Of a DNA stretch of 64,000 nucleotides, positions 1 to 64,000 are shown piece by piece. Where the stretch lies: the IMG/VR virus record IMGVR_UViG_3300009702_000023, positions 1 to 64,000 of that record; one strand, given 5' to 3'. The translations under genes were made by a program, and so were the position numbers. The notes under the pieces were generated by a model. It saw only the letters and a list, made by a program, of their open reading frames with translations. It was not told the DNA's origin and made no database searches. How positions within the stretch are numbered: the stretch's first letter is position 1; every line of letters starts with the position of its first letter. This DNA is from a virus.

Positions 1-2579
1 GTTGAGAAATCTGGTTGTTCTGTAATAGTCCACCAATCTCTTAAAACGGATGATCCTTTATTTATAGAGACTCCACTATTTTGAAAATAGGTAATTCTTA
101 CTACATCACCTTTTTTTAAATCTAAAAGAACTGACCCATTTGCATTAACTCTACTTGCATGAGTAGAATCTGACGTAGCTTCAAATATTCTAACTGATGC
201 TGAGTTTACTTCTACGTTAACATTAAACTGTTCACCAATATTCCAACTGCTGGCAGTACTCTCGAGAGAGCCTGAAACAGAAATAAGATATTGACCAGAT
301 TTAGGTATAGTATAATTGCCTGAATTAAAAGCGTTATGAGTATCTAATTCTAATGAGACTGCTCCAGTATATATTTGTGTTGCAGGAGATCCTGTAGGGA
401 TAGTTGTTCCAATAATATCACTGACAATAAGCTTTGCTGTACTAAATAAACTCTCAGTGGTAGATAATAAAGCTCCAGATGTCCAATTACTTATAGGAAC
501 AACTGCTCGCGCTGAAAAGCTATCGTTATTTGCTACATTCCAAACAAAAGGGTTAGATGCGTTCCATGAACCACCGTTATTTTCAGTATAAATTGCTAAT
601 GTTGTAGAACTTGCGTGTACAACTTGTCCTACATGAAATGCTGTGCCAACATCAACTGCCCAAGCACTACCAAATACTTGATTTGCTCCGCCGCCTATGC
701 CTGTTTTGTTTGTATCAATAATTTTAGAATCAGGAATAGTTAATAATATTGATCCAGGAAATGACGTAGTAGATCCAAATTGTACATTGTATTCTATCTC
801 CATAGAATCGCCTACACGTCTATGAGTGACCTTGATAGTTCCATTACCAATGGTTCCATTCCATAAAGCATCAGGATTAGATGAAATCTGCCAATCTTCT
901 ATTATTGATCCAGGAACAGGCACATCAGGACCTACACTAATATTGTCTATAATTATGTTACTTGTTGTTGCTGGCACTGAGTTAATGACAAACCTTGGTG
1001 CGTAGGTATTGTCTACACTATCTATTTCTGCAACACCTACAAACTTTCTCCTAGATGTGACGCTGCCAGTAGCTTGTATTAATCCGTCATTGTCATCCGA
1101 AACCATTACGTCTACACCACTATCTAGATTGCGGAGGATAACTTTAACATCTCCAGAGACATAGTTGGTATCAGTAGCATAATCAAATTTAACAAAGACA
1201 CGTTTACCAAGATCCTGATTGTCAACATCGTCCATGCCATGCTGAATATACTCACCGCCTAACGCAGTACTTTTGAACTGCATATTTAAAGATTGAGTGC
1301 CGCGCAAAGGATTAATAGTCTCTGCACTAGACACAGCATTACCTGACCCATCATTAGTGATGCCAGTAGTTACGTCAATTTCAAAATCAGGATTAGTTAT
1401 ATAGTTAATTCCACCTTGACCGCCAGACCCAATTTCATTTAAATTAACACCATCATCTGCGAAAAGTTTATCAAGATCAGTTGAATAAACTAAAGTGCCT
1501 TGTTTTCGAGTTAAAGCATCTAAATTTGCTTTGGTATTATTTGGGATTGTTAATCTGTTTGTGTTTGATGCAGTTCCACCATCAATATCTTTATTTGTTA
1601 TTACTTGAGCACTTGATATGTCGGCAACTTCAACTTCAGTGCCAACTGGGCCAATTTTAAATTTACTCGCCGCAGCATCGGCATAAATTAATGATCCATT
1701 AGTGGTGGTACGTTCAACTGTAACACCAGCACCTTCAGATGCAGCATCATTACCGCCCTTATTAACTGTAATATTTGTATCAGTGACATCTAATGTCGCG
1801 GTATTTACTGTTGTGGTTGTGCCATTAATTGTTAAATCCCCGCCAACAGTTAAATTATTTACGCCAGTAATATTATCTAAATCATCAATAATAATATTAC
1901 TATCTTGAACAGCGCCGCCTAATACACCATTAGTTCTAACTAATGCATTATCTGTTGTTGAAGTGAAATCATCAAGTTTAGCATCAAGTTGGGTTTGAAT
2001 TGCACTAGTTGTGCCATTTAAATAACCAAATTCTATATTTGTTATAGAACCATCCGCAATTTTTGTTGCATCTATTGCTGCCAGAGCTTTAATATCTGCA
2101 TTTTCAATGTTAGAAATTGAATTTCCAGTGCCATTAGCATCAAATGTTTTATTTGTAAGTGTATCAGTTGTTGCTCTACCCATGAGAGTATCTGTCGCAT
2201 CTGGGATAGTTATTACTCTATTTGCGGTTTGTGATGAAGTAACTGTTGTTTTTGTTCCGGTTGTTGCCCCGGAAATGTCGAAATCAACTTGTTTTGTTCC
2301 ATCAGTAGCATCATCAACTGTAAAAGCGTCACTTTGTGCATTAATTGTATTTGTGTCGCCAAGAGTTTTATTAGTAAGAGTATCAGTTGTGGCTTTACCT
2401 ACTAAGGTATCGGTGGCATCAGGGATTGAAACTGTTCTATTTGCAGTTTGTGCCGCCGAAATGGTTGTTTTGGTGCCAGTCGTAGCCCCAGAATTAATTT
2501 CTAAACTAACTTGTTTTGTTCTATCTGTTTCTTCTTGAACTAAGAGACCTTTTAATACGCCCCAGAACCCGATTGCCAT
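1..2579 (-). CDS. Tail fibre / receptor-binding protein, truncated at left edge; C1q-like domain near the visible end
   Basis: Not in the ORF track because it has no stop in the window. ATG at 2579 follows AAGGAG and the frame reads open to the edge (MAIGFWGVLKG...EQPDFS). Thr/Gly-rich with a duplicated 'SGATTGTKTT..S.QTANR...IPDATDTL.G.ATTDTLTNKT' unit; distal DTHNAFNSGNYTIPKSGQY...VLLDLKKGDVV resembles gC1q. Confidence 0.8.
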   Translation of the reverse strand, partial: MAIGFWGVLKGLLVQEETDRTKQVSLEINSGATTGTKTTISAAQTANRTVSIPDATDTLVGKATTDTLTNKTLGDTNTINAQSDAFTVDDATDGTKQVDFDISGATTGTKTTVTSSQTANRVITIPDATDTLMGRATTDTLTNKTFDANGTGNSISNIENADIKALAAIDATKIADGSITNIEFGYLNGTTSAIQTQLDAKLDDFTSTTDNALVRTNGVLGGAVQDSNIIIDDLDNITGVNNLTVGGDLTINGTTTTVNTATLDVTDTNITVNKGGNDAASEGAGVTVERTTTNGSLIYADAAASKFKIGPVGTEVEVADISSAQVITNKDIDGGTASNTNRLTIPNNTKANLDALTRKQGTLVYSTDLDKLFADDGVNLNEIGSGGQGGINYITNPDFEIDVTTGITNDGSGNAVSSAETINPLRGTQSLNMQFKSTALGGEYIQHGMDDVDNQDLGKRVFVKFDYATDTNYVSGDVKVILRNLDSGVDVMVSDDNDGLIQATGSVTSRRKFVGVAEIDSVDNTYAPRFVINSVPATTSNIIIDNISVGPDVPVPGSIIEDWQISSNPDALWNGTIGNGTIKVTHRRVGDSMEIEYNVQFGSTTSFPGSILLTIPDSKIIDTNKTGIGGGANQVFGSAWAVDVGTAFHVGQVVHASSTTLAIYTENNGGSWNASNPFVWNVANNDSFSARAVVPISNWTSGALLSTTESLFSTAKLIVSDIIGTTIPTGSPATQIYTGAVSLELDTHNAFNSGNYTIPKSGQYLISVSGSLESTASSWNIGEQFNVNVEVNSASVRIFEATSDSTHASRVNANGSVLLDLKKGDVVRITYFQNSGVSINKGSSVLRDWWTITEQPDFS

Positions 2580-2608
2580 TGTAATTCTCCTTATCTAATC
2601 TGTTCTAT

Positions 2609-3097
2609 TTATTGTTGTAATGTTCTCGCTGTAAATTTCATCACACCATTATAATTTGTCGCACCAATATCAGTTGATTTATACTGAATTTGGCCAGCAT
2701 CAGTTATTGTAAAAGTAACACCGGCATTTCCAGCAATTCCGCTAACTACAAGTGTCCAGCGTGAGCCTGAAGCCGCACTAGTATCATAAATTAAGTGCAT
2801 AACGCCAGATTCGGCAGTCCCACTTGTTGTAGAGTCTGATTTTCGATAAATGCTATATTCAACAAAAGCCGCTCTGGCCGAAGCTATATTAAATGAAAGG
2901 CCTGTTACATTTGTTGCTACAGATATATTATTTGCTACAGTAAAAGTTGTTTGTAGTATATCATCGGAAGTTAATATACTATTTAATACATCGGTAACTT
3001 CTTGCGCCCATCCTGTTGCGGCTTCCCCCCATCCGGGTTCATCTCCGGAAGCGGGATATTCATAGGGCGTATTATTAACTGTAAGGGTAACTGACAT
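2609..3097 (-). CDS. Virion structural protein (tail-associated)
   Basis: The ORF track starts it at 3166; the ATG at 3097 (MSVTLTVNN) lies downstream of the late motif and an AGGGGA RBS. Thr/Ser/Gly-rich beta composition. Confidence 0.6.
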   Translation of the reverse strand: MSVTLTVNNTPYEYPASGDEPGWGEAATGWAQEVTDVLNSILTSDDILQTTFTVANNISVATNVTGLSFNIASARAAFVEYSIYRKSDSTTSGTAESGVMHLIYDTSAASGSRWTLVVSGIAGNAGVTFTITDAGQIQYKSTDIGATNYNGVMKFTARTLQQ

Positions 3098-3129
3098 TAT
3101 TTCTTTCCCCTTTAAATAGAAGATATCCT

Positions 3130-3145
3130 CATAAATATTTGTTAA
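3130..3145 (-). promoter_or_regulatory. Putative late promoter TTAACAAATATTTATG
   Basis: Exact 16-mer recurring upstream of minus-strand structural units. Confidence 0.75.
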
Positions 3146-3159
3146 ATCCAAGATTTTAC

Positions 3160-3188
3160 TTGACAAGTTATGAATTTTATGTTATTTT
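3160..3188 (+). promoter_or_regulatory. Sigma-70-type promoter
   Basis: TTGACA-N17-TATTTT with extended TG, 9 nt before ATG 3198. Confidence 0.6.
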
Positions 3189-3197
3189 AAAGTAAAT

Positions 3198-3404
3198 ATG
3201 GTATTTTTATTAATAATTTTATTTATTATTGGATTTATTGCGTTTCAGAATCTGAATAAATTTGAACCAATGAAGAGGTATAATCATGATAAAATCCCTA
3301 ATAGGACTTGTCCACCACATCTTTGGGTTGATAATCCGTCTGGTGGGTTGGTTTGTAAAAGATGCAGGAAACAGCCGGGAGACCCATCCTTCTACACAGA
3401 TTGA
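3198..3404 (+). CDS. Small membrane-anchored protein with Zn-ribbon-like C-terminus
   Basis: Hydrophobic N-terminus; CPPHLW...CKRC. Confidence 0.5.
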   Translation: MVFLLIILFIIGFIAFQNLNKFEPMKRYNHDKIPNRTCPPHLWVDNPSGGLVCKRCRKQPGDPSFYTD

Positions 3405-3831
3405 AAATAAACCCCTAATATTATATAAAAATGAATCACCTAGGTTAGCTAAAGAATTTAAATTATTAGAGACCGAAAATAAGAATTTAAGAGATTTAGT
3501 GTTCGATTTAGCAAATTATACCTTGACAAACTTTAATAAATCTATTACTCTAACTATGGTGATTAGAACTCAACGTGAGCAAGATGAAATATATGCCGGT
3601 AAAGAGCACCATGGGCGAAAATATGATGAAAAGCCCTGGAAATCGCCACATCAGTTTGGTCAAGCTGTTGATATTAGGAGTAGGACGTTTTCGGGGGAAG
3701 AAATTAAATTAATTGAAGATTATTTGAATGCGAAATACAATATGACTAATTATTATAAATGGACAGCAAAAAATCATAATGTGGGGCTAGGGGATCATTT
3801 CCATATACAATATTATAAGGCGGAAAAATGA
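3286..3831 (+). CDS. Peptidase M15-family zinc peptidase (probable endolysin)
   Basis: R..EQ, SPHQFGQAVD (H-x6-D) and DHFHIQ (HxH) zinc motifs; hydrophobic N-terminus. Confidence 0.75.
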   Translation: MIKSLIGLVHHIFGLIIRLVGWFVKDAGNSRETHPSTQIENKPLILYKNESPRLAKEFKLLETENKNLRDLVFDLANYTLTNFNKSITLTMVIRTQREQDEIYAGKEHHGRKYDEKPWKSPHQFGQAVDIRSRTFSGEEIKLIEDYLNAKYNMTNYYKWTAKNHNVGLGDHFHIQYYKAEK

Positions 3832-4802
3832 AATTTTATGTTGAAAAAATAAATAATGTAGATTGCATAATTTTGGAACCTTTCAGGCATAAATCTCGTT
3901 ATATTAAATATAAATCATTAGATCATCTTAATGCTTTATCAAAAAGAGCCGGTAATAAAGATACCAATATTGTTGTCCAATCTTTTCAAAATAAAATAGC
4001 AAGGTATGATAGTGATATTAGTTTAAATAAAGAATTTAATATCAAAGACCATAATACATATGCATTAAAACTTGGTAATTATCCTTTTCCTTCGACATAT
4101 TTAGAAAAAATGAACATTAGATCAAATGAAAAAATCTGTGAAATTCCTATTCATAACGAATTAATTCAATATATTGATAAATTTTTAAAAAATAAAAGTT
4201 TTTATAAAGATGAGGGTCTTTTTTATAAAACGGGGCTATTATTATATGGTCCCCCAGGAAATAGCAAAACGACATTTTTAAGACATTTAGTTGCAAATTA
4301 TTTACCAAAAGAGGCCCTAGTTATTTGGTGCCAGTTATTGCCAACTCTACAAATGATTAAAAACCTAAAAGAGTATACTGGACCAAAGGTATTTATTTTT
4401 GAAGAATTAACCTCAATTTTAAGTAGATCGAATATAGGTTCTTTTTTAGATTTTATGGATGGGGAAAATTCAATTGATAATGCCATTTTTATTGCAACAA
4501 CAAACTATCCCGAAGATTTGCCCGGCAATATTGTCGAAAGGCCCGGAAGATTTGATAAAATTATGAAATTTGATAATCCCACAAATGATGTTAAGCAATA
4601 CCTATTTAAAAATATGTTTAAATTAGATATCACAACAAATGAATTGGCAGCAACTAAAGACTTTTCAATTGCGCAATTAAAAGAGATTTATTTACAAGTT
4701 AAAGTGCATAATCGTTCAATTTTGGGGGCAATTCAATATATAAATGATCACAAGAAATTTGTTAAAAATAATTTCGCTGTATCTAGGAAATTAGGTATAT
4801 GA
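3828..4802 (+). CDS. AAA+ ATPase (BCS1-like)
   Basis: GLLLYGPPGNSKT Walker A variant, FIFEE Walker B, FLDFMDG, ATTNYPE...RPGRFD. Confidence 0.85.
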   Translation: MKFYVEKINNVDCIILEPFRHKSRYIKYKSLDHLNALSKRAGNKDTNIVVQSFQNKIARYDSDISLNKEFNIKDHNTYALKLGNYPFPSTYLEKMNIRSNEKICEIPIHNELIQYIDKFLKNKSFYKDEGLFYKTGLLLYGPPGNSKTTFLRHLVANYLPKEALVIWCQLLPTLQMIKNLKEYTGPKVFIFEELTSILSRSNIGSFLDFMDGENSIDNAIFIATTNYPEDLPGNIVERPGRFDKIMKFDNPTNDVKQYLFKNMFKLDITTNELAATKDFSIAQLKEIYLQVKVHNRSILGAIQYINDHKKFVKNNFAVSRKLGI

Positions 4803-5425
4803 ATCGAGTTGCTAAAACTTATTTTTGGTCAGATTTACACCTTGGTTCTTCAAATTTAATTAGATTTGACAAGCGCCCCTTTAATAGTGTTGATCATATG
4901 CATCGAGTATTGATTAATAATTATCAATCTATAGTTGCGCCTAAATCAGTTTGTTATTTTATAGGGGATATTGGGAATAAATATGCGGTAAGAGAAATTA
5001 TACCACAGATGACAAATGGCACTAAGGTATTAATACGCGGCAATCATGACAAAAGGCTGAGTGATAATTTTTTGTATAGCTATGGATTTGATGTTATACT
5101 ATATAGAGCCGATATTACAATAGCAAAAGAACCAGTGACATTAACACATTGCCCATTTTTGGGGGTATTTAGGGAGGATGTTACTGGGATGAATGGTGCC
5201 AAGGAAGGCGATAATTGGCATGGAGAGAGTTGGCATGGGCTGTATTCCTGTAAGGATGATGGTCAATTTTTATTACATGGACATATTCATTCGGGACCAC
5301 ATCGGGGGGATAAAAAAACGATTCAAGATAGGATGTGGGATGTTGGTGTGGCCGCTAATAATTATAGACCAATTAGTATTAGTAAGATTGAAAGTTGGAT
5401 TACAAAATATAAAAAGGGTGAGTAA
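4799..5425 (+). CDS. Calcineurin-like metallophosphoesterase
   Basis: SDLHLG, GD, GNHD, THCP, HGHIH. Confidence 0.9.
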   Translation: MNRVAKTYFWSDLHLGSSNLIRFDKRPFNSVDHMHRVLINNYQSIVAPKSVCYFIGDIGNKYAVREIIPQMTNGTKVLIRGNHDKRLSDNFLYSYGFDVILYRADITIAKEPVTLTHCPFLGVFREDVTGMNGAKEGDNWHGESWHGLYSCKDDGQFLLHGHIHSGPHRGDKKTIQDRMWDVGVAANNYRPISISKIESWITKYKKGE

Positions 5426-6100
5426 ATGAATATTATAGCCGATGTTGCCGGAAGATATGACGAATTAATGTTGCTTCTGAACCAAATGCCAAAGTCAGAT
5501 TTAACTATTTATGTCGGCGATTTAAATGATCGCGGGCCAAAATCTAAACAAGTTATTGAGTATGTTATGTCTGAGCCCAATTCTATATGTTTAAATAGCA
5601 ATCATGGTGACATGTTTGTTGATTTTTATGAAGGAATTCATCGTTATTATCGAGATGATTTTCTAAGAAACGGGGGCATTACTACATTAAAATCTTACGG
5701 TTGTGGATTACAGGATGGGGATTTACAAAAAATCGTAGATGAAGTTCAGGACAATGTGCCCAAAAAACATATTGATTGGCTTAAAAATTTACCATATTAT
5801 TATGAAAATGATAATGTATTTATATCTCATGCAGCAAAAAATCCTACATTTCCCCTGGATAGCTTATGTGTAAATGATCCCAAATCCATATATTATAATT
5901 TATTGTGGAATAGAGGCGAGCCCGGAAAAATAGAAGGTAAGTTACAAATTATGGGACATAACAGTCACTGGGGAATAAAAAAGTTCGGTAATCCCGATAA
6001 ACCGTGGGCTATCTGTATTGATGGATCAAGAAAAAATAGATTAACAGGATTACATTTAACAGATTTAAGTCTTTATCATCAAGATTATTTAAAAGATTAA
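5426..6100 (+). CDS. Ser/Thr protein phosphatase-like metallophosphoesterase (atypical motif I)
   Basis: GDLNDRGPKS, SNH, NGG..T..SY, SHA, LLWNR, MGHN; DVAG in place of DxHG. Confidence 0.8.
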   Translation: MNIIADVAGRYDELMLLLNQMPKSDLTIYVGDLNDRGPKSKQVIEYVMSEPNSICLNSNHGDMFVDFYEGIHRYYRDDFLRNGGITTLKSYGCGLQDGDLQKIVDEVQDNVPKKHIDWLKNLPYYYENDNVFISHAAKNPTFPLDSLCVNDPKSIYYNLLWNRGEPGKIEGKLQIMGHNSHWGIKKFGNPDKPWAICIDGSRKNRLTGLHLTDLSLYHQDYLKD

Positions 6101-7512
6101 TTTTTAATCCAAACAAACTTTAAATTACCTAAATCATATACTTTAGTAAATCCATTAATCATCATATTTTCGGTTTCAGTTAATTTACTTAAAAATATTG
6201 GAATCATTTTTGGTAATTTAGATTTCATACATTTATACCTACTATATACTATATCACCCTTTTTATACCAATAATTAGGTTTTGTTTTTCCAACACAAGA
6301 CATCCCTAATATATTATATACATTTCCGTGGCTATATCGCAAATCACAATATGATATTATTGATTTAGGATTTTGCTCTTTTATAAAATGTTTAAATAAC
6401 TTAGATGCCCCGCCGATTACAACAGTGTACGGTTTCGATGACATTCGGACTATTTCCCATTCATATTGTTTAGTAAATCTGGGTTTACCGAAAGTCATAA
6501 TCATAACCAGTTCATCATCATAATAAAGACCATAAGCAATAGAAAAATTAGCATGGCCTTGCATATGGGTTTTATTTAAAAATGTTTTAGCTTCAGTTGT
6601 CATGACTCTTTTAATTTTACAACGGCGAGCATATATTCTATTTTTTAAAGAATTCTTGGAATCAATAATATCTTTATTTTCGCCCGGTAAAAGCTCATGA
6701 TATTTTAAATATATTTCTTTATTTTCAATATTAAATTTGGCACCTTTTTTTATATTATCTTTGGCCCATAGAGGTTTTAAATTTGTGTAATGATTCAATC
6801 TCGCGGCTTCATCATAATTAGAGGCTAGTGCCATTGGTATTATGTGCTCTAAATGCCAACCATTTGCGGTATTATTATCCCAAGTCATGCCAGGTAGAAA
6901 TTGTGATTCTAAGTGCCGTTTTAATTCTTCATATGTACAACCGATGTATTGATCTTTTTCCCCCGTTTTCTCCCAATTCTCTTTTCGCATTATATCATAT
7001 ATTCTGCGTTTTACTCTCTTTTTTATTAACCATAATTTATCATTTTTTTCTCTTGTTTTTTTATATTCTTGGGAAGATTTTATACACTTTTTTCGATTAT
7101 CGTAGTAATATTTTTGAGATTTGTTTTTTAACTTTTCAGAATAATTATCATTTTTTACATATTTTTGACGTAAATTATAATTTCGACACTCAGCGCATAT
7201 AGAATTAATCCCATCAAATCTTTGTGGATTTTTATGAAAAGCTGAAATATCTTTGATTTTATCACATTGATTGCATTTTTTCTGATTATTTTTCGCTAAA
7301 AGTTTTTGTTCTTGTATTCTTGCTGCTGTGGGAGAGAGAACCGATGGGTCTGTTTTTCTAGATTTTTGATATTCACTTGTTTTATTATAATAAAGTTTAC
7401 TTTGCTCACTTTGGCATATTTTACAAATAGATTTTTTACCATCTTTTGATCTTTTGTATTTATTAAATTCTTCTAATTTTTTATTTTTATTACATTTCGA
7501 ACAAATTTTCAT
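6097..7512 (-). CDS. Homing-endonuclease-like fusion: Zn-finger repeats + HNH domain + Hef-like C-terminal domain
   Basis: CxxC repeats; WHLEHIIP...NHYTNLKPLWAKDNIKKG; C-terminal IYARRC...GGASKLFKHF...SYCDLRYS.GNVY...VYDLG. Own sigma-70 promoter (-35 at 7545-7550, -10 at 7522-7527) supports ATG 7512. Confidence 0.75.
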   Translation of the reverse strand: MKICSKCNKNKKLEEFNKYKRSKDGKKSICKICQSEQSKLYYNKTSEYQKSRKTDPSVLSPTAARIQEQKLLAKNNQKKCNQCDKIKDISAFHKNPQRFDGINSICAECRNYNLRQKYVKNDNYSEKLKNKSQKYYYDNRKKCIKSSQEYKKTREKNDKLWLIKKRVKRRIYDIMRKENWEKTGEKDQYIGCTYEELKRHLESQFLPGMTWDNNTANGWHLEHIIPMALASNYDEAARLNHYTNLKPLWAKDNIKKGAKFNIENKEIYLKYHELLPGENKDIIDSKNSLKNRIYARRCKIKRVMTTEAKTFLNKTHMQGHANFSIAYGLYYDDELVMIMTFGKPRFTKQYEWEIVRMSSKPYTVVIGGASKLFKHFIKEQNPKSIISYCDLRYSHGNVYNILGMSCVGKTKPNYWYKKGDIVYSRYKCMKSKLPKMIPIFLSKLTETENMMINGFTKVYDLGNLKFVWIKN

Positions 7513-7552
7513 ATTATATATAATATAACACATATTCAGGGGCATGTCAAGC

Positions 7553-7584
7553 AAAAAAATAGCCCGATATTAAACCGGGCTATT
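7553..7584 (-). terminator. Rho-independent terminator after the major capsid gene
   Basis: AATAGCCCG-loop-CGGGCTATT followed by a T run on the minus strand. Confidence 0.85.
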
Positions 7585-7609
7585 ATACTAGATGAATAAA
7601 TATTAGGAA

Positions 7610-8836
7610 TTAGTTAGAAATTCCTGAAATCAATGTATTCTTTCCGGGTGCATAACAGAACAATGCTTGATCGGTGTAGGATCTAAGCTCATATCCTGCG
7701 CTATTTTCTAGCTCACGGAAAAACTCACTTCCTTGTCCAGGTCTTTTGAAGGTGATATCGGTAGAACCGATTCGGAGCCATTCATCAAGACACATAACAT
7801 AAGAATATCCTTCTTTTACATAAATGGAAGGAACAATTTCAACCTTACCATTTTGAGCAAAGAAAGTGATCTCTTGCGCACCATTTTCTGTAACAGAGGA
7901 ACGATAAGAACTATCGTACTGTCGTAGAGCAGATTGCTCGGTCAAAAGATCAGCCCAAGAGCGAGGATTAACGAGAACCATAACATCACTGTCAAGGCCT
8001 TTTTCAACTGCGCGAGCTACAGCCTCTTGCATTGCTGCAAAAGATAGAGCGCCAGCAGGAGAAATTACATATGAATTACCTTTGAAAAGATCATATGTTC
8101 CAGCATTAATTCCGAAAATTGAACCAGTGTTAGTCAAAATTTTGTGAACACCAGCGAAATCATTTCCGTATTGACCTTTGTGCCAGATAATATCTGTAGC
8201 AACTACTCCAGCAGGAATAGAATCAACAGTAATTGTTCTAGCAGTCATGTCAACGGAGCTAATACTAGCAAAACCACGAGAAGTGGCACCAGTAGCATCA
8301 CGAATTTCAATAGGCATGTTGTTAGCACCAGCCCAAATACCGGGCGCCCACTCAGCAGTGGTAATAGTAATAACCGCACCAGATGTGGATGCAACTTTAG
8401 CTAAACCTTCTTGGCCATACAACATAACCATTTCAAGTTTTTTAGCCATTGAACGAAGCATGTTTGATACAAGAAACTTCGTGGAATCTTCAAATGCCTT
8501 TTGACCACCACCAGCAGCACGAGCCGCAGCAGCATATCCAAGCACAGAGCGAAGAACCATTTGACTACCGCGAACTTGCGCGTCACGGATCAAACCAGAA
8601 ACGGGTGCCTGAAGATTAAATGCATCATCAGTAGGACCAGCAAAGGTCACGCCGTGTTCGTGGCCGAGAATGACTGGTTGGTGATACAAATTACCAAGTT
8701 GTCGATCACGACTAGAGAAACTTATTTTATTTACGAGCTTAACGCCTTCAGGAATAAGGTTTTCGATATTATCTGCATAAACTTCCTTAAAGTTGGCGTT
8801 TAGCGTGTCAGAAAAATTATTAGAACTTGAAGCCAT
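7610..8836 (-). CDS. Major capsid protein
   Basis: 408 aa; downstream of scaffold; strong GGAGGT RBS and terminator; higher-GC codon usage; N-terminal L...FKEVY pattern seen in podovirus-like coat proteins. Confidence 0.8.
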   Translation of the reverse strand: MASSSNNFSDTLNANFKEVYADNIENLIPEGVKLVNKISFSSRDRQLGNLYHQPVILGHEHGVTFAGPTDDAFNLQAPVSGLIRDAQVRGSQMVLRSVLGYAAAARAAGGGQKAFEDSTKFLVSNMLRSMAKKLEMVMLYGQEGLAKVASTSGAVITITTAEWAPGIWAGANNMPIEIRDATGATSRGFASISSVDMTARTITVDSIPAGVVATDIIWHKGQYGNDFAGVHKILTNTGSIFGINAGTYDLFKGNSYVISPAGALSFAAMQEAVARAVEKGLDSDVMVLVNPRSWADLLTEQSALRQYDSSYRSSVTENGAQEITFFAQNGKVEIVPSIYVKEGYSYVMCLDEWLRIGSTDITFKRPGQGSEFFRELENSAGYELRSYTDQALFCYAPGKNTLISGISN

Positions 8837-8853
8837 TTTTCCTTACCTCCTAA

Positions 8854-9312
8854 TTACGCTTCCAAATATTCAACTTCGATTCTAAAAGTGGGACTTTCGC
8901 TCGCCAAATTCAATCCAGTAGCTGCAACTTCTATTGCAATGTTACCGGCTGAAGTTAATTGGCTTGCTCCACTATTAGGGCCAGTTACGACCTCTGAAGT
9001 TGAAACAGATGAAACTTCGGTTAATGTTACGCTATAAATCTTAGTTGCTTTATTATCGCCAAGATCTAATAGCAGCCCAAATACTGAATCGCCCGTGCTA
9101 TTATCAGCAGCAGCCGTCCAGGTCAATGCTTCTACGGCATCAGCAGCCGCAGTTTTGCCTTCTGTTCTCAAAACCATAAGTCCAGGAACATCCTCAGAAT
9201 GCACCTTACTAGCGGGAGTAGCATTACCTGTAATAGTAAACTCAGCTACCAACCTTTGTTGTCGCAACAAATGGTCTTGATGGGAAGATAGGCTTTTAAA
9301 TTCAATAGACAT
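8854..9312 (-). CDS. Capsid-associated (decoration/cement-like) protein
   Basis: Between scaffold and MCP; ATG 9312 after GGAGG; Ala/Thr/Ser-rich. Confidence 0.5.
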   Translation of the reverse strand: MSIEFKSLSSHQDHLLRQQRLVAEFTITGNATPASKVHSEDVPGLMVLRTEGKTAAADAVEALTWTAAADNSTGDSVFGLLLDLGDNKATKIYSVTLTEVSSVSTSEVVTGPNSGASQLTSAGNIAIEVAATGLNLASESPTFRIEVEYLEA

Positions 9313-9474
9313 TTCTACCTCCAAAGAGTTAATAATAAATAGTTAAATGTATTAACTTGTCACTGCAAATTTATAATTTACCTTTTTTTATCACTAACTC
9401 AAGGGTATCATCTGGGCTTTTTACAGTTACCAGGGAGTCAAGAGTAACGGACAAAACGGGGTTATAAACCGCTT
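9313..9474 (-). promoter_or_regulatory. Long structured 5' leader of the capsid operon
   Basis: ~160-nt non-coding leader with nested complementary segments TTGTC/GACAA, TGACTC/GAGTTA, CTGG/CCAG. Confidence 0.5.
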
Positions 9475-9490
9475 CAATAATATTTGTTAA
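9475..9490 (-). promoter_or_regulatory. Putative late promoter variant TTAACAAATATTATTG
   Basis: Shares the TTAACAAATATT core. Confidence 0.7.
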
Positions 9491-9516
9491 ATTAATAAAT
9501 AAAATAATACAATATA

Positions 9517-10479
9517 TTAAAAACTTCCTAAATTTTTGAAAAAGTCTTTGGCTGACATTTTTTCTTTAGGTTTATTTTCAGCATTTGCATTAGCTTGTTT
9601 TAATTCTGATGTACCAGTTGATTGAACTTTTGGTTGAGTCGGAACTTGTTTTGCTCTACTAACCCTTCTTTTACGAAGTTTGTTTAATACATCTTTTCCG
9701 ACAACAGCCTCGACTAATTCTTCCGGCATAGCAGAGAACATATCTTTAATTTCACTACGAATGTCGTTTTCAACAACGGGGAGGATATCATTGACTGAAA
9801 TATCATCATATCCGTTATTCATGGCCAAAAGTAGGGCATCTGCAATTCTTTTAACAACATACGGGCTTTTTGGGAGCGTTTGAGCATTATCTAATGCATC
9901 TGAAATATCATTTTCTATTTGAACCGCATATTGATCTTGCATACGTTGAATTTCGGCACTACGAGCTTCTTCTTGCTCTTTTTCTCGCTCATTCTTAAGT
10001 TTTTCAATTTCTCTTTGAAGATTTTCTCGTTCCAATTGTTCGGGGGATTTTTGCATTTCTTCAATTCGGCGTTGAATATGCTGTTCGGCAAGTGCATCAA
10101 CGTCAAACCCCATTTGGTCTAAAGCTGATCCGGGATCTTGTTGCAGGGCATGGAAAAATGATTCCATTTCTTTGCGCATTCTTGAGGCTTCTTGCCACTT
10201 TTCATCAGCAGAATATCCCATTTGAGCACGTTTAATAAGCTCATCTTCATCATCAATTTCAATTTCTTTTCCACCAACTTTAAGTTTCCACGCTTTTCTT
10301 TCGGGCTCTTCAACTAATTCTTCGGTTTCTTCACCTTCGGCGGGGACTTCTTCACCGGAATCTTCGCCATTTAAACCCAGGCTATTTAGTACTTCATCAG
10401 CGGGGTTTACTGGCGTTTCTTGAGCTTGTTCGGTTGATTCAGGGGCGATTTGTGATGTTTCGGCTGCTACATCAGACAT
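9517..10479 (-). CDS. Capsid scaffolding protein
   Basis: Acidic N-terminus, WKLKVGGKEIEI...ELIKRAQMG pattern, coiled coil; located upstream of MCP. Confidence 0.8.
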   Translation of the reverse strand: MSDVAAETSQIAPESTEQAQETPVNPADEVLNSLGLNGEDSGEEVPAEGEETEELVEEPERKAWKLKVGGKEIEIDDEDELIKRAQMGYSADEKWQEASRMRKEMESFFHALQQDPGSALDQMGFDVDALAEQHIQRRIEEMQKSPEQLERENLQREIEKLKNEREKEQEEARSAEIQRMQDQYAVQIENDISDALDNAQTLPKSPYVVKRIADALLLAMNNGYDDISVNDILPVVENDIRSEIKDMFSAMPEELVEAVVGKDVLNKLRKRRVSRAKQVPTQPKVQSTGTSELKQANANAENKPKEKMSAKDFFKNLGSF

Positions 10480-10547
10480 TTTATTCTCCTTTTCTATCCC
10501 ATTTAGGGGTAAGTGATAATATATTGAGTTCTTTAATAAAGATTACT

Positions 10548-10563
10548 CATAAATATTTGTTAA
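10548..10563 (-). promoter_or_regulatory. Putative late promoter TTAACAAATATTTATG
   Basis: Exact motif upstream of the scaffold gene. Confidence 0.75.
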
Positions 10564-10592
10564 ATGGTAAATTTAAGCAAATAATCCTCTCG

Positions 10593-10742
10593 CTAGAGGA
10601 ATTTGTTAATAATAAATATAACTAATAATACATTAGTTAATAAACTAAAATATAATACATATTTAGAATATTTTTTTCTACGAATATGTCTTTTTTTATA
10701 TTTTTTTGGTGCATCTTTATCTAAAAAGTATATTTTAGCCAT
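10593..10742 (-). CDS. 49-aa basic membrane microprotein (not in ORF track)
   Basis: MAKIYFLDKDAPKKYKKRHIRRKKYSKYVLYFSLLTNVLLVIFIINKFL; start overlaps the upstream stop (TAATG). Confidence 0.55.
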   Translation of the reverse strand: MAKIYFLDKDAPKKYKKRHIRRKKYSKYVLYFSLLTNVLLVIFIINKFL

Positions 10743-11374
10743 TATGTTCTCGTATATAGGTCCATATTAATATAAACTGTTACCGTATTAATTACATTTG
10801 TATTAGTATAATTAACTCTCATATATAATCCTGCCGCAGGTAATTCAACAGCGGAAATATCTTGCATTGAGATTGGGCCACTATTTGTTGTTGATTGCAT
10901 ATATGCTTTACTAACTGGTGTTCCTAAAATATAATTTACACCATTTCCTAAAACATTATCAATGTCAATTAATTGAATAGTCACATAATCACCTAAATTT
11001 ATATCACTAGATAAATATACAATCCCCCTAAATAAATAAGAATTGTTTAGTAAATAGTCGTGCGAAGACGTTGTATTTTTAGGTGCAGTAAATGAAAAAG
11101 CTTGTATTCCAATATTTAAATTATCTTCAGCTAAAGTTAGTGCTACTTGCTGTATAACTTGTTTATTATTTGTAATTAAAGATTTGTAATTAGTTTCAAA
11201 ATCAGTTTGATCAGAATTTGCTGGACTTGTTTTTTGTATAATAGTAAATGCACTAAAATTACCATCATTCATAACTAAACGATAATATGTTAATTTATCA
11301 AAATAATTTATAGTGCTTTTTCTTAAGACTAATTGATTTTTAAATTCAGACCAAGTTATATGAATCATTCCCAA
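10742..11374 (-). CDS. Virion structural protein
   Basis: In late operon; DFETNYKS motif; beta-rich C-terminus. Confidence 0.5.
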   Translation of the reverse strand: MGMIHITWSEFKNQLVLRKSTINYFDKLTYYRLVMNDGNFSAFTIIQKTSPANSDQTDFETNYKSLITNNKQVIQQVALTLAEDNLNIGIQAFSFTAPKNTTSSHDYLLNNSYLFRGIVYLSSDINLGDYVTIQLIDIDNVLGNGVNYILGTPVSKAYMQSTTNSGPISMQDISAVELPAAGLYMRVNYTNTNVINTVTVYINMDLYTRT

Positions 11375-11589
11375 TCACCACTTGTATAAATTATATTTTG
11401 AATTTCAGCCTGGGTATATAGAGAATATCCTAAAATTGAAACTTCTAAAGGAATATCATTATATGCAAATTTTAAAATAACCTTTGTTCCATCTAAACTA
11501 GTTCGTAAACTAAATGGATTATCTTGTAAAACTTTATCTAAAATAGACTGAGTTAAATCTGTTTTTATTAAAATAGTATAATATATCAT
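11365..11589 (-). CDS. Small tail-associated protein
   Basis: LRTSLDGTKVILKF...W pattern; coupled to the LamG gene. Confidence 0.5.
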   Translation of the reverse strand: MIYYTILIKTDLTQSILDKVLQDNPFSLRTSLDGTKVILKFAYNDIPLEVSILGYSLYTQAEIQNIIYTSGDWE

Positions 11590-13112
11590 GGAACATCTCC
11601 ATTGATATAATCAGTTATTTCCATATTAATTAATGTTCCATTTATTGAAGCTTTATTATCTACTTCTGTCGGAAAAGAACTGTTAGTATTTAATTTCCAC
11701 CAAGATAATAAATTGGCAGATGCACTATGAGAATTTAAATCTGCTGGACTACCGGAATTATATAATTCACTAACTTCGGCGGCACTTAATTCTTTATTCC
11801 AAACACTAATTTGGTTCATATTTCCTGAAAAATGAAAACCTGTACCTCTAGCTGCAATTGTTAATGGGTCAGTTACTGTCCAGGCATTTAAAGACTGACT
11901 AGATGGGGCCGATTCAACTGCGCCATTTATGTACGCTTTAAGCCCATTCATATTTGACCCGCCAGCATAAGTAAAACAGATATGATACCAAGTTCCGGCA
12001 GTCATAACGGTGGGGTAGGTATGTGCTCTTAATGTTCCTGAAGCTCTAACTTGAGCATATAATTTACCGGCAGAAGTATGCTGAAAACTATAACCATAAA
12101 CATTAGCGTCTTGTGCCGTTTTTGCTATAAAACATCTTTGAGATGCAAAATTGTTTGCTTTAAACCAAAAAGACCAACTAAAGGCTGTGGCCGGGCCAAA
12201 AGTATAATTATCCCCAACATTAATATATTCATCTACCCCATCAAATAATAAACTAGCTGGATTTGAAAGAACTGGCGTTGGAAAAAGACTTTCTCTATCA
12301 TCCCAAATTTGATCATATTGGCCATTATTAGCATATTCCGTAGTGACTGTATTACTCTGGGTTAATTGTCTTTGAATTTGCCAACTAGCATTACTTGTTA
12401 GTGCTGCGGTATTAAATGATTTTCCTATATATGTTATTTGTGAATTTTTTACTTCAGAAATTATTTTTGCAATTGATTCGTCATTAATATGCTCAATACC
12501 TTCTATAATAGATAATTGAGATTGAACTCTACCATTCACACTCCCATCAGCAGTACCGGCAGTACTAGTTCGAAATCTAATAGATTTTAATCCAATAATA
12601 GAACCAATTACATCTTGGGTTGTAGAAACTGAACTTGTAAATATTGAACTTTCAAGTGATCTAAATAAAATAGAAAACCAATTGGTTCCATCAAATGTCC
12701 CTTCAAAAGTTATAATACCACCAGTTGGCGGAACAACACGACATCCTATATGACTATAGCCAATAGTATTTATATATGTATAACTTGAATTTAAAGTTTG
12801 ACTAAGTGTACTTGAAAAATCCTCATACTTTTGTGTATTTGTAATAGTGTCTTGTAAATAAGATAAATCTCTAATATCTAAATTCGGAGTAATAATATTT
12901 ACATCTAAACCATGATCGGCACCAACAGTTGTTCCGGTAAATAAAGTTGTCCCATCACCAATTGCAATAGTGTCCGCTGTTTGATCTAATATAACTTCAA
13001 CCTGGCCTATTTGGGCTGATATCTGAGCATCAACTCTTATTCTATTTCCCGCAGGATCATAAATACTACGCAGTACTTGCTGACCATCAATTGTTTTTAA
13101 ATTATTTGCCAT
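11586..13112 (-). CDS. Tail/head fibre protein with LamG (concanavalin-like) domain
   Basis: SLLFDGVDEY, FSWSFWFK, GTWYHICFTY, YINGA, FSGNMNQISVWNKELSAAEV. Confidence 0.8.
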   Translation of the reverse strand: MANNLKTIDGQQVLRSIYDPAGNRIRVDAQISAQIGQVEVILDQTADTIAIGDGTTLFTGTTVGADHGLDVNIITPNLDIRDLSYLQDTITNTQKYEDFSSTLSQTLNSSYTYINTIGYSHIGCRVVPPTGGIITFEGTFDGTNWFSILFRSLESSIFTSSVSTTQDVIGSIIGLKSIRFRTSTAGTADGSVNGRVQSQLSIIEGIEHINDESIAKIISEVKNSQITYIGKSFNTAALTSNASWQIQRQLTQSNTVTTEYANNGQYDQIWDDRESLFPTPVLSNPASLLFDGVDEYINVGDNYTFGPATAFSWSFWFKANNFASQRCFIAKTAQDANVYGYSFQHTSAGKLYAQVRASGTLRAHTYPTVMTAGTWYHICFTYAGGSNMNGLKAYINGAVESAPSSQSLNAWTVTDPLTIAARGTGFHFSGNMNQISVWNKELSAAEVSELYNSGSPADLNSHSASANLLSWWKLNTNSSFPTEVDNKASINGTLINMEITDYINGDVP

Positions 13113-13230
13113 ACTTCTTCAACTTATCTTTGAGTTTTTTAAATTTAATTGTTTTTCGTTTATTTGATTTAGGATATTGTTCTTTAAAATTTGGTTTTAA
13201 TGAAGTAAAGGTATTAGCACTATTTGCCAT
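13102..13230 (-). CDS. 42-aa microprotein: capsid-like N-terminus plus Lys-rich tail (not in ORF track)
   Basis: MANSANTFTSLKPNFKEQYPKSNKRKTIKFKKLKDKLKKYGK; GGGGA RBS; fills the gap between flanking genes. Confidence 0.7.
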   Translation of the reverse strand: MANSANTFTSLKPNFKEQYPKSNKRKTIKFKKLKDKLKKYGK

Positions 13231-13235
13231 TTGTA

Positions 13236-13766
13236 TTATTCCCCAAATAATTTCTTTTTAAACCTATTGTATTTTTTTACATAATCTGAGTTTTGATAAT
13301 CTCGTTGTTCAACTTCTTTTGGTTCCAAATTATGCCCATATTTCCAACTATAAGCAGCCTCTTGTTCATTCGGAAATTCAGTTAAAACTTTATCGGCTAA
13401 TCTTTGCGCAAACTCGCCTTCAACTTGAGGATTTGCCTCGATTTGTTGCTTCATTTTATCAGCAGGAAGTTGACTAATATCAAATGCTTTATTAGATAAT
13501 GGATAACCCGAATTAGCTGCGCTATGTTCAATTTCTCTAATAGTATTCGGCATTAAACCATATTGTCCCGCAGCAGTTGTTCCGGATTGTATTCCTTGGG
13601 TAATTGGCCTATGGTTAAAATTTGTTCCGCCGGATGATTCAATTTGACTAATGATTTTTAAAAAATTATCAACAGCTTTTTGACTTTCATAATCTTCTTT
13701 TTCTCTACGTTGTTGATCCATTCGTTGAGCTAAAGCTAATGCTTTTTTTAAATCATTATTAGGCAT
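13236..13766 (-). CDS. Lytic transglycosylase / lysozyme-like virion protein
   Basis: IISQIESSGG (catalytic E), AAGQYGLMPNT, AAYSWKYG, YVKK. Confidence 0.75.
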   Translation of the reverse strand: MPNNDLKKALALAQRMDQQRREKEDYESQKAVDNFLKIISQIESSGGTNFNHRPITQGIQSGTTAAGQYGLMPNTIREIEHSAANSGYPLSNKAFDISQLPADKMKQQIEANPQVEGEFAQRLADKVLTEFPNEQEAAYSWKYGHNLEPKEVEQRDYQNSDYVKKYNRFKKKLFGE

Positions 13767-13769
13767 ACT

Positions 13770-15836
13770 TTATCCTTCGGTTGGCACTTCAGCCGGATTA
13801 GTTGGTAGATTTTGAAATGGTGCTGGCGGTTTAGCCGGTTCTGGTAAATTAGCTGGAGCTACATTCGGTGTAGGGGGCATTGCTGTCGGAGCTTGCGGCG
13901 GTCCCGATGGCATTTGACTTTGGTTAGGTTGCATTTGTGGCACATTTCCCGGAGCAACTGGTGAGCCGCCTTGTGGCCCTAATGGTTTTTCTCCCATCAT
14001 TGCTAATATATCTGGATCAGTTGTGCGCAGCAAATCAATGTGTTGTTGAATATGATTAGCAACTCGTTGGACCAAATCGGGGTCTTTCTTTAAATCTGCA
14101 TCAGATAAAATATATTTATGTTCTTTAATATGCAATGAATGTTGTTCAGTAAATACTGCGGGAATATCTTCACCTTCAATTAATTTTTCATTTTCAGATT
14201 TAATTAAAAGCAATTCAGATTGTGGGTTTTCTGTTAAGAAATCTAATTCCCCGGTGTTAATTACATTGAAATATTGTTCGGGTTCTGTTATTACGCCCAT
14301 TTGAATCATATCTTTGGCCATTTCAACTCGGCCCGCTGTTGTCCTCGCGAGAGCATTCCCCATATCAACAATAACTCTATTAATTTTATTTAAATCTTCG
14401 CCAGTAAATTCTTTCATTAATGTTCTATGTTTTTTACCACTAATCATTGCAATTCTGGGGACAGATGCAAATTTTTGCAGCATTTTTATCAGCCCGGTTC
14501 CAACATCTTCAATTAATTCAACATAAGATTGCTGTAAACCTGACATATATTGAATTGACATACTTTGTACTAATGCCAAAGCTGTTCCAGTTTTTAAACT
14601 TGACTCCGGATTGCCACGAGAAACAGAACTAATACCAGAGATAGTTTCCATTACTCGTTCTAACATTCCTAAATATTCAAAAACTTCTCTAGGAGTTGCT
14701 GTTAAATTTAATGCTTCTGGTTTTCCCATTTGAGCATTATACTCAATTAAATTTAGACCACCGACTAAGGTAGACGGGTTAATATCAGTTCCGCGTGGCA
14801 TTAAAATATTTTGAACACCGAAGGCATTTTGGTTACTTAAAATTGTGCTATACAATGAATTAACTGCATCTTGAATTGGGAGTAAATCAAGCATAGGAGT
14901 ATAACCATAAGGTGTGCCTAAAATATTTGATGGGGCAATACGATAAATTGGAAGCTCATCATACGGCATTACTGTGTCCATTAAAATAATATCTTTAGCT
15001 AGAAATAAAAGATATCGTCCATCGGGCATAGATTCAGTTGATCTATGAAATAATTCATATACCGGAATATCGTCAGTTTCGACATAACCTAAACTATTAA
15101 ATCTAAAACGATAGTATTCTTCCTTGGTATCCATTTTGATAATTTCATCTTCAAGTTCAGGATATTTTGCTGCTAGATCAAATTTATTTTTAAATGAACG
15201 GGTAACAATCCAATCATGAGTATCAGTATCTTCTTTTGTACTATCAACAACAACATCAAATGGTGAAAGATTTGAGAAAACAACATCGCCTTCAAAAATT
15301 GGATATCCTTCTTCTACTACATTACCTTGTGCGTCATGTTCGGGCTCAATTGTATCATACAATGGTCCCGCCATGGCATTCCATTCCATTTTAATATAAC
15401 CAGCACCCAAAACGACAGCATATTCTACCGCAGTTTGAAGATATTTTTCCAGCTTTTTCTCTCGCATATAATAATCGAGTAATCCATTAGCGAGAATTGT
15501 TTGGGATTGTGATTTGTAATCAGTATTAACTGCTCTAGCCTCAAATGTTGGTCGCGTTGCTGTAACCATAACCAACATATGTTGTGCTATATTACGAAAA
15601 TGATTAATCGGCAAATTGGCCAGTTCGCCTTGCTCACCACCAAATGTAATTTTATGCCCATCATTAAATCCGGCATAATATATTCCGTGATATGCTGCCC
15701 ACATTTCCCGAAGTTTATCTAAATATCCATTAGAATCTAAATTATTAAACCAGTTTCCGGCTTTTTCTAATAATATACCGGCAGTTTCTTCTGGATCTCT
15801 ATTTGCGAAATATTTGTCACCATGATGATTTGCCAT
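13770..15836 (-). CDS. Portal protein (P22-like)
   Basis: 688 aa directly downstream of TerL; G.GYIKMEW, LSPFDVVVD, ISGISSVSRG; Pro/Gln-rich tail. Confidence 0.85.
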   Translation of the reverse strand: MANHHGDKYFANRDPEETAGILLEKAGNWFNNLDSNGYLDKLREMWAAYHGIYYAGFNDGHKITFGGEQGELANLPINHFRNIAQHMLVMVTATRPTFEARAVNTDYKSQSQTILANGLLDYYMREKKLEKYLQTAVEYAVVLGAGYIKMEWNAMAGPLYDTIEPEHDAQGNVVEEGYPIFEGDVVFSNLSPFDVVVDSTKEDTDTHDWIVTRSFKNKFDLAAKYPELEDEIIKMDTKEEYYRFRFNSLGYVETDDIPVYELFHRSTESMPDGRYLLFLAKDIILMDTVMPYDELPIYRIAPSNILGTPYGYTPMLDLLPIQDAVNSLYSTILSNQNAFGVQNILMPRGTDINPSTLVGGLNLIEYNAQMGKPEALNLTATPREVFEYLGMLERVMETISGISSVSRGNPESSLKTGTALALVQSMSIQYMSGLQQSYVELIEDVGTGLIKMLQKFASVPRIAMISGKKHRTLMKEFTGEDLNKINRVIVDMGNALARTTAGRVEMAKDMIQMGVITEPEQYFNVINTGELDFLTENPQSELLLIKSENEKLIEGEDIPAVFTEQHSLHIKEHKYILSDADLKKDPDLVQRVANHIQQHIDLLRTTDPDILAMMGEKPLGPQGGSPVAPGNVPQMQPNQSQMPSGPPQAPTAMPPTPNVAPANLPEPAKPPAPFQNLPTNPAEVPTEG

Positions 15837-15844
15837 TTACACCT

Positions 15845-15860
15845 CATAAATATTTGTTAA
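15845..15860 (-). promoter_or_regulatory. Putative late promoter TTAACAAATATTTATG
   Basis: Exact motif abutting the GAGGT RBS of the portal gene. Confidence 0.75.
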
Positions 15861-15869
15861 TTCAAACAT

Positions 15870-18518
15870 TTAATGCTTTTTTAAACTTGATCGGGGTTTA
15901 AATATATTAATAAATGCCTCATATTCTTTATTTTTCTCGGCATTAGTTTTAATAAATAAATCTTTATTTTCGCCTAAACCATATCCAGGGGGGTATGGAT
16001 TTTTAGATTCTTGAACATTTCGTATAAAATATGTAATTGCATCGCAATTATGAACGGCAATATCATTAACGGTATAACTATTGTCTTCTTCAACTTCCAG
16101 ATTATATACTTTTCCCGTATATAAACTCTCACTTTTTGTTAATTTTTTAAAATTCGATGGGTAATTATACTTATTTTTCGAAATTATATCATGTATTAAC
16201 TTATCTTCAAATATATAAGCTAAATCTTCATTTTTATTAATGTTTGTTATTAGATCTATGGCTTGTTGCTTATCTAAGTGCCAAATATATTGATCTTTTG
16301 CCGAAGGAGAAGATTTCCATCTTCCTTCCCGCTTTTGAAATGTAATATTACCCACTAATCCTAATTTTCTAGATAATATATCAACCCCATGTATAATTTC
16401 TTTACTAATGCTATTACCGATTATTCCGGTTTTAGAAAAATAACCATCGCCAAATAAATAACCAAGTAACATATACATAGATTGTTCTTTATTCAAATCA
16501 TATATAAATGGGGGAAAATGTTTTTGGGTACTAGTGCCTAATTTTTTCAACTCTGATCTAAGTTCGGATTGTGTAACACATATAATTCTACCATTATCAC
16601 TGTCTTTTTTATAATATCGGGCCTTCGTGCTTCGAGGTTTACACTCTCCATTTTTATGTCGGTTAATAGATCGCCTAGATACGCCACGTTTACCTTTTCC
16701 ATATGTATTATGTACTGCCTTTTCTAATATACCTAAAACATTTTTTTCTCTTTTATGACCGGCAAAAGATATTTGGTGCCCATTCCCACCAACAGATCCT
16801 TCGGCAACATAATATCCGTATAAAAAACATAATTCTTTTGTAATATTAATATTTCCTTCTTCAATAAAAGGAATATAAGCTTTATGATTTTCAAAATTTA
16901 ATTCAGCAGCGGGACTCCAGTTAGTGCCAGTAATTATTTTTTGACCAGTAAAACCTTCTTTTCTATTTTTTTCAACATTGCCAACATATAACCGATGATT
17001 AGGTGTACATTGCATCAACTCTCTTCCCGGAACTTTTATGTCACAAATTTCCCCAGAATAATCTCTATTCATAGTATTTGTAACTTTTTTAAATCTACCT
17101 TGGTGAGTTAATACTTGATCTCCGATAACAATATCTTCTATTTTTTTATACCCAGCATTGGTTAAAACTTTTTGGCCAGGCAAAAAACAGGCATCGTAAT
17201 GTCCTGAAGGAATAAAAATTGTATTATTTTCTTCATCATATAAAGTTACAGCGGGAGATTTAACATATTTCTTTCGATTTTTATCCCATGTAGCATTTTT
17301 TAAATGATGTATTAAAACTTTGCATCTGGGGTGTATTATAATTTTTTCTGATGCAATCCTCATCCTGAGATTGTTTAATGCAGCGTCTTTATTATCTTTT
17401 GCTGTAGGAATAAATAATAAATTATGTTTATAATTTAAATCATTCAATAAAATTAAGTTATTATTATCAGATACTCTTAAATATGGCTCTTTATATTCTC
17501 CCGATGCCGGGTTAGAATATACTTTCTGTTCTTTTTTCTTAATTTCCTTAGCTAATACATCTGTACGTAATGCTTGACCTTTAATATAAAATTCATCCTC
17601 AATAACGGTAACGGCATTTTTAAAATCATAATATCCAAACAAAACCACTGTTAAATCATCAAATCCTATGTCCATTGACACATAGGCGTCATAAAATGGG
17701 GGTCTTGGCCAGGCTTTTATACATTTTTCTTGAATAGCTGTTGTAAATTCGGGAATTACGGCTTTTTCAGAGTCAATAATAATTTCACAAAGGTATTCTC
17801 GGCGGAAATCATCATCTTTTTCTTTTAAAGGGTAACGATTAATGATTTTTTGTCTTTTTTCGGGAGTCATCATGGGATTATCAAATAACGTGTACTTAAT
17901 TAACTCCCCCGTCAACTCGTTTGGTTGAACAAACTCCGTTATAAATTCATGATCGGGCTTAGGTGATGGTGTAGAAGCTAAAATGCCCCGACCGCCGGTA
18001 GTATCCGCCGTTGGAGCAAGGACAGAATTAACAATATCCTTCAATTCATCGCAAAAACCTGCCTCATCGACAATCCATAGATCGGATTTACCTCCGCGAA
18101 GTGATTGGTAGTGGCCATTATCTGTTCCTGCTATCTGAATTTGACTTCCATTAGGAAAAAGGTACATTTTGGCATTAGTTTTATATTCTGGGCGCAATTC
18201 CGGGGGGCAATCTTTAAAAATATCTTGCATAATCGGTTTAATAATCTTTTGCACCATGTCTTGCTTAGGACAAACATATTTAACAATAGAATCTGGTTTT
18301 TTGAGACACTGTTCAACAGATAATACACATAATAAATAACTTTTGCCCAATCTTCGGGCACAAGTAATAACCGTTATTTCTTTATTGAAATCATTAATAG
18401 AGTTATACATGCGTTTTTGAACTTCATGTAATTTCCAATGAATAACCCCTCGTCGCCAAAGAGTAAATAATGCCTCTTTAGGTGTTGGTTTTTTTATTTC
18501 CATTAGCAGATCCCGCAA
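15870..18518 (-). CDS. terL: Terminase large subunit with intein
   Basis: CARRLGKS Walker A, LRGG, WIVDEAG Walker B, ASTP, MDIG nuclease motif; true start may be a few codons downstream. Confidence 0.92.
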   Translation of the reverse strand: MRDLLMEIKKPTPKEALFTLWRRGVIHWKLHEVQKRMYNSINDFNKEITVITCARRLGKSYLLCVLSVEQCLKKPDSIVKYVCPKQDMVQKIIKPIMQDIFKDCPPELRPEYKTNAKMYLFPNGSQIQIAGTDNGHYQSLRGGKSDLWIVDEAGFCDELKDIVNSVLAPTADTTGGRGILASTPSPKPDHEFITEFVQPNELTGELIKYTLFDNPMMTPEKRQKIINRYPLKEKDDDFRREYLCEIIIDSEKAVIPEFTTAIQEKCIKAWPRPPFYDAYVSMDIGFDDLTVVLFGYYDFKNAVTVIEDEFYIKGQALRTDVLAKEIKKKEQKVYSNPASGEYKEPYLRVSDNNNLILLNDLNYKHNLLFIPTAKDNKDAALNNLRMRIASEKIIIHPRCKVLIHHLKNATWDKNRKKYVKSPAVTLYDEENNTIFIPSGHYDACFLPGQKVLTNAGYKKIEDIVIGDQVLTHQGRFKKVTNTMNRDYSGEICDIKVPGRELMQCTPNHRLYVGNVEKNRKEGFTGQKIITGTNWSPAAELNFENHKAYIPFIEEGNINITKELCFLYGYYVAEGSVGGNGHQISFAGHKREKNVLGILEKAVHNTYGKGKRGVSRRSINRHKNGECKPRSTKARYYKKDSDNGRIICVTQSELRSELKKLGTSTQKHFPPFIYDLNKEQSMYMLLGYLFGDGYFSKTGIIGNSISKEIIHGVDILSRKLGLVGNITFQKREGRWKSSPSAKDQYIWHLDKQQAIDLITNINKNEDLAYIFEDKLIHDIISKNKYNYPSNFKKLTKSESLYTGKVYNLEVEEDNSYTVNDIAVHNCDAITYFIRNVQESKNPYPPGYGLGENKDLFIKTNAEKNKEYEAFINIFKPRSSLKKH
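16047..17189 (-). mobile_element. Intein (381 aa) with LAGLIDADG endonuclease
   Basis: CFLPGQKV start, VYNLEV...IAVHN|C end; FLYGYYVAEGS and LLGYLFGDGY blocks. Confidence 0.93.
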
Positions 18519-18942
18519 TTTGAATTAATTCGGTTTCACTTAGATTTTTATATTGAGTATTATCTAGATTAATAGTGCTTTGTTCTCTTGATAATCGTTT
18601 ATTTTTAACTAAAAGATCATATTGGCGGGTTTCTTCTAAAGTCAATTTACGATTTCGAGCATCTTGTCGGAGTTTTTCTAATTGCAATTCTGCAATTTCT
18701 TCTTCGGGGGCAATCTCAATACTAATTATTTTTTGTTCTTTTTTATTTTCAATTAGAACTGGGACATTTTGTTCGACAAGAGATTTTAAATGAACGATTT
18801 CTTCATCTTTTTTTCTTGCATTACGAATTAATTTATCAATTGTCTTAAAAGCTGCCTTATTTTCTCGTTTTAAACGGGCCAATTCAGTTTGTAACTCAGC
18901 AACTTCCTTCAACTCTGTTATATTTTTAACATTTTTATTCAT
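18478..18942 (-). CDS. Coiled-coil protein, candidate terminase small subunit
   Basis: Immediately upstream of terL; C-terminal NLSETELIQIA. Confidence 0.4.
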   Translation of the reverse strand: MNKNVKNITELKEVAELQTELARLKRENKAAFKTIDKLIRNARKKDEEIVHLKSLVEQNVPVLIENKKEQKIISIEIAPEEEIAELQLEKLRQDARNRKLTLEETRQYDLLVKNKRLSREQSTINLDNTQYKNLSETELIQIAGSANGNKKTNT

Positions 18943-18949
18943 TTTTTAA

Positions 18950-19249
18950 TTACCATTTTAAAGTTCGGGGTTTTATATTATTTTCCATTTGCGTATCCCG
19001 AATTCTTTTTTGAATTTCATTAATTTGCGCTTGCACTTCAGCATTAATTTGAATTGGTTCGGGCTTTTTGGATTTTAAATAAAGAGTATATCCATAGAGA
19101 GCCGAAGCTGCAATAAAAATAAAAGCATCAGCTAAGACTGCCCCGCGATAAATTGCGTGAAATGTATAAGAGAGAAGAATGAAAAGCGCAAAATTCATGC
19201 CAAATACGGCATTTTTAAACAAAATAGATAAATTTTTCAATTTTTCCAC
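18950..19249 (-). CDS. Two-TM membrane protein
   Basis: Two hydrophobic segments and a charged C-terminus. Confidence 0.5.
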   Translation of the reverse strand: MEKLKNLSILFKNAVFGMNFALFILLSYTFHAIYRGAVLADAFIFIAASALYGYTLYLKSKKPEPIQINAEVQAQINEIQKRIRDTQMENNIKPRTLKW

Positions 19250-19375
19250 ACGACAATCCTTTTTTTGGGTATGTTATATTAAGTTAATATATGCATCGCA
19301 GCGTGATAGCTGGTTTATTCTTACTTCCCCGTTGGGCCAAGCCCGTTGCTGTGGAGGCAAAATAATAACTCTATT

Positions 19376-19391
19376 CATAAATATTTGTTAA
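19376..19391 (-). promoter_or_regulatory. Putative late promoter TTAACAAATATTTATG
   Basis: Exact motif upstream of the terminase operon. Confidence 0.75.
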
Positions 19392-19415
19392 AAGGTAATT
19401 TTGGGCAAAAAAAGC

Positions 19416-19444
19416 TTGACAAATAAAATAATATGTATTATATT
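19416..19444 (+). promoter_or_regulatory. Sigma-70-type promoter
   Basis: TTGACA-N17-TATATT, A-rich upstream element. Confidence 0.65.
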
Positions 19445-19467
19445 AATTACAACACATAAGGAGCAAA

Positions 19468-20388
19468 ATGCATAATTTAAAACTATACCCATATAAAATG
19501 GCCAGCGAATCTGGAAAAGACTTATCCCGACTACTTGGTATTAAACGGGTAAAACCAAATGGGAATTATGTGCCGAAAAGGGGCCATACTGTTGTAAATT
19601 GGGGAAATAGTCGATTTCCCGATTGGCTTGAACTAGCAAATAGACGAAACGTAACTATCCTAAATGATGTTGGTGCTGTAGGAAATGCTACCAATAAACT
19701 TACCACTTTGAGAATTTTAAATGAAGCAAGGGTAAATATTCCACGGTTTACAGTAGATAAGCAAAGTGCTATGATCTGGTTAGAAGATTGCAATACCGTT
19801 ATAGAACGACACAAATTGACCGGAAATAGCGCAGAAGGCATTCGGGTTGTAAATATAGATGATCCTGATATGCCTAGCGAATTAAATGATGCCCCACTTT
19901 ATACTAAATTTATTCCTAAATCTAATGAATTCCGTGTTCATGTTTTTCGTGGAGAAATTATTGATTACCGCGAAAAAAAGAAACGAAAATTAGAAAATCG
20001 CCCAGAGAATTTTAATAAATATATTTCTTCTCATACTATGGGCTGGGTTTTTTGTAAAAATAATATTAAACATATTGATAGTGTCAAAGAAGAGGCAATT
20101 AAAGCGGTTAATGCTTTGGGCCTTGATTTCGCTGCGGTTGATGTTATTTTTTATGAAGGCACCCCATATGTATTAGAGGCAAATACTGCGCCCGGAATTA
20201 TGGGTACAACTCTAGCAATATATGCTAATACTTTTCGAAATTTTATGGGCCTACCCAGTATTGAAATTATAAATGATAATAATGTAACTTCCGAAGCTGT
20301 CGTCGAGACATTAGACTCCGGTTTAGTTACCTTAACACTCGATTATACTACGGCAAGAAAACTGAAGGCATTACTTGCTGATGTATAG
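19468..20388 (+). CDS. ATP-grasp ligase (RimK-like, phiEco32-type)
   Basis: VVNWG, NKL, EFRVHV, ALGLDFAAVD, VLEANTAPG. Confidence 0.85.
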   Translation: MHNLKLYPYKMASESGKDLSRLLGIKRVKPNGNYVPKRGHTVVNWGNSRFPDWLELANRRNVTILNDVGAVGNATNKLTTLRILNEARVNIPRFTVDKQSAMIWLEDCNTVIERHKLTGNSAEGIRVVNIDDPDMPSELNDAPLYTKFIPKSNEFRVHVFRGEIIDYREKKKRKLENRPENFNKYISSHTMGWVFCKNNIKHIDSVKEEAIKAVNALGLDFAAVDVIFYEGTPYVLEANTAPGIMGTTLAIYANTFRNFMGLPSIEIINDNNVTSEAVVETLDSGLVTLTLDYTTARKLKALLADV

Positions 20389-20410
20389 ATTAATACTCCT
20401 ATTAGTTGTT

Positions 20411-20442
20411 TGCTGCCCCGGAAAAGGAATTCTGGGGTAGTA
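20411..20442 (+). terminator. Hairpin terminator after the ATP-grasp gene
   Basis: TGCTGCCCCGGAA...TTCTGGGGTAGTA stem. Confidence 0.6.
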
Positions 20443-20608
20443 ATTTAACTGATATAAAAAGGATTTAAAAAATGATTAGTATAATAATAGCATTATCAAT
20501 AATTACAATAATCTCTTTATTAATTACTCAATTAGTAATGAGTGTAAATGATTTATATGATAAAATATATGAATTAGAATATTATATTAATGATTTGGAG
20601 GCTTTTAT

Positions 20609-22656
20609 ATGTGGCGAATGATATTAATTTGTTTATTTTGTATTGGCTGCGGAAGTTTAAATTCAAAAAATACAAGTTATCATATTTGGCAGCTTAAAAA
20701 ATATAATCGGCAAATGACATCTATTGAAAAGGTAACATTTAGTGGGTGCAGTTCAACTGTAATTGATATTAAAAGAGGGCCAATCCACTATATAGTTGTT
20801 ATATGTAAAAATTCAATTAAATTTATTCCGGGAATAGGGCGATAATGATTTTATTATCAACAAGTGACTATTTCCACCAAATCGGAAGGATTTCAATACC
20901 CATGGATGGGTTTTTATTTTGGTATATTATAATTGGTATTATATTATTAATAATCATAAGGAGTTAATATGGATAATGTTGTATTGTTGGGAAGTTTAGT
21001 TGCAGTTTTTAGCGCAGTTGCTGGATTTTTATTCCGAGGTTTATTTGGGTCAAAAGGAAAATTAAATAAAGAATTAATCAATGCTGTAGCTTCGGGAAGA
21101 GAGGTAATGATTTTAATTGATCGAGAGGGAGTCGCATATAAAAAAGAAAATAATAAACTCAATACTTATCGTATTGTATTAGGTGAAGAAGAAAATGTCA
21201 ATAATTAATATGGTATGGTTATTCTGTGCAATTTTTAATATAGTGGATTTTGTTTCTTTTTTGTTGACAAATATCTCTAAACATAGTAAAGTAAATTATG
21301 GATGGGCGTTATTTTTTTCAATTTTTGCATTATTATTAGGCCCAGTTTGGACACTTGGTGTCATTTACTATAAAGGAGTAATACAATGAAAACAATTGAC
21401 AATGTGATAGAAGAAATAATGGCCAATTCTGATAAAAAAGAATTTAAACTTGATATTACGGGATTAAATCCTGTAGATCGGGCAACTATTATTGATGGTT
21501 TGGAATGTGAAGGTTTTTTGGTAGACACATATCACGGTAGTGATTATTTGGAGGTTCATAAATAATGGATGGATTTTATACATACCCTAATAGAACAATA
21601 TGTGACGTATTAGAAGAAATGCGAAAATTAAATAAAACTCGAAATTATTCTGCTTTAGCTGGATTAATTGAAGAAATTCAATCTATGGCAAATAAGATGG
21701 AAGCCGCGTTAGGTGATAAAAAAGATGTAAAACTGTGGACTAAAAAACGTGCAAGTCTTAAGGAAGAAATTAAAAAATTAATTAAAATAAAAGAAGGACT
21801 AGATGAAAATAATAATTCTGACAATCGGACTGATGACAATTAGTTTTGCAAGTTTTTATCTTGGGGCTAATCATGGTTATACCATAGGTTATAAAACAGC
21901 AATTGCGAATAAAACTGTTGTAGGAATAAAAAATGGAAAAGTTGAGTGTCATTATATTAAATAGTTTGGTTGTTTTAAATGTGTGTGTTCCACCAAAAAT
22001 TATTAACACAACAAATGTTTGGAATAATTTCGATACAAGACAATTAAAATTTTCATTAACTAGGTGCCCATCATTATATAAGGATGCCCCTTGTCTTAAA
22101 TTATTTTGGAAATATGAAGAAAACAGCTATAGAGCTATATGCGGGAGAAATGAGAAATGAAATTTTTTACTATAAAACGGGGGGAAAATCGGTATGAAGG
22201 AATGTTTATCGCCCCTAATGAAATTGTGGCGCGAGAGATTGCCCGAAAAAATGGGTTTAAAATTGATGATGATACTGTATTCGAAGATGTGTCAGTTGAA
22301 AGAACCGAAGCTGAGAAAAAAAATAGCCCAATTCTAGGGGGAAGTAAATGAATTTATTAAATTTTAAAGCAAAAAATTGCGAATATTGTGGTGCTGTCTT
22401 AAATGGAAATAACCAATTAGAATTAGACAATCATTATACTTCTTGTAAAAAACGAAAAGAAAAAATTGATAAACTTATGAAAAAAAATAAAGATATTTTA
22501 GAAAAATTAGCAGATGGTTTAGATAATACATATGTTCGTCATTTAGAAGATGAATTATTACAATTAAAAGAAAAAATAAAAGAATTAACAAAAGAACGAG
22601 ATGCTGCTCGGCAAATCGCATATGAAGCAAAACACGGAGTATTTGAAAAACCATAA
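20609..22656 (+). other. Cluster of small hypothetical genes, several membrane or lipoprotein-like
   Basis: Tightly packed plus-strand ORFs with RBSs (20609, 20969, 21183, 21565, 21933, 22157, 22348). Confidence 0.55.
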
Positions 22657-22665
22657 GGAAATGTT

Positions 22666-22998
22666 ATGAATATAAATGAATTAGCAAATAAATGTTATGG
22701 AGATGCAAAATCTTTGGGTTGGTATGATGACAATAAAACTAAATCCGATGTAGAATCGTTAATGCTGACGGTCTCTGAACTATCTGAAGCAGTTGAAGAA
22801 CTTCGTAAACCTGAAACACAAATTGAGTATGAAGGTAAAAATGGTAAACCGGAGGGTTATGGTGTTGAACTTGCTGATGCCATAATTAGATTACTAGATT
22901 TAGCTGCCTTTCGGGGAATTGATATTGGCGGAATAATTGAACGGAAATTGGCTTATAATCTAAAACGCGGCTACCGTCATGGGAATAAAAAATATTAA
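22666..22998 (+). CDS. MazG-like nucleotide pyrophosphohydrolase
   Basis: SELSEAVEE, ELADAIIRLLD, KLAYN..RGYRHG.K. Confidence 0.85.
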   Translation: MNINELANKCYGDAKSLGWYDDNKTKSDVESLMLTVSELSEAVEELRKPETQIEYEGKNGKPEGYGVELADAIIRLLDLAAFRGIDIGGIIERKLAYNLKRGYRHGNKKY

Positions 22999-23648
22999 TG
23001 GAACTTGTATTTTTAAGTGATACTCATTATTGCCATAAAGAATTTGATGTTGGTCAAGGTGATGTATTAATTCATTCTGGGGATGCGGAAATTAACAGTA
23101 AAGATGCTTGTGTTAGTTTCGCCCAGTGGATGGATCAACAGAAATTTAAATATAAAATATTTGTTCCCGGAAATCATGATAGTTATTTAGCCGATAAAAC
23201 ACAAGAGGCTATTTCAATATTTCATGATTATGGAATTAATGTTTTAATTGATGATGGAATTAAAATTAATGACTATTTATTTTGGGGAACACCGTATGTG
23301 CCACAATTTGGTCGCTGGGATTTTATGAAAAAAGAAAGTGAACTTCTAGCTCACTACAAACAAATCCCACCAGAAGTAGATGTATTAATTACTCATGGCC
23401 CTCCGAAATATATCTTAGATCAGAATCATCGAGGTGATTGGTGTGGAAGTGAATTTTTATCACAATTAGTTATGCAAAAAAAACCAATTGTCCATGCTTT
23501 TGGCCATATACACGATAGTTATGGTTATAAAAGTTTTCATGATATTTTATTTATTAATTCGGCAGTAGCGCCAACATTTGATATGGGACCTAATGAGCCA
23601 ATCAGAGTTATCTTAGAATATAAAAAAGTAGTTGATATTATTTCTTAA
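22998..23648 (+). CDS. Metallophosphoesterase (MPPED-like)
   Basis: SDTH, HSGD, PGNHD, ITHGPP, FGHIH. Confidence 0.9.
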   Translation: MELVFLSDTHYCHKEFDVGQGDVLIHSGDAEINSKDACVSFAQWMDQQKFKYKIFVPGNHDSYLADKTQEAISIFHDYGINVLIDDGIKINDYLFWGTPYVPQFGRWDFMKKESELLAHYKQIPPEVDVLITHGPPKYILDQNHRGDWCGSEFLSQLVMQKKPIVHAFGHIHDSYGYKSFHDILFINSAVAPTFDMGPNEPIRVILEYKKVVDIIS

Positions 23649-24372
23649 GAAGTTTTTTCGGAACTATAACTTTTTTTTGTCCATAACCAAAACGATTTGC
23701 AATTCCAGGAAATTGATCATATAAATTTTGAGTTTCTTCTTGACCAAAGATGTTATTGAGATTAGTTTCTACTTTAGATTCCGGCAATCCTGCTCTATAT
23801 TGATTTATAACATTAGCTTTTATCGGACCTTCCTCTAAACCAGTTTGAATTACTTTACCATAATCTTTCGGGCCTTCTTCTAAGCCCTTTCTAATAACTT
23901 TCCCTAAAGCGGGTTCTTCTTCCAAACCAGTCCTAATAACTTTTCCCAAGGCCGGGGTTTCTTCTAAACCAGTTTGAATTAATTTGCCAAATTTTCCGCC
24001 CTGTTTAATAAATGGGGCGACAGCAGCTAGAGCTTTAACACCTTTACCAACTTCAGCTAATTTACCTAAAGGAGTTGGATCAAATACATCGGCACTTGTG
24101 GCAATGGCAGTTTTAATATATGGATTTTCTAAACCAGTTCGTTCTGCTATATCATAACCTGTGGGGGCTTCACTCGAAGGTCTCGTAAGTTGATGAGCAA
24201 ATGCTCGACCTGCGGCTAAAGGATCACTAGGGTTAAAGTCTTGTGCCGCATAAATGCCGCTACGAGATGCCGCCCCCATTCGATCAAGATAATCTAGGAT
24301 TTTATCTCCTACCCCTTGATTTTGGGATAATTGTTGTAGGGCTTTTTTCTTAGCATCTTTAGGATCAGCCAT
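23638..24372 (-). CDS. Late, probably internal virion protein with four ~14-aa repeats
   Basis: GK[LV]I[QR][TK]GLEE.P x4; in a late-motif operon. Confidence 0.55.
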   Translation of the reverse strand: MADPKDAKKKALQQLSQNQGVGDKILDYLDRMGAASRSGIYAAQDFNPSDPLAAGRAFAHQLTRPSSEAPTGYDIAERTGLENPYIKTAIATSADVFDPTPLGKLAEVGKGVKALAAVAPFIKQGGKFGKLIQTGLEETPALGKVIRTGLEEEPALGKVIRKGLEEGPKDYGKVIQTGLEEGPIKANVINQYRAGLPESKVETNLNNIFGQEETQNLYDQFPGIANRFGYGQKKVIVPKKLLKK

Positions 24373-24557
24373 TATTTTGCGCCTTTCATCTTTTTTCTTA
24401 ATTTAGCAAATCTTTTAGATTTTTTTTCTGGCAGACTTTTCGGAGATTGACCTTTGACATACTCTGCTGCTTTTTTTCTTGATAGGCCGGGGGCTTTAAT
24501 ACTTCCGTGGGCCACTCCCTGCATAAAACGAAATTGGGCTTTGGATTTAGCTGGCAT
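24372..24557 (-). CDS. Small basic protein
   Basis: MPAKSKAQFRFM...KRFAKLRKKMK. Confidence 0.7.
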   Translation of the reverse strand: MPAKSKAQFRFMQGVAHGSIKAPGLSRKKAAEYVKGQSPKSLPEKKSKRFAKLRKKMKGAK

Positions 24558-24727
24558 TATTTCTTTTTACCTTTGGCTGCTATTTTTTGGAATTTCTTTT
24601 TTCCATATTTTTTACGACCAATGGAAGCGGCAAGAGCTTCGGGGTGTTCTATGCCTTTTTGGCGTGATAATTGTTTTTTCAAATTAGAAAATCTTTTTCC
24701 GGAACCAAGTTTGGGTTTACGCGACAT
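24557..24727 (-). CDS. 56-aa small basic protein (not in ORF track)
   Basis: MSRKPKLGSGKRFSNLKKQLSRQKGIEHPEALAASIGRKKYGKKKFQKIAAKGKKK; GGAGG RBS. Confidence 0.75.
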   Translation of the reverse strand: MSRKPKLGSGKRFSNLKKQLSRQKGIEHPEALAASIGRKKYGKKKFQKIAAKGKKK

Positions 24728-24744
24728 AATACAATTCCTCCATT

Positions 24745-24760
24745 CATAAATATTTGTTAA
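24745..24760 (-). promoter_or_regulatory. Putative late promoter TTAACAAATATTTATG
   Basis: Exact motif. Confidence 0.75.
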
Positions 24761-24781
24761 TATATATAAAGAAACTATATT

Positions 24782-25216
24782 TTAAAATGTTTGTTTTTTT
24801 ACTCGGCCAAATAATTCGTCATTATAATAATCTCGATGGCGCTCATATTCAGAACCATTGATGTGATAAACCTCCATAATTGACGCTGGTCCGGTATGAT
24901 TACGATTTAGGTCACAATGGCCCAATTCATGAAATATTAATGTCTGTTTATCATTATCAGTAGTATTAAACCAGAATTCGGGATCAATTTGAATATATCT
25001 CTCGCCATTATCATAAATAGTACATAGACCTATAGTATGGCCCGGTAGTGTACTGAATAGCATAGAAATCTGTTTATTAATATATCCATGCTTTAATTTT
25101 TGATAATTAACTATGTATTTATTAAATGCCGGATCAATATTTGTATTATTTATTGAAGTAAATCCGGCGGTACAACCAATTAATATAAAAAATAATATAT
25201 TTAGGATTTTTTTCAT
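24782..25216 (-). CDS. Secreted/lipoprotein zinc metallopeptidase (metzincin-like)
   Basis: LIGC lipobox-like signal; HELGHCDLNRNH followed by SIM Met-turn. Confidence 0.75.
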   Translation of the reverse strand: MKKILNILFFILIGCTAGFTSINNTNIDPAFNKYIVNYQKLKHGYINKQISMLFSTLPGHTIGLCTIYDNGERYIQIDPEFWFNTTDNDKQTLIFHELGHCDLNRNHTGPASIMEVYHINGSEYERHRDYYNDELFGRVKKQTF

Positions 25217-25235
25217 TTTAGCCCCTTCTATTAAA

Positions 25236-25302
25236 AATGTACCACAATATTTTTATATTGTCAAGTATTTTTCTTGACAGATTATTTTATATGTGTTAAT
25301 GT
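25236..25302. promoter_or_regulatory. Back-to-back sigma-70 promoters
   Basis: TGTCAA (25259-25264) and TTGACA (25274-25279) form an inverted pair with AT-rich -10 boxes on each side. Confidence 0.6.
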
Positions 25303-25487
25303 TAATAACATAAAAGGAGATATTATGCTAACAGTTTATATATTATGTTCCTTTCTATCTAGTGATATGGTCACATTAAATAATGTCAACCTTGTTGCCA
25401 AAGAAGATTCAACCTATAAAATAGTTACCCCCGAAAAGGTGTATTATTTTCCAATAAACTCCTGCGCAATAAGTTTTAAGAGGAAAT

Positions 25488-25796
25488 ATGAAAAAAGGTG
25501 ATAAAGTAAGACATACCGTCAGTGGAAAAACTGGAATTATTATTAAAGTGGAGGCTAACCCATATATTATTATGGGCTCCCCACAATCTAGCTTATATAC
25601 TGTCGAATTTCAGGATAAATCAACTTTAGTCTGTTCTGCCGGGGACATATGGCCAGAAGATAATGGGGTGCTCCCGAAATCCGGAGATAATACACCCAAA
25701 GCCGGGGCTAATACAATTAAGAAAAAAACATGCAGTTGCGGGGTAAGCTCAGCCAGAGCCGGGGGCAGACATAGCGATTGGTGCGATTTATTTTAA
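25488..25796 (+). CDS. Hypothetical protein (SH3-like N-terminus, C-terminal CxCG...HSDWC)
   Basis: KKGDKVRH..SGKTG; CSCG...HSDWC. Confidence 0.55.
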   Translation: MKKGDKVRHTVSGKTGIIIKVEANPYIIMGSPQSSLYTVEFQDKSTLVCSAGDIWPEDNGVLPKSGDNTPKAGANTIKKKTCSCGVSSARAGGRHSDWCDLF

Positions 25797-26423
25797 CGGA
25801 GCCAACCACGTTTTTCGATTTAGCGATCACGCTTTATGGCACTTAATACATGATTAATGTGTTTTTTTAGGATATTTTTTTCATTTTTCTTTAAACATAT
25901 CAATAATTAATAAAAAATTGTGCCCACATAGACCCAACCATAATAATCAAAAATATGATCAATGATAAAAAGCCTAAATCTACGATTTTATTTAAGAATA
26001 TGTGTAAAAATCCGTAAATTATTGGCAAAATAAAAATGAATATTAAAACTATAAATACTACCATGTATAAAGTATATAATACTTCGATTAATTTGTCAAG
26101 ATTTATTATTTTGTGTGCTCCCGAAAGCATAATTGACCCACATATTGTGTCAATTACCCCCGATTCGCCCATATTTGGCCTGTACCAGGTTTTTAGTAGG
26201 TAAGACGGGTACTTATGTGCCTTTACTATTTTTATTCAATCTAGGGCATTCTAAGCCCTCGAACATGTATTAACTTAAAAATCTATTTTAAATTTTTTTC
26301 AGGATTTTATTTTATCTTAATGTTTTCAACATTATAGCCCCGATGTATTAAGTTTATTTTCCCCTATACGCGCTCTGAGATACTCAACGTAAACATCGAG
26401 TTCAAAGTAACCCTACCCCCCCC

Positions 26424-26569
26424 TGGCACAACAATTGCAATTACAAAATCCATACCAAAAAACAATCCTAAAATGAGACATAAAAAAGTTGGCATGAAAA
26501 TTGCTAATGCAAAGTCTGGGCCGGGAACTGGTGAGAATGTTGGTTGAGAATTTTGGCACGAAAATTGAA
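26424..26569. promoter_or_regulatory. Array of sigma-54-type (-24/-12) sites
   Basis: TGGCAC-N5-TTGCA (26424), TGGCAT-N5-TTGCT (26490), TGGCAC-N5-TTGAA (26554); reverse-strand sites at 26442-26457 and 26508-26523. Confidence 0.7.
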
Positions 26570-26611
26570 TGCAATCTACTTCAAAACTATACTGTCCACA
26601 AAAAATAATAT

Positions 26612-26638
26612 TAAAGTTTATATACATTGCGCCGATAT
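26612..26638 (+). promoter_or_regulatory. Sigma-28 (FliA)-type promoter before the first early gene
   Basis: TAAAGTTT-N11-GCCGATAT versus consensus TAAAGTTT-N11-GCCGATAA. Confidence 0.7.
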
Positions 26639-26671
26639 ATATGATATATTAAGTAAATCGGGAGAGATAAT

Positions 26672-27091
26672 ATGATCAAATATATAAATCAAATAATATT
26701 GAATGAGAGTCAAAAAATAAAATATATTGTCAAAGATGATGCACCAAATACATTTGAGAGCCTTGTAAACACTCCTAGCTTAGTTGTATGGTCGGGAGAG
26801 AGCCACAACACAATATTTCAAGATAAAACCGTCAATTGGGCATTTCGTGCGTTACATGATACGGTACATCTTGCAACTAGGATAGGGTTTGCTCCTGAAG
26901 AAGAAGTTAGACTGGCTAAAATTCAGGCAAATAAATACTCAAAAAATTGCCAACAACTAATTGCAGACTTAATATATATTGAAGTTGCGGAACAAGCCAA
27001 ATATTATAAACAATTTAATCAATTTCTAGGTGACAAACAAATACAATTCACTATGAAACATTTAAATAAATTAGGCTATGTATTTAATTAA
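26672..27091 (+). CDS. Early hypothetical protein
   Basis: NWAFRALHDTVH motif; GGGAG RBS. Confidence 0.55.
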   Translation: MIKYINQIILNESQKIKYIVKDDAPNTFESLVNTPSLVVWSGESHNTIFQDKTVNWAFRALHDTVHLATRIGFAPEEEVRLAKIQANKYSKNCQQLIADLIYIEVAEQAKYYKQFNQFLGDKQIQFTMKHLNKLGYVFN

Positions 27092-27106
27092 ACCGGGAGA
27101 AAAAAC

Positions 27107-27457
27107 ATGAAAATAATACTTGCGCTTAATACAGATCATCCAAGCGAAGAGGCTATAATTAAGTCACTAGACTTACCATATCAAAAACTAATTGGTTGTT
27201 ACAAGGGTCAATGTGAAGATAGCTATATGGTTGAATACAAAAATCTATGTGATTTATATAAAATTGTGGCTTTGGCTCAAAAACATAACCAAGAATCAAT
27301 CCTAAGTATTGGTGATGATCTTAGTTGTATCCTGAAATACATCAAATTGACTCAGGATGATGTTTCATTGGGAACATGGACTCAAGTACCCAAAGCTGAA
27401 GCATTCAACTGTGACGCTTGGAGCTTGATTGACGGTCAATATTATATTTGTAAATAA
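27107..27457 (+). CDS. SAM lyase/hydrolase (T3 SAMase-like anti-restriction protein)
   Basis: GCYKG..E.S, L...HNQESIL and G.W.QVPK...W...DG.YY match my recollection of the T3 SAMase pattern; early position. Confidence 0.7.
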   Translation: MKIILALNTDHPSEEAIIKSLDLPYQKLIGCYKGQCEDSYMVEYKNLCDLYKIVALAQKHNQESILSIGDDLSCILKYIKLTQDDVSLGTWTQVPKAEAFNCDAWSLIDGQYYICK

Positions 27458-27974
27458 AATAATCATAAGTTATGGATTGAATTTCATGAGTCAAATGAAG
27501 CCAAATGTTTAAGTAATATGTTAGATAATTTATCTAATAAAGATGAAGAAAAATTGAAAAATTATTTATTTTAATCAATGATTGAAAATCGGGAGATAAA
27601 TAATGTATAAACTAATTGCTTTAAATGATGGAACATGGGAGATTAAATTCTATTACAGCAATGGCATTCCTTGGAATAAATCATTTGTCAAGGCGACGCC
27701 AACGGATTGTTTAAGTATTGCTGCGGGTTTAGGCATTCATTTAGAACCCCAGCACAAAATATTATTAACGCTTGTTTAATTGTATTAAATATGTAATAAT
27801 CGAATAATATTAAACCGGGAGAAAAATAATGTCAGCAAAAATAATAGGCTTTAAAACAAAAAGATTGATTGAAAACCAAACCGAGTTAAATACTGAATTG
27901 TCTCTATGGGAGAAACAAAAACCAAAAAAGAGACGTCGTGTTAAATTATCATCTTTAACTTCCGGAGGTGTAAA

Positions 27975-29015
27975 GTGAAAACGGAGCTTAAGTTAAATAA
28001 AAACATAAAATTGAGTAAAACCCAATTGCATTATTACAATAAATTGTCGAGTAAAGACAAACAAAAATATCTATTGTCAAAATTGGGAGTGAAATTTGGT
28101 GTTCCTATGAAGGTTGATAAACTTCATAATTATAAAATTGATAAATTATGTCAAAAAGGGAGAAATAGCATATTGCGTCAATTTCGGGAGATAACTAATT
28201 GTTCCAGTTGTGCGGAGCACAAACCAATAAATGGACTTAAAGGTTCATTCTGGGTGGGAGTGGAAATTGAATGCAATATACCTGATTATATTGGGGAATG
28301 CACTGAATGTGGTGGAACTAGTGAGGTAACATGTTATGATTGTGGCGGTAATGGTTGTGAAGAATGTGGTGGTTATGGTGAAATTAATTGTCTCGAATGT
28401 GATAGCGGGAGCATGGGTTTTAATTATTTAAGAGACAAAATTAAACAAGCCGGGATTAGACGAGCTTCAGTGCGTCGAGATGCGTCTCTATGCTCAGTTT
28501 GTGGTGGGGTGGAGATTACCCTTCTCTTTAATGCTGCGCGTAGCTATGAGCCTCTCAGGCGCTTGTGCGACCTTTTGGGTGACCTAGATGCTGAAATTGA
28601 TTCTGATTGCGGTTTACATGTTCATTTAGATATGAAAGATAGGACAAAAAGACAAGTTATGTATATGAGTAAAAAAATAGAAAAATACATTATTCCTCTG
28701 TCTCTTATGGTCCCTGCGTCAAGACGAGATAATAGATATTGTAGATTAAAAGCCGGAGATATTGATAAACATAATGATAGATATAACGCAATTAATACTG
28801 ACTCGTGGAGAAAACATAAAACAATTGAGATTAGACTGCATTCCGGGAGCACTAATTTTAAGAAAATTAAGAATTGGATTGAATTATTGCGAAAAATTGT
28901 TAATAAACCCGGTCCTAAGGTTAAATTAAACGAAACTAATGAAATGATCCGACATTTGGGCATTAAATACCCATTGGCAAGATATATTAAACAGCGGGAG
29001 AAAAAACATGTGTAA
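27975..29015 (+). CDS. Amidoligase (COOH-NH2 ligase) with inserted CxxCxGxG zinc finger
   Basis: VGVEIE, RDASL, GVEI, CGLHVHLD, RYNAIN, TIEIRLHSGS.NF.KI.NWI. Confidence 0.85.
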   Translation: MKTELKLNKNIKLSKTQLHYYNKLSSKDKQKYLLSKLGVKFGVPMKVDKLHNYKIDKLCQKGRNSILRQFREITNCSSCAEHKPINGLKGSFWVGVEIECNIPDYIGECTECGGTSEVTCYDCGGNGCEECGGYGEINCLECDSGSMGFNYLRDKIKQAGIRRASVRRDASLCSVCGGVEITLLFNAARSYEPLRRLCDLLGDLDAEIDSDCGLHVHLDMKDRTKRQVMYMSKKIEKYIIPLSLMVPASRRDNRYCRLKAGDIDKHNDRYNAINTDSWRKHKTIEIRLHSGSTNFKKIKNWIELLRKIVNKPGPKVKLNETNEMIRHLGIKYPLARYIKQREKKHV

Positions 29016-30021
29016 AATATTAACATTTACAAACGGCGCTAAGCTTAATACGAGTGATATACAAAAAATCGGTCAAGAAATGTTATACCTTGACCCAGAC
29101 GGTTTTGGTTATGCAATTAAAGGAACTAAAGGCATATTCGGTGAGAAATATATCGGTTCTAAATTCACGGTCAGTATTACCAATACTAAGCCTCTCCCTA
29201 AAATGCTATTAGAGCCTTTAAGAGAAACATTCGGCGAATACTCCAAGATTGATGGCCCCGCGTTGTTCCATGGCCGGACTTCGACTAATTGTCTTAATCT
29301 TAATAATACTCATCCTATACAAAAAAATAATTGGAATTTAATACATAATGGTGTCGTAACCGATCATGGTCCTAAATATAAAATGATTACAACTAATGAC
29401 TCGGAACATGTATTAGAACATTTGATAAACGGTGGCATTAAAGAGGTCTCCGAACATCTCAGCGGGTATTATGCATTTACAGCCATTGACCCTAACGGAT
29501 TACTCCACATTTGTCGTGACGATGTTGCTAAACTCTTCTCCACTTGGTCCCCATCTCACGAAACATATATATTTAGTACCACTCCCGATTTGCTGACTAA
29601 TATAGCTAAATTGTGTAATATTACAATTGACTCAATAGAATTAGTAAAATCAGAAACTTATTCAACCTGGAATAATAATGAATTGATTAATGCCGAGACT
29701 TTTAACTCTCGTGGGTTTACATCACATGAACAAAAACATTCTAAACGCTCATTGGGGTATGATCTCCCGAATTCCGGGGATAATATAGTCGATGTTACAG
29801 ATACGGGTGATAATTATAACTATGATGATTATAATGACGATTATTATAATGAACTGGACTATTTAGACGATGAATATAAAATCTACGACGATCATGGCTC
29901 CCGAATGACGGTCTCCGAATTTTATCAATTAGATGATATTAATCAATTATTATGTACTATTGTGCGTCCTGATGGTACGGAGATTAATTTAACTAAATAC
30001 GAAAAATATTATGCGGGGTGA
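29008..30021 (+). CDS. Class II (Ntn) glutamine amidotransferase
   Basis: N-terminal Cys2, DGFG, HGRTST, NTHP, HNGVV, NDSE. Confidence 0.88.
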   Translation: MCKILTFTNGAKLNTSDIQKIGQEMLYLDPDGFGYAIKGTKGIFGEKYIGSKFTVSITNTKPLPKMLLEPLRETFGEYSKIDGPALFHGRTSTNCLNLNNTHPIQKNNWNLIHNGVVTDHGPKYKMITTNDSEHVLEHLINGGIKEVSEHLSGYYAFTAIDPNGLLHICRDDVAKLFSTWSPSHETYIFSTTPDLLTNIAKLCNITIDSIELVKSETYSTWNNNELINAETFNSRGFTSHEQKHSKRSLGYDLPNSGDNIVDVTDTGDNYNYDDYNDDYYNELDYLDDEYKIYDDHGSRMTVSEFYQLDDINQLLCTIVRPDGTEINLTKYEKYYAG

Positions 30022-30024
30022 TTT

Positions 30025-30219
30025 ATGGACCACATTATAATTGCATTTACTATATGTTTATTATTATATAAATACTTTGGTTTATCATTATTAGGTTGTT
30101 TTTTTATATTAATGTTTCTAGGTATAGGTAAAGAATTTACTGATACTTATGTTTCATATGTTGATTTATTATGCAATACAATCGGTTTTATGTTATTTTA
30201 TGTTTTTACTGAACATTAA
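30025..30219 (+). CDS. Small membrane protein
   Basis: GIGKE..D...DLLCN..G pattern with hydrophobic segments. Confidence 0.5.
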   Translation: MDHIIIAFTICLLLYKYFGLSLLGCFFILMFLGIGKEFTDTYVSYVDLLCNTIGFMLFYVFTEH

Positions 30220-30265
30220 ATCCTAAAATGACGTATAAAACGATTTATAACATACTTCTCCCTTT

Positions 30266-30298
30266 AATATCCCGGTCTTATATGATCGGGGTATTTTT
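30266..30298 (+). terminator. Terminator of the first early operon
   Basis: AATATCCCGGTC-TTATAT-GATCGGGGTATT-TTT. Confidence 0.7.
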
Positions 30299-30383
30299 AA
30301 CTCTAGAGGTAATTTCTCCCGAAACTCGTATTGAGGCAAGTCACTCAAAAATTGTGGTAATTTTTTTCGTTTATATTTTTTTC

Positions 30384-30727
30384 TTGTTGATTCGTCCCGG
30401 CTATCGCTGCTCCCGCTTTTGGCTCCGCAGCGGCCTGACTTATTATTTTGAATTAGCTTTTGGTTTACATTTAATAAAGCTGTCGCTATACCTTATATAT
30501 ATAAAAGGGATGTTTGGATCGCCCCGGTGGCACCTATTTAAGGCTCCTGAGTTTCTTTCTACCCCGTTTGCCCCCACTTATGTATTAGGCTGGTCGACGA
30601 ATAAGCTTTACAGCACTTATTTGCATGCCTGTCTTTAACTCCGATCTTTTAAGACTTCTAGAGTAGGTAGGCTTACCCCTTACATGGTCTTTACAGTAAT
30701 ATTTGTTAATCAACAACACTACTATAC
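30384..30727 (-). ncRNA. Candidate large structured non-coding RNA (~330-345 nt)
   Basis: Sigma-70 promoter and late motif point into a GC-richer block with no sizeable minus-strand ORF; terminal 9-bp stem and many internal stems. Confidence 0.55.
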
Positions 30728-30762
30728 ACATATACTATAGCATAGTGGGTTTAGGATGTCAA
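30694..30762 (-). promoter_or_regulatory. Tandem sigma-70 promoter and late-motif variant
   Basis: TTGACA (30762-30757)-N17-TATAGT (30739-30734) with extended TG; TTAACAAATATTACTG at 30709-30694. Confidence 0.7.
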
Positions 30763-31286
30763 GAATTATTTTTAATATAATAAAGTTGTATTAAAATAAA
30801 AGATGTATTATATTATGTATAAAGGAGTGATAAATGAAACGAGTCTTAAAACGCTTTAAAAGCCTTATAGGATGTGTTGATAGTTATGTGTGTGAAACAC
30901 TAGCCCCGGATGGTAAAAAGGCCGTGTGCAGCCAATGTGGCCTTGTGACGAATAGTTGTGACTCACTTCCATTTTTTCAAAAAAGAGTAGACAAACCCAC
31001 CGACATATATTATTGTGGTTGTCGTGGTTGGAACTAAAAACGGGAGAATATAATATGAAATACATAATACATGATGTGATATTAATAATTTTGATTATTA
31101 TTATTACGGCAATTGGTAATAATTTAATATATGCGGCACAGACTAAAAGGTGTAGCCCCGAAATTACACAACTAGAAAGAACAAGACAAATTAAACAAAT
31201 TGTGGTAAAATTAGATGAGGCAATTAAAAGAGCCAAACTAGACCAGAAAAAAAGAGAAATTGAGTTAAAATTGAGGTAAATAAAAT

Positions 31287-31610
31287 ATGAAAATTTGTAA
31301 TGGTAATTTAACCATAAATAAAGACAATGTTAATGATTTTAAAAACCTTGAAGTTGTAATAGGACGTATAAAATTTGAAAATAAAGTTAAATTTAATGCA
31401 CCTAAATTAAAAATTGTTGGCTCTTGGATTTTTATGAATGAAGGTATGGAGTTTAATGCGCCAAAATTACAAATTATTATGGGAGCTATTAAGATGGTTA
31501 ATAATGCCAAGTTTAATGCACCGAAATTAGAAATAGTCTGTGACTATGTTGGTTTATATAATGGCGCTAAATTAATAGCCCCAAAATTAAAAATAAAGGC
31601 AGGTAAATAA
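31287..31610 (+). CDS. Short LRR-like repeat protein (FNAPKL repeats), paralogue of 36081
   Basis: 22-aa repeats; N-terminus MKI..G.L.INKDNVNDFK.LE shared with 36081. Confidence 0.7.
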   Translation: MKICNGNLTINKDNVNDFKNLEVVIGRIKFENKVKFNAPKLKIVGSWIFMNEGMEFNAPKLQIIMGAIKMVNNAKFNAPKLEIVCDYVGLYNGAKLIAPKLKIKAGK

Positions 31611-32167
31611 TGAAATATCTATTAATTGTATTATCTTTTAGTTTGCTTTATTGTGGCAAATCTCTTCACTACGGGCCGGTATGCCATAGTGAGCTAAGAC
31701 CAGGGGCATTAGACACAGTGCCAACATTGGGCCGTTATGGAGCAATGAGCACCTATCCACTATACTCCTGTGTTAATTCCCCGGACAATGTTGTTGTGGA
31801 GCGAGATGCGAGGGTTATATACTCAGTTTATATACCCAGGGGTCGGAAGCATCGTAAAATATCGTATTCGGCTTATGGCGAATTAACTAATGACGTGGGT
31901 AAACAAATGGAAGTGGATTGGTATTTTGTTTTATCTGATAGCCCGACTAATGTATTAGGCACAGAGATTACAAGACGAAAGGGATATAATATTAGCCCCG
32001 AAATGCACCATGGGATTGTTGGAGAGTCGGGGGTATATGTATTCCCTAAAGAGTTTCATGGTTATTTAAATTTTGTTGTATATTCTGCAAGTGGCGAGTT
32101 AAATTATTTTAACGAGATGGTGAAAGTTGAAACCTATGGTCAAATGTCAGTAGTTAATTTACACTAA
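31610..32167 (+). CDS. Putative lipoprotein / exported protein
   Basis: MKYLLIVLSFSLLYC signal. Confidence 0.5.
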   Translation: MKYLLIVLSFSLLYCGKSLHYGPVCHSELRPGALDTVPTLGRYGAMSTYPLYSCVNSPDNVVVERDARVIYSVYIPRGRKHRKISYSAYGELTNDVGKQMEVDWYFVLSDSPTNVLGTEITRRKGYNISPEMHHGIVGESGVYVFPKEFHGYLNFVVYSASGELNYFNEMVKVETYGQMSVVNLH

Positions 32168-32178
32168 GGGAATATAAT

Positions 32179-33249
32179 ATGAAAGGATATAAAGCATTTA
32201 ATAAAGATTTAACTTGTCGAAAGTTTCAGTTTGAAATTGGCAAAACTTATGAGCATTCGGGAGAATTAAGTTTATGTAACTCGGGTTTTCATTTTTGCAC
32301 CAAATTGGCAGATTGTTTTAGTTATTATATTTTTAGTGATAAACCTATTATTTGCGAAGTTGAAATATTGGGTAAAGTATTAACAGATAGTCAACGAGAC
32401 TCTAAAGCCTGTACTGATAAAATAAAAATTATTAGAAAATTATCATGGGATGAAGTTTTAAATTTAAGCAATTCGGGCTATAATAATTCGGGCTATAATA
32501 ATTCGGGCAATTATAATTCGGGCAATTATAATTCGGGCGATTATAATTCTGGTCATTATAATTCGGGCTATCGTAATTCGGGTCATTATAATTCGGGCAA
32601 TCGTAATTCGGGCAATTATAATTCGGGCGATTATAATTCTGGTCATTATAATTCGGGCTATCGTAATTCGGGCAATTATAATTCGGGCGATTATAATTCG
32701 GGCGATTATAATTCGGGCTATCGTAATTCGGGCAATTATAATTCGGGCTATCGTAATTCGGGCGATTATAATTCGGGCGATTATAATTCGGGCGATTATA
32801 ATTCGGGCTATCGTAATTCGGGCAATTATAATTCGGGCGATTATAATTCGGGCTATCGTAATTCGGGCAATTATAATTCGGGCAATTATAATTCGGGCAA
32901 TTATAATTCGGGCAATTGTAATTCGGGTTTTTTTAACACTAACAATCCTAAACTTAGATTATTTAATAAAGAAACAAATTATGAATCTAGTAATGAGATA
33001 TATAATAAATTACAAAAATTACAAAAATATAGTAAACCCATTTTAATATGGGTTTCAGAAAATAAAATGACTGATCAAGAAAAAAAAGACAATCCTAAAT
33101 ATGAAACAACTAAAGGATATTTAAAATATACTGGCAAACAAAAATGGGATAAATTAAGTAAAGAGGATGAGGATTGGCTTACATCATTGCCCGAATTTGA
33201 CTCTGATATATTTTTTGAATTAACAGGACTAAAACTGGAGAAAAAATAA
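32179..33249 (+). CDS. NSGxx pentapeptide-repeat protein with conserved phage N-terminal domain
   Basis: YKAF..DLTCR.FQFEIGKTY...LC.SGFHFC domain, then 31 NSGxx units. Confidence 0.8.
   Translation: MKGYKAFNKDLTCRKFQFEIGKTYEHSGELSLCNSGFHFCTKLADCFSYYIFSDKPIICEVEILGKVLTDSQRDSKACTDKIKIIRKLSWDEVLNLSNSGYNNSGYNNSGNYNSGNYNSGDYNSGHYNSGYRNSGHYNSGNRNSGNYNSGDYNSGHYNSGYRNSGNYNSGDYNSGDYNSGYRNSGNYNSGYRNSGDYNSGDYNSGDYNSGYRNSGNYNSGDYNSGYRNSGNYNSGNYNSGNYNSGNCNSGFFNTNNPKLRLFNKETNYESSNEIYNKLQKLQKYSKPILIWVSENKMTDQEKKDNPKYETTKGYLKYTGKQKWDKLSKEDEDWLTSLPEFDSDIFFELTGLKLEKK
32470..32934 (+). repeat. 15-bp coding tandem repeat, 31 units
   Basis: AATTCGGGCNNNNNN. Confidence 0.95.
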
Positions 33250-33411
33250 TGACATGGATTATGTTAGCACTTTGTTTACATGGTAGTCCCATGATTGTCA
33301 ATTTCGGGAGTGATAAAAATAAATGTGAGGTTGTTGCTAACGAATTTATAAGGTCAGGCATGAAATGTGATTTTAAATGTTTGAGAATAAAATAAAAGAG
33401 GAGATTAAATA

Positions 33412-34686
33412 ATGATTGAAAAATTAACAGATAAACAAGAAAAATTAGTTTCGGTTTATAGAGATAAATGGCTGGAAATCGGGAGATCAGTTAAACCTAT
33501 AGATAAAGAAAAAACCACAAAGTCAATTAATTGGCTATATAAATTTGGGAAACGTAGTGAAACCCCTTATATGTGGTTTTGTGATAGCCCATTACAAATG
33601 CAATTAATAATTAATTTATTGCGAGATGAAGATTTTAAAAAAGTATTGGTGGAAAATCTTAGGTCTAATCTAGGGTCTAATCTTAGGTCTAATCTTAGGT
33701 TTAATCTAGGGTCTAATTTAGAGTCTAATCTTAGGTCTAATCTAGGGTCTAATCTAGGGTCTAATCTTAGGTCTAATCTAGGGTCTAATCTTAGGTCTAA
33801 TCTAGGGTCTAATTTAGAGTCTAATCTTTGGTCTAATCTAGGGTCTAATCTTTGGTCTAATCTAGGGTCTAATCTTTGGTCTAATCTTAGGTCTAATCTT
33901 AGGTCTAATCTTAGGTCTAATCTAGGGTCTAATCTTAGGTCTAATCTAGGGTCTAATCTTAGGTCTAATCTTTGGTCTAATCTAGGGTCTAATCTTTGGT
34001 CTAATCTAGGGTCTAATTTAGAGTCTAATCTTTGGTCTAATCTTAGGTCTAAAAATTTAAAATTTGAACATTTTTTTAGTCCCAATATTGAATCGTATTG
34101 GGTCGGATATTATGATTATATTTTACATGAATTATTTCCGGAAAAAATAAATGAATTTGAAGAATTTAGTAAAAATTGTATAAATTTTTATAAAAATACA
34201 TATTTAATTGTCCCATTTGAAAATATTTGTTTTATTTCAGAAAGGCCAATAGAATATAATTTAAATGAAGAAGGTAGATTACATAGTTTAGATAAACCAT
34301 CAATGAAATTTAAAGATGGATATGAATTTTATAGTTTAGATGGTATAACTATAGATAAAACAATTATTGATGCTTGTAATGAAAAAACGGAGCCCAATAA
34401 AATATTAAGTTTAAAAAATGTAGAGCAAAGATTAGTTGGAATTAAATATTTTGGAATTGAGAATATGTTAGAACAATTGGGGGGTAAAATTATAGATGAA
34501 TATAAATATTATAAATTATTAGAGGTTGAAATCGAGGGTAGCAAAGAAAAACTATTGCAGATGGAAAATCAAAGTGGTAATCAAATACATTACGAATTTG
34601 TAACTCCCGATATTACTACTTGCAAAAAAGCATTATCTTGGAGAATAGGATTAGATATATATAATGAACCAAAAGCAATCTCATAA
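33412..34686 (+). CDS. DUF6745-like protein with SNL[RGEW] tetrapeptide repeats
   Basis: LT..QE.....YRDKWL..G N-terminus; ISERP...GRLH..D.PS.KF.DG..FY.LDG, NVEQR C-terminus. Confidence 0.75.
   Translation: MIEKLTDKQEKLVSVYRDKWLEIGRSVKPIDKEKTTKSINWLYKFGKRSETPYMWFCDSPLQMQLIINLLRDEDFKKVLVENLRSNLGSNLRSNLRFNLGSNLESNLRSNLGSNLGSNLRSNLGSNLRSNLGSNLESNLWSNLGSNLWSNLGSNLWSNLRSNLRSNLRSNLGSNLRSNLGSNLRSNLWSNLGSNLWSNLGSNLESNLWSNLRSKNLKFEHFFSPNIESYWVGYYDYILHELFPEKINEFEEFSKNCINFYKNTYLIVPFENICFISERPIEYNLNEEGRLHSLDKPSMKFKDGYEFYSLDGITIDKTIIDACNEKTEPNKILSLKNVEQRLVGIKYFGIENMLEQLGGKIIDEYKYYKLLEVEIEGSKEKLLQMENQSGNQIHYEFVTPDITTCKKALSWRIGLDIYNEPKAIS
33655..34050 (+). repeat. 12-bp coding tandem repeat, about 32 units
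   Basis: NNG-TCT-AAT-[CT]TN. Confidence 0.95.
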
Positions 34687-34697
34687 AGGAGAAAATT

Positions 34698-35072
34698 ATG
34701 AAACCATTTAATGAAAGTAAAAAACCGCGAGTTCCAGAAATGAAAAATGCTGGAGATTATGTGCTACACGGAGATGTAGTAATTGAAAAAGTTTCCGAAG
34801 TATCAACGGAATTTTGTGATTTAAAAAAATCTAAAGATTCGACTTTGGCATACGGCGAAGTAACTGGCCATATTCATCAACTAAGCGGGGGTGAATTTGA
34901 TTTGCGTATTGATAAAAAGAACCCAGCAAATAGGCATTTAAAGGTTGTAACGCCCGTTCTATTAAGACATCAAGAACATTTGCCAATTTTATTGCCGCCG
35001 GGAGAATATATTACCAGAATTCAAAAAGAATATGATCCATTTGAAAAAAAGATTAGAGAGGTTCAAGACTAA
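34698..35072 (+). CDS. His-rich partner of the DUF6745-like protein
   Basis: HGDV, LAYGEVTGHIH, HQEH..ILLPPGEY...QKEYDP. Confidence 0.7.
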   Translation: MKPFNESKKPRVPEMKNAGDYVLHGDVVIEKVSEVSTEFCDLKKSKDSTLAYGEVTGHIHQLSGGEFDLRIDKKNPANRHLKVVTPVLLRHQEHLPILLPPGEYITRIQKEYDPFEKKIREVQD

Positions 35073-35416
35073 TGGATTATAAAAAAGTGACACCGGAGAC
35101 ATTTGCTATATATTTAAAAATTGCCAATCAACGAGATAAATTATATCGCCATAAAACGTGTTATATAGCTTATGATTGTAACTCCGGTTTCGCTATCACT
35201 AATAGTGGTCTATTGTGCCATGTATTTAGTTTAAAGCCGGGAGCGGGGCGACTGGCAGTAAAAAAAGCAATTAAACTTGGTGCAATTAGATTATCATGCT
35301 ATAATAAACAACAAGAGATGTATTATGGAACATTTGGGTTCTATACTACCTTTAGATCAAATAATAAATATTGGATGTGTAGAAAAAATATAGGAGGTGC
35401 CGCATGCATAGAATAA
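35072..35416 (+). CDS. GNAT-like protein
   Basis: VFS..PGAGR.....AI..GA..L.C......YY..FGF. Confidence 0.45.
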   Translation: MDYKKVTPETFAIYLKIANQRDKLYRHKTCYIAYDCNSGFAITNSGLLCHVFSLKPGAGRLAVKKAIKLGAIRLSCYNKQQEMYYGTFGFYTTFRSNNKYWMCRKNIGGAACIE

Positions 35417-36080
35417 ATAAACCAAAAGTAATTTTAATCCCAGTTTCAAGACTACAGAAACTAACATTTATTAGTAAATTAGTTAAACTTAAATCCGAAC
35501 ACTGGTCGGGGGAATTGGCGTTGGCCGCATATAATAATAGTGATGAAATTAAACCAATGCTCCAGGAATTGGGGGCTACAGACTACTTCCTAATTGATAA
35601 AGAAAGATTCATTAGTTATGTTAACTTGCATGATCCCGATCTTATGAAAAAAATGAAAAAGGGTTTAGCCGATAAAAGGATTAAATTTGACACAGCGCAC
35701 AATGCTAAAAAAGAGGATTTTATGATTTATGATGTAACTTATGATACATATTGGACATTAGTGTGATATATGAAATATTCAATTGAACTTATAAAATTAT
35801 CAAAATCGGGAAGGGCGGTTAGTCGAAAAGAAAAATTCTTTTATAATATTAAAGATGTAAAAGAATATTATAATCAAGCTAAAAAAGAATTTAATACATT
35901 AATTAATGTTAAATTATATGATAGTACACAAAGCCCTAAATGGACAAAAAAGTGCGATTATATTATTAGTTTACAACAAGATAAAGGTACTTTTTATATT
36001 AGTGAACAAAAAGCGAAAGGATAGAAGATGAATTGGTATTATTTTCAAACAGATACCAGTTTGATAAAAAGGAGTATTTT

Positions 36081-37106
36081 ATGAAAATTCATAAAGGCGA
36101 TTTGTTAATTAATAAAGATAATGTTAATGATTTTAAAGATCTCGAAATTGTAACTGGTTGTGTTTCTATACATGAAAGAGTAAAGTTTATCGCCCCGAAA
36201 TTAAAAACAATTGGTAAATATACCTCGATATCTTATGGGGCAGAATTTACTGCTCCGAAATTAAAAACTATTGGCGGTGATGTATTTATTCAATCGGGGG
36301 GAGAATTTAATGCTCCGAAATTAGAAATTATTAGACAAGAAGTTTATATTAATCCGCAAGGAAAATTTGTAGCCCCCGAATTAGAAATAATTGGGAAGTA
36401 CTTATCACTATATAATGGGGCAGAGTTTAATGTTCCGAGGTTAGAGGCTATCGGAGGCAGAGTCGCCTTATCTAAGGGGGCAAAGCTTCGGGCGGAGAGG
36501 TTGGAGGTTGTCGGAGGTTCTGTCTACGTTTATAGGGGGGCGGAGGCTCGGGCGCCGAGGCTGGGGGTCGTCGGGCATTATGTGTGCTTGTTGGGAGGGG
36601 GTAAGTTGGAGGCACCGGGGTTGGAGATAGACCTATCTTTGGAAGGTCCACTGATCGCAGAGATGAACCTGCGGTTATTATTGTGGCGAAAGGGCTTCGT
36701 TTTAATAGATGGCATCTTATCTAAATTATTAAGTGAGAAAACTGTTGGCGATGTTAATGTAATGAAAGTATTAAACATTGGAGATACTAAACCGTCATAT
36801 ATTGTGGAAAGGAATAATGCATTTGCTCATGGCAATACTATTAAAAAGGCAATAGAGGATATTCGCTACAAAATCGGAGACAGGAATGTATCAGAATTCG
36901 GGGGGTGGAAAGACAATCTTGATCAAGAGATTAGTTTGGATGTCGCTATTACAGGTTATCGAGTTATCACTGGGGCTTGTGAAGCGGGAGTGAGGGGGTT
37001 TATTAATTCAATTAAAGTGCCGAAGAAATTAACGCCTAATGTAATACTTAAATTAACCGAAGGTCAATATGGTAATGACACATTTCGGGAGTTTTTAAAC
37101 AATTAA
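36081..37106 (+). CDS. LRR-like repeat protein with conserved C-terminal domain
   Basis: ATG 36081 after AAGGAG; about eight 22-aa F.APKL..IG repeats; FAHG.T...A, YRVITGAC..G C-terminal domain. Confidence 0.75.
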   Translation: MKIHKGDLLINKDNVNDFKDLEIVTGCVSIHERVKFIAPKLKTIGKYTSISYGAEFTAPKLKTIGGDVFIQSGGEFNAPKLEIIRQEVYINPQGKFVAPELEIIGKYLSLYNGAEFNVPRLEAIGGRVALSKGAKLRAERLEVVGGSVYVYRGAEARAPRLGVVGHYVCLLGGGKLEAPGLEIDLSLEGPLIAEMNLRLLLWRKGFVLIDGILSKLLSEKTVGDVNVMKVLNIGDTKPSYIVERNNAFAHGNTIKKAIEDIRYKIGDRNVSEFGGWKDNLDQEISLDVAITGYRVITGACEAGVRGFINSIKVPKKLTPNVILKLTEGQYGNDTFREFLNN

Positions 37107-37809
37107 TTTGGGAGAAAAAACAATGTTTTTAGGTCAAGAATTTAATGACGGTGATATTGTAAGAGTGAGATTGAAAACCGAAGAACAATTGGATATAGTA
37201 ATGATAAATATGGATGACTATGATAAATTTTCATTTTATACCGCAGAGTTTTGGGGCTTTTTAGGAACAGAGATTGATTGTATTTATAATCAAGAATCGG
37301 GTTTAAAATTTCATGGTGTTGTAATTCCTCAATTTATATGTGACGAAATTATTTCTGGCTATATTAATTGGGCGGAAGTTGAAGATGGGGCGCACTTAAA
37401 TGTTATGTTATTAAGTCCGTATGAAATAGGATATAAAGATCTATATAATATTAATAGTAATGGCAATTTAACTTCTACGGATAACAAAACTATATATAAC
37501 ATTCCAATAGACAATTTTTATCAAAAAAATGTTGAAATCATTTTTAATAAAGAATCAAATAGTTTTTGTTTACGCGGTTATAATCAAAAGCTCCCTTTAG
37601 ACTTGATTAAAAAAATTAATAATCCGGTAAAATCTACACCGAAAACGCCAAATAAATATAAAAAATTAAGATTACCTATTAGTAGAACAGCTTTAATATT
37701 TAAAGAAGATGGTAAAATGCAATTAGGCACTTTAAGTATTAAGAAAAAAGATGCTTTGTTTTTACTTCGCAAATTGGCTATTGAATATAATTATTTAGAG
37801 GAAGAATAA

Positions 37810-39054
37810 ATGCAATTTAGTAAAAAATATCCACTAGAAATTAGTTTTATTGAGCATAGTAATCCGAATATTTCAGCTATTCATATGGATGCTATTAAAA
37901 AAATTAGAAAATGTCGAAAGACATTAAAAAATGATTATTCTAAAATGTCGGATAATTTAAAAGAACAATTGATTGAAGAAATTCAGAAATATAGAGGAAG
38001 AATACATTTTCATAAAGCCAAACGGCGTAAAGCTAAATTAAAATATAAAGATGTTGAAATGATTGTTCCGGTAAATTCAATGGGAATGATTCTCCCTAGT
38101 AAATTTCGGGGGTATAAAAAAGAAATTATTAATCAATTACAAAAAAATAGAGAAGATAGAAAAAAACAAAATGAAAAAGTGACATTTATTGGTAGAATAG
38201 ATTATTCCTTATACGGTGGGGTTCATAAAAAACAGAAAACGATTTTAAAACTTTTTAGAGAAATTGCCAAGAATAGAGTTAATAGTCCAAGAAATCCTAA
38301 AGCCGAAGAAAATCATGTGGGACTTGAAATAGAATTTTTTTCAAATTATGATAGAGATACAGTTTGTAATTTTTTTATTGATGCAAAATTATCACAGTTT
38401 GTTAGAATAATGACAGATGTTTCAATTAAACCTTCTAGCGAAAAACCTGTTGGTTTAGAATTATGTCTGATTGCCCCCGAAAGTCGTTTAGAAGAGATTG
38501 TTCGGCGAGCTTGTGAGGTATTAACTGATCTTGATGCCAAAACTAATGAAAGCTGCGGCCTACACGTTCATCTCGATTGTCGAAATCGCAGTCAAGTAAC
38601 ACTTTTTTATAATATGGTTAAATGTCAAGATTTATTATTTAAATTGGTTGATCCTTCAAGAACGGGTAATAAGTTTTGTTTAAAGCAAAGAAGTCCTATT
38701 TGGGAAAAAGCAAATACAGGCCATTATGCTGCTATTAATAAAGGTTCATATTTAAAACATAAAACTATTGAAATCAGAATGCATCACGGAACAACAAATT
38801 ATAATGAAATTATCTTATGGGTTAAATTATTAATAAAAATTGCCAATTATAATAAACATTTTAAGGATATTAACTCAGTTGATAGAATTTCGAAGATATT
38901 AAAATTAGATAATAATTTAAAACAGAAATTAAATACAAAAATGAGTATAAATAAAAAGAATCCAGAGCAAGGGAGAGTTACTGCTACTGAATTGATGTTT
39001 GATACTGCCCGCGATTTTTATTATACGAGACAGTGGTTGGACTGGGGGATGTAA
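37810..39054 (+). CDS. Second amidoligase (COOH-NH2 ligase)
   Basis: VGLEIEF, TDVSI, GLEL, SCGLHVHLD, HYAAIN, TIEIRMHHGTTN. Confidence 0.85.
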   Translation: MQFSKKYPLEISFIEHSNPNISAIHMDAIKKIRKCRKTLKNDYSKMSDNLKEQLIEEIQKYRGRIHFHKAKRRKAKLKYKDVEMIVPVNSMGMILPSKFRGYKKEIINQLQKNREDRKKQNEKVTFIGRIDYSLYGGVHKKQKTILKLFREIAKNRVNSPRNPKAEENHVGLEIEFFSNYDRDTVCNFFIDAKLSQFVRIMTDVSIKPSSEKPVGLELCLIAPESRLEEIVRRACEVLTDLDAKTNESCGLHVHLDCRNRSQVTLFYNMVKCQDLLFKLVDPSRTGNKFCLKQRSPIWEKANTGHYAAINKGSYLKHKTIEIRMHHGTTNYNEIILWVKLLIKIANYNKHFKDINSVDRISKILKLDNNLKQKLNTKMSINKKNPEQGRVTATELMFDTARDFYYTRQWLDWGM

Positions 39055-40263
39055 TTTTGGGAGGTTTTATGTGGTTTTTATTATATTTGGGTTTATTTTT
39101 ATTAACTGAACTTTTAATTGGGAGTTTATAATGTCAATATTGTTAATATTATTTATTAATACACAATGTTTTTCTCAGGAATATATAGATATTAAAGACA
39201 CATCAAATGGTTATACGCAAATTATATACCATACAGATAATGGTAAAAGTTATAATTTGGAATTAAAAATCAAAGATTTAAAAAATGAGAAAAAAATAAA
39301 GGAATGGTTTGATGAAGTTGCCCCCGATGATAGTATGTTTACAGATGATCTATTGAAATAATAAACTTTTTTCTTGACAAAGCTTTTTTATTAATATATA
39401 ATATTAATTATGACAAGGACGATGTATTATGAAAAAAAACACAAGTGATTTTCCATTATTGGATGACGATGAAAATTTTCTAGATTTTTCAAACATAGAC
39501 CCAGAACAAATGGAGCGAGTGTTTCAAGTCATTGATTTTTTGGCGAATAAAAAACAATTAATGATGAAATTTAGTCCAGAGGTTATTCATTTTCTAGACA
39601 AAAATGATAATATAACAGAAATCGCGTCAGATTATGAATTTAATGATCTTATAATTGGTCTTATAAAAAATGAGCTTGTTGATCATTTTAATTTTAATCC
39701 AGAAGAAATTATGATATTAACGGAATTTGATTTTTTAGATCTTGTTACTGATGGATATTTTTTTGATAAAAACAATTATTTACGAGGAGATAATAATGAC
39801 AAATACAAGAATTCGGTACACTAAAGCTGGGGTTAATCTAGTTTCCAGGCAAGCATTTCAAGTTAATGAAACTACTTCAGTTAAAGTTGTTCTTAACTCG
39901 GAAACAATGAAATACGACATTGTAGATGCAACAGATGAATCAAATGTACTAGCGAGCGGGGGTAACACAAAAAACCTGTCTGTGCTTAAGATTCAAGCAA
40001 AACGTAATCTTAAAGCTATGGGATTAGAGTTTAATACGGAATCGAGAAATCGTGGATAAAAAGCTCTTACATCCTAATATTCTTAAAAAAACTAGAGAAT
40101 TGGCCCAGCATGATTATGTAGATCGGGCCTTTGATTTGGATCATCCGGAGCATTTTTTAGCTAAATGTTATGCTTGCGGTTATATTGGGGCATTAGTAAA
40201 TGCTGGGTATACTATTACAATTGAAAAAGATAACGAAAAATATATTTATCCAAAGGAAAAATA

Positions 40264-41166
40264 GTGGTACAATTAAGCTATTCTGCATCTGAAAAATATC
40301 AAATGTCACCCATGTCATATTATTTACATTATATTTTACGACTTAGACCTGAGAAAATTGGGAGTGCTCTTGTTTTCGGGAGCGCCGTTGATGTTGGTAT
40401 TAATACTTTGTTAGAAAATAAAATGAATAATGAAAATAAATTACCACATGAGGCTTTTTTAAAATTGTGGACAAAAGCATCAATTAACGGAATTGAAACT
40501 GATTTACGATATACAGATTTAATCAAATATTCAAAATCCGATTATGATGAAAATATTTTAACTGAGCAAGATAAAGAAGCAATTGAAGGTGGGTTAAATA
40601 AAAGTTGGGTTAGTTTACATCGTAAAGGTATTTTAATGATGGAAGCTTATGAAAAGCAAGTATTACCCCACATTAAAGAAGTTTTGGCTGTTCAGAAATA
40701 TGTTCAACTATCAAATTCACATGGGGATAAATTTATTGGTTGGATTGATTTTGTCTGCAAATGGGAGGATGATAAAATTTATATTGTTGATAATAAGACC
40801 ACATCAATAAAATATAAAGAAGATTCAGTAAAAACAAGCCCCCAGCTTGCGACTTATTTTGAAGGTGTTAAAAAAGAAATTAAAGCTGACGGGGCAATGT
40901 ATATCGCTGTGCCTAAGAAATTCAGAAAGAGAAAAGAACCGTTAATCCCAATTGATATTATCAAAGACAAAATTCCCGAAGAACTTATAGAATCGACATT
41001 TGATAGATATGATGACACACTTCATGGAATTAAAATGGGGGAGTTTCATTGTACCGGATGTGAAAAAAATGTATTCGGATGTCCATATAAAGGATATTGT
41101 GAGAGTAATGGAGAAGATACCACGGGACTTATTTATGTTAAAGACAAACCTAGAAAAACTTATTAA
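40264..41166 (+). CDS. PD-(D/E)XK exonuclease (Cas4/RecB-like)
   Basis: LSYS, FGSAV, GWIDF, IVDNKT, QLATY, C-terminal C..C...CPY...C. Confidence 0.85.
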   Translation: MVQLSYSASEKYQMSPMSYYLHYILRLRPEKIGSALVFGSAVDVGINTLLENKMNNENKLPHEAFLKLWTKASINGIETDLRYTDLIKYSKSDYDENILTEQDKEAIEGGLNKSWVSLHRKGILMMEAYEKQVLPHIKEVLAVQKYVQLSNSHGDKFIGWIDFVCKWEDDKIYIVDNKTTSIKYKEDSVKTSPQLATYFEGVKKEIKADGAMYIAVPKKFRKRKEPLIPIDIIKDKIPEELIESTFDRYDDTLHGIKMGEFHCTGCEKNVFGCPYKGYCESNGEDTTGLIYVKDKPRKTY

Positions 41167-41331
41167 ACTTATGCCTGATAATACTAATATGGTATATGAT
41201 GATAAGAATCAAATTTTAACAATTGAGTTAAATAATGAAAAAGGTAATTTGATTTATTCATTTCATATTAAAGATGAAAGTCGCATAGATGAAATATTAA
41301 AATTGCTAGAAGATAGAAAAGCCAATAACTA

Positions 41332-41952
41332 ATGAAAAATAATTATTACTGTGATACTAAGATTTGGAATAAGGTATGTGAAGATGATTTATGGATCTTT
41401 GATAAATTAATAGTATCTAAAAAATTAGGATATGTTTGTGGCCCCAAAGGAGTAAATGTCCCCGAACCCGGCTTATATGTAGCGCGACCTTGTGTAAATC
41501 TTATGGGAATGGGGCGCGGAGCACGATTCGTAATCTTAGTAGATGAAACTGATTATTTGATAACTGATGGAACATTTTGGTCTCAAGTATTTAAAGGAAA
41601 ACATTTGAGTGTTGATTACTATAAAGGCGAGCAAAAGTTATGTGTTGAAGGTATAAGATCTGATATAAGTAATATACAGAAATGGGACATGTGGAAAAAG
41701 GTTAAAGACAAAATGCCTTATCCTAATATATTAAATAGTTTAAAAGGTAATTATGATTGGGTAAATGTTGAATTTATTGGCGATAAAATAATTGAAATCC
41801 ATCTCCGAAGAAATCCAGATTTTAAAGATCATAATGCTGATTGCATAATTCCAGTATATGCCGGAGAAGAAATAAAAGATAAACCTTTTATTAAATCGGT
41901 AGATTCAAATAGAGTAGGATTTTATTTACAAGAAGGAGATAATAATGATTGA
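41332..41952 (+). CDS. Conserved phage protein, probable ATP-grasp fold
   Basis: DKL, RPCVNLMGMGRGA, HLSVDY, NVEFIG.KIIEIHLR. Confidence 0.5.
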   Translation: MKNNYYCDTKIWNKVCEDDLWIFDKLIVSKKLGYVCGPKGVNVPEPGLYVARPCVNLMGMGRGARFVILVDETDYLITDGTFWSQVFKGKHLSVDYYKGEQKLCVEGIRSDISNIQKWDMWKKVKDKMPYPNILNSLKGNYDWVNVEFIGDKIIEIHLRRNPDFKDHNADCIIPVYAGEEIKDKPFIKSVDSNRVGFYLQEGDNND

Positions 41953-42223
41953 AATAATATTTATCGGAGTGCTTGCTATGGCAGCGCCAACTTATACAAA
42001 AGATATTAGGCCAATAGTTATGAATAGATGTACACCATGCCATACTGGACAGGTGCAAGGATTGCCTAATTTTTCCAAGTATGAAGTGGCTTTCAAAAAA
42101 AGAGATAAAATAATGCTTAGAGTAGTAACTCAAAAAAGCATGCCCCCTGGAAATTTTACAAATATAACAGATAAAGAACGGAATTTAATTAAGCAATGGA
42201 TTGACGCTGGGGCAAAGAAATAG
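41945..42223 (+). CDS. Monoheme c-type cytochrome
   Basis: Signal peptide, DIRPI...CTPCH heme motif, MPP axial Met, I..WI..GA. Confidence 0.8.
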   Translation: MIEIIFIGVLAMAAPTYTKDIRPIVMNRCTPCHTGQVQGLPNFSKYEVAFKKRDKIMLRVVTQKSMPPGNFTNITDKERNLIKQWIDAGAKK

Positions 42224-42597
42224 AAAATACTTGGCCTGTATCGAGAAAAAGCTTGACAAACAAAATTAAATGTGTTACTTTAAATATAACGGAGAAAATG
42301 AATGGCAAATCAATATGAGAAACGTAAAGCGCGAGAAGCTGAATTATTAAATGAAGTCTCAAAAAAACGAGAAGCCAAACGAAAAAAAATTAATACCGAT
42401 TTAACAAATATAGCCTTTGATATTATTAAAGATGAAAAAGGTAAATATTTGTTGGTCGTTATTAAATATAATTCCGCAACAAAACTTGCTGAAGTTCAGG
42501 AAATTAAACCGCTCGGAAATCGAGCTTTGGGGTTGATGTTTGAACAAAAGAAAACTGCATTAAAAACATTAAGTAATATAAAATAAGGAGGCAATAC

Positions 42598-43059
42598 ATG
42601 GCCAAAATTTATGGCACATTTAAAACACCGAAAGGTAGCGAGTTACAATTAATTAGTTTGAAAGGTAAACCCTATCTATTGGCGGCAGATCGCCTATTGT
42701 GGTTTCGGGAAGTTAATCCCAATGGCATCGTTAAAACCCAGCTTATGTCGCACCAAGATGATACTGCGATTTTTCGTGCAGAAGTTTATACTCTCGGTCA
42801 AGATGGTCAAGCACTTCTAGTTGCCACAGCGCATAAAATGGAGAGTAAAAGTACTTTCCCGGATTATATCGAAAAAGCTGAGACCTCGGCTCTAGCTAGA
42901 GCATTGGCAATGGCGGGATTTGGTACACAGTTCACAGGGGACGAATTAACCGAGGGTGATAGATTAGCTGATGCTCCAATTGTTCCAGCAAAGCGTAGCG
43001 TAAAAGCTAGGAAGGCATCCGGTTTTCGTGATGAAGCGTCCGTTGGGGATGATTTGTAA
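42598..43059 (+). CDS. Rad52/Sak-like ssDNA annealing protein
   Basis: KGKPYL...DRL.WF, EKAETSALARALA..GFG. Confidence 0.65.
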   Translation: MAKIYGTFKTPKGSELQLISLKGKPYLLAADRLLWFREVNPNGIVKTQLMSHQDDTAIFRAEVYTLGQDGQALLVATAHKMESKSTFPDYIEKAETSALARALAMAGFGTQFTGDELTEGDRLADAPIVPAKRSVKARKASGFRDEASVGDDL

Positions 43060-43362
43060 TGGATGAAAAAACAGAGGTGGAAAATAAAGATTTAGGATTT
43101 TCTAAAGAAGTTGAGCAAGCATCATATGCTTTTTCGCATGGATTTCCTGAGTTTAAAAAATTGCTTCAAGGTATTAATAGTTTAAATAGTTTGGCTAGAG
43201 TATTTTGCGCAGTTTTAGAATTTCCATTAGCTAAAGAAATACCACAATTTAAAAGTGATGCTGAAACTAAATTATTTTTAGCTTTTAACGAAATGCTACA
43301 ACATAAATCAGTTATTATGTCGGCGTTTTTAAATGAAATGTTGAATAAAAAAGGAGAAAATA

Positions 43363-43647
43363 ATGTCAACAAACAAGAAGAAGTCGTGGCCCAAGATCGG
43401 GACAATCAGGAAAAGTGATAGCGGTAATTACATTAAACTAGAAGAGAATGTCTCTATTCTTGTTGATGGTGAGCCCGTTGAACTTAATCGAAGCCGAACA
43501 GTTCGATTGGAAGATCCACGCAAAAAAATTGAATTTTTGTTCGAAAAAGGTCATATTGACGAAAAAACATATAATAAACGTGCCGAAGTTCTGGCGGAAA
43601 ATACTTGGTTGCGTTATGAATTGATAGTTCCTCCTGATAGAAAATAA
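43363..43647 (+). CDS. Putative single-stranded DNA-binding protein
   Basis: W.KIG.I.K...G.YIKL; located between annealase and primase. Confidence 0.35.
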   Translation: MSTNKKKSWPKIGTIRKSDSGNYIKLEENVSILVDGEPVELNRSRTVRLEDPRKKIEFLFEKGHIDEKTYNKRAEVLAENTWLRYELIVPPDRK

Positions 43648-43684
43648 TATTCCTCATTGTTAGCCTCCTATGGTCAAAAGTGCG

Positions 43685-43713
43685 GTCGGGGGTAATACCC
43701 CGGCCATTTTTTT
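43685..43713 (+). terminator. Rho-independent terminator
   Basis: GGTCGGGG-GTAATA-CCCCGGCC followed by a T run. Confidence 0.8.
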
Positions 43714-43731
43714 GAAAAGTCAAGGATTGAT

Positions 43732-45714
43732 ATGTCTAAAGAAGAGGAAAAAGATATGAAGTATGTTGCTATAGCTGACGGGTTACATAGCAGAGAATTA
43801 GTCCCTATAACATATGATTTTAAGAAATATATATCCAAGAAATCAGATAAGGATATTTATTTTTCACTTTATAAATACAATAAACGTCATTATGATAAAT
43901 TTAAAGAAACCCGGTCTTTGGCTGGAATAACTGATGTTAAAACTGATAAGCTATTGTTTGATTTCGATGATTCAGCAAATTTAGATAATGCTAGAGCCGA
44001 TGCTATTGAAATTACAAATAGATTAATTCAACACGGAATTCCTAAAGATAAAATCGGTATATATTTTTCTGGCGGCAAGGGGTTTCATGTTGAAGTTAAA
44101 ACCCAAGAAGAATTTAATAGAACTGAATTTGAAAACATTGTTTATAACTTAAGTGACGGGTTACAAACATATGATACCGCAATTGTTGATGAACAACGAA
44201 TTGTAAGAGCGCCGCTAACAAAACATCCCCACAGTAACTTATATAAAATTCCAATTAGCATTAATCAATTAAATAATCTTAATTGTGAAAAAATAAAAGT
44301 AATGGCAGGGCACCCAGAGCAAGTAAGTAAAACTTTAATGGATCGTTGGGATGAAGTTAGTTTGCCCGATTCAATATTAGAATTAAAAACCAAATCAACA
44401 AAAAAACAAAAAACGGAAATTATTCTTGATGAAACTCTTTCATTTGAAAAGTATCAATTAGATTTAACTAAATGCCCTAAATGGTTATCCCCCGAACGAT
44501 ATGCTCTTCAGGAAGGATTTTTTTATGGTAGCGAATCGGTTTCTGTTGGTGAGCGTAATAATGCTTTTATGATTTTAGCATCAACGTATTTAAAAAATGG
44601 AATTAATAAAAACATTGCATTAAATATGCTAAAGGCGACTGCGGAGTTACAATCGGCCCGAACGGGGGAAAGTGTATTTCCTGAATCTGAATTGAAAAAA
44701 ACTATTATAGATGTTGTTTATAAAAATAGTTGGAATGGCGGGATCTATTCAGCAGACCATATGTTATTGAAAAAAACAAGGCAGAGATTTGATATTCCCG
44801 AAATTAAACAAGCCACTGATTTTATATCATCAACTAATATGTTTTCGTCTTTTGTTAAATATGCATCGAACATTGACGGTAATACTATTAAAACCGGCCT
44901 ACCAATTGATAACTATATTAAATTAACTATTGGGATGCCTGTGGCTCTTCTGGGCGCACCATCAAGTGGTAAAACTACATGTGCGTTAAATATTTTACGC
45001 AATACGTCTAAACAAGGTATTCATTCTCTATTCTTTTCAATGGATATGCACCGGGCACTGGTTTGTCAAAAGCAATTACAACTATTATACAAAGACACTC
45101 CTGAACAAATTTATAGAAAAATATTAGATCCTAAAAAAGCTGAAAAATATGTAAAGGGTTTAGATGAAAATTTTAAAAATGTATCTTATATTACAAAAGC
45201 CGGATTAACTATTGATGAAATTAGGAATTTAATAGAAAAGAAAAAAGAACAAATTGGCGATTCATTAAAATTAGTAATGATAGATTATATGGAATGTATA
45301 CGCGGCCCATTTTCAGATGCAACATCGAATAGCGCAATTATTGCTGATGGAATTAAAAATATAGCAGTCGAACTAGATGTATGTGTAATTTTATTAGTTC
45401 AGCCCCCAAAGATTACTGGCGGTGCGGCATACCCTTTAACTAATATGTATAATATTAAAGGCTCAAGTATGGTCGCTCAAGCAATGCGAGTAATTATTGG
45501 TATATATCGGGAGGGATTTAGCCCCGATACTCCATATGATGATAATTTTATAACCTTTGTTGGTTTAAAAAATACTATGGGCAATCTATTTAAACAAGAC
45601 TGTGCCTGGAATGGCAGCCGGGGAGAAATTACATTACTTGATGAAATTGGCGAAATGGAATTAAAAAATTTAAGGGATAGATTAAAACAAGAAAGATCTA
45701 ATAATGACTTCTAA
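43732..45714 (+). CDS. AEP primase fused to SF4 (DnaB-like) helicase
   Basis: FDFD, FSGGKGFH, D...RIVRAP.T.H, GERNN; GAPSSGKT Walker A, FFSMDM, VMIDY Walker B. Confidence 0.88.
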   Translation: MSKEEEKDMKYVAIADGLHSRELVPITYDFKKYISKKSDKDIYFSLYKYNKRHYDKFKETRSLAGITDVKTDKLLFDFDDSANLDNARADAIEITNRLIQHGIPKDKIGIYFSGGKGFHVEVKTQEEFNRTEFENIVYNLSDGLQTYDTAIVDEQRIVRAPLTKHPHSNLYKIPISINQLNNLNCEKIKVMAGHPEQVSKTLMDRWDEVSLPDSILELKTKSTKKQKTEIILDETLSFEKYQLDLTKCPKWLSPERYALQEGFFYGSESVSVGERNNAFMILASTYLKNGINKNIALNMLKATAELQSARTGESVFPESELKKTIIDVVYKNSWNGGIYSADHMLLKKTRQRFDIPEIKQATDFISSTNMFSSFVKYASNIDGNTIKTGLPIDNYIKLTIGMPVALLGAPSSGKTTCALNILRNTSKQGIHSLFFSMDMHRALVCQKQLQLLYKDTPEQIYRKILDPKKAEKYVKGLDENFKNVSYITKAGLTIDEIRNLIEKKKEQIGDSLKLVMIDYMECIRGPFSDATSNSAIIADGIKNIAVELDVCVILLVQPPKITGGAAYPLTNMYNIKGSSMVAQAMRVIIGIYREGFSPDTPYDDNFITFVGLKNTMGNLFKQDCAWNGSRGEITLLDEIGEMELKNLRDRLKQERSNNDF

Positions 45715-45999
45715 AACTATTAAAAAACTTAAAGATATTTTTCTAGAGGAACTTGTTGTTTTTTATTTAAAAGAAATGAAGGTTGCCGCTTATGATGAAG
45801 AAAATGAAGAATTAAAAATAAGTGGTATGGTGGAAGGTTATGTAATTGATATAGATGAGGATTTTTATTATTTAGGAAATGAAGAACATGATTTTGAAAA
45901 AGTAATAAGTCATAATGTTATTGCTATGGTTGAAATAGCTCAATTAGATTTAACCGCAATTGAGGGGCTTAATTACCCCGAAGATAAAGGAGACTTACA

Positions 46000-48474
46000 T
46001 TGATGTCAGATATGATTTCATTTGGTAAATATAAAGGACAAAAACTGAAAAATATTCCAATTGATTATATTAAATGGGCAGCCAAGAATATTACACAAAA
46101 TGATACTCGGAAACTTTTTGAAACTGAATTGCAAAATCGGGAGACCAAAAATTATAACCCTTTGATTTTCGGAAAGAACCAAACAGAAAAAATTATTAAT
46201 ATAACTATTGAACCAGGCAATGCTATTATATATAAAGCAGATAATACCCGTGAAATAATCGAATATGATCCGTGGGTTTTAACCCCATATCCTGCGAAAA
46301 AATATCAATCTGAAGAACTTAAAGGAGATCAGTATTATAAATATTTAACACATGTCCCAGATAATCACTACAAAGAATTAATAGCAAATCGGTTTAAACG
46401 TGATATGTGGGTGCCACGCAGTCTTGAAGAAGGCTTTATGTTAAAATACGGATATACATATTTCAAGGGAATGAAAGTTTCCGATGTTTCACTTTTAAGC
46501 TTTGATATAGAAGCAACTGGACTTAATCCGAAAGCCAATAACGCTGAAGTTATTTTAATTTCAAATACATTTAGAGATCGAACTGGCGAGATTAAAACCC
46601 AATTATTCAGTATTAAAGATTATGATACTTGTAAAGAAATGATCGAAGATTGGTGTAAATGGGTTAGATTAGTAAACCCAGATATCATGTTAGGACATAA
46701 TGTATTTGCATATGACCTGCCCTACTTAAGTGAACATGCCGAATTGTCTTTGGGGCGAGATGGTTCTGAAATTACTTTTGAAGAGAAAGACTCTAAATTT
46801 CGTAAAGATGGGAGCCAATCTTATACTTATAATAATGCGCATATTAATGGTAGAGAAATTATTGATACAATGTTTTTAAGTATTAAATATGATATCGGCA
46901 GAAACTTTCCCAGCTATGGATTAAAGCGAATTGAAAAATATTTAGATCTAGTCGATGATGACCGTATTGAATGGGATTTTAATAAGTATCCAACAAATAA
47001 ATATAAAGAGTTTAGTGAAGAAACTTGGAATAGTTTTGTTGAATATTGTAATGCTGATAGTGATAGTCCAATTAAAATGTTTGATTTAATGGTTCCGTCA
47101 TTTTTTTACTTGAACCAATCGGTGCCTAAAACATTACAACAAATGATTAATGAAGCCGCCGGGGGGCAGCTAGATAGCCTCATGATTAGGTCTTATCTTC
47201 AGGATGGGTATAGTCAGCCTAAGTCATCAAATCGAGAATCATTTCAAGGGGCAATTTCAATGGGAACCCCCGGTATATATAAGAATGTTAAAAAAGTGGA
47301 TGTTGCCAGTCTATATCCATCTATTATGCTTGAATATAATATATATAACAAACAAAAAGATCCTAATCGGCATATGCTAGAAATGCTAGAGTATTTTAGG
47401 AATGAAAGATTAACCAATAAAAAACTAGCTAAAGAAACTAAAGATAGTTATTATGTTGATATGCAATCCAGCCAAAAGATTATCATAAATTCAATGTATG
47501 GATTTATGGGCGCAGGTTATGTATTATACAACTATCCAGAAGGCGCATCTAATGTGACTAGTCATGGCCGGGAGATTTTACAAAAAGGTGTTGAATGGGC
47601 AACTGGGGCTAGATTAAAAAAAGTTGTCAAACAAATAAGGAATAAAGGTAAAGAAAATGAAGAAATAAAATATGAATGGGTTTTGGGAGATAAAGTTAGT
47701 GAAGGCCGGGGATATGCATTGGTAAATGTAGACACAGATTCCTTTTCAGTTACAAATGGAATTAAACCAACGCAAGATGAATTTAATCAAGAAGTTGAGG
47801 AACTAAATTCAATATATCCGAAATTAATTCGATGGGAGAATGATGGCCTCTTCGACAAAGTGATTGTAATAAAAGCTAAGAATTATATTCTTGAGCATGA
47901 TGGTAAAATTAAGTATAAGGGCAGTTCATTAACTGATCAAAAGAAAGAACCAATATTACTTGAATTTCTAGAAAAAATGATTAATTGTTTATTAGAAAAT
48001 GATTTAGATAAAATTGTAGGATTGTATGATAATTATTGTTTGGACGCTTTAACTCTCAATGATATTTCAGCTTGGGTTACTAAAAAGACTATCACAAAAT
48101 CTGTCTTAAATCCTGAAAGACTTAATGAGCAAAAAGTATTAGATGCTTGTAATGAAGCTATAGAAAAAAATGTAATTTCGGGGGTACAAGAAGGAGATAA
48201 GGTTTGGCTTTATCAAGCGATTGACGGAGAAATAGAAAAGCGGGCTAAAGGTGAAGTTGTGACATTAAAAGATGGCACACCAAAAATGATAGAAAAAACT
48301 GTATTAAGATTTCCGGAGCTATATAAAAATGATCACGATAAATGGTATTATGTTGCCCGTGTTTATAAAACATTGAAAATATTAGAAAATGTTGTCGATA
48401 TAAGCCAATTCACAAAATATAATTTAAAAGCAAACCGGAGTAAATTAAAAAAACCCTTGACAAATGAGAAATAA
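46000..48474 (+). CDS. Family B DNA polymerase with 3'-5' exonuclease
   Basis: SFDIE, GHN..YDLPYL, YC..D; DVASLYPS, KIIINSMYG, DTDS; N-terminal FGKYKG..L..IP.DYIKW module. Confidence 0.93.
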   Translation: MMSDMISFGKYKGQKLKNIPIDYIKWAAKNITQNDTRKLFETELQNRETKNYNPLIFGKNQTEKIINITIEPGNAIIYKADNTREIIEYDPWVLTPYPAKKYQSEELKGDQYYKYLTHVPDNHYKELIANRFKRDMWVPRSLEEGFMLKYGYTYFKGMKVSDVSLLSFDIEATGLNPKANNAEVILISNTFRDRTGEIKTQLFSIKDYDTCKEMIEDWCKWVRLVNPDIMLGHNVFAYDLPYLSEHAELSLGRDGSEITFEEKDSKFRKDGSQSYTYNNAHINGREIIDTMFLSIKYDIGRNFPSYGLKRIEKYLDLVDDDRIEWDFNKYPTNKYKEFSEETWNSFVEYCNADSDSPIKMFDLMVPSFFYLNQSVPKTLQQMINEAAGGQLDSLMIRSYLQDGYSQPKSSNRESFQGAISMGTPGIYKNVKKVDVASLYPSIMLEYNIYNKQKDPNRHMLEMLEYFRNERLTNKKLAKETKDSYYVDMQSSQKIIINSMYGFMGAGYVLYNYPEGASNVTSHGREILQKGVEWATGARLKKVVKQIRNKGKENEEIKYEWVLGDKVSEGRGYALVNVDTDSFSVTNGIKPTQDEFNQEVEELNSIYPKLIRWENDGLFDKVIVIKAKNYILEHDGKIKYKGSSLTDQKKEPILLEFLEKMINCLLENDLDKIVGLYDNYCLDALTLNDISAWVTKKTITKSVLNPERLNEQKVLDACNEAIEKNVISGVQEGDKVWLYQAIDGEIEKRAKGEVVTLKDGTPKMIEKTVLRFPELYKNDHDKWYYVARVYKTLKILENVVDISQFTKYNLKANRSKLKKPLTNEK

Positions 48475-48719
48475 TGTGACAAAATTAAAGAAGAAGGGAG
48501 AAAAATTTAATTTAATTGATTATAGATATGCAAAAGACATAGTGGATGATTACCCAAAGTTATTAAGTGTTTTGGATAAATTAATTCCAATTTTGCGAGA
48601 GAGATCACAATATATGGCAGTATGGCAATTATTACAAACCGCCGAAGAAAGTAGATTATTATTAAGAAATCAATTTGAATATTATCGAGAAATATATAAA
48701 AAGAAAGGTAAGGTAACTC

Positions 48720-50006
48720 GTGGCTAATGTTTTAAGAGATATAGATAGAATTAAAAACGCCATTGAAAAAGCCGCATCTAATGCTAATATACATCCACGT
48801 CAAGTCACTAAAACACAAATTTTCGAAACTGATTCGGAGATTAGCGATTGGATGATTCGAAAGGCTGGCGGGATTAGTGCAATCAAAAATAATTTTGCAA
48901 TTACAACAAAAGATTTGGCAGAGATTCAGAGTTATAAAGATGTTAATAAATATATTGCATCTTTGGAAAAACGGGTGGCTCAAAAAGAGTTATTTGAAAA
49001 GGAAGTTAAAGAAAAAATAAACTCACTATTGACCCCAATTAAAGTAAAACCATATAAAGCTAATAGAAAAGCATCAAAATTAAAAAGAGAAAATGTTGTT
49101 ATGCTTAATGATGTTCACTACGGATTAATTGTTAACCCTGATGAAGTCGGGGGCTCAAATAAATTTAGCTGGACTGAAGCTTGTCGTCGAACTGCATTTT
49201 TAACTAAACAAGTTTGTGAGTATAAACTAGATAAACGCAATGAAGTTGATCGGCTACATGTAATTTTAAATGGCGATATGTTACAAGGAGTAATTCACGA
49301 TTTAACAGCTAGAACCGCAGAATTATTAATTCATCAAGTTAATGGTGCCGTTCATATTTTGGGATATATGATTTCTAATTTAGCTACCAACTATAGAGAA
49401 GTTGTGGTTCATGGTGTATCGGGTAATCATGATGATGCTCATCACCGGCGCGAAGGTGGGCGAGTTTTATCGCATAAATATGATTCATATACCAATATGG
49501 TTTATTTTGCATTAAGTGCAATGTTTAAAGATCAACCTAATGTGAAGTTTGATTTTCCTAAGAATTTATATGGAGCAGTTGATTTGCCAAATGGCCGAAT
49601 TATTTATACACATGGTGATACAATGTTCTCTTCCGAACTAGGAAATCCGGGTAAAAGTTTAAATACTAAATCTTTAGGAGATTCATTGAGTAGGTTCAAT
49701 TCGGGGGAAATAGACAAAAACAATCCTAAAGCTAAAATGTTTTTATTTGGTCATGTACATTCTCATGCCGAATTTACCGCATTTGATGGAACTAAAGTTA
49801 TGATTGCGCCAAGTTTATCGGGGGTTGATAGTTTCGCCGCATCTTTGGCGATTAATCATAATCAAATTGGTCAATTACTATTTGAATCAACAAGTGAGTA
49901 TATTGCTGGAGATAAGAGATTAATTGAATTACTTAAAGCCGATAAAGATGAATCATTGGATAAAATTATCCCTATTTTTAAGAATAAATTATCATGGATG
50001 AAGTAA
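48720..50006 (+). CDS. Calcineurin-like metallophosphoesterase/nuclease
   Basis: NDVHYG, NGD, GNHD, THGD, GHVH. Confidence 0.85.
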   Translation: MANVLRDIDRIKNAIEKAASNANIHPRQVTKTQIFETDSEISDWMIRKAGGISAIKNNFAITTKDLAEIQSYKDVNKYIASLEKRVAQKELFEKEVKEKINSLLTPIKVKPYKANRKASKLKRENVVMLNDVHYGLIVNPDEVGGSNKFSWTEACRRTAFLTKQVCEYKLDKRNEVDRLHVILNGDMLQGVIHDLTARTAELLIHQVNGAVHILGYMISNLATNYREVVVHGVSGNHDDAHHRREGGRVLSHKYDSYTNMVYFALSAMFKDQPNVKFDFPKNLYGAVDLPNGRIIYTHGDTMFSSELGNPGKSLNTKSLGDSLSRFNSGEIDKNNPKAKMFLFGHVHSHAEFTAFDGTKVMIAPSLSGVDSFAASLAINHNQIGQLLFESTSEYIAGDKRLIELLKADKDESLDKIIPIFKNKLSWMK

Positions 50007-50237
50007 CACTTACCGATCTATCAAAAGAAGAGATTATTCAATTATACGAAGAATTACGTAAAGAATGCGCTAGGATTAAATCAAAATCTAGTGCTAGAAA
50101 AAGACATCTTCGGGATATGAATAAAAAAATTGAATTATATATAGCAATGATTGATGCAAGTATTTCTGATGCAGCACGTTTTAAGGCTGAAACAGAATTA
50201 TGGAAAAATAGATATTTTGCGTTATTGGAGAAAAAAG

Positions 50238-50822
50238 ATGGCCTCGACTAGTGTTAAAACTGACGAACTAGATCAATGGCATGAATACGGAGTTTATACC
50301 CCCGCTAGATTAATTGATTGTGGCGGCGATATTGATGAAGCTAAAGCCACTGAATTAATTAAAAATATTCGTTTATTAGATTATGTTAATAATAATGATA
50401 TTGTTATATTGATTAATACACAAGGTGGGGACGTTCATCAAGGAATGGCAATTTTTGATGCAATCAAAGAATGTAATAGTAAAGTAATTACTCATGCTGT
50501 GGGACCATGTTGGTCGATGGGAAGCATAATATTACAAGCTGGGGATATTAGAAAAATATCAGCAAACGCAACATTAATGTTACATATTGGAACTGAGGAA
50601 ATGCCGGAAAATCATCCGACTATTAATAGACGATGGATGAAAGAAAATGATCGAATTGAAAAAGTAATTGTTGACATATTATATAAAAAAATAAAACAAA
50701 AGAAAACGAGATTTCAAAAAAAACAGTTGAATGAGATGATAGTTTTTGATACAATATTAACATCGAAGCAAGTTATTGAATATGGATTAGTTGATACTAT
50801 TGAGGAACATAAAGAGTTATAA
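50238..50822 (+). CDS. ClpP-like serine protease
   Basis: INTQGGDV..G.AIFD, SMGSII..AG..R, MLH, D..L.S...IEYGLVD; likely ATG 50238. Confidence 0.85.
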   Translation: MASTSVKTDELDQWHEYGVYTPARLIDCGGDIDEAKATELIKNIRLLDYVNNNDIVILINTQGGDVHQGMAIFDAIKECNSKVITHAVGPCWSMGSIILQAGDIRKISANATLMLHIGTEEMPENHPTINRRWMKENDRIEKVIVDILYKKIKQKKTRFQKKQLNEMIVFDTILTSKQVIEYGLVDTIEEHKEL

Positions 50823-50833
50823 CCGGAGGAATA

Positions 50834-51220
50834 ATGAATAAAGATGACAGCATTGATTGCAAAAAAATAGTTACAGAAATTAAAGTCGGTAATAGATTTA
50901 ATGATGATAAAGTTCGTTGGAGAAATTTTCCTTTGTGGCTGCTCGAAGATTTAATGAAAGTCGGGGCCAAGGGAGAATATAAATACGGAACTTATAATTT
51001 TTTAAAAGGATTATATATTAATGACACCCTCGATTCACTAAAGCGGCATTTGATGAAATTTGAAAGCCCATATTTGCCCGACATAGATGATGAAAGTGGT
51101 TTAAATCATTTGTACCACATTGCGTGGAATGCTCTTGTTGCGGCCCATATGATGCGAACTAGGCCCGAATTAGATGATAGATACAAACTAGAGGAAAAAG
51201 ATGAGAAATCTAATTTATAA
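50834..51220 (+). CDS. dATP/dGTP diphosphohydrolase-like (DUF5664-type)
   Basis: RFND.K.RW, G..KYG..NF.KG, SL.RH, D.ESGL.HL.H.AWN. Confidence 0.8.
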   Translation: MNKDDSIDCKKIVTEIKVGNRFNDDKVRWRNFPLWLLEDLMKVGAKGEYKYGTYNFLKGLYINDTLDSLKRHLMKFESPYLPDIDDESGLNHLYHIAWNALVAAHMMRTRPELDDRYKLEEKDEKSNL

Positions 51221-52035
51221 ATTATTTGTTAAATATTTTTTACCAAAGCACCAGTTAGTAATTGGCGATTATATAAAAGATTTAGCTGATCAAAGATATA
51301 GAGTTGAAGCACTTTATTATGATACATCATTACAATCAGTTGTCATAGCCGTAGATGAAAATGGTAATTTAAGATCATTTGTTGAAAAAGGAATTGATAA
51401 AATATGAAAACTCAATCTATTTGGTATTCGCCCGAAGAAGATAAAATTAGGCTGTCTACAAGAGAAGATGGTTATATCTTTAAAGATGAATTTGGGGAGT
51501 TTCATTGTTGGTTGAGTATGGATTTATATAAAGCATATAAACAAGTGAAATATTATTATATAGGTAAATTATGAAAATATATAAAAAGGGGACAAAAGTT
51601 AGATTTTATTGGTGTGCTAATATGGTGGGAACAGAGGATTATGAGGAAGAAGTATTAGAAACTGATTGTACTACGGAAGAACTAGATGAAATAGCAAGAG
51701 AATATATGGAGAATAATCTTCGACCGGAATCGTGGTTTGTTTCCGAAGATAAAGATGGATTTGAACGTGAATCTAGATGGTAATAAAAATTAGTAGATTA
51801 AAAATAAAATATATTGCAAGGCAGTGGGGAGTTTGTGGATTATCTTGGCGGGGTTCGGTAGCCTTAGTCATCGAGTGTAGGGTAGAGGCTATACAAAGCA
51901 AACTAGTCAGAGTCGCGTCTGGCCCTTGCGCCTTTTTTATTAACCTTCCGGATAGTTCAATACTAAAAATTTATAAATAAATCATTGACTTCTCTGACTA
52001 ATCATGTATAATAAAGGTATATAAAGGAGAAAATC

Positions 52036-52713
52036 ATGAGTAATTCAAAAAATAATTCGGGTCATGATAATTCGGGCGATTATAATTCGGGCAATTATAA
52101 TTCGGGCTATCGTAATTCGGGCTATCGTAATTCGGGCGATGATAATTCGGGCAATCGTAATTCGGGCTATCGTAATTCGGGCAATTATAATTCTGGTCAT
52201 TATAATTCGGGCTATAATAATTCGGGCAATTATAATTCGGGCGATTATAATTCGGGCAATTATAATTCGGGCAATTATAATTCGGGCTATCGTAATTCGG
52301 GCCATAATAATTCGGGCGATTATAATTCCGGTTTTTTTAACACGAATAGTCCTAAACTTAGATTATTTAATAAAGAAACAAATATGAAAAAATCTGATAT
52401 AGTTATTCCATATTTAAATTTACCAATTACCGAATGGATTTCTGAAAAAAATATGACTGATAAACAGAAAAAGGATAACCCAGATTTTCATACTAAGGAA
52501 GGAATTTTAATTACCAGATCATATAAAGAGGCATGGCAAATTGCATGGGCTAAGGCTACTCCAGAGCAAAAACAAGAATTCCTAGATTTACCCAATTTTG
52601 ATGCCGATATCTTCTTAGAGATAACCGGAGTAGATGTTAGGAAGAAAGATTCGTGTGATGGTAAGGTTGTTGAAATTGATGGTAAAAAATATAAACTAAG
52701 TGAGATAAAATGA
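52036..52713 (+). CDS. Second NSGxx pentapeptide-repeat protein
   Basis: 19 NSGxx units, then GFFNT..PKLRLFNKET...LPNFD.DIF.EITG as in 32179; own promoter at 51985-52012. Confidence 0.8.
   Translation: MSNSKNNSGHDNSGDYNSGNYNSGYRNSGYRNSGDDNSGNRNSGYRNSGNYNSGHYNSGYNNSGNYNSGDYNSGNYNSGNYNSGYRNSGHNNSGDYNSGFFNTNSPKLRLFNKETNMKKSDIVIPYLNLPITEWISEKNMTDKQKKDNPDFHTKEGILITRSYKEAWQIAWAKATPEQKQEFLDLPNFDADIFLEITGVDVRKKDSCDGKVVEIDGKKYKLSEIK
52054..52338 (+). repeat. 15-bp coding tandem repeat, 19 units
   Basis: Same unit as 32470-32934. Confidence 0.95.
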
Positions 52714-54001
52714 CCAAAGATGAATTAGAAGTGGGAATGATTATATGTCGTAAAAATTTTTGTTCAAGAACTATACTTGACATAGGTGAAAAAATGTATT
52801 TTTATAAAAATATAGCGGGTGAAGCTACGGCTAATATATCAGAATTAGGACCATGGCAACCAAAAAAGAAAACTAAGACTGTGGAGGTTTTTGAATGGTA
52901 TTATGTTAATGATGGTGTAGTATCTATATGCTGGAATAGTAAACAAATGTTCCCTAATTTTAAAAAGACTGGTAATTCTAAAATGATTGAGGTAGAAGTA
53001 TGAAATATATTAACTCAAAGATATATATTAATCGAATTACTGGCCATATAGTAGAAGCTGGTACATATCAGAAACCTATATCTCGCTATAGTGGTGTGAT
53101 AATGATAGGATCTTATGTCAAATACGGCAATCATGGCAAGCAAATATTTATTGATTATGCTGTAGGAAAAGACTATAGATATGTTGGAAAATTATAGAAA
53201 GTTAAAGGGGAAGAAATGAGCCAAGGATACTGTTATAACCCCGATTGCCCAATAAGGACGAAAGAACGTCCCTGGCCTAGGAGCGACTGGAAGTTTAGAT
53301 ATAAAAAAGTTACATCCAAGAACGGCAAAAAGTATTACAGAAGACTGCCATTATGTAACCATTGCAATGAGCGGATCACTTTTGTAACGCATATGCAATC
53401 AGAACCTTGGTGGTAAAATGATTAAAATAAAGGAGTAGAATGATGACAGATATTACATATTCAATACAGATTGAAAGTAAATTTGTAGGTTATGCATCTA
53501 AAATAGATGAAATATTTATATATTGGTGTGATGGCGATATTATACATTGTCTTGGTGAATTATGATAGTCGATATGAGTTTTGGTGCAGTTCTAAAAAGA
53601 ATATGATTTGTTAAGGACAGCGGCGATTAATCATCATATTGCTAAAGTTGTCGCTAAATTTTAATAAGGAAAGAAATTTAATATGGCAAATTTTAAATTT
53701 GAAACTATGACAGTTAATCTTACTTGCGAGGAAATGTGGACAATTATGTGGGCTCTTTGTAGACAGATAAAAAGTTGTATAGATAACCCTCACTATAAAA
53801 GATATCCAGATTCTTTTGAATCAAATATGGAGGATCGAATTACTTTAGCAAAACAATTTGGATTAGCATTAGGTCGTCCTGATATACCAGAATCTAGTAT
53901 TAATGATTTTATAGAATGGTGTAAAAAAATTAAAAAGGAGATTGATTAGATGAAAATTTATGAATCTATACCTTTTGATTTAAAAATATTAAATTATAAT
54001 A

Positions 54002-54274
54002 ATGATTAATTTGATAGGATGGTTTGCTAGTTTATCTTTCAGTTTATCAGCATTGCCACAGGCATATTATTGTTATAAACATGGTAATGCAAATGGTATA
54101 TCTTTTTTATTTATTTTATTATGGGGAAGTGGTGAGATATTAACTTTGGTTTATGTATTATTGAAACATGGTTATGATTTACCATTAGTTACAAATTATT
54201 TAATGAATTTATTATTTTTATTTATAATACTGAAATATAAATTATTTCCGAGGAGGAATAATGAAAGTAAATAA
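54002..54274 (+). CDS. PQ-loop / SemiSWEET-like 3-TM protein
   Basis: IGW......SALPQA......A.GIS..F..LW..G....L.Y......PL..NY. Confidence 0.8.
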   Translation: MINLIGWFASLSFSLSALPQAYYCYKHGNANGISFLFILLWGSGEILTLVYVLLKHGYDLPLVTNYLMNLLFLFIILKYKLFPRRNNESK

Positions 54275-54650
54275 GAATGAACTTAGATCGGCATTTGATT
54301 GTGATGGGACATTGGTTTTGTGGCCCGACGATCATATGATGCCAAAAGAGGGTAGAGTTAAATTTGACTGTCCCTATGAACCGGGAGTATCATTTTATTT
54401 AATTCCGCATAAACAACATATTAATTATCTAATCGCCAAGAAGAAGCGAGGCTATGAGGTTACCGTATGGTCACAGAACGGGTTTGCTTGGGCCGAGACA
54501 GTAGTTAATACACTGGGATTAAAAGAATATGTTGATAATGTTGAAACTAAATTTGATACTTATTTTGATGATTTACCAGCAGATCAATGGATGAGTCGAG
54601 TGTTTGTTAAACAAAATGTTGATTCAATTGAAAAAAAGCTTGACAAATGA
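54261..54650 (+). CDS. HAD-superfamily phosphatase-like protein
   Basis: FDCDGTLV, VWSQNG..WA, K...YFDD. Confidence 0.75.
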   Translation: MKVNKNELRSAFDCDGTLVLWPDDHMMPKEGRVKFDCPYEPGVSFYLIPHKQHINYLIAKKKRGYEVTVWSQNGFAWAETVVNTLGLKEYVDNVETKFDTYFDDLPADQWMSRVFVKQNVDSIEKKLDK

Positions 54651-54820
54651 TTAATCTTATGATATATTGGTAATTATGGAAATAAATAAATTAAAAAGTG
54701 ACATAAATAATTGTGATATTTGCGGAGAAAAGTCTAATCACGGGGTACATCATTTCGAAGGCCAAGTGGTTAAAAATCAATATTATTGTGAAAAACACTT
54801 TTTAAGTGAGGTAAGATATC

Positions 54821-55090
54821 GTGGGCGAAAAAGTAAAAGTCATAGAAATATTCAAAAAAAGTGAAAAGGTACAACCAACCGGAGTTATCACTTTTCATAC
54901 CGGATTAGATAATTTGCTTGAGCCGGGGGAATACGGTATATTAACCCCCGAAGCTGATAATACCGATAAAATTATTCTTAACCCTTTATACACCGGGGGG
55001 GAGCTTTTAGTTAAAATGCGCATTATTGGTCAACCCGCAAAAATGTTTAAAAATGGAGATAAAATAGCTAATCTTGTCATTATGGGATAG
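54821..55090 (+). CDS. Degenerate dUTPase-fold protein
   Basis: P.......TGL....PG.YG.L.P and Y.GEL.V......FK.GDKIANLVI resemble trimeric dUTPase but lack the catalytic motifs. Confidence 0.45.
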   Translation: MGEKVKVIEIFKKSEKVQPTGVITFHTGLDNLLEPGEYGILTPEADNTDKIILNPLYTGGELLVKMRIIGQPAKMFKNGDKIANLVIMG

Positions 55091-55324
55091 TTATGTCTAA
55101 AAGCAAAAATAAGAATAAAACGGAAGTTGAACATCTTCGCGGAATAATTAGGCAATTAAAAGCTCAATTAAAATATTATAGAAAACGCGAGCACCTAAAT
55201 GAAAAAGATACAGAAGAAGATGAAACAATTGAGATTAACGCAAATTGCCCAGAATGCGGTAAAGGAGTATTGGAAGAAGTTGATTTACATTTAATCAAAT
55301 TAATTCGATGTCCAGTTTGTAAAT

Positions 55325-55705
55325 ATGAAAAACGCGAAAGAAATAAAAGATAAATTTTTACGTAATTGGCTTATACAAAAATTAAGACGTATGAGCTATC
55401 AATGGCCCGCCAGAAAAGCGGCTCTTAAAAAAGCTCGTGTATCTCGTGGCAAATATAGATGTGCTATGTGTGAAGATGCAGGAGTTGATGCATTATATGG
55501 CCCTAAACAAATTAATGTCGATCATATTATACCAGTTATATCAGTTGATGATGGATTTGTTGATTGGAATATATATATAGAAAGATTATTCTGTTCCGAA
55601 GATGGATTTCAAATATTATGTAAACCCTGCCACGAAATCAAAACGTATTTGGAAAATGATATTAGACGCCAAGTAAATAGTGAAAAAAATGACGACGATT
55701 TATAA
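55325..55705 (+). CDS. HNH endonuclease
   Basis: CAMC, VDHIIPV, FQILCKPCHEIKT. Confidence 0.85.
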   Translation: MKNAKEIKDKFLRNWLIQKLRRMSYQWPARKAALKKARVSRGKYRCAMCEDAGVDALYGPKQINVDHIIPVISVDDGFVDWNIYIERLFCSEDGFQILCKPCHEIKTYLENDIRRQVNSEKNDDDL

Positions 55706-55760
55706 AAAAAAGCTTGACAACCGATAAAATCTATGCTACATTAAAATAAAGGATTAAACT

Positions 55761-56063
55761 ATGTTCAAAGGATTGAAACAGTTCTGGGTTGATGGGAGCG
55801 TCAAAGGTTGGCATTTTCCTTTTGCATTTGACCCCCGAACTCAAAAACCATCAATAACTTTATTGTTTCCTTATATTACTTTCGTATTATCTGTAATATC
55901 AGTAATCGCTCTACATTTTAAACCAACCTTAATTATTGCAACAACCACCACTCTAGTTTTTTGGGCAGTGTCTGTTGTATTTTATATGTTACGTAAATTA
56001 TCAAAAGCAAAATTCGATTTAGATGACAAATCATTTGAACTAGAGTCAGGAGAAAAAAAATGA
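55761..56063 (+). CDS. Two-TM membrane protein (holin candidate)
   Basis: Two TM segments and a charged tail; DP.TQKPSITL. Confidence 0.45.
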   Translation: MFKGLKQFWVDGSVKGWHFPFAFDPRTQKPSITLLFPYITFVLSVISVIALHFKPTLIIATTTTLVFWAVSVVFYMLRKLSKAKFDLDDKSFELESGEKK

Positions 56064-56980
56064 TGATGAATAGATTAAAAAGATTAAATGAACAGGTTTT
56101 GTCTTTTATGACAAGAAACATTGCTAAAATTATGGGAGTAGTGGTAGCCGCAGTACTGAGCTTATATGCATTTTCATATGTGCATTACAGCAGGCCAGAA
56201 ACCGCAGCAGACTTTGCTAATGTATCAGTAATGATAGTAAACCTGGCTGAAAATTCGGGGGGATCGGGGGTAATACTATCTTCTAGTCCGTTCCGCAGTA
56301 GAATTCTAACGAATAAACATATTTGTCGAATTATTGAAAAGGGCGGCTATGTTATTCACAATGGTCAAGAATTTATGGTTGATACATACAAAAAATATCC
56401 TAAACATGATTTATGCCTAATAACTGTTATTTATGATTTAGGTGTAAATACAAAAGTTGCTAGTCATCGTCCTGCTAATTTTTCTGAAGTAAATGTAACT
56501 GGTCATCCCGGCCTTATGCCCCCAGTTTTAACTAAAGGTTATTTTTCTGGTAGAGAAAGAATTCAACTAATTACCGGCCTTAAAAAATGTACTGAAAAAA
56601 CACCAATACGATATAGAATTTATTGCCTATTTTTCGGGGGTCTACCAATTGTCGAATCATTTGATGCCCAATTAGTAACTGCAACAATTTCACCAGGAAG
56701 CAGCGGTAGCGGCGTATTTAACAAAGAGGGCGAGTTATCTGGTTTGGTATTTGCTGGTCGCGGTAAAGGTTTGGGATATGGTTATATTGTTCCGCACGAA
56801 TATATTGTTAATTTCTTAAGAGAAGAAAAACATATTAAAGCTAAAAGAGCGGGCATGGGTTATAACTATAAAGACTTCTTTCAACGTATTTTTAATTTCC
56901 AAAATAAATGTCAGCAACACGATGTAAAATTTAAAAACCTTTGTAATTATGTGGAGACATATTTGATATGGAATATTTAG
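56060..56980 (+). CDS. Membrane-anchored trypsin-like serine protease
   Basis: GSGV, LTNKHI (His), HDLC (Asp), PGSSGSGV (Ser); N-terminal TM. Confidence 0.85.
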   Translation: MMMNRLKRLNEQVLSFMTRNIAKIMGVVVAAVLSLYAFSYVHYSRPETAADFANVSVMIVNLAENSGGSGVILSSSPFRSRILTNKHICRIIEKGGYVIHNGQEFMVDTYKKYPKHDLCLITVIYDLGVNTKVASHRPANFSEVNVTGHPGLMPPVLTKGYFSGRERIQLITGLKKCTEKTPIRYRIYCLFFGGLPIVESFDAQLVTATISPGSSGSGVFNKEGELSGLVFAGRGKGLGYGYIVPHEYIVNFLREEKHIKAKRAGMGYNYKDFFQRIFNFQNKCQQHDVKFKNLCNYVETYLIWNI

Positions 56981-57237
56981 TAGGCTTATTAGTTCTCGCA
57001 TTGGGGGCTATTTTTTATTATAAGAATAAATTTGATAAAGCACATCTAGATACATTACTAAAAGATACATCAACTAAAGATGCTCAACTTAAAAAAGATC
57101 AAAAAGAAGTAGATCAATCTATTCTGGAAATGCAAAAAAGAATACGAGATCTTCGGGCTGAACGAGCTAAAAGACGTAAAGAGGCAGTATCAAAGACTAG
57201 AGAGGAACGGGCTAAGGATTGGAATAATGGACAATAA
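56968..57237 (+). CDS. Putative i-spanin-like protein
   Basis: N-terminal TM plus coiled coil. Confidence 0.4.
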   Translation: MEYLVGLLVLALGAIFYYKNKFDKAHLDTLLKDTSTKDAQLKKDQKEVDQSILEMQKRIRDLRAERAKRRKEAVSKTREERAKDWNNGQ

Positions 57238-57652
57238 TATCCGGATTACCTTAAATAGTCTCTCTATATTTCTTCTAAGTTTAGCTTTTATCTTTAATTC
57301 CTGTAATAAAGCACATGCATCTGAATGTGTTAAACCTGTTCAAGTAATCTCGGAGAACCAAAAAGCTCAATGTTCAGGATTTTTGTTTTCAGATAAAGCA
57401 GAAAAAACTGCGGCCCAAGATCGAGATGACGCTATCTATTATAAGAAATTAGTCCCACAATTAGAGCAATTGAATAAGCTAAAAACTGACGAAAACACAA
57501 TCCTAAATAAAAGATTAGAACTATATATAACTGAATCAAATGCATTAATAAAATATAAAGAAAGAACTGAAAATATGAAATTTTGGCAGCAAGCCAGTAT
57601 GTTTTTTCTCGGAGTAATCGTTACAAGCGCGGCGGTGAATCTTGCCAGATAA
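57227..57652 (+). CDS. Putative spanin-like exported protein
   Basis: Signal/lipobox-like FNSC, coiled coil, C-terminal hydrophobic segment. Confidence 0.4.
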   Translation: MDNNIRITLNSLSIFLLSLAFIFNSCNKAHASECVKPVQVISENQKAQCSGFLFSDKAEKTAAQDRDDAIYYKKLVPQLEQLNKLKTDENTILNKRLELYITESNALIKYKERTENMKFWQQASMFFLGVIVTSAAVNLAR

Positions 57653-58002
57653 TGAATTAAATGATGAAGAACTTATTGAGATTTTAAAATCGTCTGATGA
57701 ACCCATTGTTATAGAATCATTAGATGACGTGCATGAGTTTGTTTTAGCATTTAATATTAAAGAAGTGGAAGAAAAATCACATGTTCGTTGTAAAGATATT
57801 TATAATTTGTATAAAAAATGGCGAGCACAAAGCATGTATATTCAATACTATAATATTTTTTTTAAGAAGTTTTCAAAACATTTTCAAAAATGCCATAATA
57901 GAAAATATGTATATTATAATCTAGACCCAAAACCTTTTGACTTGACTAATGAGGAATCTAAATACAATCTAGAAGAAGCAATTAAAAATAAACGGAAGAG
58001 AA

Positions 58003-58470
58003 ATGCAAATGGGAAAGAAATCGACTAAAAGAAGTAAGCAAAAATATCCTTACTTAAAAAAGAGAGTCAATTCTAGGGTTCGTCAAGAAGTCATAGATTA
58101 TGATTATATTGATAAATTGTCTGATGAAGAGAAACAATGGTTAAATGATTTTAGCAGCGAATATTATGGTGCCGATGTTGGTAAACAAGCTGATGAAGGT
58201 AAGAATAATAGATTTATTAAAGGCCGAGATAAAGTAAAAGAAATTCAAGATGAAAATAATGCTCGCAATCGTGATTTATTTGGCCGAGTGAGGAACAAGG
58301 TCGGGGCTACTAAACTTTTAAATTATGATGATGTTATTAATATAGTTGAGGAGTCTTTATCTAGAGACATCAATCCTGAAAATTTGGAGGATGCTTTGAA
58401 TGAATTCCTAGACAAAAAATTTGTAGATAGCGGCAGTAACTCCAATGATAGTGGAAAGAAGTCCGAGTAA
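58003..58470 (+). CDS. Hypothetical protein, basic N-terminus
   Basis: DYDYIDKLSDEEKQWLNDFSSEYY; last plus-strand gene. Confidence 0.5.
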   Translation: MQMGKKSTKRSKQKYPYLKKRVNSRVRQEVIDYDYIDKLSDEEKQWLNDFSSEYYGADVGKQADEGKNNRFIKGRDKVKEIQDENNARNRDLFGRVRNKVGATKLLNYDDVINIVEESLSRDINPENLEDALNEFLDKKFVDSGSNSNDSGKKSE

Positions 58471-58707
58471 TTTTAATGCACCATCTACTCTATTAACATG
58501 TTGTTTGATTGGTTCGATTTGTTTTTGAACATCTTTAATAGTATTTTCTGTATAAATTTCGTGTTTATCTAATCTATCTTCCTGTAAATCGCTTCTATAT
58601 ACGTGATGTTTTAATGTTTCATTTTGGGCCACAAGAATCTTATCAATAGAATCTAATCTATCGTCAAGTTTCTCTAACCGATCAAAAAGTTTATTTTGGA
58701 AGTCCAT
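58408..58707 (-). CDS. Coiled-coil protein with C-terminal TM (XhlA/holin-like)
   Basis: LDDRLDSID..L..Q...L.HH...L; C-terminal TM. Confidence 0.5.
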   Translation of the reverse strand: MDFQNKLFDRLEKLDDRLDSIDKILVAQNETLKHHVYRSDLQEDRLDKHEIYTENTIKDVQKQIEPIKQHVNRVDGALKLLGLLSTIIGVTAAIYKFFV

Positions 58708-60928
58708 CGCTTAAACCTTGTTCTTGTTCATTCCGTATAAGTTCCCTATATTGGGGATTTTGCATAATATTAAATAAAATAGCTTGTCGTGCTCTTTTTC
58801 TTAAATACGGAACTTTTCGTAATTCCGCTGCTAATCTGCTACTTGATTGATCGCCACGTTGGGATAATTTAGCTGCTATTTTTTGTGCAAATTCCGGTGT
58901 TATATCTCTTACGGTTTCGCCAGCAGCTTTCATAGTTCGGCCAGCAATATTACCTACCGCTATTGGTGCGCCAGCTAGGCCAGTTCTGAGTGTTGTGCCA
59001 GATTTACCAGCAACAAGGGCCGGGGCCATTCTTTCGTAGGCTAAATCCATACGAGTTGCAACATCTTTTAATTTTGCTGATAATTGTCCAGCTAAGTTAG
59101 GATCAGCTTTTTGTAGTTCGCCAATAAATTCATCCATAATAGCGCCATGTAGATTTCCAGCAGCAGTATCTTTTGCTATTTTATCAATCTTTGGCCCAAG
59201 ATTTTTAATAACAGCAGCGGCCTTATCATTTCTACTAATTCCTAAACTATCTAATGCATTCATAAAATCTGCATATGCTTGGTTCGCTTGTTGTACCCCC
59301 GGAATTTGGGTTTCAACAGTTTCTCCCAATTTATTTGTAATATCTAAAACTTGAGTTGCCCCTTCCCCTGTCATTGGTTTAGATCCAAATGGTGTATATT
59401 TTTGAAAGGTTTGTCGTAGTTTTCTTATTTCCGTAGGACTTACTTCAGGTTTAGGATTGACTCTTTCAATTACTTTTTTATATTTTGTAATCTCATTTTC
59501 GGGAACAATTTTTTGATATACTTTACCAGTATTCTTATCGTGAAATTGAAGAAAACTCAAATTACTTTCAGGATCTTTAACTAGTTGTATATCAGTTAAA
59601 TCTGGATTTTGTATAATGTCTGCTATATTTTGTGTTCCTTCTTCTGTCAATTTTTGACTAACCATTGCAGGTTTATTTGCCTCAGTCATGACTTGTTCTG
59701 GTGGAGTAAATTCGGGGGGAGTACCGAGTGTTTGTGCCTGTTCTTTTGCTTGACGAGTTAATATCTTTTGTTCGGCAACATTTGTTGGTTCCCCGGCTTG
59801 GAGCTTAGCTTGTATTCCTGCCCGTTTTTGTTGCATTTGAGTCATAGCTTTTTGTGCACCAGTTTCGGCGGGAACTAATCTTGTTACTTCTTTACCTTGC
59901 AGTTGATTATCAATAATGTCCATTAATTGCTTAGCTTCGGTAATATCAGTTGGGTCGGGACTAGTTTCAACTATAGATTGTAATTTTTGTTTTACACCAT
60001 TAAGATCGTCAGCAACATTTATTGTAATACCTTTTTCTTCGGCATCTTTTAAAATATTTTCAATATTAGTATTTAAATCATTTCCCAATTGTTTCATTTG
60101 CGGTTGAATGCTTTTTAAAGTATCAACTAATTCGGCTGTTGCTTGTTTGCGAGCTTCGGGGCCATTTAGTAGTTGACCCATTTTGCCGCGTCTATATGAT
60201 TCTAGGAGATTTTGATATGCATCAGTATTTTTAATTGCCCTACTTAATTTTTGAGCACCCTTTGCTAATACAGGAAAAGCACCGCCAAGTGCTGCGCCAT
60301 ATTTGGCCCCTTGTTTTATATCTTCACCTAACATCCCAATATCAGGATTAGGTTTCATAAGCTCGGCTTCACTTTCGCCACCGCCGACTAAACCGCCAGT
60401 AGCAGCACCGGCAAGAGCACTTCGCACAATTTGTTGACCCAAGTTAGCACCTTTACCTATAAAAGACGTAGTTTCTCCCGCAGGTAATGCAAATCCCCCG
60501 GCCATTTCTGATGCGAATTCTGTTTTAGGATATTGTTCTTTTGCCGCTGTTTGACGGGCTCTTTGTAAATCGCGATATTCTTTATATAAATCACTATAAG
60601 ATTTTTTTTCAGCAGGAATGCCCTCGATTTTTCCACCTTGAGCTTTTATTTTAGCTAATACTTCAGGACTGAGATTTTTAGCAATAGCCTCGGCTGGTAT
60701 ATCCATTCCGCCAGTTTGTCGGGACAGATACTCAGACCCCCCACCTAAAAGTCCAGCCAATTCATCAGAAAGCCCTAAAGTACCGCCGCGAGCTAAACCT
60801 GTTCCAGCAGCTTCTAATTGTGACAATTGTTGTTCTTGTGGGGGATTTAGTTGTTGATTTATATCAGAAGTTTGTTCAAATTCTGGTATAATTTCTTCAG
60901 TATCATTCCATTTAGGTGTATTGGCCAT
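58691..60928 (-). CDS. Internal virion / ejection protein
   Basis: GTLGLSDELAG, Gly/Ala-rich amphipathic segments, 745 aa. Confidence 0.65.
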   Translation of the reverse strand: MANTPKWNDTEEIIPEFEQTSDINQQLNPPQEQQLSQLEAAGTGLARGGTLGLSDELAGLLGGGSEYLSRQTGGMDIPAEAIAKNLSPEVLAKIKAQGGKIEGIPAEKKSYSDLYKEYRDLQRARQTAAKEQYPKTEFASEMAGGFALPAGETTSFIGKGANLGQQIVRSALAGAATGGLVGGGESEAELMKPNPDIGMLGEDIKQGAKYGAALGGAFPVLAKGAQKLSRAIKNTDAYQNLLESYRRGKMGQLLNGPEARKQATAELVDTLKSIQPQMKQLGNDLNTNIENILKDAEEKGITINVADDLNGVKQKLQSIVETSPDPTDITEAKQLMDIIDNQLQGKEVTRLVPAETGAQKAMTQMQQKRAGIQAKLQAGEPTNVAEQKILTRQAKEQAQTLGTPPEFTPPEQVMTEANKPAMVSQKLTEEGTQNIADIIQNPDLTDIQLVKDPESNLSFLQFHDKNTGKVYQKIVPENEITKYKKVIERVNPKPEVSPTEIRKLRQTFQKYTPFGSKPMTGEGATQVLDITNKLGETVETQIPGVQQANQAYADFMNALDSLGISRNDKAAAVIKNLGPKIDKIAKDTAAGNLHGAIMDEFIGELQKADPNLAGQLSAKLKDVATRMDLAYERMAPALVAGKSGTTLRTGLAGAPIAVGNIAGRTMKAAGETVRDITPEFAQKIAAKLSQRGDQSSSRLAAELRKVPYLRKRARQAILFNIMQNPQYRELIRNEQEQGLSDGLPK

Positions 60929-62181
60929 TATTGTTCATACCTCAAAAATTTCTTTGTTTTTCTATCAAAGATTGCTATTCTTCCATCTTTAGTTTTTCTT
61001 TTTACTTCACCAGATTTTTCAGTTTCGCCAAAAGTAGTATATCCTAATAAACCTTTAATTGTGTGTTCTGGTAAAGTAGGATAAGCGGTGTGCATTCTGC
61101 TAGAAGCATTATGGTATACTCGACTAATATCGCCCTTTAATTTACCAGATAATTCCCCAATATTATTAGTAATATCTTTTAATGTTTCTGGCGAAATTTC
61201 GCCTTTCATACCACCAAGATAGTAATCTTTTAACTTTCGGCCCCAACTTTTTCCAGCAACATAACGAACAACATCAGTATCAGTTAAAACGCCAACTTCA
61301 CCCATTGCTCTGGCAAGTTTTGTTCCTAAAGCAGCGACAGCCGCTTGATTTCCTGATCTAGCTAAATTAATTAAATGGTTCACATCATCAAACGCCATTC
61401 CTTGTTCTGTTGCCTTTTTAAATCTAGGATCATCTTTTAAGAACCCACGGGCCGTATTAATTTGTTGCTGATTAATCATATCTTTTTGTGCTTGTACTCG
61501 CCTAGCTTCTTCAGCTTTACGTTCTTTCAAAAGTTCTTCATTATGCCCCATCATATATTTTTGATATGGCGTCATATTGTCTTGAGGCTTTTTCATTTGT
61601 TGTAAAAGACCTTCTAATTCTGTAGCTGAGCGCCCTTGAATCATTTGTTCATATTCCGGGTATTTTTGTATAGATAATTCCTGAATAGATTTAGAATAAG
61701 CCGAATTAGGATCATTAGCTTTTTCTTTATTAGCTAAACCCAATTTAGCACTTTGATTTTTCATTTCTTGAAATTTTTGTGATAAATCTGATAATTTAGC
61801 TTTTCTTTGAGTTTCAACATTTTTAACTTCTTCTTGTGCCCGTTTTCCTAATAAACCTACGCCACTATAATCTGGCTTAAATTTACCACTTTGCCCCCCG
61901 GCTATTGCTTGACCAATTTGAAGTGCACCTTGTAATAAACCAGCATTTCTAAGCATACTGTCTTTACTGGCCAGAGCGGCCTCTAGATCGCTTTGTGGGG
62001 GCTGTTGCGGCAATTGAGGTTCGGGGGCAAGGGTTGGTTCTGCGACCACTGATGGGGCTTCTGGGGCCGATGCCATTAAAGGAATTTCGGGGCCATTAGT
62101 TAATGGGACATTCTGATCTAGTGTCTGATCATCAGGATTTTTAAGTTTATTATATTGATTTATTAAATCTGTATAATTCAT
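60928..62181 (-). CDS. Internal virion / ejection protein
   Basis: Gln/Ala-rich; GEVGVLTDTDV; translationally coupled to neighbours. Confidence 0.6.
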   Translation of the reverse strand: MNYTDLINQYNKLKNPDDQTLDQNVPLTNGPEIPLMASAPEAPSVVAEPTLAPEPQLPQQPPQSDLEAALASKDSMLRNAGLLQGALQIGQAIAGGQSGKFKPDYSGVGLLGKRAQEEVKNVETQRKAKLSDLSQKFQEMKNQSAKLGLANKEKANDPNSAYSKSIQELSIQKYPEYEQMIQGRSATELEGLLQQMKKPQDNMTPYQKYMMGHNEELLKERKAEEARRVQAQKDMINQQQINTARGFLKDDPRFKKATEQGMAFDDVNHLINLARSGNQAAVAALGTKLARAMGEVGVLTDTDVVRYVAGKSWGRKLKDYYLGGMKGEISPETLKDITNNIGELSGKLKGDISRVYHNASSRMHTAYPTLPEHTIKGLLGYTTFGETEKSGEVKRKTKDGRIAIFDRKTKKFLRYEQ

Positions 62182-63248
62182 TATGGCATACCATTTATCA
62201 TATAAGGGTGAATATTTGGGGCAGCAGCATTACCTATAGTTGGCGGTTGACTTGGGGCAGGTGTATTACTTGTTGATTTGGGAGCGCTTGCTACCGCACC
62301 AATTATGCCGCCTATTCCGGCCCCTACCCCAGCACCCATATTTGCGGTATTAGCGGCTTGATTAGCATAATTTTGGGCTTGATTTCCATATTGGCCAGCC
62401 ATTCCGCCAGCTAATGCAATTTGTTGATTAAATCGTTGACCAGGTAAGGCGGCTCTATGAGTTTCGGCCTGTTGTTTTAACTGAGCATTCATATTTGCAA
62501 TTTGTTGTGCATTTTGTAAATTAGTTAATTGTCCTGTATTTTGTCTATTAACATTTCTAGTTTTTAAATTTTGTTGATTGGCAGCATTCCATGCAGCGAT
62601 TGCGTCAGCAGCTTTAGCTATGTCGGCTTGTTCTCCAAATTGTTGTCGCTCCATTTGACTACCGAGATTTGCAGATTGAGTTAATGCTTGTAACGCTCTT
62701 GCCTGGGCTTGTTGTGCTAATCTATCAGATGCTTCACTACCACGTTGTGCAGATTGTTGGGAAGAATTAAGTTTCGCAGCTAATTCCATGCCACTTCCAC
62801 CAGTACCACGTCTAGCCATTTCAGCAAGAATAGCATTTTGTCTGGCTTGTTCTTGTTGGCTAACTTGACGTTGTAAACTTCTTTCAGCAGCTATATCACC
62901 GGGGGCTAATCCGGTTTGACCAAGTTCGGATAAACTTCCTAAAGCTTGCATTTGGGCAGCACGTAATCTAGGATCAGTTGTTATTCCTGCCATTTCTGAT
63001 GGACCAAGATTAACAAGTTGTTCTTGTTCAGGGGTATATTGGCCTTGGCTTTGATACATCATTTCTGGTGTAAAATTATAAAGTTGCTCAGCTATAGTTG
63101 GTACTTTAATATTTGCATATTGTGCTAAGGCCTGATTCATTGCATTATTAGCTGCATTTCGACTACCACGAGCGGCCTCATTACCAACTAATCCCCCGAC
63201 GACTGGGGCAGCTACCATTAAACCTGCGGTTACTGGATCAACGCCCAT
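62181..63248 (-). CDS. DNA pilot / ejection protein
   Basis: MGVDPVTAG...VGGLVG N-terminus, Q/A/N-rich coiled coil, glycine-zipper C-terminus. Confidence 0.65.
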   Translation of the reverse strand: MGVDPVTAGLMVAAPVVGGLVGNEAARGSRNAANNAMNQALAQYANIKVPTIAEQLYNFTPEMMYQSQGQYTPEQEQLVNLGPSEMAGITTDPRLRAAQMQALGSLSELGQTGLAPGDIAAERSLQRQVSQQEQARQNAILAEMARRGTGGSGMELAAKLNSSQQSAQRGSEASDRLAQQAQARALQALTQSANLGSQMERQQFGEQADIAKAADAIAAWNAANQQNLKTRNVNRQNTGQLTNLQNAQQIANMNAQLKQQAETHRAALPGQRFNQQIALAGGMAGQYGNQAQNYANQAANTANMGAGVGAGIGGIIGAVASAPKSTSNTPAPSQPPTIGNAAAPNIHPYMINGMP

Positions 63249-63640
63249 TAAAAACCTCCACAAAGTAGTGTATGCTTATCAACTGTTCTAAAATTCTTTT
63301 TTTGAATCAATTTAGTTAATCCTTTCGAATTTGATAAACTAATTATATTTTTTATATTATAATGATTAGCTAAAGCTAATAAACCCTCTATACAAAAATT
63401 AATAGCATTATATTTTTCTTTTAATCCGGCTTTGGGGTTTGTTGTTGTCCATGCAATCTGCCCCAAGTTACATCCGGCCATAATGTATAAAAAACTAGCA
63501 CATATAGGGGTGTTATTATTATAAACAATAAAACCAAATGGACTTAAACTGTCTCGTTCCATAGAATTATGTTTATGTTCTTTCCACCACATATTAATTA
63601 AATTATAATGTTTTTCTTTATCAAATCTAATTAATTTCAT
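63248..63640 (-). CDS. GNAT-like protein of the podovirus tail module
   Basis: WW, GFIV...PICA.FLY, W.TTNP; upstream of the pilot gene. Confidence 0.55.
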   Translation of the reverse strand: MKLIRFDKEKHYNLINMWWKEHKHNSMERDSLSPFGFIVYNNNTPICASFLYIMAGCNLGQIAWTTTNPKAGLKEKYNAINFCIEGLLALANHYNIKNIISLSNSKGLTKLIQKKNFRTVDKHTLLCGGF

Positions 63641-64000
63641 TTATTTTATTGGGACAAAAGCTGGTCCCGTTTGTTCTCCATTTATTGCTGTTCCATTTTT
63701 AAGACTTGGGCCTAAAAGCGAATTCATTTGTTCCAATGATACTGGTGCGCTATTAGCCGTAGTTGCATAAGGGCTGACTTGTTGCCAAATATTATTGCGC
63801 ATAGTTGCGGCCTCTTCACCTAAAATATTTTGAAGGTCACTCAATCTATACTGACCATATGGATGTTCTTTATCTGTTATAGCACGAACTCTATTTGTTA
63901 CGGTTATTGGGTCTAAATGGTATTTATCAACAATAGATCTTAATTCTCCGCCAGTTACTAGTGCTTTATTTAAATCGCCGTATTGTTGTCGCAGTTCATC
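63641..64000 (-). CDS. C-terminus of a virion protein entering from the right edge
   Basis: Frame open from 64000 (DELRQQYG...) through the 63641..63844 ORF. Confidence 0.6.
   Translation of the reverse strand, partial: DELRQQYGDLNKALVTGGELRSIVDKYHLDPITVTNRVRAITDKEHPYGQYRLSDLQNILGEEAATMRNNIWQQVSPYATTANSAPVSLEQMNSLLGPSLKNGTAINGEQTGPAFVPIK

Follow-up and report, generated by a model that had tools for sequence, protein, structure and literature searches.

The N-terminal arm of HK97-fold major capsid proteins (MCPs) is a hub to which scaffolding proteins bind. In P22 the C-terminus of the scaffold binds the coat protein N-arm (PMC9965877), and in 80alpha a C-terminal helix or hook of the scaffold binds the N-arm helix (PMC5644958). 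When P22 matures, its N-arm turns from a helix into a loop and enters the subunit next to it (PMC9965877). The arm is the one segment of the HK97 fold that switches partners in assembly, from the scaffold to a neighboring subunit, and it is this segment that is copied by the conserved part of the small-protein family described here. The family is represented by a 42-residue microprotein encoded in the window (the whole stretch of viral DNA analyzed, 64,000 nucleotides, positions 1 to 64,000 of IMG/VR record IMGVR_UViG_3300009702_000023). CpmB of SaPI1 is a small protein that hijacks the scaffold/N-arm contact by mimicry (PMC5644958); however, CpmB mimics the scaffold side of the contact, whereas the microprotein copies the MCP side. 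The microprotein is not a capsid protein in its own right, as it matches only the first 22-24 residues of a fold that otherwise comprises the P-domain, A-domain, spine helix and E-loop, and its 42 residues are predicted to be mostly disordered. Nor is it a scaffolding protein of the long helical kind with a C-terminal coat-binding tip, the likeness of its tail to basic C-terminal motifs being loose and non-significant.

Small proteins of the phage head escape both gene callers and cryo-EM averaging, and catalogues of them are poor as a result. Among known structures, the nearest parallel to a protein that fills an arm socket and also contacts DNA is the portal-vertex protein (PVP) of P74-26. 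This accessory protein makes up for the contacts that are missing where a penton has given way to the portal; its N-arm joins an MCP beta-sheet in the capsid interior and its Lys2 lies in the DNA minor groove (PMC12407722). Compared by description, PVP differs in having an outer globular domain and no stated likeness to an MCP arm (PMC12407722), and a portal-vertex site for the window protein would be conjecture.

In T4, IPI-III and other proteins with a capsid targeting sequence carry a signal that attaches to the scaffolding core and that gp21 cleaves off (PMC3012670, PMC9958956). Like the window family, for which we propose head loading below, IPI-III place a short conserved N-terminal peptide before a variable and often basic cargo. 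The T4 targeting peptide is about 10 residues long, and the prohead protease cuts after Glu in an L/I-x-E context. No T4-type targeting peptide or cut-site motif was found in an alignment of 125 members of the window family, and the conserved N-terminal module of the family (the N-module, residues 1-22), unlike the IPI-III signal, matches the N-terminus of the MCP itself from Met1. Furthermore, the T4 prohead protease processes both core and shell, whereas the window has a separate 320-aa scaffold gene and no prohead protease family was recognized among its ten head-region proteins (Pfam, PHROG).

A second T4 protein, gp61.1 (54 aa, annotated as hypothetical), offers a parallel in design. It aligns with residues 57-93 of gp23 at 46% identity over 37 residues (E 1e-9), and its C-terminus is a short K/E-rich tail; we found no literature on its function. 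Like the window family, gp61.1 is a small late protein in which a segment of its own MCP's arm is joined to a lysine-rich tail, in an unrelated phage lineage and with no sequence relationship to the window family. It begins with a leader that we take to be similar to the T4 capsid targeting sequence. Since the site at which gp23 is cut on maturation falls within the match, the T4 copy corresponds to the arm exposed after proteolysis; the window family has no leader or cut site and starts at Met1. The tails differ as well, that of gp61.1 being mixed K/E and those of the window family strongly basic, sometimes with four cysteines. Given the lack of sequence kinship, of a leader or cut site and of a recognizable protease, together with the Met1 start and the separate scaffold, the window family appears to be a second, independent instance of the gp61.1 design; judged from these alignments, what the two have in common is the two-part design and not descent. 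Because gp61.1 shares the design, the idea is testable in a model phage although the window phage is uncultured.

The microprotein gene and its surroundings

The features of the head module discussed below are all on the minus strand.

15870-18518, minus: large terminase, 882 aa, with an intein (Pfam Terminase_6N, Hint_2, Intein_splicing, LAGLIDADG_3)
15845-15860 and 10548-10563, minus: core of a late-promoter-like 17-mer, TTAACAAATATTTATGA, before the portal gene and before the scaffold gene (sites read out and compared)
13770-15836, minus: portal protein, first gene of the probable transcription unit (PHROG 156, Pfam SU10_portal)
13236-13766, minus: conserved 176-aa protein directly upstream of the microprotein (alignment of 74 homologues)
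13240-13244, minus: GGGGA, a weak Shine-Dalgarno-like motif that belongs to the end of the upstream gene (direct sequence reading)
13102-13230, minus: microprotein gene, 42 codons plus stop, ATG start (ORF list and translation, homologue family, purifying selection)
13165-13230, minus: N-module, residues 1-22, copy of the MCP N-terminal arm (pairwise score against shuffles, hhalign)
13105-13164, minus: basic tail, residues 23-42, with a [KR]-F-x-[KR]-[LI]-K motif (charge statistics, AlphaFold2)
11586-13112, minus: 508-aa LamG-domain fiber-like protein (Pfam Laminin_G_3, 1.1e-21)
9517-10479, minus: putative scaffolding protein, 320 aa (position and composition, homologues in at least 20 loci)
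8854-9324, minus: 156-aa protein
7610-8836, minus: MCP, HK97 fold (PHROG 14242, model pLDDT 84.5, Foldseek)
8765-8836, minus: MCP N-terminal arm, residues 1-24, the copied segment (alignment, AlphaFold2 model)

The microprotein ATG follows the stop codon of the preceding gene after a gap of 5 nt, and the 3' end of the ORF overlaps the ATG of the downstream LamG gene by 11 nt, an arrangement that makes translational coupling with the adjoining genes likely. The first-pass annotation had credited the gene with a ribosome-binding site and a place in the portal operon. A motif is indeed present 10 nt upstream of the ATG, but it is a weak one and lies within the end of the preceding gene. The operon assignment is plausible: exact minus-strand copies of the 17-mer at 15845-15860, 10548-10563, 3130-3145, 19376-19391 and 24745-24760 stand upstream of virion and packaging units, none of the seven sites read out falls between the copies before the portal and scaffold genes, and in that interval the minus strand has no terminator-like site, so that the microprotein gene is probably part of the portal transcription unit. 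The promoter role of the 17-mer in this argument is putative. A search of Rfam with positions 12800-13500 gave no match, GenBank phages had no DNA match to positions 11000-16000, and among the sequencing runs listed a full match came from one subsurface metagenome and from no RNA run.

The two proteins that matter most for the arm are encoded downstream. Foldseek matched the MCP model best to 7z45 of SU10 (E 3.6e-9), the closest solved structure, and AlphaFold2 places an arm helix at residues 8-20 (pLDDT ~85), with the extreme N-terminus predicted to be disordered. The scaffold has no library match (Pfam, PHROG), and its function is assigned from position and composition; it has an acidic N-terminus and a basic C-terminal tail ending KDFFKNLGSF, and its homologues in at least 20 loci keep the C-terminal tip [YA]K[DK]FF. 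We consider it a candidate partner of the MCP N-arm.

The other neighbors are of some interest in themselves. The 176-aa family has the invariant motifs QIESSGG, G.YGLMPNT and GHN, in that order, across 74 homologues, and no Pfam, PHROG or PDB sequence match. These motifs recall lytic transglycosylases and SU10 is known to eject a transglycosylase (PMC9509320); a possible function for the 176-aa protein is therefore that of an ejected cell-wall enzyme. Several different fiber-like genes (L001, L008, L029, L035 in our set of related loci) begin with a version of the ~75 N-terminal residues of the LamG protein (MANNLK..D..QVLRS..D), which in some loci occurs twice and looks like a shared attachment domain. 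Three small genes lie between the LamG and scaffold genes. A 49-aa protein at 10593-10742 (minus) combines a basic N-terminus with a single hydrophobic helix, and L005, L010, L029 and L048 have counterparts of it in their head modules. The intein in the large terminase carries a LAGLIDADG endonuclease.

The arm copy and its family

Residues 1-19 of the microprotein align to residues 1-20 of the window MCP with 11 identities and one gap, which is the alignment that the first-pass annotation had reported. The Smith-Waterman score is 48-50, against 24.1 +/- 3.7 for shuffles compared with the whole MCP (0 of 5000 reach it) and 15.6 +/- 3.7 for shuffles compared with the N-terminus only (0 of 20000). 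When all 908 Met-started frames of at least 20 aa in the six frames of the window were compared, the microprotein was the best non-self match to the MCP N-terminus, with a score of 50 against 30 for the next. Only 7 codons are identical among the 11 identical residues, the other four shared residues being encoded differently, and the first, second and third codon positions agree at 12, 17 and 10 of 20; the likeness thus holds at the level of protein and not of DNA, synonymous sites having diverged. The sequences upstream of the two genes are unrelated.

A profile search of 1.84 billion representative proteins returned 127 clusters at E <= 1e-3, almost all of 30-72 aa and matched from residue 1 or close to it. 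The protein had been called unannotated and it is so: neither the window protein nor its family could be assigned to Pfam or PHROG, and among 28 family members there was no consistent PHROG match. By the extent of these matches and the selection described below, the family is large, undescribed and selected. Its N-module has the uncharged motif M-x-x-x-[AS]-N-T-[FY]-x-[ST]-L-[KQ]-P-x-x-K-E-x-Y, in which N6, K16 and Y19 are nearly invariant across the 125-sequence alignment, and is the most conserved part of the family. The first-pass annotation had allowed that the ORF might prove not to be conserved or translated. In addition to the 127 clusters, we found that the close homologues in L088, L096 and L102 differ at 11-12 synonymous as opposed to 2-3 non-synonymous codons out of 41, which argues for translation; judged by these counts, the ORF is a genuine gene under purifying selection.

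The carriers of the family are uncultured phages of 70-90 kb with an SU10-like capsid protein and portal. With the 176-aa neighbor and the MCP as queries we collected 110 related loci (IMG/VR, JGI contigs), 79 of which include at least 6 kb upstream of the MCP; clear family members were identified by profile in 32 of the 79, and in the remaining 47 the gene is absent or unrecognizable. The microprotein would therefore be an accessory part rather than a core assembly part, heads being able to form without it. Where present, the gene always lies between portal and scaffold, often directly upstream of the scaffold, and in about 18 of 27 loci it is at most three genes upstream of the order scaffold, decoration, MCP. 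A scan of viral contigs with the 176-aa protein alone found nothing, and contig scans with the microprotein alignment confirmed 1 and 2 loci, tblastn being weak on such short proteins. The microprotein had no tblastn match among GenBank phages; the only relative of the MCP there is that of a Silvanigrella phage (28% identity), which has no arm copy in the 25 kb that surround its MCP gene. We found no cultured phage with the family, no usable match in the ESM Atlas and, in a search of weak sensitivity, no protein of 127-2000 aa that carries the N-module.

The MCPs of the group share the N-terminus M-A-x-A-N-T-F-G-T-P-N-N-T-V-G-T-L-N-G-[LF]-F-K-E-x-Y-A-D-K, of which the window type is a shorter version. 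Across all microprotein-MCP pairs from 25 genomes the mean score was 37.3, compared with 16.8 +/- 3.9 for shuffled arms, and when the microprotein profile was run against the loci the next-best matches after the family members were mostly MCP N-termini. The first-pass annotation had named loss of the MCP likeness in related phages as an outcome that would speak against it; instead the likeness is retained family-wide, with hhalign of the family against MCP N-termini giving 96.2% (E 2e-9, 23 columns) and of larger, independent profiles (125 library proteins and 54 full-length MCPs) giving 90.6% (E 1.3e-6, MCP columns 3-32). On the strength of these profile alignments, N-module and MCP N-terminus are homologous when the family is taken as a whole, and the constraint is on the protein.

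It had also been suggested that the small proteins co-vary with their cognate MCPs. Overall the effect is weak: cognate pairs scored 39.1 and non-cognate pairs 37.3 (permutation p ~0.02 over 25 loci, with kinship uncorrected), the N-module usually resembles the family consensus (ANTF..SLKP) more than it does its own MCP, and most copies retain ANTF..SLKP even where the cognate MCP has lost it. Position-by-position inspection by eye, for example of the x in KE-x-Y, revealed no pattern of co-variation. In one lineage (L084-L086), on the other hand, the correspondence is striking. Here the MCP starts MAEYGGANNMATLNG and the small protein starts MADYPGSNSEATMEG before continuing into the RF.KL.K tail of the family. 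The L085 copy matches the unusual N-terminus of its own MCP with a score of 68 (z 9.8 among the small ORFs of the locus), and the pair is identical at 13 of 26 residues, with 5 identical codons and a third-position identity of 8/26. As residues are shared but few codons are, we take this to reflect parallel evolution at the protein level and not a recent duplication.

The remainder of the protein is, as had been noted, a Lys-rich tail: residues 20-42 of the window microprotein contain 12 K+R in 23 residues (net charge +11), and family tails have a mean net charge of +8.4, usually with the [KR]-F-x-[KR]-[LI]-K motif. Four cysteines in the arrangement CxC...CxC are found in 23 of 125 members, and other variants are a 'KATAE...KGVAF' module, encoded as an ORF of its own in L019 and L105, and a 156-aa form. 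Interchangeable tails behind a conserved N-module are what would be expected of a peptide that targets or anchors a cargo. AlphaFold2, run on the 125-sequence alignment, predicts an amphipathic, basic helix at residues 31-41 (block pLDDT 87) and disorder elsewhere, typical of a peptide that folds on binding. The copy spans only the first two turns of the predicted MCP arm helix and has a conserved proline, so the N-module need not take the structure of the MCP arm. A prediction of the MCP-microprotein complex, run without controls, scored 0.00 and 0.00 against a mark of 0.32, and these values count neither for nor against an interaction.

Related tails occur elsewhere in the head modules. A 64-aa protein in L072 (7549-7743) consists of the 'GLWDNIRANKGSGKKPTK' small protein, a separate 53-aa ORF in L028, joined to a Cys-rich CxC...CxC tail without the N-arm module; tails thus appear to move between small head-module genes. 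The basic motif [KR]-F-x-[KR]-[LI]-[KR]-x-x-L is found again in the 176-aa protein and several other small head-module ORFs, at the C-terminus or close to it (window 13236-13766, minus; L029:2582-2700; L003:9816-9986; L056:7954; L040:20168), and one ORF of L029 has the basic motif together with a copy of the scaffold C-terminal tip KDFFKGLG. This recurring motif could be a shared head-incorporation signal; hhalign did pair the tail motif with the C-terminal end of the 176-aa protein, at a level that is not significant (probability 0.5%, E 0.11).

A proposed role and its rivals

We favor the possibility, to which we would give a probability of roughly 0.45, that a free copy of the arm with a DNA-friendly tail docks at an arm site and is thereby carried into, or fixed inside, the head. 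The N-module would be the docking peptide and would occupy the site that normally receives the MCP arm, which in the procapsid might be the C-terminal hook of the scaffold, as in related HK97-fold phages, and after maturation a groove or sheet on a neighboring capsid subunit. The variable tail (about +8, an amphipathic helix, sometimes four Cys) would then be the payload, facing and binding packaged DNA. The protein might be present in modest copy number on the inner face of the head, possibly in the sockets emptied where the portal replaces a penton. The first-pass annotation had read the protein as a capsid-arm mimic, and the parts of that reading that can be judged from sequence stand: the gene is real, and the homology to the MCP arm, the position in the head module and the basic tail are all as described. 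We think it unlikely that the idea extends as far as a general class of phage head protein, in which free arm copies that have arisen more than once (the window family in phages with SU10-like capsids, gp61.1 in T4-like phages) fill arm sockets at the portal-replaced penton and tether DNA by a charged tail as a patch for the symmetry-mismatched vertex. If the copy does dock at an arm site, it would be a natural peptide handle for loading cargo into capsids and a probe of the contact between scaffold and arm, and it might explain how the portal vertex is stabilized and DNA anchored there.

The homology and selection evidence would serve equally well for an assembly competitor or holdase, in which the arm copy blocks the scaffold hook or a neighboring MCP, so tuning shell polymerization or scaffold release, and is not a stable component of the virion. 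CpmB, which vies with the 80alpha scaffold for the N-arm site, provides precedent for this (PMC5644958), an accessory distribution suits a modulator, and co-transcription with the portal would have the protein made alongside scaffold and MCP. However, a pure competitor has no need of a conserved tail of about +8 or of a Cys4 knuckle, and would be costly if made stoichiometrically in the same late operon as the MCP; we regard this scenario as rather improbable. We are somewhat more doubtful of a shared signal for N-terminal processing or modification, recognized in both proteins by one enzyme, with the basic peptide alone as the active product. The likeness begins exactly at Met1 in both proteins and covers the part of the MCP N-terminus that is predicted to be disordered, and in the T4 analogue the match runs across the site at which gp23 is cut on maturation. 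The capsid and scaffold proteins of 80alpha have similar N-termini, and both are trimmed by the host protease Prp. Nevertheless, no prohead protease is recognizable in the head module, the separate scaffold gene points to assembly free of proteolysis, and the conserved block reaches into the predicted arm helix (FKE.Y), a deeply conserved structural element of MCPs.

General mimicry logic, together with the accessory distribution, could also be accommodated by an immune decoy, a copy of the MCP N-terminus that occupies a host sensor of newly made capsid protein. This we consider very improbable, as the gene lies in a structural operon beside the scaffold in most lineages and it is not apparent what a basic or Cys4 tail would do in a decoy. 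Chance similarity, a decaying duplicate of the 5' end of the MCP gene and an RNA-level element are refuted by the shuffle tests, by the 127 clusters in which the N-module is most conserved, by purifying selection and by the diverged synonymous sites, and stand further against the unlike upstream regions and the lack of an Rfam match. A frameshift fusion to the downstream 508-aa gene was also rejected: it would require a shift of +1, and other lineages have a different gene downstream.

One feature of the relatives could lead to errors in identifying the family. In many of them insertions of 0.5-1.3 kb interrupt the MCP gene behind codons 23-63 (L010:9936-12313, L016:5362-8011, L019:13588-15944, L029:15499-17575 and L094-L106), and the short first exon resembles the N-module and could be mistaken for a microprotein. 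We rejected the possibility that the window microprotein is itself an orphan first exon of this kind, since the window MCP is intact and the microprotein has a conserved tail and ends in a stop codon. The insertions are probably introns, and the one in the L029 MCP gene encodes an HNH/NUMOD3 homing endonuclease.

Follow-up and report, generated by a model that had tools for sequence, protein, structure and literature searches.

We describe a putative transcription control region of a phage in which ordered sigma-54-type boxes and a sigma-28 (FliA)-type promoter precede a long block of early-type genes. The interpretation we favor, to which we assign a probability of about 0.45, is that bases 26410-26671 constitute the rightward half of a divergent early control region that would be wired to alternative sigma factors of the host. 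In textbook accounts, early transcription of phages proceeds from sigma-70 promoters or by means of a phage polymerase; of the bacterial forms of the enzyme, sigma-54 polymerase is the only one to bind DNA silently until an ATPase triggers it.

The window, that is, the whole 64,000-nucleotide stretch of DNA analyzed here, comprises bases 1-64000 of one 73,835-bp IMG/VR viral contig, which is classed as linear and ~88% complete and has a GC content of ~32%. The structural genes are oriented leftward (Table 1). A long rightward gene block spans 26672 to ~58470, starting with a gene for a phrog_7806 protein followed by a SAM-lyase-like gene, an amidoligase and a glutamine amidotransferase, and later including a primase-helicase and a family B DNA polymerase. 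The box array is located ahead of this block in a 499-bp non-coding gap (26173-26671). The sequencing runs listed for this DNA comprise one DNA run, a subsurface metagenome that is probably the source, and no RNA run; a Logan contig of that run crosses the array unbroken. The phage record collection contains no nucleotide match to the window, and single-protein scans of IMG/VR returned nothing close.

Two of the encoded proteins have features of their own. Residues ~443-836 of the terminase large subunit match non-terminase families (phrog_36001, anaerobic ribonucleotide reductase family), which suggests an intein or other inserted domain. The phrog_7806 family, to which the product of the first rightward gene belongs, has invariant E and Q residues besides the HDxxH motif. 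The AlphaFold model of this product has a pLDDT of 93 and its fold has no clear match in the PDB, the best hint being the YbeY metallo-endoribonuclease (Z 3.7); the protein may be a small metal-dependent enzyme.

Table 1. Positions of genes, promoters and sigma-54-type boxes in the window.
Feature	Position	Strand	Remarks
Major capsid protein	7610-8836	-	
Portal protein	13770-15836	-	
Terminase large subunit	15870-18518	-	882 aa
Canonical sigma-70 promoters	19405-19450, 39365-39405, 42245-42290	+	Ahead of plus-strand units
Hydrophobic 54-aa ORF	25900-26064	-	ATG 26064-26062
Sigma-70-type promoter TTGACA-N17-TATACT	26071-26099	-	11/12
Second leftward sigma-70-type promoter TTGACA-N16-TATGCT	26126-26153	-	
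AT-rich tract	26270-26340		Inside the 499-bp gap between divergent units
C-tract ACCCTACCCCCCCC	26410-26423	+	Directly precedes box 1
Box 1, TGGCAC-aacaa-TTGCA	26424-26439	+	Sigma-54-type, 15/15
Inverted partner of box 1, TGGTAT-N5-TTGTA	26442-26457	-	Degenerate, 12/15
Box 2, TGGCAT-gaaaa-TTGCT	26490-26505	+	Sigma-54-type, 15/15
Inverted partner of box 2, CGGCCC-N5-TTGCA	26508-26523	-	Degenerate, 13/15
Box 3, TGGCAC-gaaaa-TTGAA	26554-26569	+	Sigma-54-type, 13/15
Sigma-28 (FliA)-type promoter TAAAGTTT-N11-GCCGATAT	26612-26638	+	15/16 to consensus
Overlapping sigma-70-type match TTTATA-N17-TATGAT	26617-26645	+	Weak, 9/12
Ribosome-binding site GGGAGAG	26660-26666	+	
First rightward gene	26672-27091	+	139 aa, phrog_7806 family, invariant HDxxH
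SAM-lyase-like gene	27107-27457	+	

An initial annotation of this DNA had reported three forward TGGCA[CT]-N5-TTG sites, the first two of which are each followed by a site on the reverse strand. All of these sites are present: the forward boxes start 66 and 64 bp apart, and the two inverted partners begin exactly 2 bp after the end of boxes 1 and 2. To score the boxes, every 16-mer was assigned a weighted match to TGGCAY-N5-TTGCW, with a maximum of 15, and the number of full-score sites to be expected was obtained from Markov resampling. The pattern TGGCAY-N5-TTG has 5 matches in the window compared to 1.24 expected, three of them in the array, and the full score of 15 is reached at only two sites in the 73.8-kb contig (0.2 expected), namely boxes 1 and 2. 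These two boxes also match in full the sigma-54 motif with GG and GC exactly 10 nt apart (for the core consensus, see PMC12316311). Box 3 has GA instead of the GC of the -12 element, and its sole partner is poor and abuts it at 26570-26585. The forward boxes score much better than their inverted partners, are co-oriented with the first gene, and are found 92-222 nt before its ATG with another promoter in between. Box-like sites elsewhere in the contig (19187-19202, 73323-73338) are at the chance level, and scanning the whole contig detected no other significant sigma-54 site beyond the array.

The array was also compared with other kinds of element. RNA and DNA folds of the region are no better than those of shuffled sequences (z-scores from -0.64 to +0.87), the N5 spacers have no complementarity, and Rfam has no match for the array region, which eliminates a hairpin, a cruciform, or a riboregulator or other structured RNA. 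A CRISPR-like array is rejected because the units are not identical; the 34-bp units, repeated at a 66-bp period, differ at most positions outside the boxes. With respect to an iteron-type origin, the units share only the box positions and there are no identical iterons, though an AT-rich tract is present.

The element closest to the first gene belongs to a different promoter type. The consensus of late-class flagellar promoters served by sigma-28 (FliA/SigD) is TAAAGTTT-N11-GCCGATAA. The FliA-type promoter that had been annotated ~30 bp before the first gene is indeed there, its end being separated by 33 nt from the ATG at 26672. All other sites in the window have at least three mismatches to the consensus, and the contig contains no other significant sigma-28 site.

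Two leftward sigma-70-type promoters are found on the far side of the gap, and the array is therefore situated between divergent promoters. The ATG of the hydrophobic 54-aa ORF begins 7 nt past the -10 hexamer of one of them (TTGACA-N17-TATACT). Because this distance is so short, the mRNA of the ORF is probably leaderless, and it probably encodes a small membrane protein. Starts directly after a promoter are seen in relatives of the phage too, after sigma-28-type (locus L014) and sigma-54-type (L005) promoters. Elsewhere in the contig, plus-strand units are headed by canonical sigma-70 promoters, from which it follows that the host uses the standard -35/-10 promoter; two of these three promoters have the upstream context AAAAAGCTTGACAAA in common. 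Because other plus-strand units have such promoters, 26672 is a candidate, one of several, for the start of the earliest genes.

Relatives of the phage were collected by means of the protein family of the first gene. An alignment of homologues, which are 43-62% identical, was used to retrieve 39 loci from IMG/VR and JGI metagenomes and 6 from bacterial assemblies. In the relatives and the contig taken together (296 kb) there are 51 sigma-54-type boxes compared to 3.7 expected from shuffles, and 13 sigma-28-type sites compared to 1.7 expected, so that both motif types recur in related genomes rather than being absent from them. In L006, L014, L019 and L027 the homologous gene has a sigma-28-type promoter immediately upstream, and in L020, L024 and L026 such promoters precede neighboring genes; they consist of (C)TAAAGTTT or TCAAGT and, after N11-12, GCCGATA. 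Their -35 and -10 elements are kept while the spacers are unrelated, which is the signature of selection for the promoter elements as such. The promoter standing nearest to the first gene differs among these phages, being of sigma-28 type in the window and four relatives, of sigma-54 type in L005 and of sigma-70 type in L044.

The sigma-54-type boxes of the relatives occur in two settings, arrays and single sites. In L044, L050 and L013, boxes in alternating orientation are located behind the same C-tract as in the window (CCCTACCCCCCC or a similar sequence); the combination of C-tract and box array is conserved in these loci while the spacers diverge. In L044 the stretch of the inverted partner of box 1 is kept, its N5 included. 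There are nine boxes with a period of ~22 bp in L013 and at least 8 in L050, and in both loci pentamers recur every ~11 bp in a pattern of two leftward and two rightward. The same kind of box units is found in L007 and in L018, whose contig starts at the last two C's of the tract; the contig of L013 likewise starts at or near the C-tract. In the arrays of L018 (1-130 and 720-760) and L050 (reverse strand), a G run (TTGCAAGGGGG) often comes after the -12 element or, on the other strand, a C run comes before it; what follows the gene-proximal boxes is AT-rich sequence instead.

Single boxes are characteristic of L029 and L005, which are syntenic with the window, having in common with it the terminase or the amidoligase and amidotransferase neighborhood. 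Here single boxes stand ahead of successive plus-strand genes, all co-oriented with the genes and at promoter distance. Each is followed by an AT-rich stretch, and the ribosome-binding site begins ~12 nt past the GC, about where a sigma-54 transcript would start. The divergent gap of L029 has leftward-pointing boxes on its left and rightward-pointing boxes on its right, and this layout of predicted sites is that of an ordinary divergent promoter region. The boxes in L029:5560-10800 and L005:6900-11570 are parts of longer conserved promoters, with an element resembling CTCAAATATAAC and TTATTGATnTCATTA, respectively, ~10-20 nt upstream and WTATAnTAT after the box. Fourteen nucleotides identical to the T7 class III promoter core (ACGACTCACTATAG) are present in L005:5800-5840 (IMGVR_UViG_3300029985_000017, a 163-kb phage contig), just 3' of a sigma-54-type box and 5' of the phrog_7806 homologue, and the same is seen in L016 and L017. 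Because related phages keep both types of sites while the spacers diverge, the initial assignment of these motifs to the sigma-54 and sigma-28 classes gains in weight, and the interpretation of both as real control elements, functional and under selection, is supported by this comparison of sequences.

The face-to-face arrangement extends well beyond these relatives. IMG/VR was scanned with a perfect-pair pattern, TGGCAY-N5-TTGC-N3-8-GCAA-N5-RTGCCA, which was found in at least 120 stretches, compared to ~3 expected by chance according to a rough estimate. In 80 loci among the matches listed, the most common inner spacing is that of the window itself, TTGCW-N2-WGCAA (39 of 103 pairs), and the N5 spacers are neither conserved nor complementary. 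The contigs bearing these 80 loci range from 31 to 68% GC, and the loci contain 329 strict boxes compared to 0.8 expected (the selected pairs included) as well as many further boxes with degenerate partners. Among the matches listed, the pairs lie at a median of 235-273 nt from the flanking ORFs, and 42 loci have no ORF of 70 aa or longer spanning the element, the pairs being flanked by divergent ORFs in 17 cases, co-directional ORFs in 16 and convergent ORFs in 3. Most ORFs that seem to span a pair are short ones, probably spurious. No perfect pair was found in 401 bacterial genomes, a sample too small to prove phage specificity.

In 23 loci of another lineage, the pairs are located 230-680 bp before a conserved unknown gene, which is followed by an endolysin-like gene and the terminase, and they often come in threes or fours with a 47-bp period; in L062, L066, L075, L082, L089 and L094 (for example, L062:3466-3639), three or four perfect pairs with this period precede a 135-aa gene by ~230 bp. 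Since pairs are found ahead of lysis and terminase modules, the design is not confined to the first-entering end of the DNA. This bears on the initial proposal that sigma-54 sites in convergent pairs may trap polymerase or serve as ratchets during genome entry, or protect DNA ends, for which one can cite that the array heads a block with a SAM-lyase-like gene, a class with a known early anti-restriction function, and that the contigs of two relatives start at the C-tract. The array is nevertheless internal to its contig, the Logan contig passes through it without a break, it is located between divergent promoters, and in other phages pairs occupy many non-terminal positions and precede late modules. 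Moreover, a sigma-54 closed complex does not translocate. The proposal is weakened by these observations and we regard it as highly improbable.

The nature of the factor that reads the boxes can be addressed through positions that the search patterns left free. In 351 phage boxes these positions are Y at -27 in 76%, R at -20 in 94% (G in 60%), R at -19 in 74% and W at -11 in 85%. The secondary preferences of sigma-54 promoters, reportedly described by Barrios et al. in 1999, are Y at -27, G or R at -20 and -19, and W at -11, and the free positions of the putative phage boxes follow this extension of the consensus. The same positions count against a different explanation, by which some other sequence-specific phage or host protein recognizes TKGCA half-sites one helical turn apart, as at a replication origin beside the AT-rich tract or where DNA is packaged or partitioned, and the likeness to sigma-54 is coincidental. 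The pentamers phased at ~11 bp in L013 and L050 do resemble dimer sites, the AT-rich tract is located ~100 bp to the left of the array, two contigs begin at or near the C-tract as noted above, and the place of the pairs in the other lineage, upstream of lysis and terminase genes, is a frequent place of cos and pac signals. However, the two pentamer types show a strict alternation of G and T and single gene-proximal boxes occur in the direct arrangement only, which calls for a reader that is both bipartite and asymmetric, as sigma-54 is; contigs with the motif span 31-68% GC, so the binder must be near-universal, unlike a phage protein; and the units are not identical repeats. A binder other than sigma-54 is accordingly quite unlikely in our estimation.

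Host sigma-54, as a near-universal asymmetric bipartite reader, fits the strict alternation of TGGCA- and TTGCA-type pentamers, the direct-only single sites and the varied base composition, and it is probably the factor that reads the boxes. With somewhat more assurance, host FliA would be the simplest reader of the sigma-28-type site and is likely to be the actual one. Searches of the contig with PF04552, PF04542 and PF04545 gave no match and no gene for sigma-54 or a sigma-70-family factor was found, although phage sigma factors can be too divergent for detection. PF00158, the sigma-54 activator domain, has no match in the contig or in three related, nearly complete phage records, and Pfam detects no AAA+ domain in ten early proteins.

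The sole hint about the host comes from the capsid protein, whose only match is a 28%-identical protein of a Silvanigrella phage. Prophage and MAG matches are distant and taxonomically scattered, and Atlas taxa for the cytochrome gene are mixed; neither gave a host assignment. There is no pointer to Bdellovibrio itself, and the initial argument from FliA-driven transcription in the attack phase of Bdellovibrio has no basis here.

Under the favored interpretation, the gene-proximal promoter of the divergent control region would be fired by the FliA holoenzyme of the host, with a small contribution of sigma-70 holoenzyme, and host sigma-54 holoenzyme would dock on the upstream boxes as silent closed complexes. 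The boxes would then serve as tandem conditional extra promoters, firing only when an enhancer-binding ATPase reaches them, and each quasi-palindromic unit would hold one polymerase at a time in either orientation owing to its inverted half-sites. Early expression would follow the state of the host sigma-54 and sigma-28 regulons, which in many bacteria make up the flagellar hierarchy. The simplest activator would be one working from solution, since none was found to be encoded by the phage. Activators devoid of a DNA-binding domain that can work on every sigma-54 promoter have been described (PMC3844500) and would explain the use of such promoters by a phage with neither activator nor enhancer.

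Several observations speak against this interpretation: no activator was found, the distances to the genes exceed what simple promoters would lead one to expect, two sites facing each other cannot be occupied or fire together, the G/C runs after array boxes in L018 and L050 suit silent docks better than firing promoters, and the contig has ordinary sigma-70 promoters and no further significant sigma-54 or sigma-28 site. The first four favor the main rival explanation, in which sigma-54, free or as holoenzyme, would occupy boxes that are not there for firing. The boxes would act as an insulator or roadblock separating the divergent units, as a local store of polymerase, or, after replication, as a sponge drawing sigma-54 away from host responses. 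In the absence of an activator, closed complexes of sigma-54 persist without transcribing, and repression or assistance of neighboring promoters has been suggested as a role of secondary sites (PMC3844500); the face-to-face geometry that dominates in phages would also make firing in two directions awkward. On the other hand, the syntenic relatives use the box singly, at promoter distance and co-oriented with the genes. A roadblock or sponge would be free of orientation, yet the forward boxes of the window are clearly the better ones, and five sites per genome would amount to a weak sponge before replication. We consider this rival rather unlikely.

A further possibility, which we put forward tentatively and with some doubt, is that in many phages, this one included, the face-to-face pair is a symmetric dock that would keep a single host polymerase in a silent state in front of an operon until a host activator working from solution or a non-AAA+ phage factor releases it. 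The lineage of this phage would have added FliA promoters or swapped them in, thereby tying early expression to the flagellar regulon of the host.

Comparison with known systems helps to separate what is familiar in this region from what is not. Sigma-54 (RpoN) promoters with -24/-12 elements, such as glnAp2 and pspA, have the same bipartite motif, fixed spacing and flanking biases, and the single boxes of the relatives likewise stand at promoter distance before genes; unlike these promoters, the phage boxes are arrayed, form face-to-face quasi-palindromes in two units, lie upstream of a promoter of another type, and are accompanied by neither an activator gene nor a recognizable enhancer. The likeness to FliA/SigD flagellar promoters consists of the 15/16 match at exact spacing, both elements being kept in relatives whose spacers differ, but the phage promoter would drive a gene that heads an early-type block rather than one for flagella or chemotaxis. 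Phage T7 has tandem sigma-70 early promoters, A1, A2 and A3, at its left end, which fire without assistance and contribute to drawing the DNA into the cell. The three forward boxes are similarly co-oriented sites for host polymerase, tens of bp apart, before genes that include one of anti-restriction type, whereas they would be silent without an ATPase and carry inverted partners. The PeSLs of T4-type phages, which consist of a sigma-70 early promoter and a hairpin at cassette boundaries, are comparable as conserved short regulatory modules that in many phages recur in front of small groups of genes; the box module differs in having no hairpin potential and a sigma-54-type motif. Finally, the secondary and intragenic sigma-54 sites of Salmonella, with proposed roles in repression, antisense transcription and promoter search (PMC3844500), are likewise good boxes that are not obviously promoters, but they are scattered singly in the chromosome, in contrast to the ordered arrays and pairs in non-coding regions of phages.

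Full-text literature searches yielded no paper describing arrays or pairs of sigma-54 boxes in phages, or FliA-type promoters for lytic early genes. As judged from their sequences, the motifs belong to known promoter classes; what is new is their arrangement in arrays and face-to-face pairs and their place in phage control regions, and also the putative FliA-type promoters heading lytic early-type genes. Because the elements are short and the specificity of sigma-54 is conserved across bacteria, they lend themselves to a direct test with the reagents commonly used for E. coli or Salmonella. Should sigma-54 holoenzyme bind the boxes, they would represent a widespread, undescribed way in which phages gate or insulate their operons, and the promoter type could then hint at the host, and at the physiology of the host, of uncultured phages.

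What the first reader, a model, noticed from the sequence alone, without database searches (positions are those of the whole stretch)
30384..30762. Candidate large phage non-coding RNA with both a host-type and a late promoter
Seen: a strong minus-strand sigma-70 promoter (TTGACA-N17-TATAGT, extended -10) and, just downstream, a variant of the late motif (TTAACAAATATTACTG). Both point into a GC-richer block with no sizeable ORF on that strand. The ends of the predicted transcript are complementary over 9 bp (TTGTTGATT 30716-30708 with AATCAACAA 30392-30384). They enclose many stems: GGTA-AGCC-TACC, ACTC...GAGT around TCTT-AA-AAGA, AATAAG...CTTATT, CCTT...AAGG, AGCTTT...AAAGCT and GTC-AGGC-CGCTGC...GCAGCG-ATA-GCC-GG-GAC. 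Every other copy of the late motif precedes protein genes. I see no tRNA, tmRNA, RNase P or hammerhead signature. Inference: a ~330-nt structured RNA made early and late. The late-promoter form would lack the 5' closing strand, suggesting two conformers. An origin or primer RNA is an alternative.
Basis: partly seen in the sequence, partly recalled or inferred. Interest (0 to 1): 0.85.

Follow-up and report, generated by a model that had tools for sequence, protein, structure and literature searches.

The report
Orphan non-coding unit in a phage
An uncultured phage carries a 0.6-kb gene-free stretch with two convincing promoters pointing into it, so it probably makes a non-coding RNA, but nothing I could run shows that this RNA is folded, conserved or expressed.

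Summary
Two of them exceed chance. One is the minus-strand TTGACA-N17-TGcTATAGT promoter (30762..30734), among the three best in the 73.8-kb genome. The other is a 12/12 copy of the core of the phage's own late motif (30709..30694).

They point into the longest ORF-free gap of the genome (30220-30833). Its core is 43-45% GC, against 21-32% in most other gaps of 150 bp or more.

The claim of a large structured RNA is not supported:
- Folding energy matches shuffled sequence: z -1.0 for the early form, +0.2 for the late form, and -1.6 to +0.9 in 150-nt windows over the core.
- The 9-bp "closing helix" is expected about once by chance and is absent from the predicted fold.
- Rfam 15 and ARAGORN find nothing.

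No homologue was found in viral, metagenome or genome collections, so covariation cannot be tested. No RNA run holds the locus.

The plus-strand 136-aa ORF is an orphan that runs through a strong terminator, and no minus-strand ORF is credible.

Best reading, about 35%: a lineage-specific non-coding RNA gene made early and late, fold unknown. Rivals are an RNA-primed origin, a cis-antisense regulator and a decayed insert. The scan had noted this stretch once before, on the same genome only.

The parts
30734..30762 (-). Sigma-70-type promoter: TTGACA, 17-nt spacer, TG, TATAGT. The early start is expected near 30727.
   Evidence: 11/12 with TG; one of three such sites in the genome; 11 observed at >=11/12 against 5.3 shuffled.
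30694..30709 (-). Variant copy of the phage-specific late motif (core TTAACAAATATT exact). The late start is expected near 30690.
   Evidence: nine minus-strand copies in the genome. The other eight lie 10-150 nt upstream of protein genes.
30692..30726 (-). Imperfect inverted repeat or 5' hairpin that embeds the late motif. It would be present only in the early transcript.
   Evidence: -11 kcal/mol, z -2.4, 5 of 200 shuffles as good.
30440..30691 (-). ORF-free, GC-richer, purine-rich body of the presumed RNA.
   Evidence: GC 0.43-0.45; stops in all three frames at the random rate; no excess folding stability.
30522..30679 (-). Four runs of four or more G on the transcribed strand (30679-30676, 30575-30571, 30565-30562, 30525-30522). 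This is the densest such cluster in the genome.
   Evidence: 4 runs in 200 nt against a genome mean of about 0.28.
30491..30508 (.). Palindrome CCTT-(TA)n-AAGG, the only copy in the genome.
   Evidence: (I8). The only copy in relative G001 also lies inside that phage's own GC-rich non-coding block.
30394..30439 (.). GC-rich stem-loop. On the plus strand it is followed by UUAUUAUUUU (30440-30450) and looks like a second terminator.
   Evidence: -20.0 kcal/mol on the minus strand, -17.5 on the plus strand; all pairs are Watson-Crick, so the strand cannot be told.
30340..30393 (-). A-rich, AT-rich tract after the hairpin. There is no intrinsic terminator for the minus strand here.
30266..30301 (+). 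Strong intrinsic terminator of the upstream plus-strand early operon. It is weak and lacks a U-tract when read on the minus strand.
   Evidence: z -5.1 on plus, -1.6 on minus..
30228..30638 (+). 136-aa ORF called by gene finders, judged spurious (a shadow of the purine-rich minus strand).
   Evidence: only itself among 5.8 billion proteins. Atlas model pLDDT 0.48; no family. It starts without a ribosome-binding site and runs through the terminator at 30266-30301.

Best explanation
This is a lineage-specific, stand-alone non-coding RNA gene on the minus strand, set against the direction of the surrounding early genes.

Early in infection, host RNA polymerase would start near 30727 from the near-consensus extended -10 promoter. 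Late in infection, the phage's own late promoter copy would start about 35 nt further in, near 30690. Both would yield a purine-rich, G-cluster-bearing RNA with no reading frame. If the GC-rich hairpin 30439..30394 sets or protects the 3' end, the RNA is about 300-335 nt. If not, it runs on antisense into the early operon.

I take the product to act as RNA, for example by binding a host or phage factor, rather than as a message.

- Shown: both promoter signals, the lack of any credible ORF on either strand, the atypical composition and length of the gap.
- Inferred: that it is transcribed, where it ends, and that the RNA is the functional product.
- Not shown: any defined fold.
For: - The promoter scores 11/12 plus TG, one of the three best sites in the genome.
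- The late-motif core is exact. It belongs to a nine-member, all-minus-strand family, where I estimate about 0.14 chance copies of the core.
- This is the only copy of the late motif not followed by a gene.
- It lies in the longest ORF-free gap of the genome, with a core GC of 0.43-0.45 against 0.21-0.32 in most other gaps. Long GC-rich intergenic regions in AT-rich genomes are enriched for RNA genes; that is the premise of the DIMPL pipeline (PMC8723152, PMC11109978).
- Stops occur in all three minus frames at the random rate, and no ORF has a ribosome-binding site.
- The plus-strand ORF and the longest minus-strand open frame have no relatives.
Against: - Folding is no more stable than for shuffled sequence, for either transcript form or any 150-nt window.
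- There is no Rfam family.
- No homologue was found in two complete related phages, in 18 amidotransferase-bearing loci or in pattern scans of three collections.
- The minus strand has no intrinsic terminator.
- The 3' hairpin has an alternative reading as a plus-strand terminator.
Confidence: 0.35

Rival explanations
1. RNA-primed replication origin. Transcription from the tandem promoters through a G-cluster-rich segment leaves a persistent RNA-DNA hybrid. The hybrid is used as a primer next to an easily melted TATATATA palindrome and A/T-rich tract. This would resemble ColE1 RNA II, the T4 oriF/oriG R-loops or the promoter-dependent primary origin of T7.
For: - The densest cluster of G-runs on the transcribed strand in the genome.
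- A unique CCTT-(TA)n-AAGG palindrome, followed downstream by an A-rich AT tract.
- Two promoters in tandem.
- The longest non-coding gap.
- The phage has a T7-style replication set, a primase-helicase and a family A polymerase.
- Relative G001 has an unrelated GC-rich non-coding block beside divergent promoters, and that block holds G001's only copy of the same palindrome.
- The parallels to ColE1, T4 and T7 come from my own knowledge, not from a tool.
Against: - No iterons or repeated binding sites.
- The block is GC-rich rather than AT-rich overall.
- It sits 14 kb from the replication genes, inside an accessory region that relatives lack.
- There is no skew turning point.
- The shared palindrome was noticed post hoc.
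Confidence: 0.2
2. Cis-antisense or convergent-transcription regulator. The RNA matters only because it is transcribed against the end of the upstream early operon (amidoligase, amidotransferase, 64-aa hydrophobic protein). It would damp that operon, above all late in infection, by polymerase collision or by duplex formation with read-through transcripts. A type I toxin-antitoxin-like relation to the 64-aa membrane protein is one variant.
For: - The unit faces the 3' end of the plus-strand operon.
- There is no minus-strand terminator before the operon. The plus-strand terminator is weak and lacks a U-tract when read backwards.
- The next terminator-like site on the minus strand is at about 29069, which would make the RNA antisense to both genes.
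- A hydrophobic 64-aa ORF lies immediately downstream at 30025-30219.
- Using a late promoter fits shut-off of early genes.
Against: - This reading does not explain why about 330 nt of GC-rich, ORF-free sequence sits between the promoter and the target in a compact genome.
- The 64-aa gene is a normal operon member with its own ribosome-binding site.
- The terminator-like site at 29069 is at the chance rate (shuffles).
Confidence: 0.2
3. Non-functional remnant. A decayed inserted gene cassette (a moron) or other acquired DNA has lost its ORF while its promoter survives.
For: - GC content like coding DNA, with no structure signal and no conservation.
- It lies in the accessory early region 27-40 kb, which relatives do not share.
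Against: - All frames carry stops at the random rate, so any decay would be complete. Yet the GC content has not drifted toward the 21-32% of most other gaps, and both promoter motifs are near-perfect. One of them is the phage's own late motif, which argues against recent foreign origin.
- No protein similarity in any frame.
Confidence: 0.15
4. The locus is protein-coding: the plus-strand 136-aa ORF 30228-30638 or a small minus-strand peptide is the real product.
For: - The 136-aa ORF is long for an AT-rich genome, and gene callers called it.
- Two mini-ORFs of 13 and 15 codons have GGAG-type sites upstream.
Against: - The only match among 5.8 billion proteins is the ORF itself.
- No Pfam or PHROG family, and the Atlas model has pLDDT 0.48.
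- The ORF lacks a ribosome-binding site and contains the strong terminator at 30266-30301.
- The 89-residue minus-strand open frame has no start codon. Its single hit is a repeat artefact at 25% identity.
Confidence: 0.04

Closest known systems
Large phage- or prophage-associated non-coding RNAs (GOLLD, ROOL) and other large bacterial ncRNAs found as long GC-rich intergenic regions (OLE, HEARO, raiA)
   Same: A long ORF-free region richer in GC than an AT-rich genome, in phage DNA, with its own promoter. This is the kind of locus the GC-rich intergenic-region approach targets (PMC8723152, PMC11109978).
   Different: There is no match to any of these Rfam models, even at E<=10. The locus is 330 nt rather than the roughly 600-800 nt I recall for ROOL and GOLLD. 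It has no excess folding energy, no adjacent tRNAs and no homologues.
Transcription-primed origins: ColE1 RNA II, T4 oriF/oriG R-loops, the T7 primary origin (tandem promoters plus an AT-rich region); from my own knowledge
   Same: Promoter or promoters reading into a G-rich transcript segment followed by an AT-rich, easily melted stretch. The replication machinery is T7-style.
   Different: No experimental origin data exist. There are 330 nt between the promoters and the AT tract. There is no sequence similarity, and the promoters belong to the host and to the phage late system rather than to a phage RNA polymerase.
Convergent antisense RNAs of phages and prophages: lambda oop, P22 sar, and Bacillus prophage type I antitoxin RNAs such as RatA and SR4; from my own knowledge
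   Same: A strong promoter oriented against the end of an operon, with a small hydrophobic protein gene immediately downstream on the other strand.
   Different: Those RNAs are about 70-220 nt. They overlap their target directly and end at defined terminators. Here about 430 nt separate the start from the target's terminator, and no minus-strand terminator is present.

Membership tests
Any Rfam 15 family (including ROOL, GOLLD, HEARO, OLE, raiA, 6S, RNase P, SRP, group I/II introns, self-cleaving ribozymes) | Covariance-model score at or above the family's gathering threshold | tested here: not met
   No match at gathering threshold in the whole window. At E<=10 on 801 nt and on 351 nt, only four chance-level matches of 10-17 bits appeared against thresholds of 36-60 bits, and none lies in the block on the minus strand.
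tRNA / tmRNA | Cloverleaf or tRNA-like domain plus tag reading frame, as recognised by ARAGORN | tested here: not met
   No genes found in the 64-kb window.
Structured ncRNA in general | Folding energy clearly below that of dinucleotide shuffles | tested here: not met
   z -1.04 for the early form, +0.24 for the late form, and -1.6 to +0.9 in windows over the block. A weak z does not exclude a pseudoknotted RNA.
Structured ncRNA in general | Compensatory base changes among homologues | not testable with these tools
   No homologue was found.
Retron ncRNA, DGR template or group II intron | A reverse transcriptase gene in the element or genome | tested here: not met
   PF00078 has no match in the 73.8-kb record, while the control genomes do match.
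Type I toxin-antitoxin (convergent antisense RNA) | The antitoxin RNA overlaps the toxin mRNA and has a defined end | tested here: inconclusive
   A hydrophobic 64-aa ORF lies downstream. The overlap would need a transcript of more than 430 nt, and there is no minus-strand terminator before about 29069. No transcript data exist.
Transcription-primed replication origin | A promoter reading into a G-rich RNA segment next to a DNA unwinding element, with initiation mapped there | tested here: inconclusive
   The sequence features are present. Initiation cannot be tested by computation.
Miniature transposable element (MITE) | Terminal inverted repeats beyond chance, target-site duplication and other copies | tested here: not met
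   The 9-bp inverted repeat is at chance level. No duplication flanks it. There is no other copy in the genome.

The most novel reading that the evidence does not exclude
The block is the first member of an unrecognised class of phage RNA: a roughly 300-nt G-cluster-rich RNA made from tandem early and late promoters. It would act either as a stable trans-acting RNA or as the primer of an R-loop-type origin. The unrelated GC-rich non-coding block of relative G001 carries the same unique CCTT-(TA)n-AAGG palindrome and would be its functional counterpart.
Probability: 0.25. Interest if true: 0.6.

Novelty: new member of a known kind. Interest (0 to 1): 0.3.

Why it matters
If the RNA is real and functional, it would add a non-coding gene, or a mapped origin, to a family of uncultured subsurface phages. 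Nothing is known experimentally about this family. The nearest cultured relative is a Silvanigrella phage with 27% portal identity.

A unit served by both the host promoter type and the phage's own late motif would also give a handle on that late transcription system.

As it stands, the locus is a reasonable but unverified candidate. It also shows that a list of hand-found stems in a GC-richer gap is not evidence of structure.

Tried and rejected
**Known RNA families**
- Rfam at gathering threshold and at E<=10 found nothing usable.
- ARAGORN found nothing.

**DNA similarity**
- The 50,697 phage records gave no match.
- blastn, nhmmer and tblastx against two complete relatives (G001, G002; portal about 50% identical), three partial relatives and 18 amidotransferase loci gave only chance-level hits. 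The 17-nt match in G001 lies inside a coding region.

**Exact and gapped pattern scans**
- Viral contigs gave nothing for two block patterns. A third pattern hit two unrelated GC-rich contigs.
- Genome contigs gave nothing.
- Scanning viral contigs for the late motif, to find closer kin, returned 93 stretches; every row printed had a single match. The one from the right sample (G006) shares no protein with this phage.

**Searches through neighbouring proteins**
- The amidotransferase as a single query found nothing in viral or metagenome contigs.
- The amidotransferase alignment found 18 viral loci in which what follows the gene is different.
- The portal protein in metagenome contigs returned one contig already seen in the viral set, one with the same length and identity as another of them, and two short fragments. 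In genome contigs it found nothing.
The Logan contigs carrying the 120 listed amidotransferase relatives could therefore not be inspected.

**Sequencing runs**
- Only the probable source run, a subsurface metagenome, holds the stretch, and no RNA holder is listed. Laying its contigs showed no variants.

**Other checks**
- Trans targets: no extended complementarity to the rest of the genome apart from the late-motif copies.
- A CsrB-like GGA sponge was rejected: I counted five GGA by eye on the sequence, against about six expected from composition.
- The SRP-like look of the 3' hairpin was rejected because Rfam gives no hit.
- The retron, MITE and pseudo-tRNA-array ideas were rejected.
- GC-rich gaps of relatives compared all against all show no similarity to this block.

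Full report
**Setting**

The window is the first 64 kb of a 73.8-kb IMG/VR virus contig (88% complete, 33% GC). The only sequencing run that holds it is a subsurface metagenome.

The genome has minus-strand virion and packaging modules at both ends. A plus-strand early and replication block runs from about 26.6 to 58 kb. The nearest cultured phage is a Silvanigrella phage with 27% portal identity.

The finding lies in the plus-strand block, just after an operon that encodes an Amidoligase_2 protein, a class II glutamine amidotransferase and a 64-aa hydrophobic protein. A Cys-rich 67-aa gene begins at 30834, with a good ribosome-binding site.

**What is really in the sequence**

The minus-strand promoter is as described: TTGACA at 30762..30757, a 17-nt spacer, TG, and TATAGT at 30739..30734. 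Across the whole genome only three sites combine 11/12 or better with the TG of an extended -10. Sites at 11/12 or better are about twice as frequent as in shuffles.

The late motif is also real. The 12-nt core TTAACAAATATT occurs in all nine minus-strand motif copies in the genome, and I estimate about 0.14 chance copies from base composition. The other eight copies sit 10-150 nt upstream of virion or packaging genes. The copy at 30709..30694 differs from the commonest 17-mer at three 3' positions. It differs at two positions from the functional-looking variant found at 9490 and 65193.

The gap 30220-30833 is the longest stretch in the genome without a credible gene. Its core has 43-45% GC, while most other gaps of 150 bp or more have 21-32% and three reach 35-39%.

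**Coding potential**

All three minus-strand frames carry stops at about the rate I estimate for random sequence of this composition. The only ORFs with a GGAG-type site upstream are 13 and 15 codons long.

It has no ribosome-binding site and runs straight through a strong terminator. It has no Pfam or PHROG family and a poor Atlas model (pLDDT 0.48). It matches only itself among 5.8 billion proteins.

The longest minus-strand open frame (89 residues, no start codon) gave one hit in an exhaustive HMMER search. That hit is a 25%-identity artefact of a protein built from many identical repeats. tblastx against every related locus I held found nothing. The locus is non-coding.

**Structure**

- The 361-nt early form folds at -83.5 kcal/mol, against -78.3 ± 5.0 for dinucleotide shuffles (z -1.04; 15 of 100 shuffles as good).
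- The 307-nt late form has z +0.24.
- Sliding 150-nt windows lying within 30380-30739 on the minus strand range from -0.86 to +0.89; windows that also take in flanking sequence reach -1.58.
- The listed hairpins individually give z -0.4 to -1.6.
- The 9-bp pairing of the ends is real, but I estimate about one such pair by chance in a region this size, and neither the MFE nor the centroid fold uses it.
- Only the 5' hairpin 30726..30692, an imperfect inverted repeat that embeds the late motif, is mildly unusual (z -2.4).

The one strong structure signal nearby is on the other strand: the terminator of the early operon at 30266-30301 (z -5.1). On the plus strand it is followed by UUAUUAUUUU and looks like a second, tandem terminator. 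On the minus strand it is followed by an A-rich tract, and no intrinsic terminator follows before about 29069.

A weak energy z-score does not exclude a pseudoknotted RNA. It does mean that the stems are not evidence.

**Known families**

Rfam 15 gives nothing at gathering thresholds over the window. At E<=10 on the locus it gives only chance-level matches. ARAGORN finds no tRNA or tmRNA. The genome has no reverse transcriptase, which removes the retron, DGR and group II readings.

**Relatives**

I could find no homologue of the block.
- The phage collection has none.
- Portal-based searches found relatives at 50-58% identity, two of them essentially complete (G001, G002), plus a 5-kb fragment at 73%. 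None has similar DNA.
- The whole 27-40 kb early region of this phage is absent from G001 and G002.
- The amidotransferase has 217 relatives at E<=1e-5; the 120 listed are 35-48% identical. In the 18 viral loci I could fetch, the amidoligase-amidotransferase pair is kept in the closer loci, but what follows it differs.
- Pattern scans with pieces of the block, and with the late motif, gave nothing related.
- Only the probable source run holds the locus, without variants, and no RNA run is listed.

Covariation and expression are therefore untested, not negative.

**Other features**

The transcribed strand carries the densest cluster of G-runs in the genome, four within 160 nt. The genome's only CCTT-(TA)n-AAGG palindrome lies at 30491-30508.

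Relative G001 has its own roughly 270-nt GC-rich, ORF-free block beside divergent promoters that share a palindromic TTGCAA -35. That block is otherwise unrelated in sequence, yet it contains G001's only copy of the same palindrome. I noticed this after the fact, and about 0.27 copies per genome are expected by chance. It is a lead, not a result.

The block has no extended complementarity to the rest of the genome.

**Weighing the readings**

The two promoter signals, the absence of any ORF, and the retention of 330 nt of GC-rich sequence in a compact AT-rich genome argue that something here is kept by selection and is transcribed on the minus strand.
- A trans-acting RNA gene explains the composition and the dual promoters. 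It lacks any structural or comparative support. I put it at about 35%.
- An RNA-primed origin explains the G-clusters, the palindrome, the AT tract and the tandem promoters. It lacks iterons and any positional support: about 20%.
- A purely cis-antisense role explains the orientation and the missing terminator, but not the block itself: about 20%.
- A decayed insert explains the lack of structure and conservation. It fits poorly with the intact promoters, one of them phage-specific, and with GC content that has not drifted: about 15%.
- Protein coding is unlikely: about 4%.

**Verdict**

This is a plausible but unverified orphan non-coding transcription unit. The evidence available does not show it to be a large structured RNA. 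The scan had noted this stretch once before, on the same genome only.

Noticed in passing
L017:10560-10830 (G001:C1:70560-70830) and window 30491-30508: Relative G001 has its own GC-rich (up to 0.51), ORF-free block beside divergent promoters that share a palindromic TTGCAA -35. It has no Rfam hit, and its fold z is -1.8 and -1.2. It is unrelated in sequence to the window's block, yet each genome's only CCTT-(TA)n-AAGG palindrome lies inside its own block.
   Followed up: partly
window 15870-18518 (-): The large terminase is 881 aa. The terminase match covers residues 25-416. Residues 442-835 match families (an anaerobic ribonucleotide reductase PHROG and several of unknown function) in a way that suggests an intein-like insert.
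   Followed up: no
window 6097-7554 (-): A 485-aa HNH / endonuclease VII-type homing endonuclease gene lies next to the major head protein gene.
   Followed up: no
window 30266-30301 and 30394-30450 (+): Two terminator-like hairpins lie in tandem after the early operon, about 100 nt apart with nothing coding between them. No clear sigma-70 promoter was found for the next plus-strand genes, which start at 30834.
   Followed up: partly
window 27975-30021 (+): An Amidoligase_2 gene and a class II glutamine amidotransferase gene overlap by 8 nt. The amidotransferase has 217 relatives at E<=1e-5, mostly in uncultured phage-like contigs, and the pair stays adjacent in the closer viral loci examined.
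   Followed up: partly
window 3145, 9490, 10563, 15860, 19391, 24760, 30709 and G000:C1:65193 (all minus strand): The late motif TTAACAAATATTTATGA and its variants occur only on the minus strand. Relatives G001 and G002 lack it, so the late promoter specificity appears lineage-specific. At 3145 and 19391 a divergent TTGACA promoter sits just upstream.
   Followed up: partly
L042:8108-8371 (G005) and G002:C1:53124-53611 (in L020): Two GC-richer gaps of different relatives share a 76-nt stretch at 70% identity (E 4e-4 within the small set). It could be a conserved small RNA or a small ORF.
   Followed up: no
L019:9414-9485 (G002): ARAGORN reports a tRNA with an undetermined, two-base anticodon beside a normal tRNA-Asn. 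Rfam also scores it as a tRNA.
   Followed up: no

Follow-up and report, generated by a model that had tools for sequence, protein, structure and literature searches.

GC enrichment in the tandem repeats of a phage gene family and an extreme, G-rich block in one beta-solenoid gene

The DNA analysed here (the window) is a stretch of 64,000 nucleotides, positions 1 to 64,000 of IMG/VR record IMGVR_UViG_3300009702_000023. The whole record is a phage contig of 73,835 bp with 33% GC and is estimated to be 88% complete. On the plus strand, the gene at 36081-37106 encodes a phage protein of 341 amino acids (P0001), described here from its translation and an AlphaFold2 model (mean pLDDT 91). The protein is laid out as an N-terminal cap, approximately eight beta-solenoid units of 20 amino acids, a linker helix and a conserved C-terminal alpha/beta domain. 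Residues 1-189 of the model align to right-handed beta-helices (Z 15-17), a result which is generic for repeats. P0001 has no match in Pfam, PHROG or PADLOC, and comparison of its fold with the PDB using Foldseek gave no match at E ≤ 0.001. Structure-atlas matches to the C-terminal part all score < 0.9 and are leads only. IMG/VR contains 186 relatives of P0001; precomputed annotations place PF01030 (Recep_L_domain) on seven relatives and PF13306 (LRR_5-like) on one.

The proximal, AT-rich part of the array (36117-36434, plus strand) consists of units R0-R4 and codons 1-6 of R5. Its codon usage is native, GC3 in segment 36081-36434 being 0.197 compared with 0.194 expected (z 0.08). Unit R5 (36417-36476, plus strand) is a hybrid, as revealed by a switch in identity and a change point at 36435, and holds the 5' edge of a GC- and G3-rich block (36435-36698, plus strand). 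The block covers the rest of R5, R6, R7, a degenerate R8 and the linker helix, and so extends approximately 50-60 nt beyond the repeats into single-copy sequence. Its 3' end coincides with the start of a conserved IDGILS motif, at the domain boundary. The conserved C-terminal domain follows (36699-37103, plus strand), and 135 residues of P0001 lie beyond the patch. This domain shows a mild surplus of G-ending codons (22 compared with 12 expected; GC3 0.29 compared with 0.20, z 2.7), and a per-10-codon profile shows two small G-rich islands in it, at approximately 36846-36900 and 36966-37011.

An earlier note, made from the letters of the window, had described a sharp shift from A:T to G:C inside the repeats of this gene. 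The shift is real: the codons quoted for early (GAA TTT AAT...) and late (GAG GCT CGG...) units are present, and the patch is the top composition outlier of the genome. In a sliding GC scan, which the note had suggested, the patch was the maximum of the whole record (0.61 in 200-nt windows and ≤ 0.54 elsewhere, z 4.7). It was also the most extreme of 1,464 in-frame 240-nt windows drawn from all genes, with a GC3 of 0.65 (mean 0.22, sd 0.069) and a G3 of 0.50 (mean 0.115, sd 0.053). The block itself, 264 nt or approximately 88 codons, has a GC of 0.58. By repeat unit, GC is 0.27-0.38 in R0-R4, 0.52 in R5, 0.57 in R6, 0.70 in R7 and 0.55 in R8. GC3 of the block is 0.65 (G3 0.48, C3 0.17), compared with 0.24 expected for the same amino acids (z 9.0). 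Genome codon usage predicts third bases of A40 C10 G12 T30 for these amino acids, whereas A17 C15 G43 T17 were observed.

On the sense strand, A falls from 0.37 in early units to 0.18 in late units and G rises from 0.19 to 0.42, while C remains flat (0.14 to 0.16) and T declines from 0.30 to 0.24. A>G is therefore the dominant change, with T>C secondary and T>G also present. Counts against the AT-rich consensus, which vary with stringency, give 25-53 A>G, 9-19 T>C and 4-15 T>G changes. The earlier note had named A>G and T>C as dominant; A>G is indeed the commonest, but T>G has to be added, and at four-fold sites T is lost without a gain of C, only G being elevated (codon-table count). Such a loss is not a pure transition (deamination) signature. 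As the note had stated, silent and replacement sites are affected alike (base counts and codon table). Frame and the 60-nt register hold across eight units, and the predicted solenoid fold is intact, with pLDDT of 93-97 in the patch region.

The limits of the block were placed by model fitting, which moved them slightly from the 36420-36700 first proposed. A step model (36435-36698; p_in 0.66, p_out 0.25) fits a little better than a Gaussian hump (log-likelihood -199.6 and -202.0, respectively). The preference is weak (difference 2.4); the step edges lie at two conserved motifs. The hybrid nature of R5 is clear from its identities: codons 1-7 are 86% identical to R2/R3 and 57-62% to R6-R8, whereas codons 8-20 are 67% identical to R6 and 44-46% to R1-R4. 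Third-position likeness is 0.65-0.70 among the late units, compared with 0.10-0.60 for early-late pairs. At equal unit positions the late units have in common AGG (position 8), GAG (position 10) and GGA; they also have GTC at position 12, which occurs in unit p3 of a paralogue as well. The sharing of derived codons did not reach significance in a permutation test (P = 0.12). Since derived codons are common to the late units, many of the A>G changes counted would be one event inherited by several units. The sister repeats had been taken as a clean ancestral reference, and this did not hold up, because R5 is a hybrid and the late units carry common derived codons. The late units have diverged (58% identity at the best 60-nt register) and no current homogenisation is visible. 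Analysis of best matches at the level of single repeats did not separate an origin in situ from import.

A donor for the block was sought widely. A word-indexed search of 5.8 billion proteins with the patch alone returned just P0001 itself, and an exhaustive HMMER search of 1.84 billion representatives gave relatives of ≤ 51% identity and no donor. No donor emerged when the patch was compared with 80 family loci by blastn and tblastn, in the 93 fetched loci overall, or in the contigs of the source run at ≥ 85% likeness, and the gene had no blastn match among 50,697 phage records. The nearest relatives are P0062 (ENA, a 951-bp contig) and P0093 (JGI, a 7.6-kb contig), which were compared as proteins. 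Scans for close relatives gave none in IMG/VR for P0001 or P0062, and none in JGI metagenomes for P0093. Identity between P0001 and P0062 is 0.47 in the N-terminal part, 0.51 in the patch and 0.51 in the C-terminal part. In aligned columns, GARP residues make up 0.38 of the patch in P0001 compared with 0.21-0.24 in P0062 and P0093, and R:K is 7:4 compared with 0-1:4-6. As these two relatives are not enriched in Arg, Gly, Ala and Pro, and identity is equal in patch and flanks, the shift appears to be lineage-specific and there is no phylogenetic discordance. The earlier note had argued against a foreign insert, and in this it is supported both by the searches, which found no donor, and by a nearest relative equally distant in patch and flanks.

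The note preferred local directional mutation to a foreign insert. In its fullest form this would be a strand-biased process acting in situ on once AT-rich units and turning sense A into G; K>R, I>V and E>G replacements would have persisted where they were tolerated. Candidates are the deamination of adenines in a non-template strand exposed within an R-loop or a G-rich region, and some targeted mutator not yet known. The direction of the change, from sense A to G with C flat, fits such a process, as do its lineage specificity relative to P0062 and P0093 and the failure of the searches to find a donor. In addition, 23 of 29 two-fold purine-ending codons in the block end in G (usual in the genome, approximately 17%), and the weaker G3 excess of the C-terminal domain is what spill-over would give. 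However, four-fold sites lose T and A to the same extent and gain only G, the codons common to late units leave few independent events, and step-like edges with a hybrid R5 are not expected. A burst of replacements should have lowered the identity of the patch to its relatives, and it is not lowered. To our knowledge there is no natural DNA adenine-directed local mutator, and a literature search for one found none. The contig, at 88% completeness, contains no match to a CDA-type deaminase (PF00383) and no reverse transcriptase. Hypermutation in situ is thus only partly supported, and as an account of the whole block it is possible but unlikely. Of the note's preference, the absence of a donor stands; the step fit, the hybrid R5 and a family-wide tendency (below) speak against the rest.

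Selection on the nucleic acid or its translation is favoured by the G-specificity of the enrichment, which neither mutation bias nor biased repair predicts. Rare G-ending codons and Shine-Dalgarno-like GGAGG sequences might slow ribosomes while the solenoid is being completed and before the C-terminal domain emerges; alternatively, the block may form a G-rich RNA or DNA element (a long-loop quadruplex or an R-loop). Mean within-amino-acid codon frequency is 0.13-0.30 across the block and 0.45-0.65 elsewhere in the gene, and the block stops at a domain boundary. A 284-nt patch contains six of the 27 plus-strand copies of GGAGG in the genome, 11 runs of at least three G and one long-loop G4 motif at 36535. 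A G-rich repeat that encodes Gly-Gly and Leu-Glu-Val accounts, however, for the GGAGG copies, and approximately 88 codons is long for a pause site. There is no canonical G-quadruplex (loops ≤ 7) in the patch, its RNA folds no better than shuffles (z -1.5 on the plus strand and -0.1 on the minus strand) and an Rfam search at E up to 1 gave no match. A promoter and terminator scan found nothing above shuffles, and overlapping ORFs were just stop-free runs of ≤ 82 amino acids, as expected for GC-rich DNA. Replacement sites shift in the same way, which codon-level selection alone does not explain, and the closest relatives appear from their amino-acid composition to do without the shift. Selection as the main cause is therefore regarded as improbable.

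An adenine-poor, GC-rich, in-frame patch with foreign codon usage in an AT-rich phage gene recalls a diversity-generating retroelement (DGR), such as the mtd VR/TR/brt system of Bordetella phage BPP-1, and the gene probably encodes a binding protein, as mtd does. The target of a DGR is typically a C-type-lectin or Ig-like fold near the C-terminus, over approximately 100-150 bp; adenines in it are replaced by any base, chiefly at the first two positions of AAY codons. The focal patch is unlike this in being 264 bp long, in the middle of a gene and in a beta-solenoid, with its strongest signal at synonymous third positions and a gain specific to G. No candidate reverse transcriptase (RVT_1, PF00078) was found in the 73.8-kb record, in a search that was positive in four of 14 control genomes. 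A search for tRNA genes also found none. In cis, even the best template candidates differ from the patch at 27 non-adenine positions per 120 nt, within the range of shuffled controls (24-28), and two partial template patterns were absent from IMG/VR and 185,579 species genomes in a search of low sensitivity. The note's doubt about a classical DGR is supported. An orphan variable region would need its template and reverse transcriptase to be elsewhere, in the 12% of the phage missing from the contig or in a bacterium, and is considered extremely improbable.

Assemblies frequently break within arrays of this family (of 60 analysed loci, 30 begin inside an array at a contig end), which speaks for a chimera formed within the repeats. 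It would require two switches within 264 bp while leaving frame, register and predicted fold intact. A Logan contig of the source run (an independent assembly; 18,083 nt, depth 17) spans 35600-37600, and with it the whole gene, with zero differences. The Logan contig bearing the paralogue has the same depth (17.1). As the Logan contig was built from the same reads, it excludes an assembler-specific chimera, which the note had raised, rather than every artefact. A chimera is almost certainly not the source of the block.

A truncated paralogue of 107 amino acids lies upstream (31287-31610, plus strand) and contains only the cap and four AT-rich units. It matches residues 1-111 of P0001, that is, the AT-rich part, with 49% identity, and its GC3 is 0.15 (0.19 expected). 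Together with the step fit, this restricted match favours a composite origin of the array over mutation of a patch. The stop codon of the paralogue overlaps the start of an unrelated gene (31610-32167), the product of which opens with a signal-peptide-like stretch ending in Cys. Other arrays in the same phage also carry a surplus. In a pentapeptide-repeat array with a period of 15 (TRF; 32470-32927, plus strand), synonymous GC is elevated in the repeats only (GC3 excess +0.16, compared with -0.05 in the rest of the gene) and window z reaches 2.5-3.7 within the array only; its units are near-identical, so its codons are not independent. A second pentapeptide-repeat array (52052-52328, plus strand) has a GC3 excess of +0.15 in the repeats and +0.02 in the rest.

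The same pattern runs through the family. In 52 of 60 loci, which are not phylogenetically independent, repeat GC3 was above what amino acids and local codon usage predict (mean +0.13, Wilcoxon P = 2e-9), whereas the C-terminal domains of the same loci had an excess of +0.01 (P = 0.32). Among 66 TRF arrays, comprising at least eight apparently unrelated repeat types as judged by eye from consensus units, 59 had repeats with a GC3 excess above that of the remaining gene sequence (+0.18 and -0.015, respectively). The excess correlates with repeat homogeneity (Spearman 0.44, P = 4e-4), but homogeneity also tracks locus GC (rho 0.50). Locus L083 provides a sharply bounded example, an array with a GC of 0.57 between flanks of approximately 0.30. 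The patch in P0001 is an extreme case of GC enrichment that is general to tandem repeats of this gene family, not a one-off. AT-rich relatives have GC3 excesses of -0.10 to +0.23, and the +0.41 of the block is roughly double their maximum. The block also differs in kind: the family excess is mainly C3 (+0.10) rather than G3 (+0.03), and with G3-rich windows assessed in the true reading frame G3-C3 exceeds 0.25 in no relative. Furthermore, relatives show no GC enrichment in the final 60-nt bin ahead of the C-terminal domain, unlike the focal gene.

Family members in phages of 40-45% GC have arrays with a GC of 0.53-0.59 and a GC3 of 0.47-0.72, close to the values of the block. The block may be a short mosaic tract acquired by recombination with an unsampled subfamily member carried by a phage of higher GC, the two conserved motifs being the sites of cross-over. 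Phage mosaic joints arise by recombination between diverged homologues at short conserved stretches, and the block resembles them in its foreign composition, the conserved motifs at its bounds and its hybrid junction unit. The shift involves amino-acid usage as well as codons, as would be expected of a sequence that had long resided in GC-richer DNA, and phages commonly carry two family genes (L083, L085). Despite this, protein sets, family loci and source-run contigs yielded no donor. Patch and flanks have the same best relative at the same distance and the subfamily-specific linker is kept, so any donor would need to combine close relatedness with a very different composition. G3 is far above C3, unlike in every GC-rich relative; sense-strand four-fold sites of the genome prefer C over G, and amelioration would therefore not yield a G bias. 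Import is considered quite unlikely.

The reading favoured here, tentatively, is that of a composite array, the distal part of which shows repeat-linked, recombination-associated GC enrichment. The block would be the distal sub-array (the last two-thirds of R5, R6-R8 and the linker helix), joined in register to the AT-rich proximal module at the conserved Ala-Pro-Lys/Arg-Leu motif. The proximal module also exists apart, as the truncated copy at 31287. The GC-rich codons and the residues rich in Arg, Gly, Ala and Val would then be the extreme of a property common to family arrays. The likeliest route would be GC-biased repair of heteroduplexes during exchanges that homogenise or reshuffle units, within and between arrays; exchange of array segments with the paralogue or a co-infecting relative may have contributed. 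Recombination-linked biased repair is what we infer to be the cause of the GC excess.

GC-biased gene conversion is known from eukaryotic multigene families, and bacterial recombination has been inferred to show it as well. The block and the family resemble it in an AT-to-GC synonymous shift tied to repeated, recombining sequence, in the absence of the excess from the adjacent single-copy part of the gene and, possibly, in a greater strength in more homogeneous arrays (a trend confounded with locus GC). They differ in that these are intragenic tandem arrays of phage genes; a literature search did not find GC-biased conversion described in such arrays, the discussion being of cellular genomes. 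The focal block differs further, being strongly G-biased on one strand, with units that are no longer homogeneous, and reaching into a single-copy linker. A bacterial parallel is provided by the leucine-rich-repeat genes lgrA-F of Protochlamydia amoebophila, which have 41-43% GC in a genome of 34.7% and whose variation in codon usage is attributed mainly to the LRR domain (PMC2216083). They too have tandem leucine-rich-type repeats in DNA that is GC-richer than an AT-rich genome. However, these are whole 5-kb bacterial genes, interpreted as foreign and enriched in third-position C (PMC2216083), whereas the focal shift affects half of one small phage array and G dominates.

The biased-repair model does not account for the strong excess of G relative to C on the sense strand, as a G3 of 0.48 and a C3 of 0.17 are not predicted by a strand-symmetric repair bias. 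A further reading would be a targeted, template-independent mutator directed to G on the sense strand (such as deamination of adenines in a strand exposed by transcription), which rewrites a few solenoid units that are then amplified. This would represent a route to hypervariable phage binding proteins other than a DGR, and is very improbable.

If the repeat-linked GC3 excess survives phylogenetic correction, it would be evidence for a recombination-associated GC bias acting on phage genes over a few hundred bases. A practical rule would follow: when an AT-rich phage gene contains a patch rich in GC and poor in adenine, the patch may just be the mark of a tandem array and is not necessarily foreign or the target of a DGR. 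In this phage, the block would mark a composite, reshuffled, putative binding-type protein in the early region, and of its features only the G-over-C bias might yet conceal a novel phenomenon.

The GC-shifted patch described in the earlier note is real: in a sliding-window analysis the highest GC content of the whole record falls there, within the gene for the 341-residue repeat protein P0001 (36081-37106, plus strand; early/middle region). GC content is 0.27 to 0.38 in its repeat units R0-R4 and 0.52, 0.57, 0.70 and 0.55 in R5, R6, R7 and R8, respectively, in a genome of 33.4% GC overall. The block comprising the rest of R5, R6-R8 and a linker helix (36435-36698) was the top outlier among 1,464 in-frame windows, both for third-position GC (GC3, 0.65 against 0.22 ± 0.07) and for third-position G (G3, 0.50 against 0.115 ± 0.053). 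With amino acids held constant and the phage's own codon usage applied, the expected GC3 of the block was only 0.24 (z 9.0), and third bases were A17 C15 G43 T17 instead of the expected A40 C10 G12 T30. The N-terminal part of the gene was at expectation (GC3 0.197 against 0.194). The C-terminal domain was mildly raised (0.29 against 0.20 expected, z 2.7), its surplus of G3 (22 codons ending in G, 12 expected) being due to two small islands in otherwise AT-rich sequence, at 36846-36900 (GGG GGG TGG) and 36966-37011 (GCG GGA GTG AGG GGG; both plus strand).

A Logan contig of the source run spans the P0001 gene with zero differences at a depth of 17; it was built from the same reads as the record and its support is not fully independent, but it makes an assembler-specific chimera, raised earlier as a counter-explanation, very unlikely. 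An artefact is, overall, very unlikely.

P0001 begins with a cap followed by eight 20-residue units in a constant 60-nt register; frame and register are kept across the units, as had been claimed. Its AlphaFold2 model (mean pLDDT 91) has three parts: a regular β-solenoid (residues 1-182), within which the GC-rich units are modelled at pLDDT 93-97, then a helix (residues 188-203) and, after it, an α/β domain. Structure alignment of the solenoid with right-handed β-helices gave Z scores of 15-17, a generic level for repeats. Foldseek returned no significant match to the model, and P0001 matched nothing in Pfam, PHROG or PADLOC; for some relatives, precomputed matches to Recep_L_domain or LRR_5 exist.

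The patch had been read as local directional mutation or DNA-level selection, dominated by A>G and T>C changes, with the sister repeats and a paralogue as ancestral reference. On the sense strand A is indeed halved and G doubled in the block, but C is flat; at four-fold sites a codon-table count shows A and T lost equally and only G gained, which is not a pure deamination signature. Third-position G+C along the gene was fitted slightly better by a two-edge step at 36435-36698 (0.66 inside, 0.25 outside; log-likelihood -199.6) than by a Gaussian hump (-202.0). The 5' edge falls on a unit's conserved Pro-Lys/Arg-Leu motif and the 3' edge at the beginning of the conserved IDGILS motif. R5 is a hybrid of early and late unit types: its first seven codons show 86% identity to R2 and R3, whereas for codons 8-20 the figure is 67% to R6 and only 44-46% to R1-R4. 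The distal part of R5, R6 and R7 are alike at third positions (0.65-0.70) and have derived codons in common at matching places in the unit (AGG at 8, GAG at 10, GGA at 13), although a permutation test of the shared codons alone was not significant (P 0.12). By these likenesses the distal units derive from, or have been homogenised to, a unit that was GC-rich beforehand, and their 25-53 A>G differences do not represent independent events. The paralogue, a truncated 107-residue copy (31287-31610, plus strand), aligns only to P0001 residues 1-111, exactly the AT-rich module; the sister repeats, for their part, make no clean reference of the kind proposed. In-situ strand-biased mutation of once AT-rich units, which several of these features weaken, is unlikely, though the foremost of the alternatives.

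An unrelated gene (31610-32167, plus strand) overlaps the paralogue's stop with its own start codon (TAATGA). The first 200 nt of that ORF have raised GC (up to 0.53), and at the N-terminus of its product a signal-peptide-like stretch, which ends in Cys (MKYLLIVLSFSLLYC-G), resembles a lipoprotein signal.

The suggestion that the patch is no foreign insert fared better. No donor was found among 80 IMG/VR loci, at ≥ 85% likeness in source-run contigs, among 5.8 billion proteins queried by word index with the patch alone, or among 1.84 billion representatives screened exhaustively with HMMER; the top HMMER matches were family members at ≤ 51% identity. Identity to the nearest relative, P0062, is even throughout (N-terminal 0.47, patch 0.51, C-terminal domain 0.51), the subfamily-specific linker motif is kept, and sequence comparison indicates no phylogenetic discordance between patch and remainder. 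Compared with the two nearest relatives, P0001 differs in composition in the patch only (Gly/Ala/Arg/Pro fraction 0.38 against 0.21-0.24; R:K 7:4 against 0-1:4-6), so the shift is probably lineage-specific. A GC-richer, as yet unsampled member of the subfamily is an unlikely source of the block.

That selection maintains an element of rare codons or rich in G is slightly less probable than import. Of 27 GGAGG motifs on the plus strand of the genome, six lie within the block; its RNA folding was no better than that of shuffles, and it held no Rfam match, no meaningful overlapping ORF and no canonical G-quadruplex. The earlier note's doubts about a classical adenine-only diversity-generating retroelement were well placed, and a target of such an element is highly improbable: no reverse transcriptase (RVT_1) was found in the contig, and the best template candidates in cis had, per 120 nt, 27 positions breaking the 'same base or A' rule, as against 24-28 for shuffles. 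Two partial template patterns had no match in IMG/VR or species genomes in a low-sensitivity search. A search of the contig for a CDA-type deaminase (PF00383) likewise found none.

The record (73,835 bp, the window being its first 64 kb; completeness ~88% by CheckV; subsurface metagenome) is from a tailed dsDNA phage encoding a large terminase with intein, portal, major head protein, family-B DNA polymerase, primase-helicase, PD-(D/E)XK nuclease and ClpP; no tRNA genes were found in the contig. The terminase (15870-18518, minus strand; 882 residues) is matched over roughly residues 443-836 by Hint, intein-splicing and LAGLIDADG profiles (Hint_2 and LAGLIDADG_3 above Pfam cut-offs, Intein_splicing below); the insertion looks like an intein containing a homing endonuclease. 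A 485-residue HNH/homing-endonuclease-like gene (6097-7554, minus strand; PHROG matches, none in Pfam) adjoins the major head protein gene. The P0001 gene has small ORFs and genes for amidoligases and further repeat proteins as its neighbours. Two amidoligases, a glutamine amidotransferase and a RimK-like ATP-grasp enzyme in the early region (19468-20388, 27975-30021 and 37810-39054, plus strand) are possibly a peptide-ligation or modification set.

GC enrichment of repeats is widespread in the family. Relative to the GC3 expected from each relative's amino acids and the codon usage of other genes at its locus, solenoid repeats were raised in 52 of 60 loci (mean +0.13, Wilcoxon p 2e-9) and C-terminal domains of the same genes were not (+0.01, p 0.32); these p-values are optimistic, as loci are phylogenetically non-independent and identical codons recur within homogeneous arrays. 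Among 66 TRF arrays (at least eight apparently unrelated repeat types, periods 12-120 nt), the excess was greater in the repeats than in the gene remainder in 59 (+0.18 against -0.015), and its direction is consistent across repeat types. It correlates with repeat homogeneity (rho 0.44) and also with locus GC (rho 0.50). At one locus (L083) an array of ~0.57 GC is sharply set off from flanks of ~0.30, and another (L086) has a similar pattern with a different, 8-residue repeat. In the focal phage, two pentapeptide arrays show an excess of +0.15 to +0.16, in repeats only. Unlike these, the tetrapeptide array (33655-34052, 12-nt period) of a DUF6745 protein (33412-34686, plus strand), which has a weak PADLOC match to a type I specificity subunit, shows none (-0.01).

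The best-supported reading, held tentatively and at less than even confidence, is a composite array with repeat-linked, recombination-derived GC enrichment. The proximal module, AT-rich, native in its codon usage and also present as the truncated paralogue, would have been joined in register, within R5, to a distal sub-array and linker representing an extreme form of the enrichment typical of the family. Recombination within and between arrays may have produced this enrichment, with GC-biased repair the likeliest cause. This model does not account for the preference for G over C, for how large the excess is or for its reach into the single-copy linker. The block's excess (+0.41) is more extreme than that of any AT-rich relative (-0.10 to +0.23); the family excess is chiefly C (C3 +0.10, G3 +0.03), whereas the block favours G, and in GC-rich relatives G3 roughly equals C3, none reaching its G3-C3 of 0.31-0.35. 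Literature searches yielded no description of such enrichment for phage arrays; GC-rich LRR genes in one AT-rich chlamydia are a loose precedent (PMC2216083).

The family is common among phages (186 IMG/VR relatives). About half of the analysed loci (among L003-L082) start within a repeat array, at the end of a contig: units of 24-66 nt that are nearly identical break short-read assemblies, so that database copies of the gene are often incomplete. The P0001-type C-terminal domain is joined to several, apparently unrelated repeat types. That of L086 (388-1242) has 55% identity to P0001, yet different N-terminal repeats; the units preceding the domain (in L086, L008, L016, L024, L039, L041-L044 and others) include NSSVVARG-type (8-residue), SGYNSQLAS-type (9-residue), CTFDTGSY-type and LRR-like LTSLPDGFNPTVGG repeats. 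The family thus looks modular, with one constant C-terminal domain and exchangeable repeat arrays.
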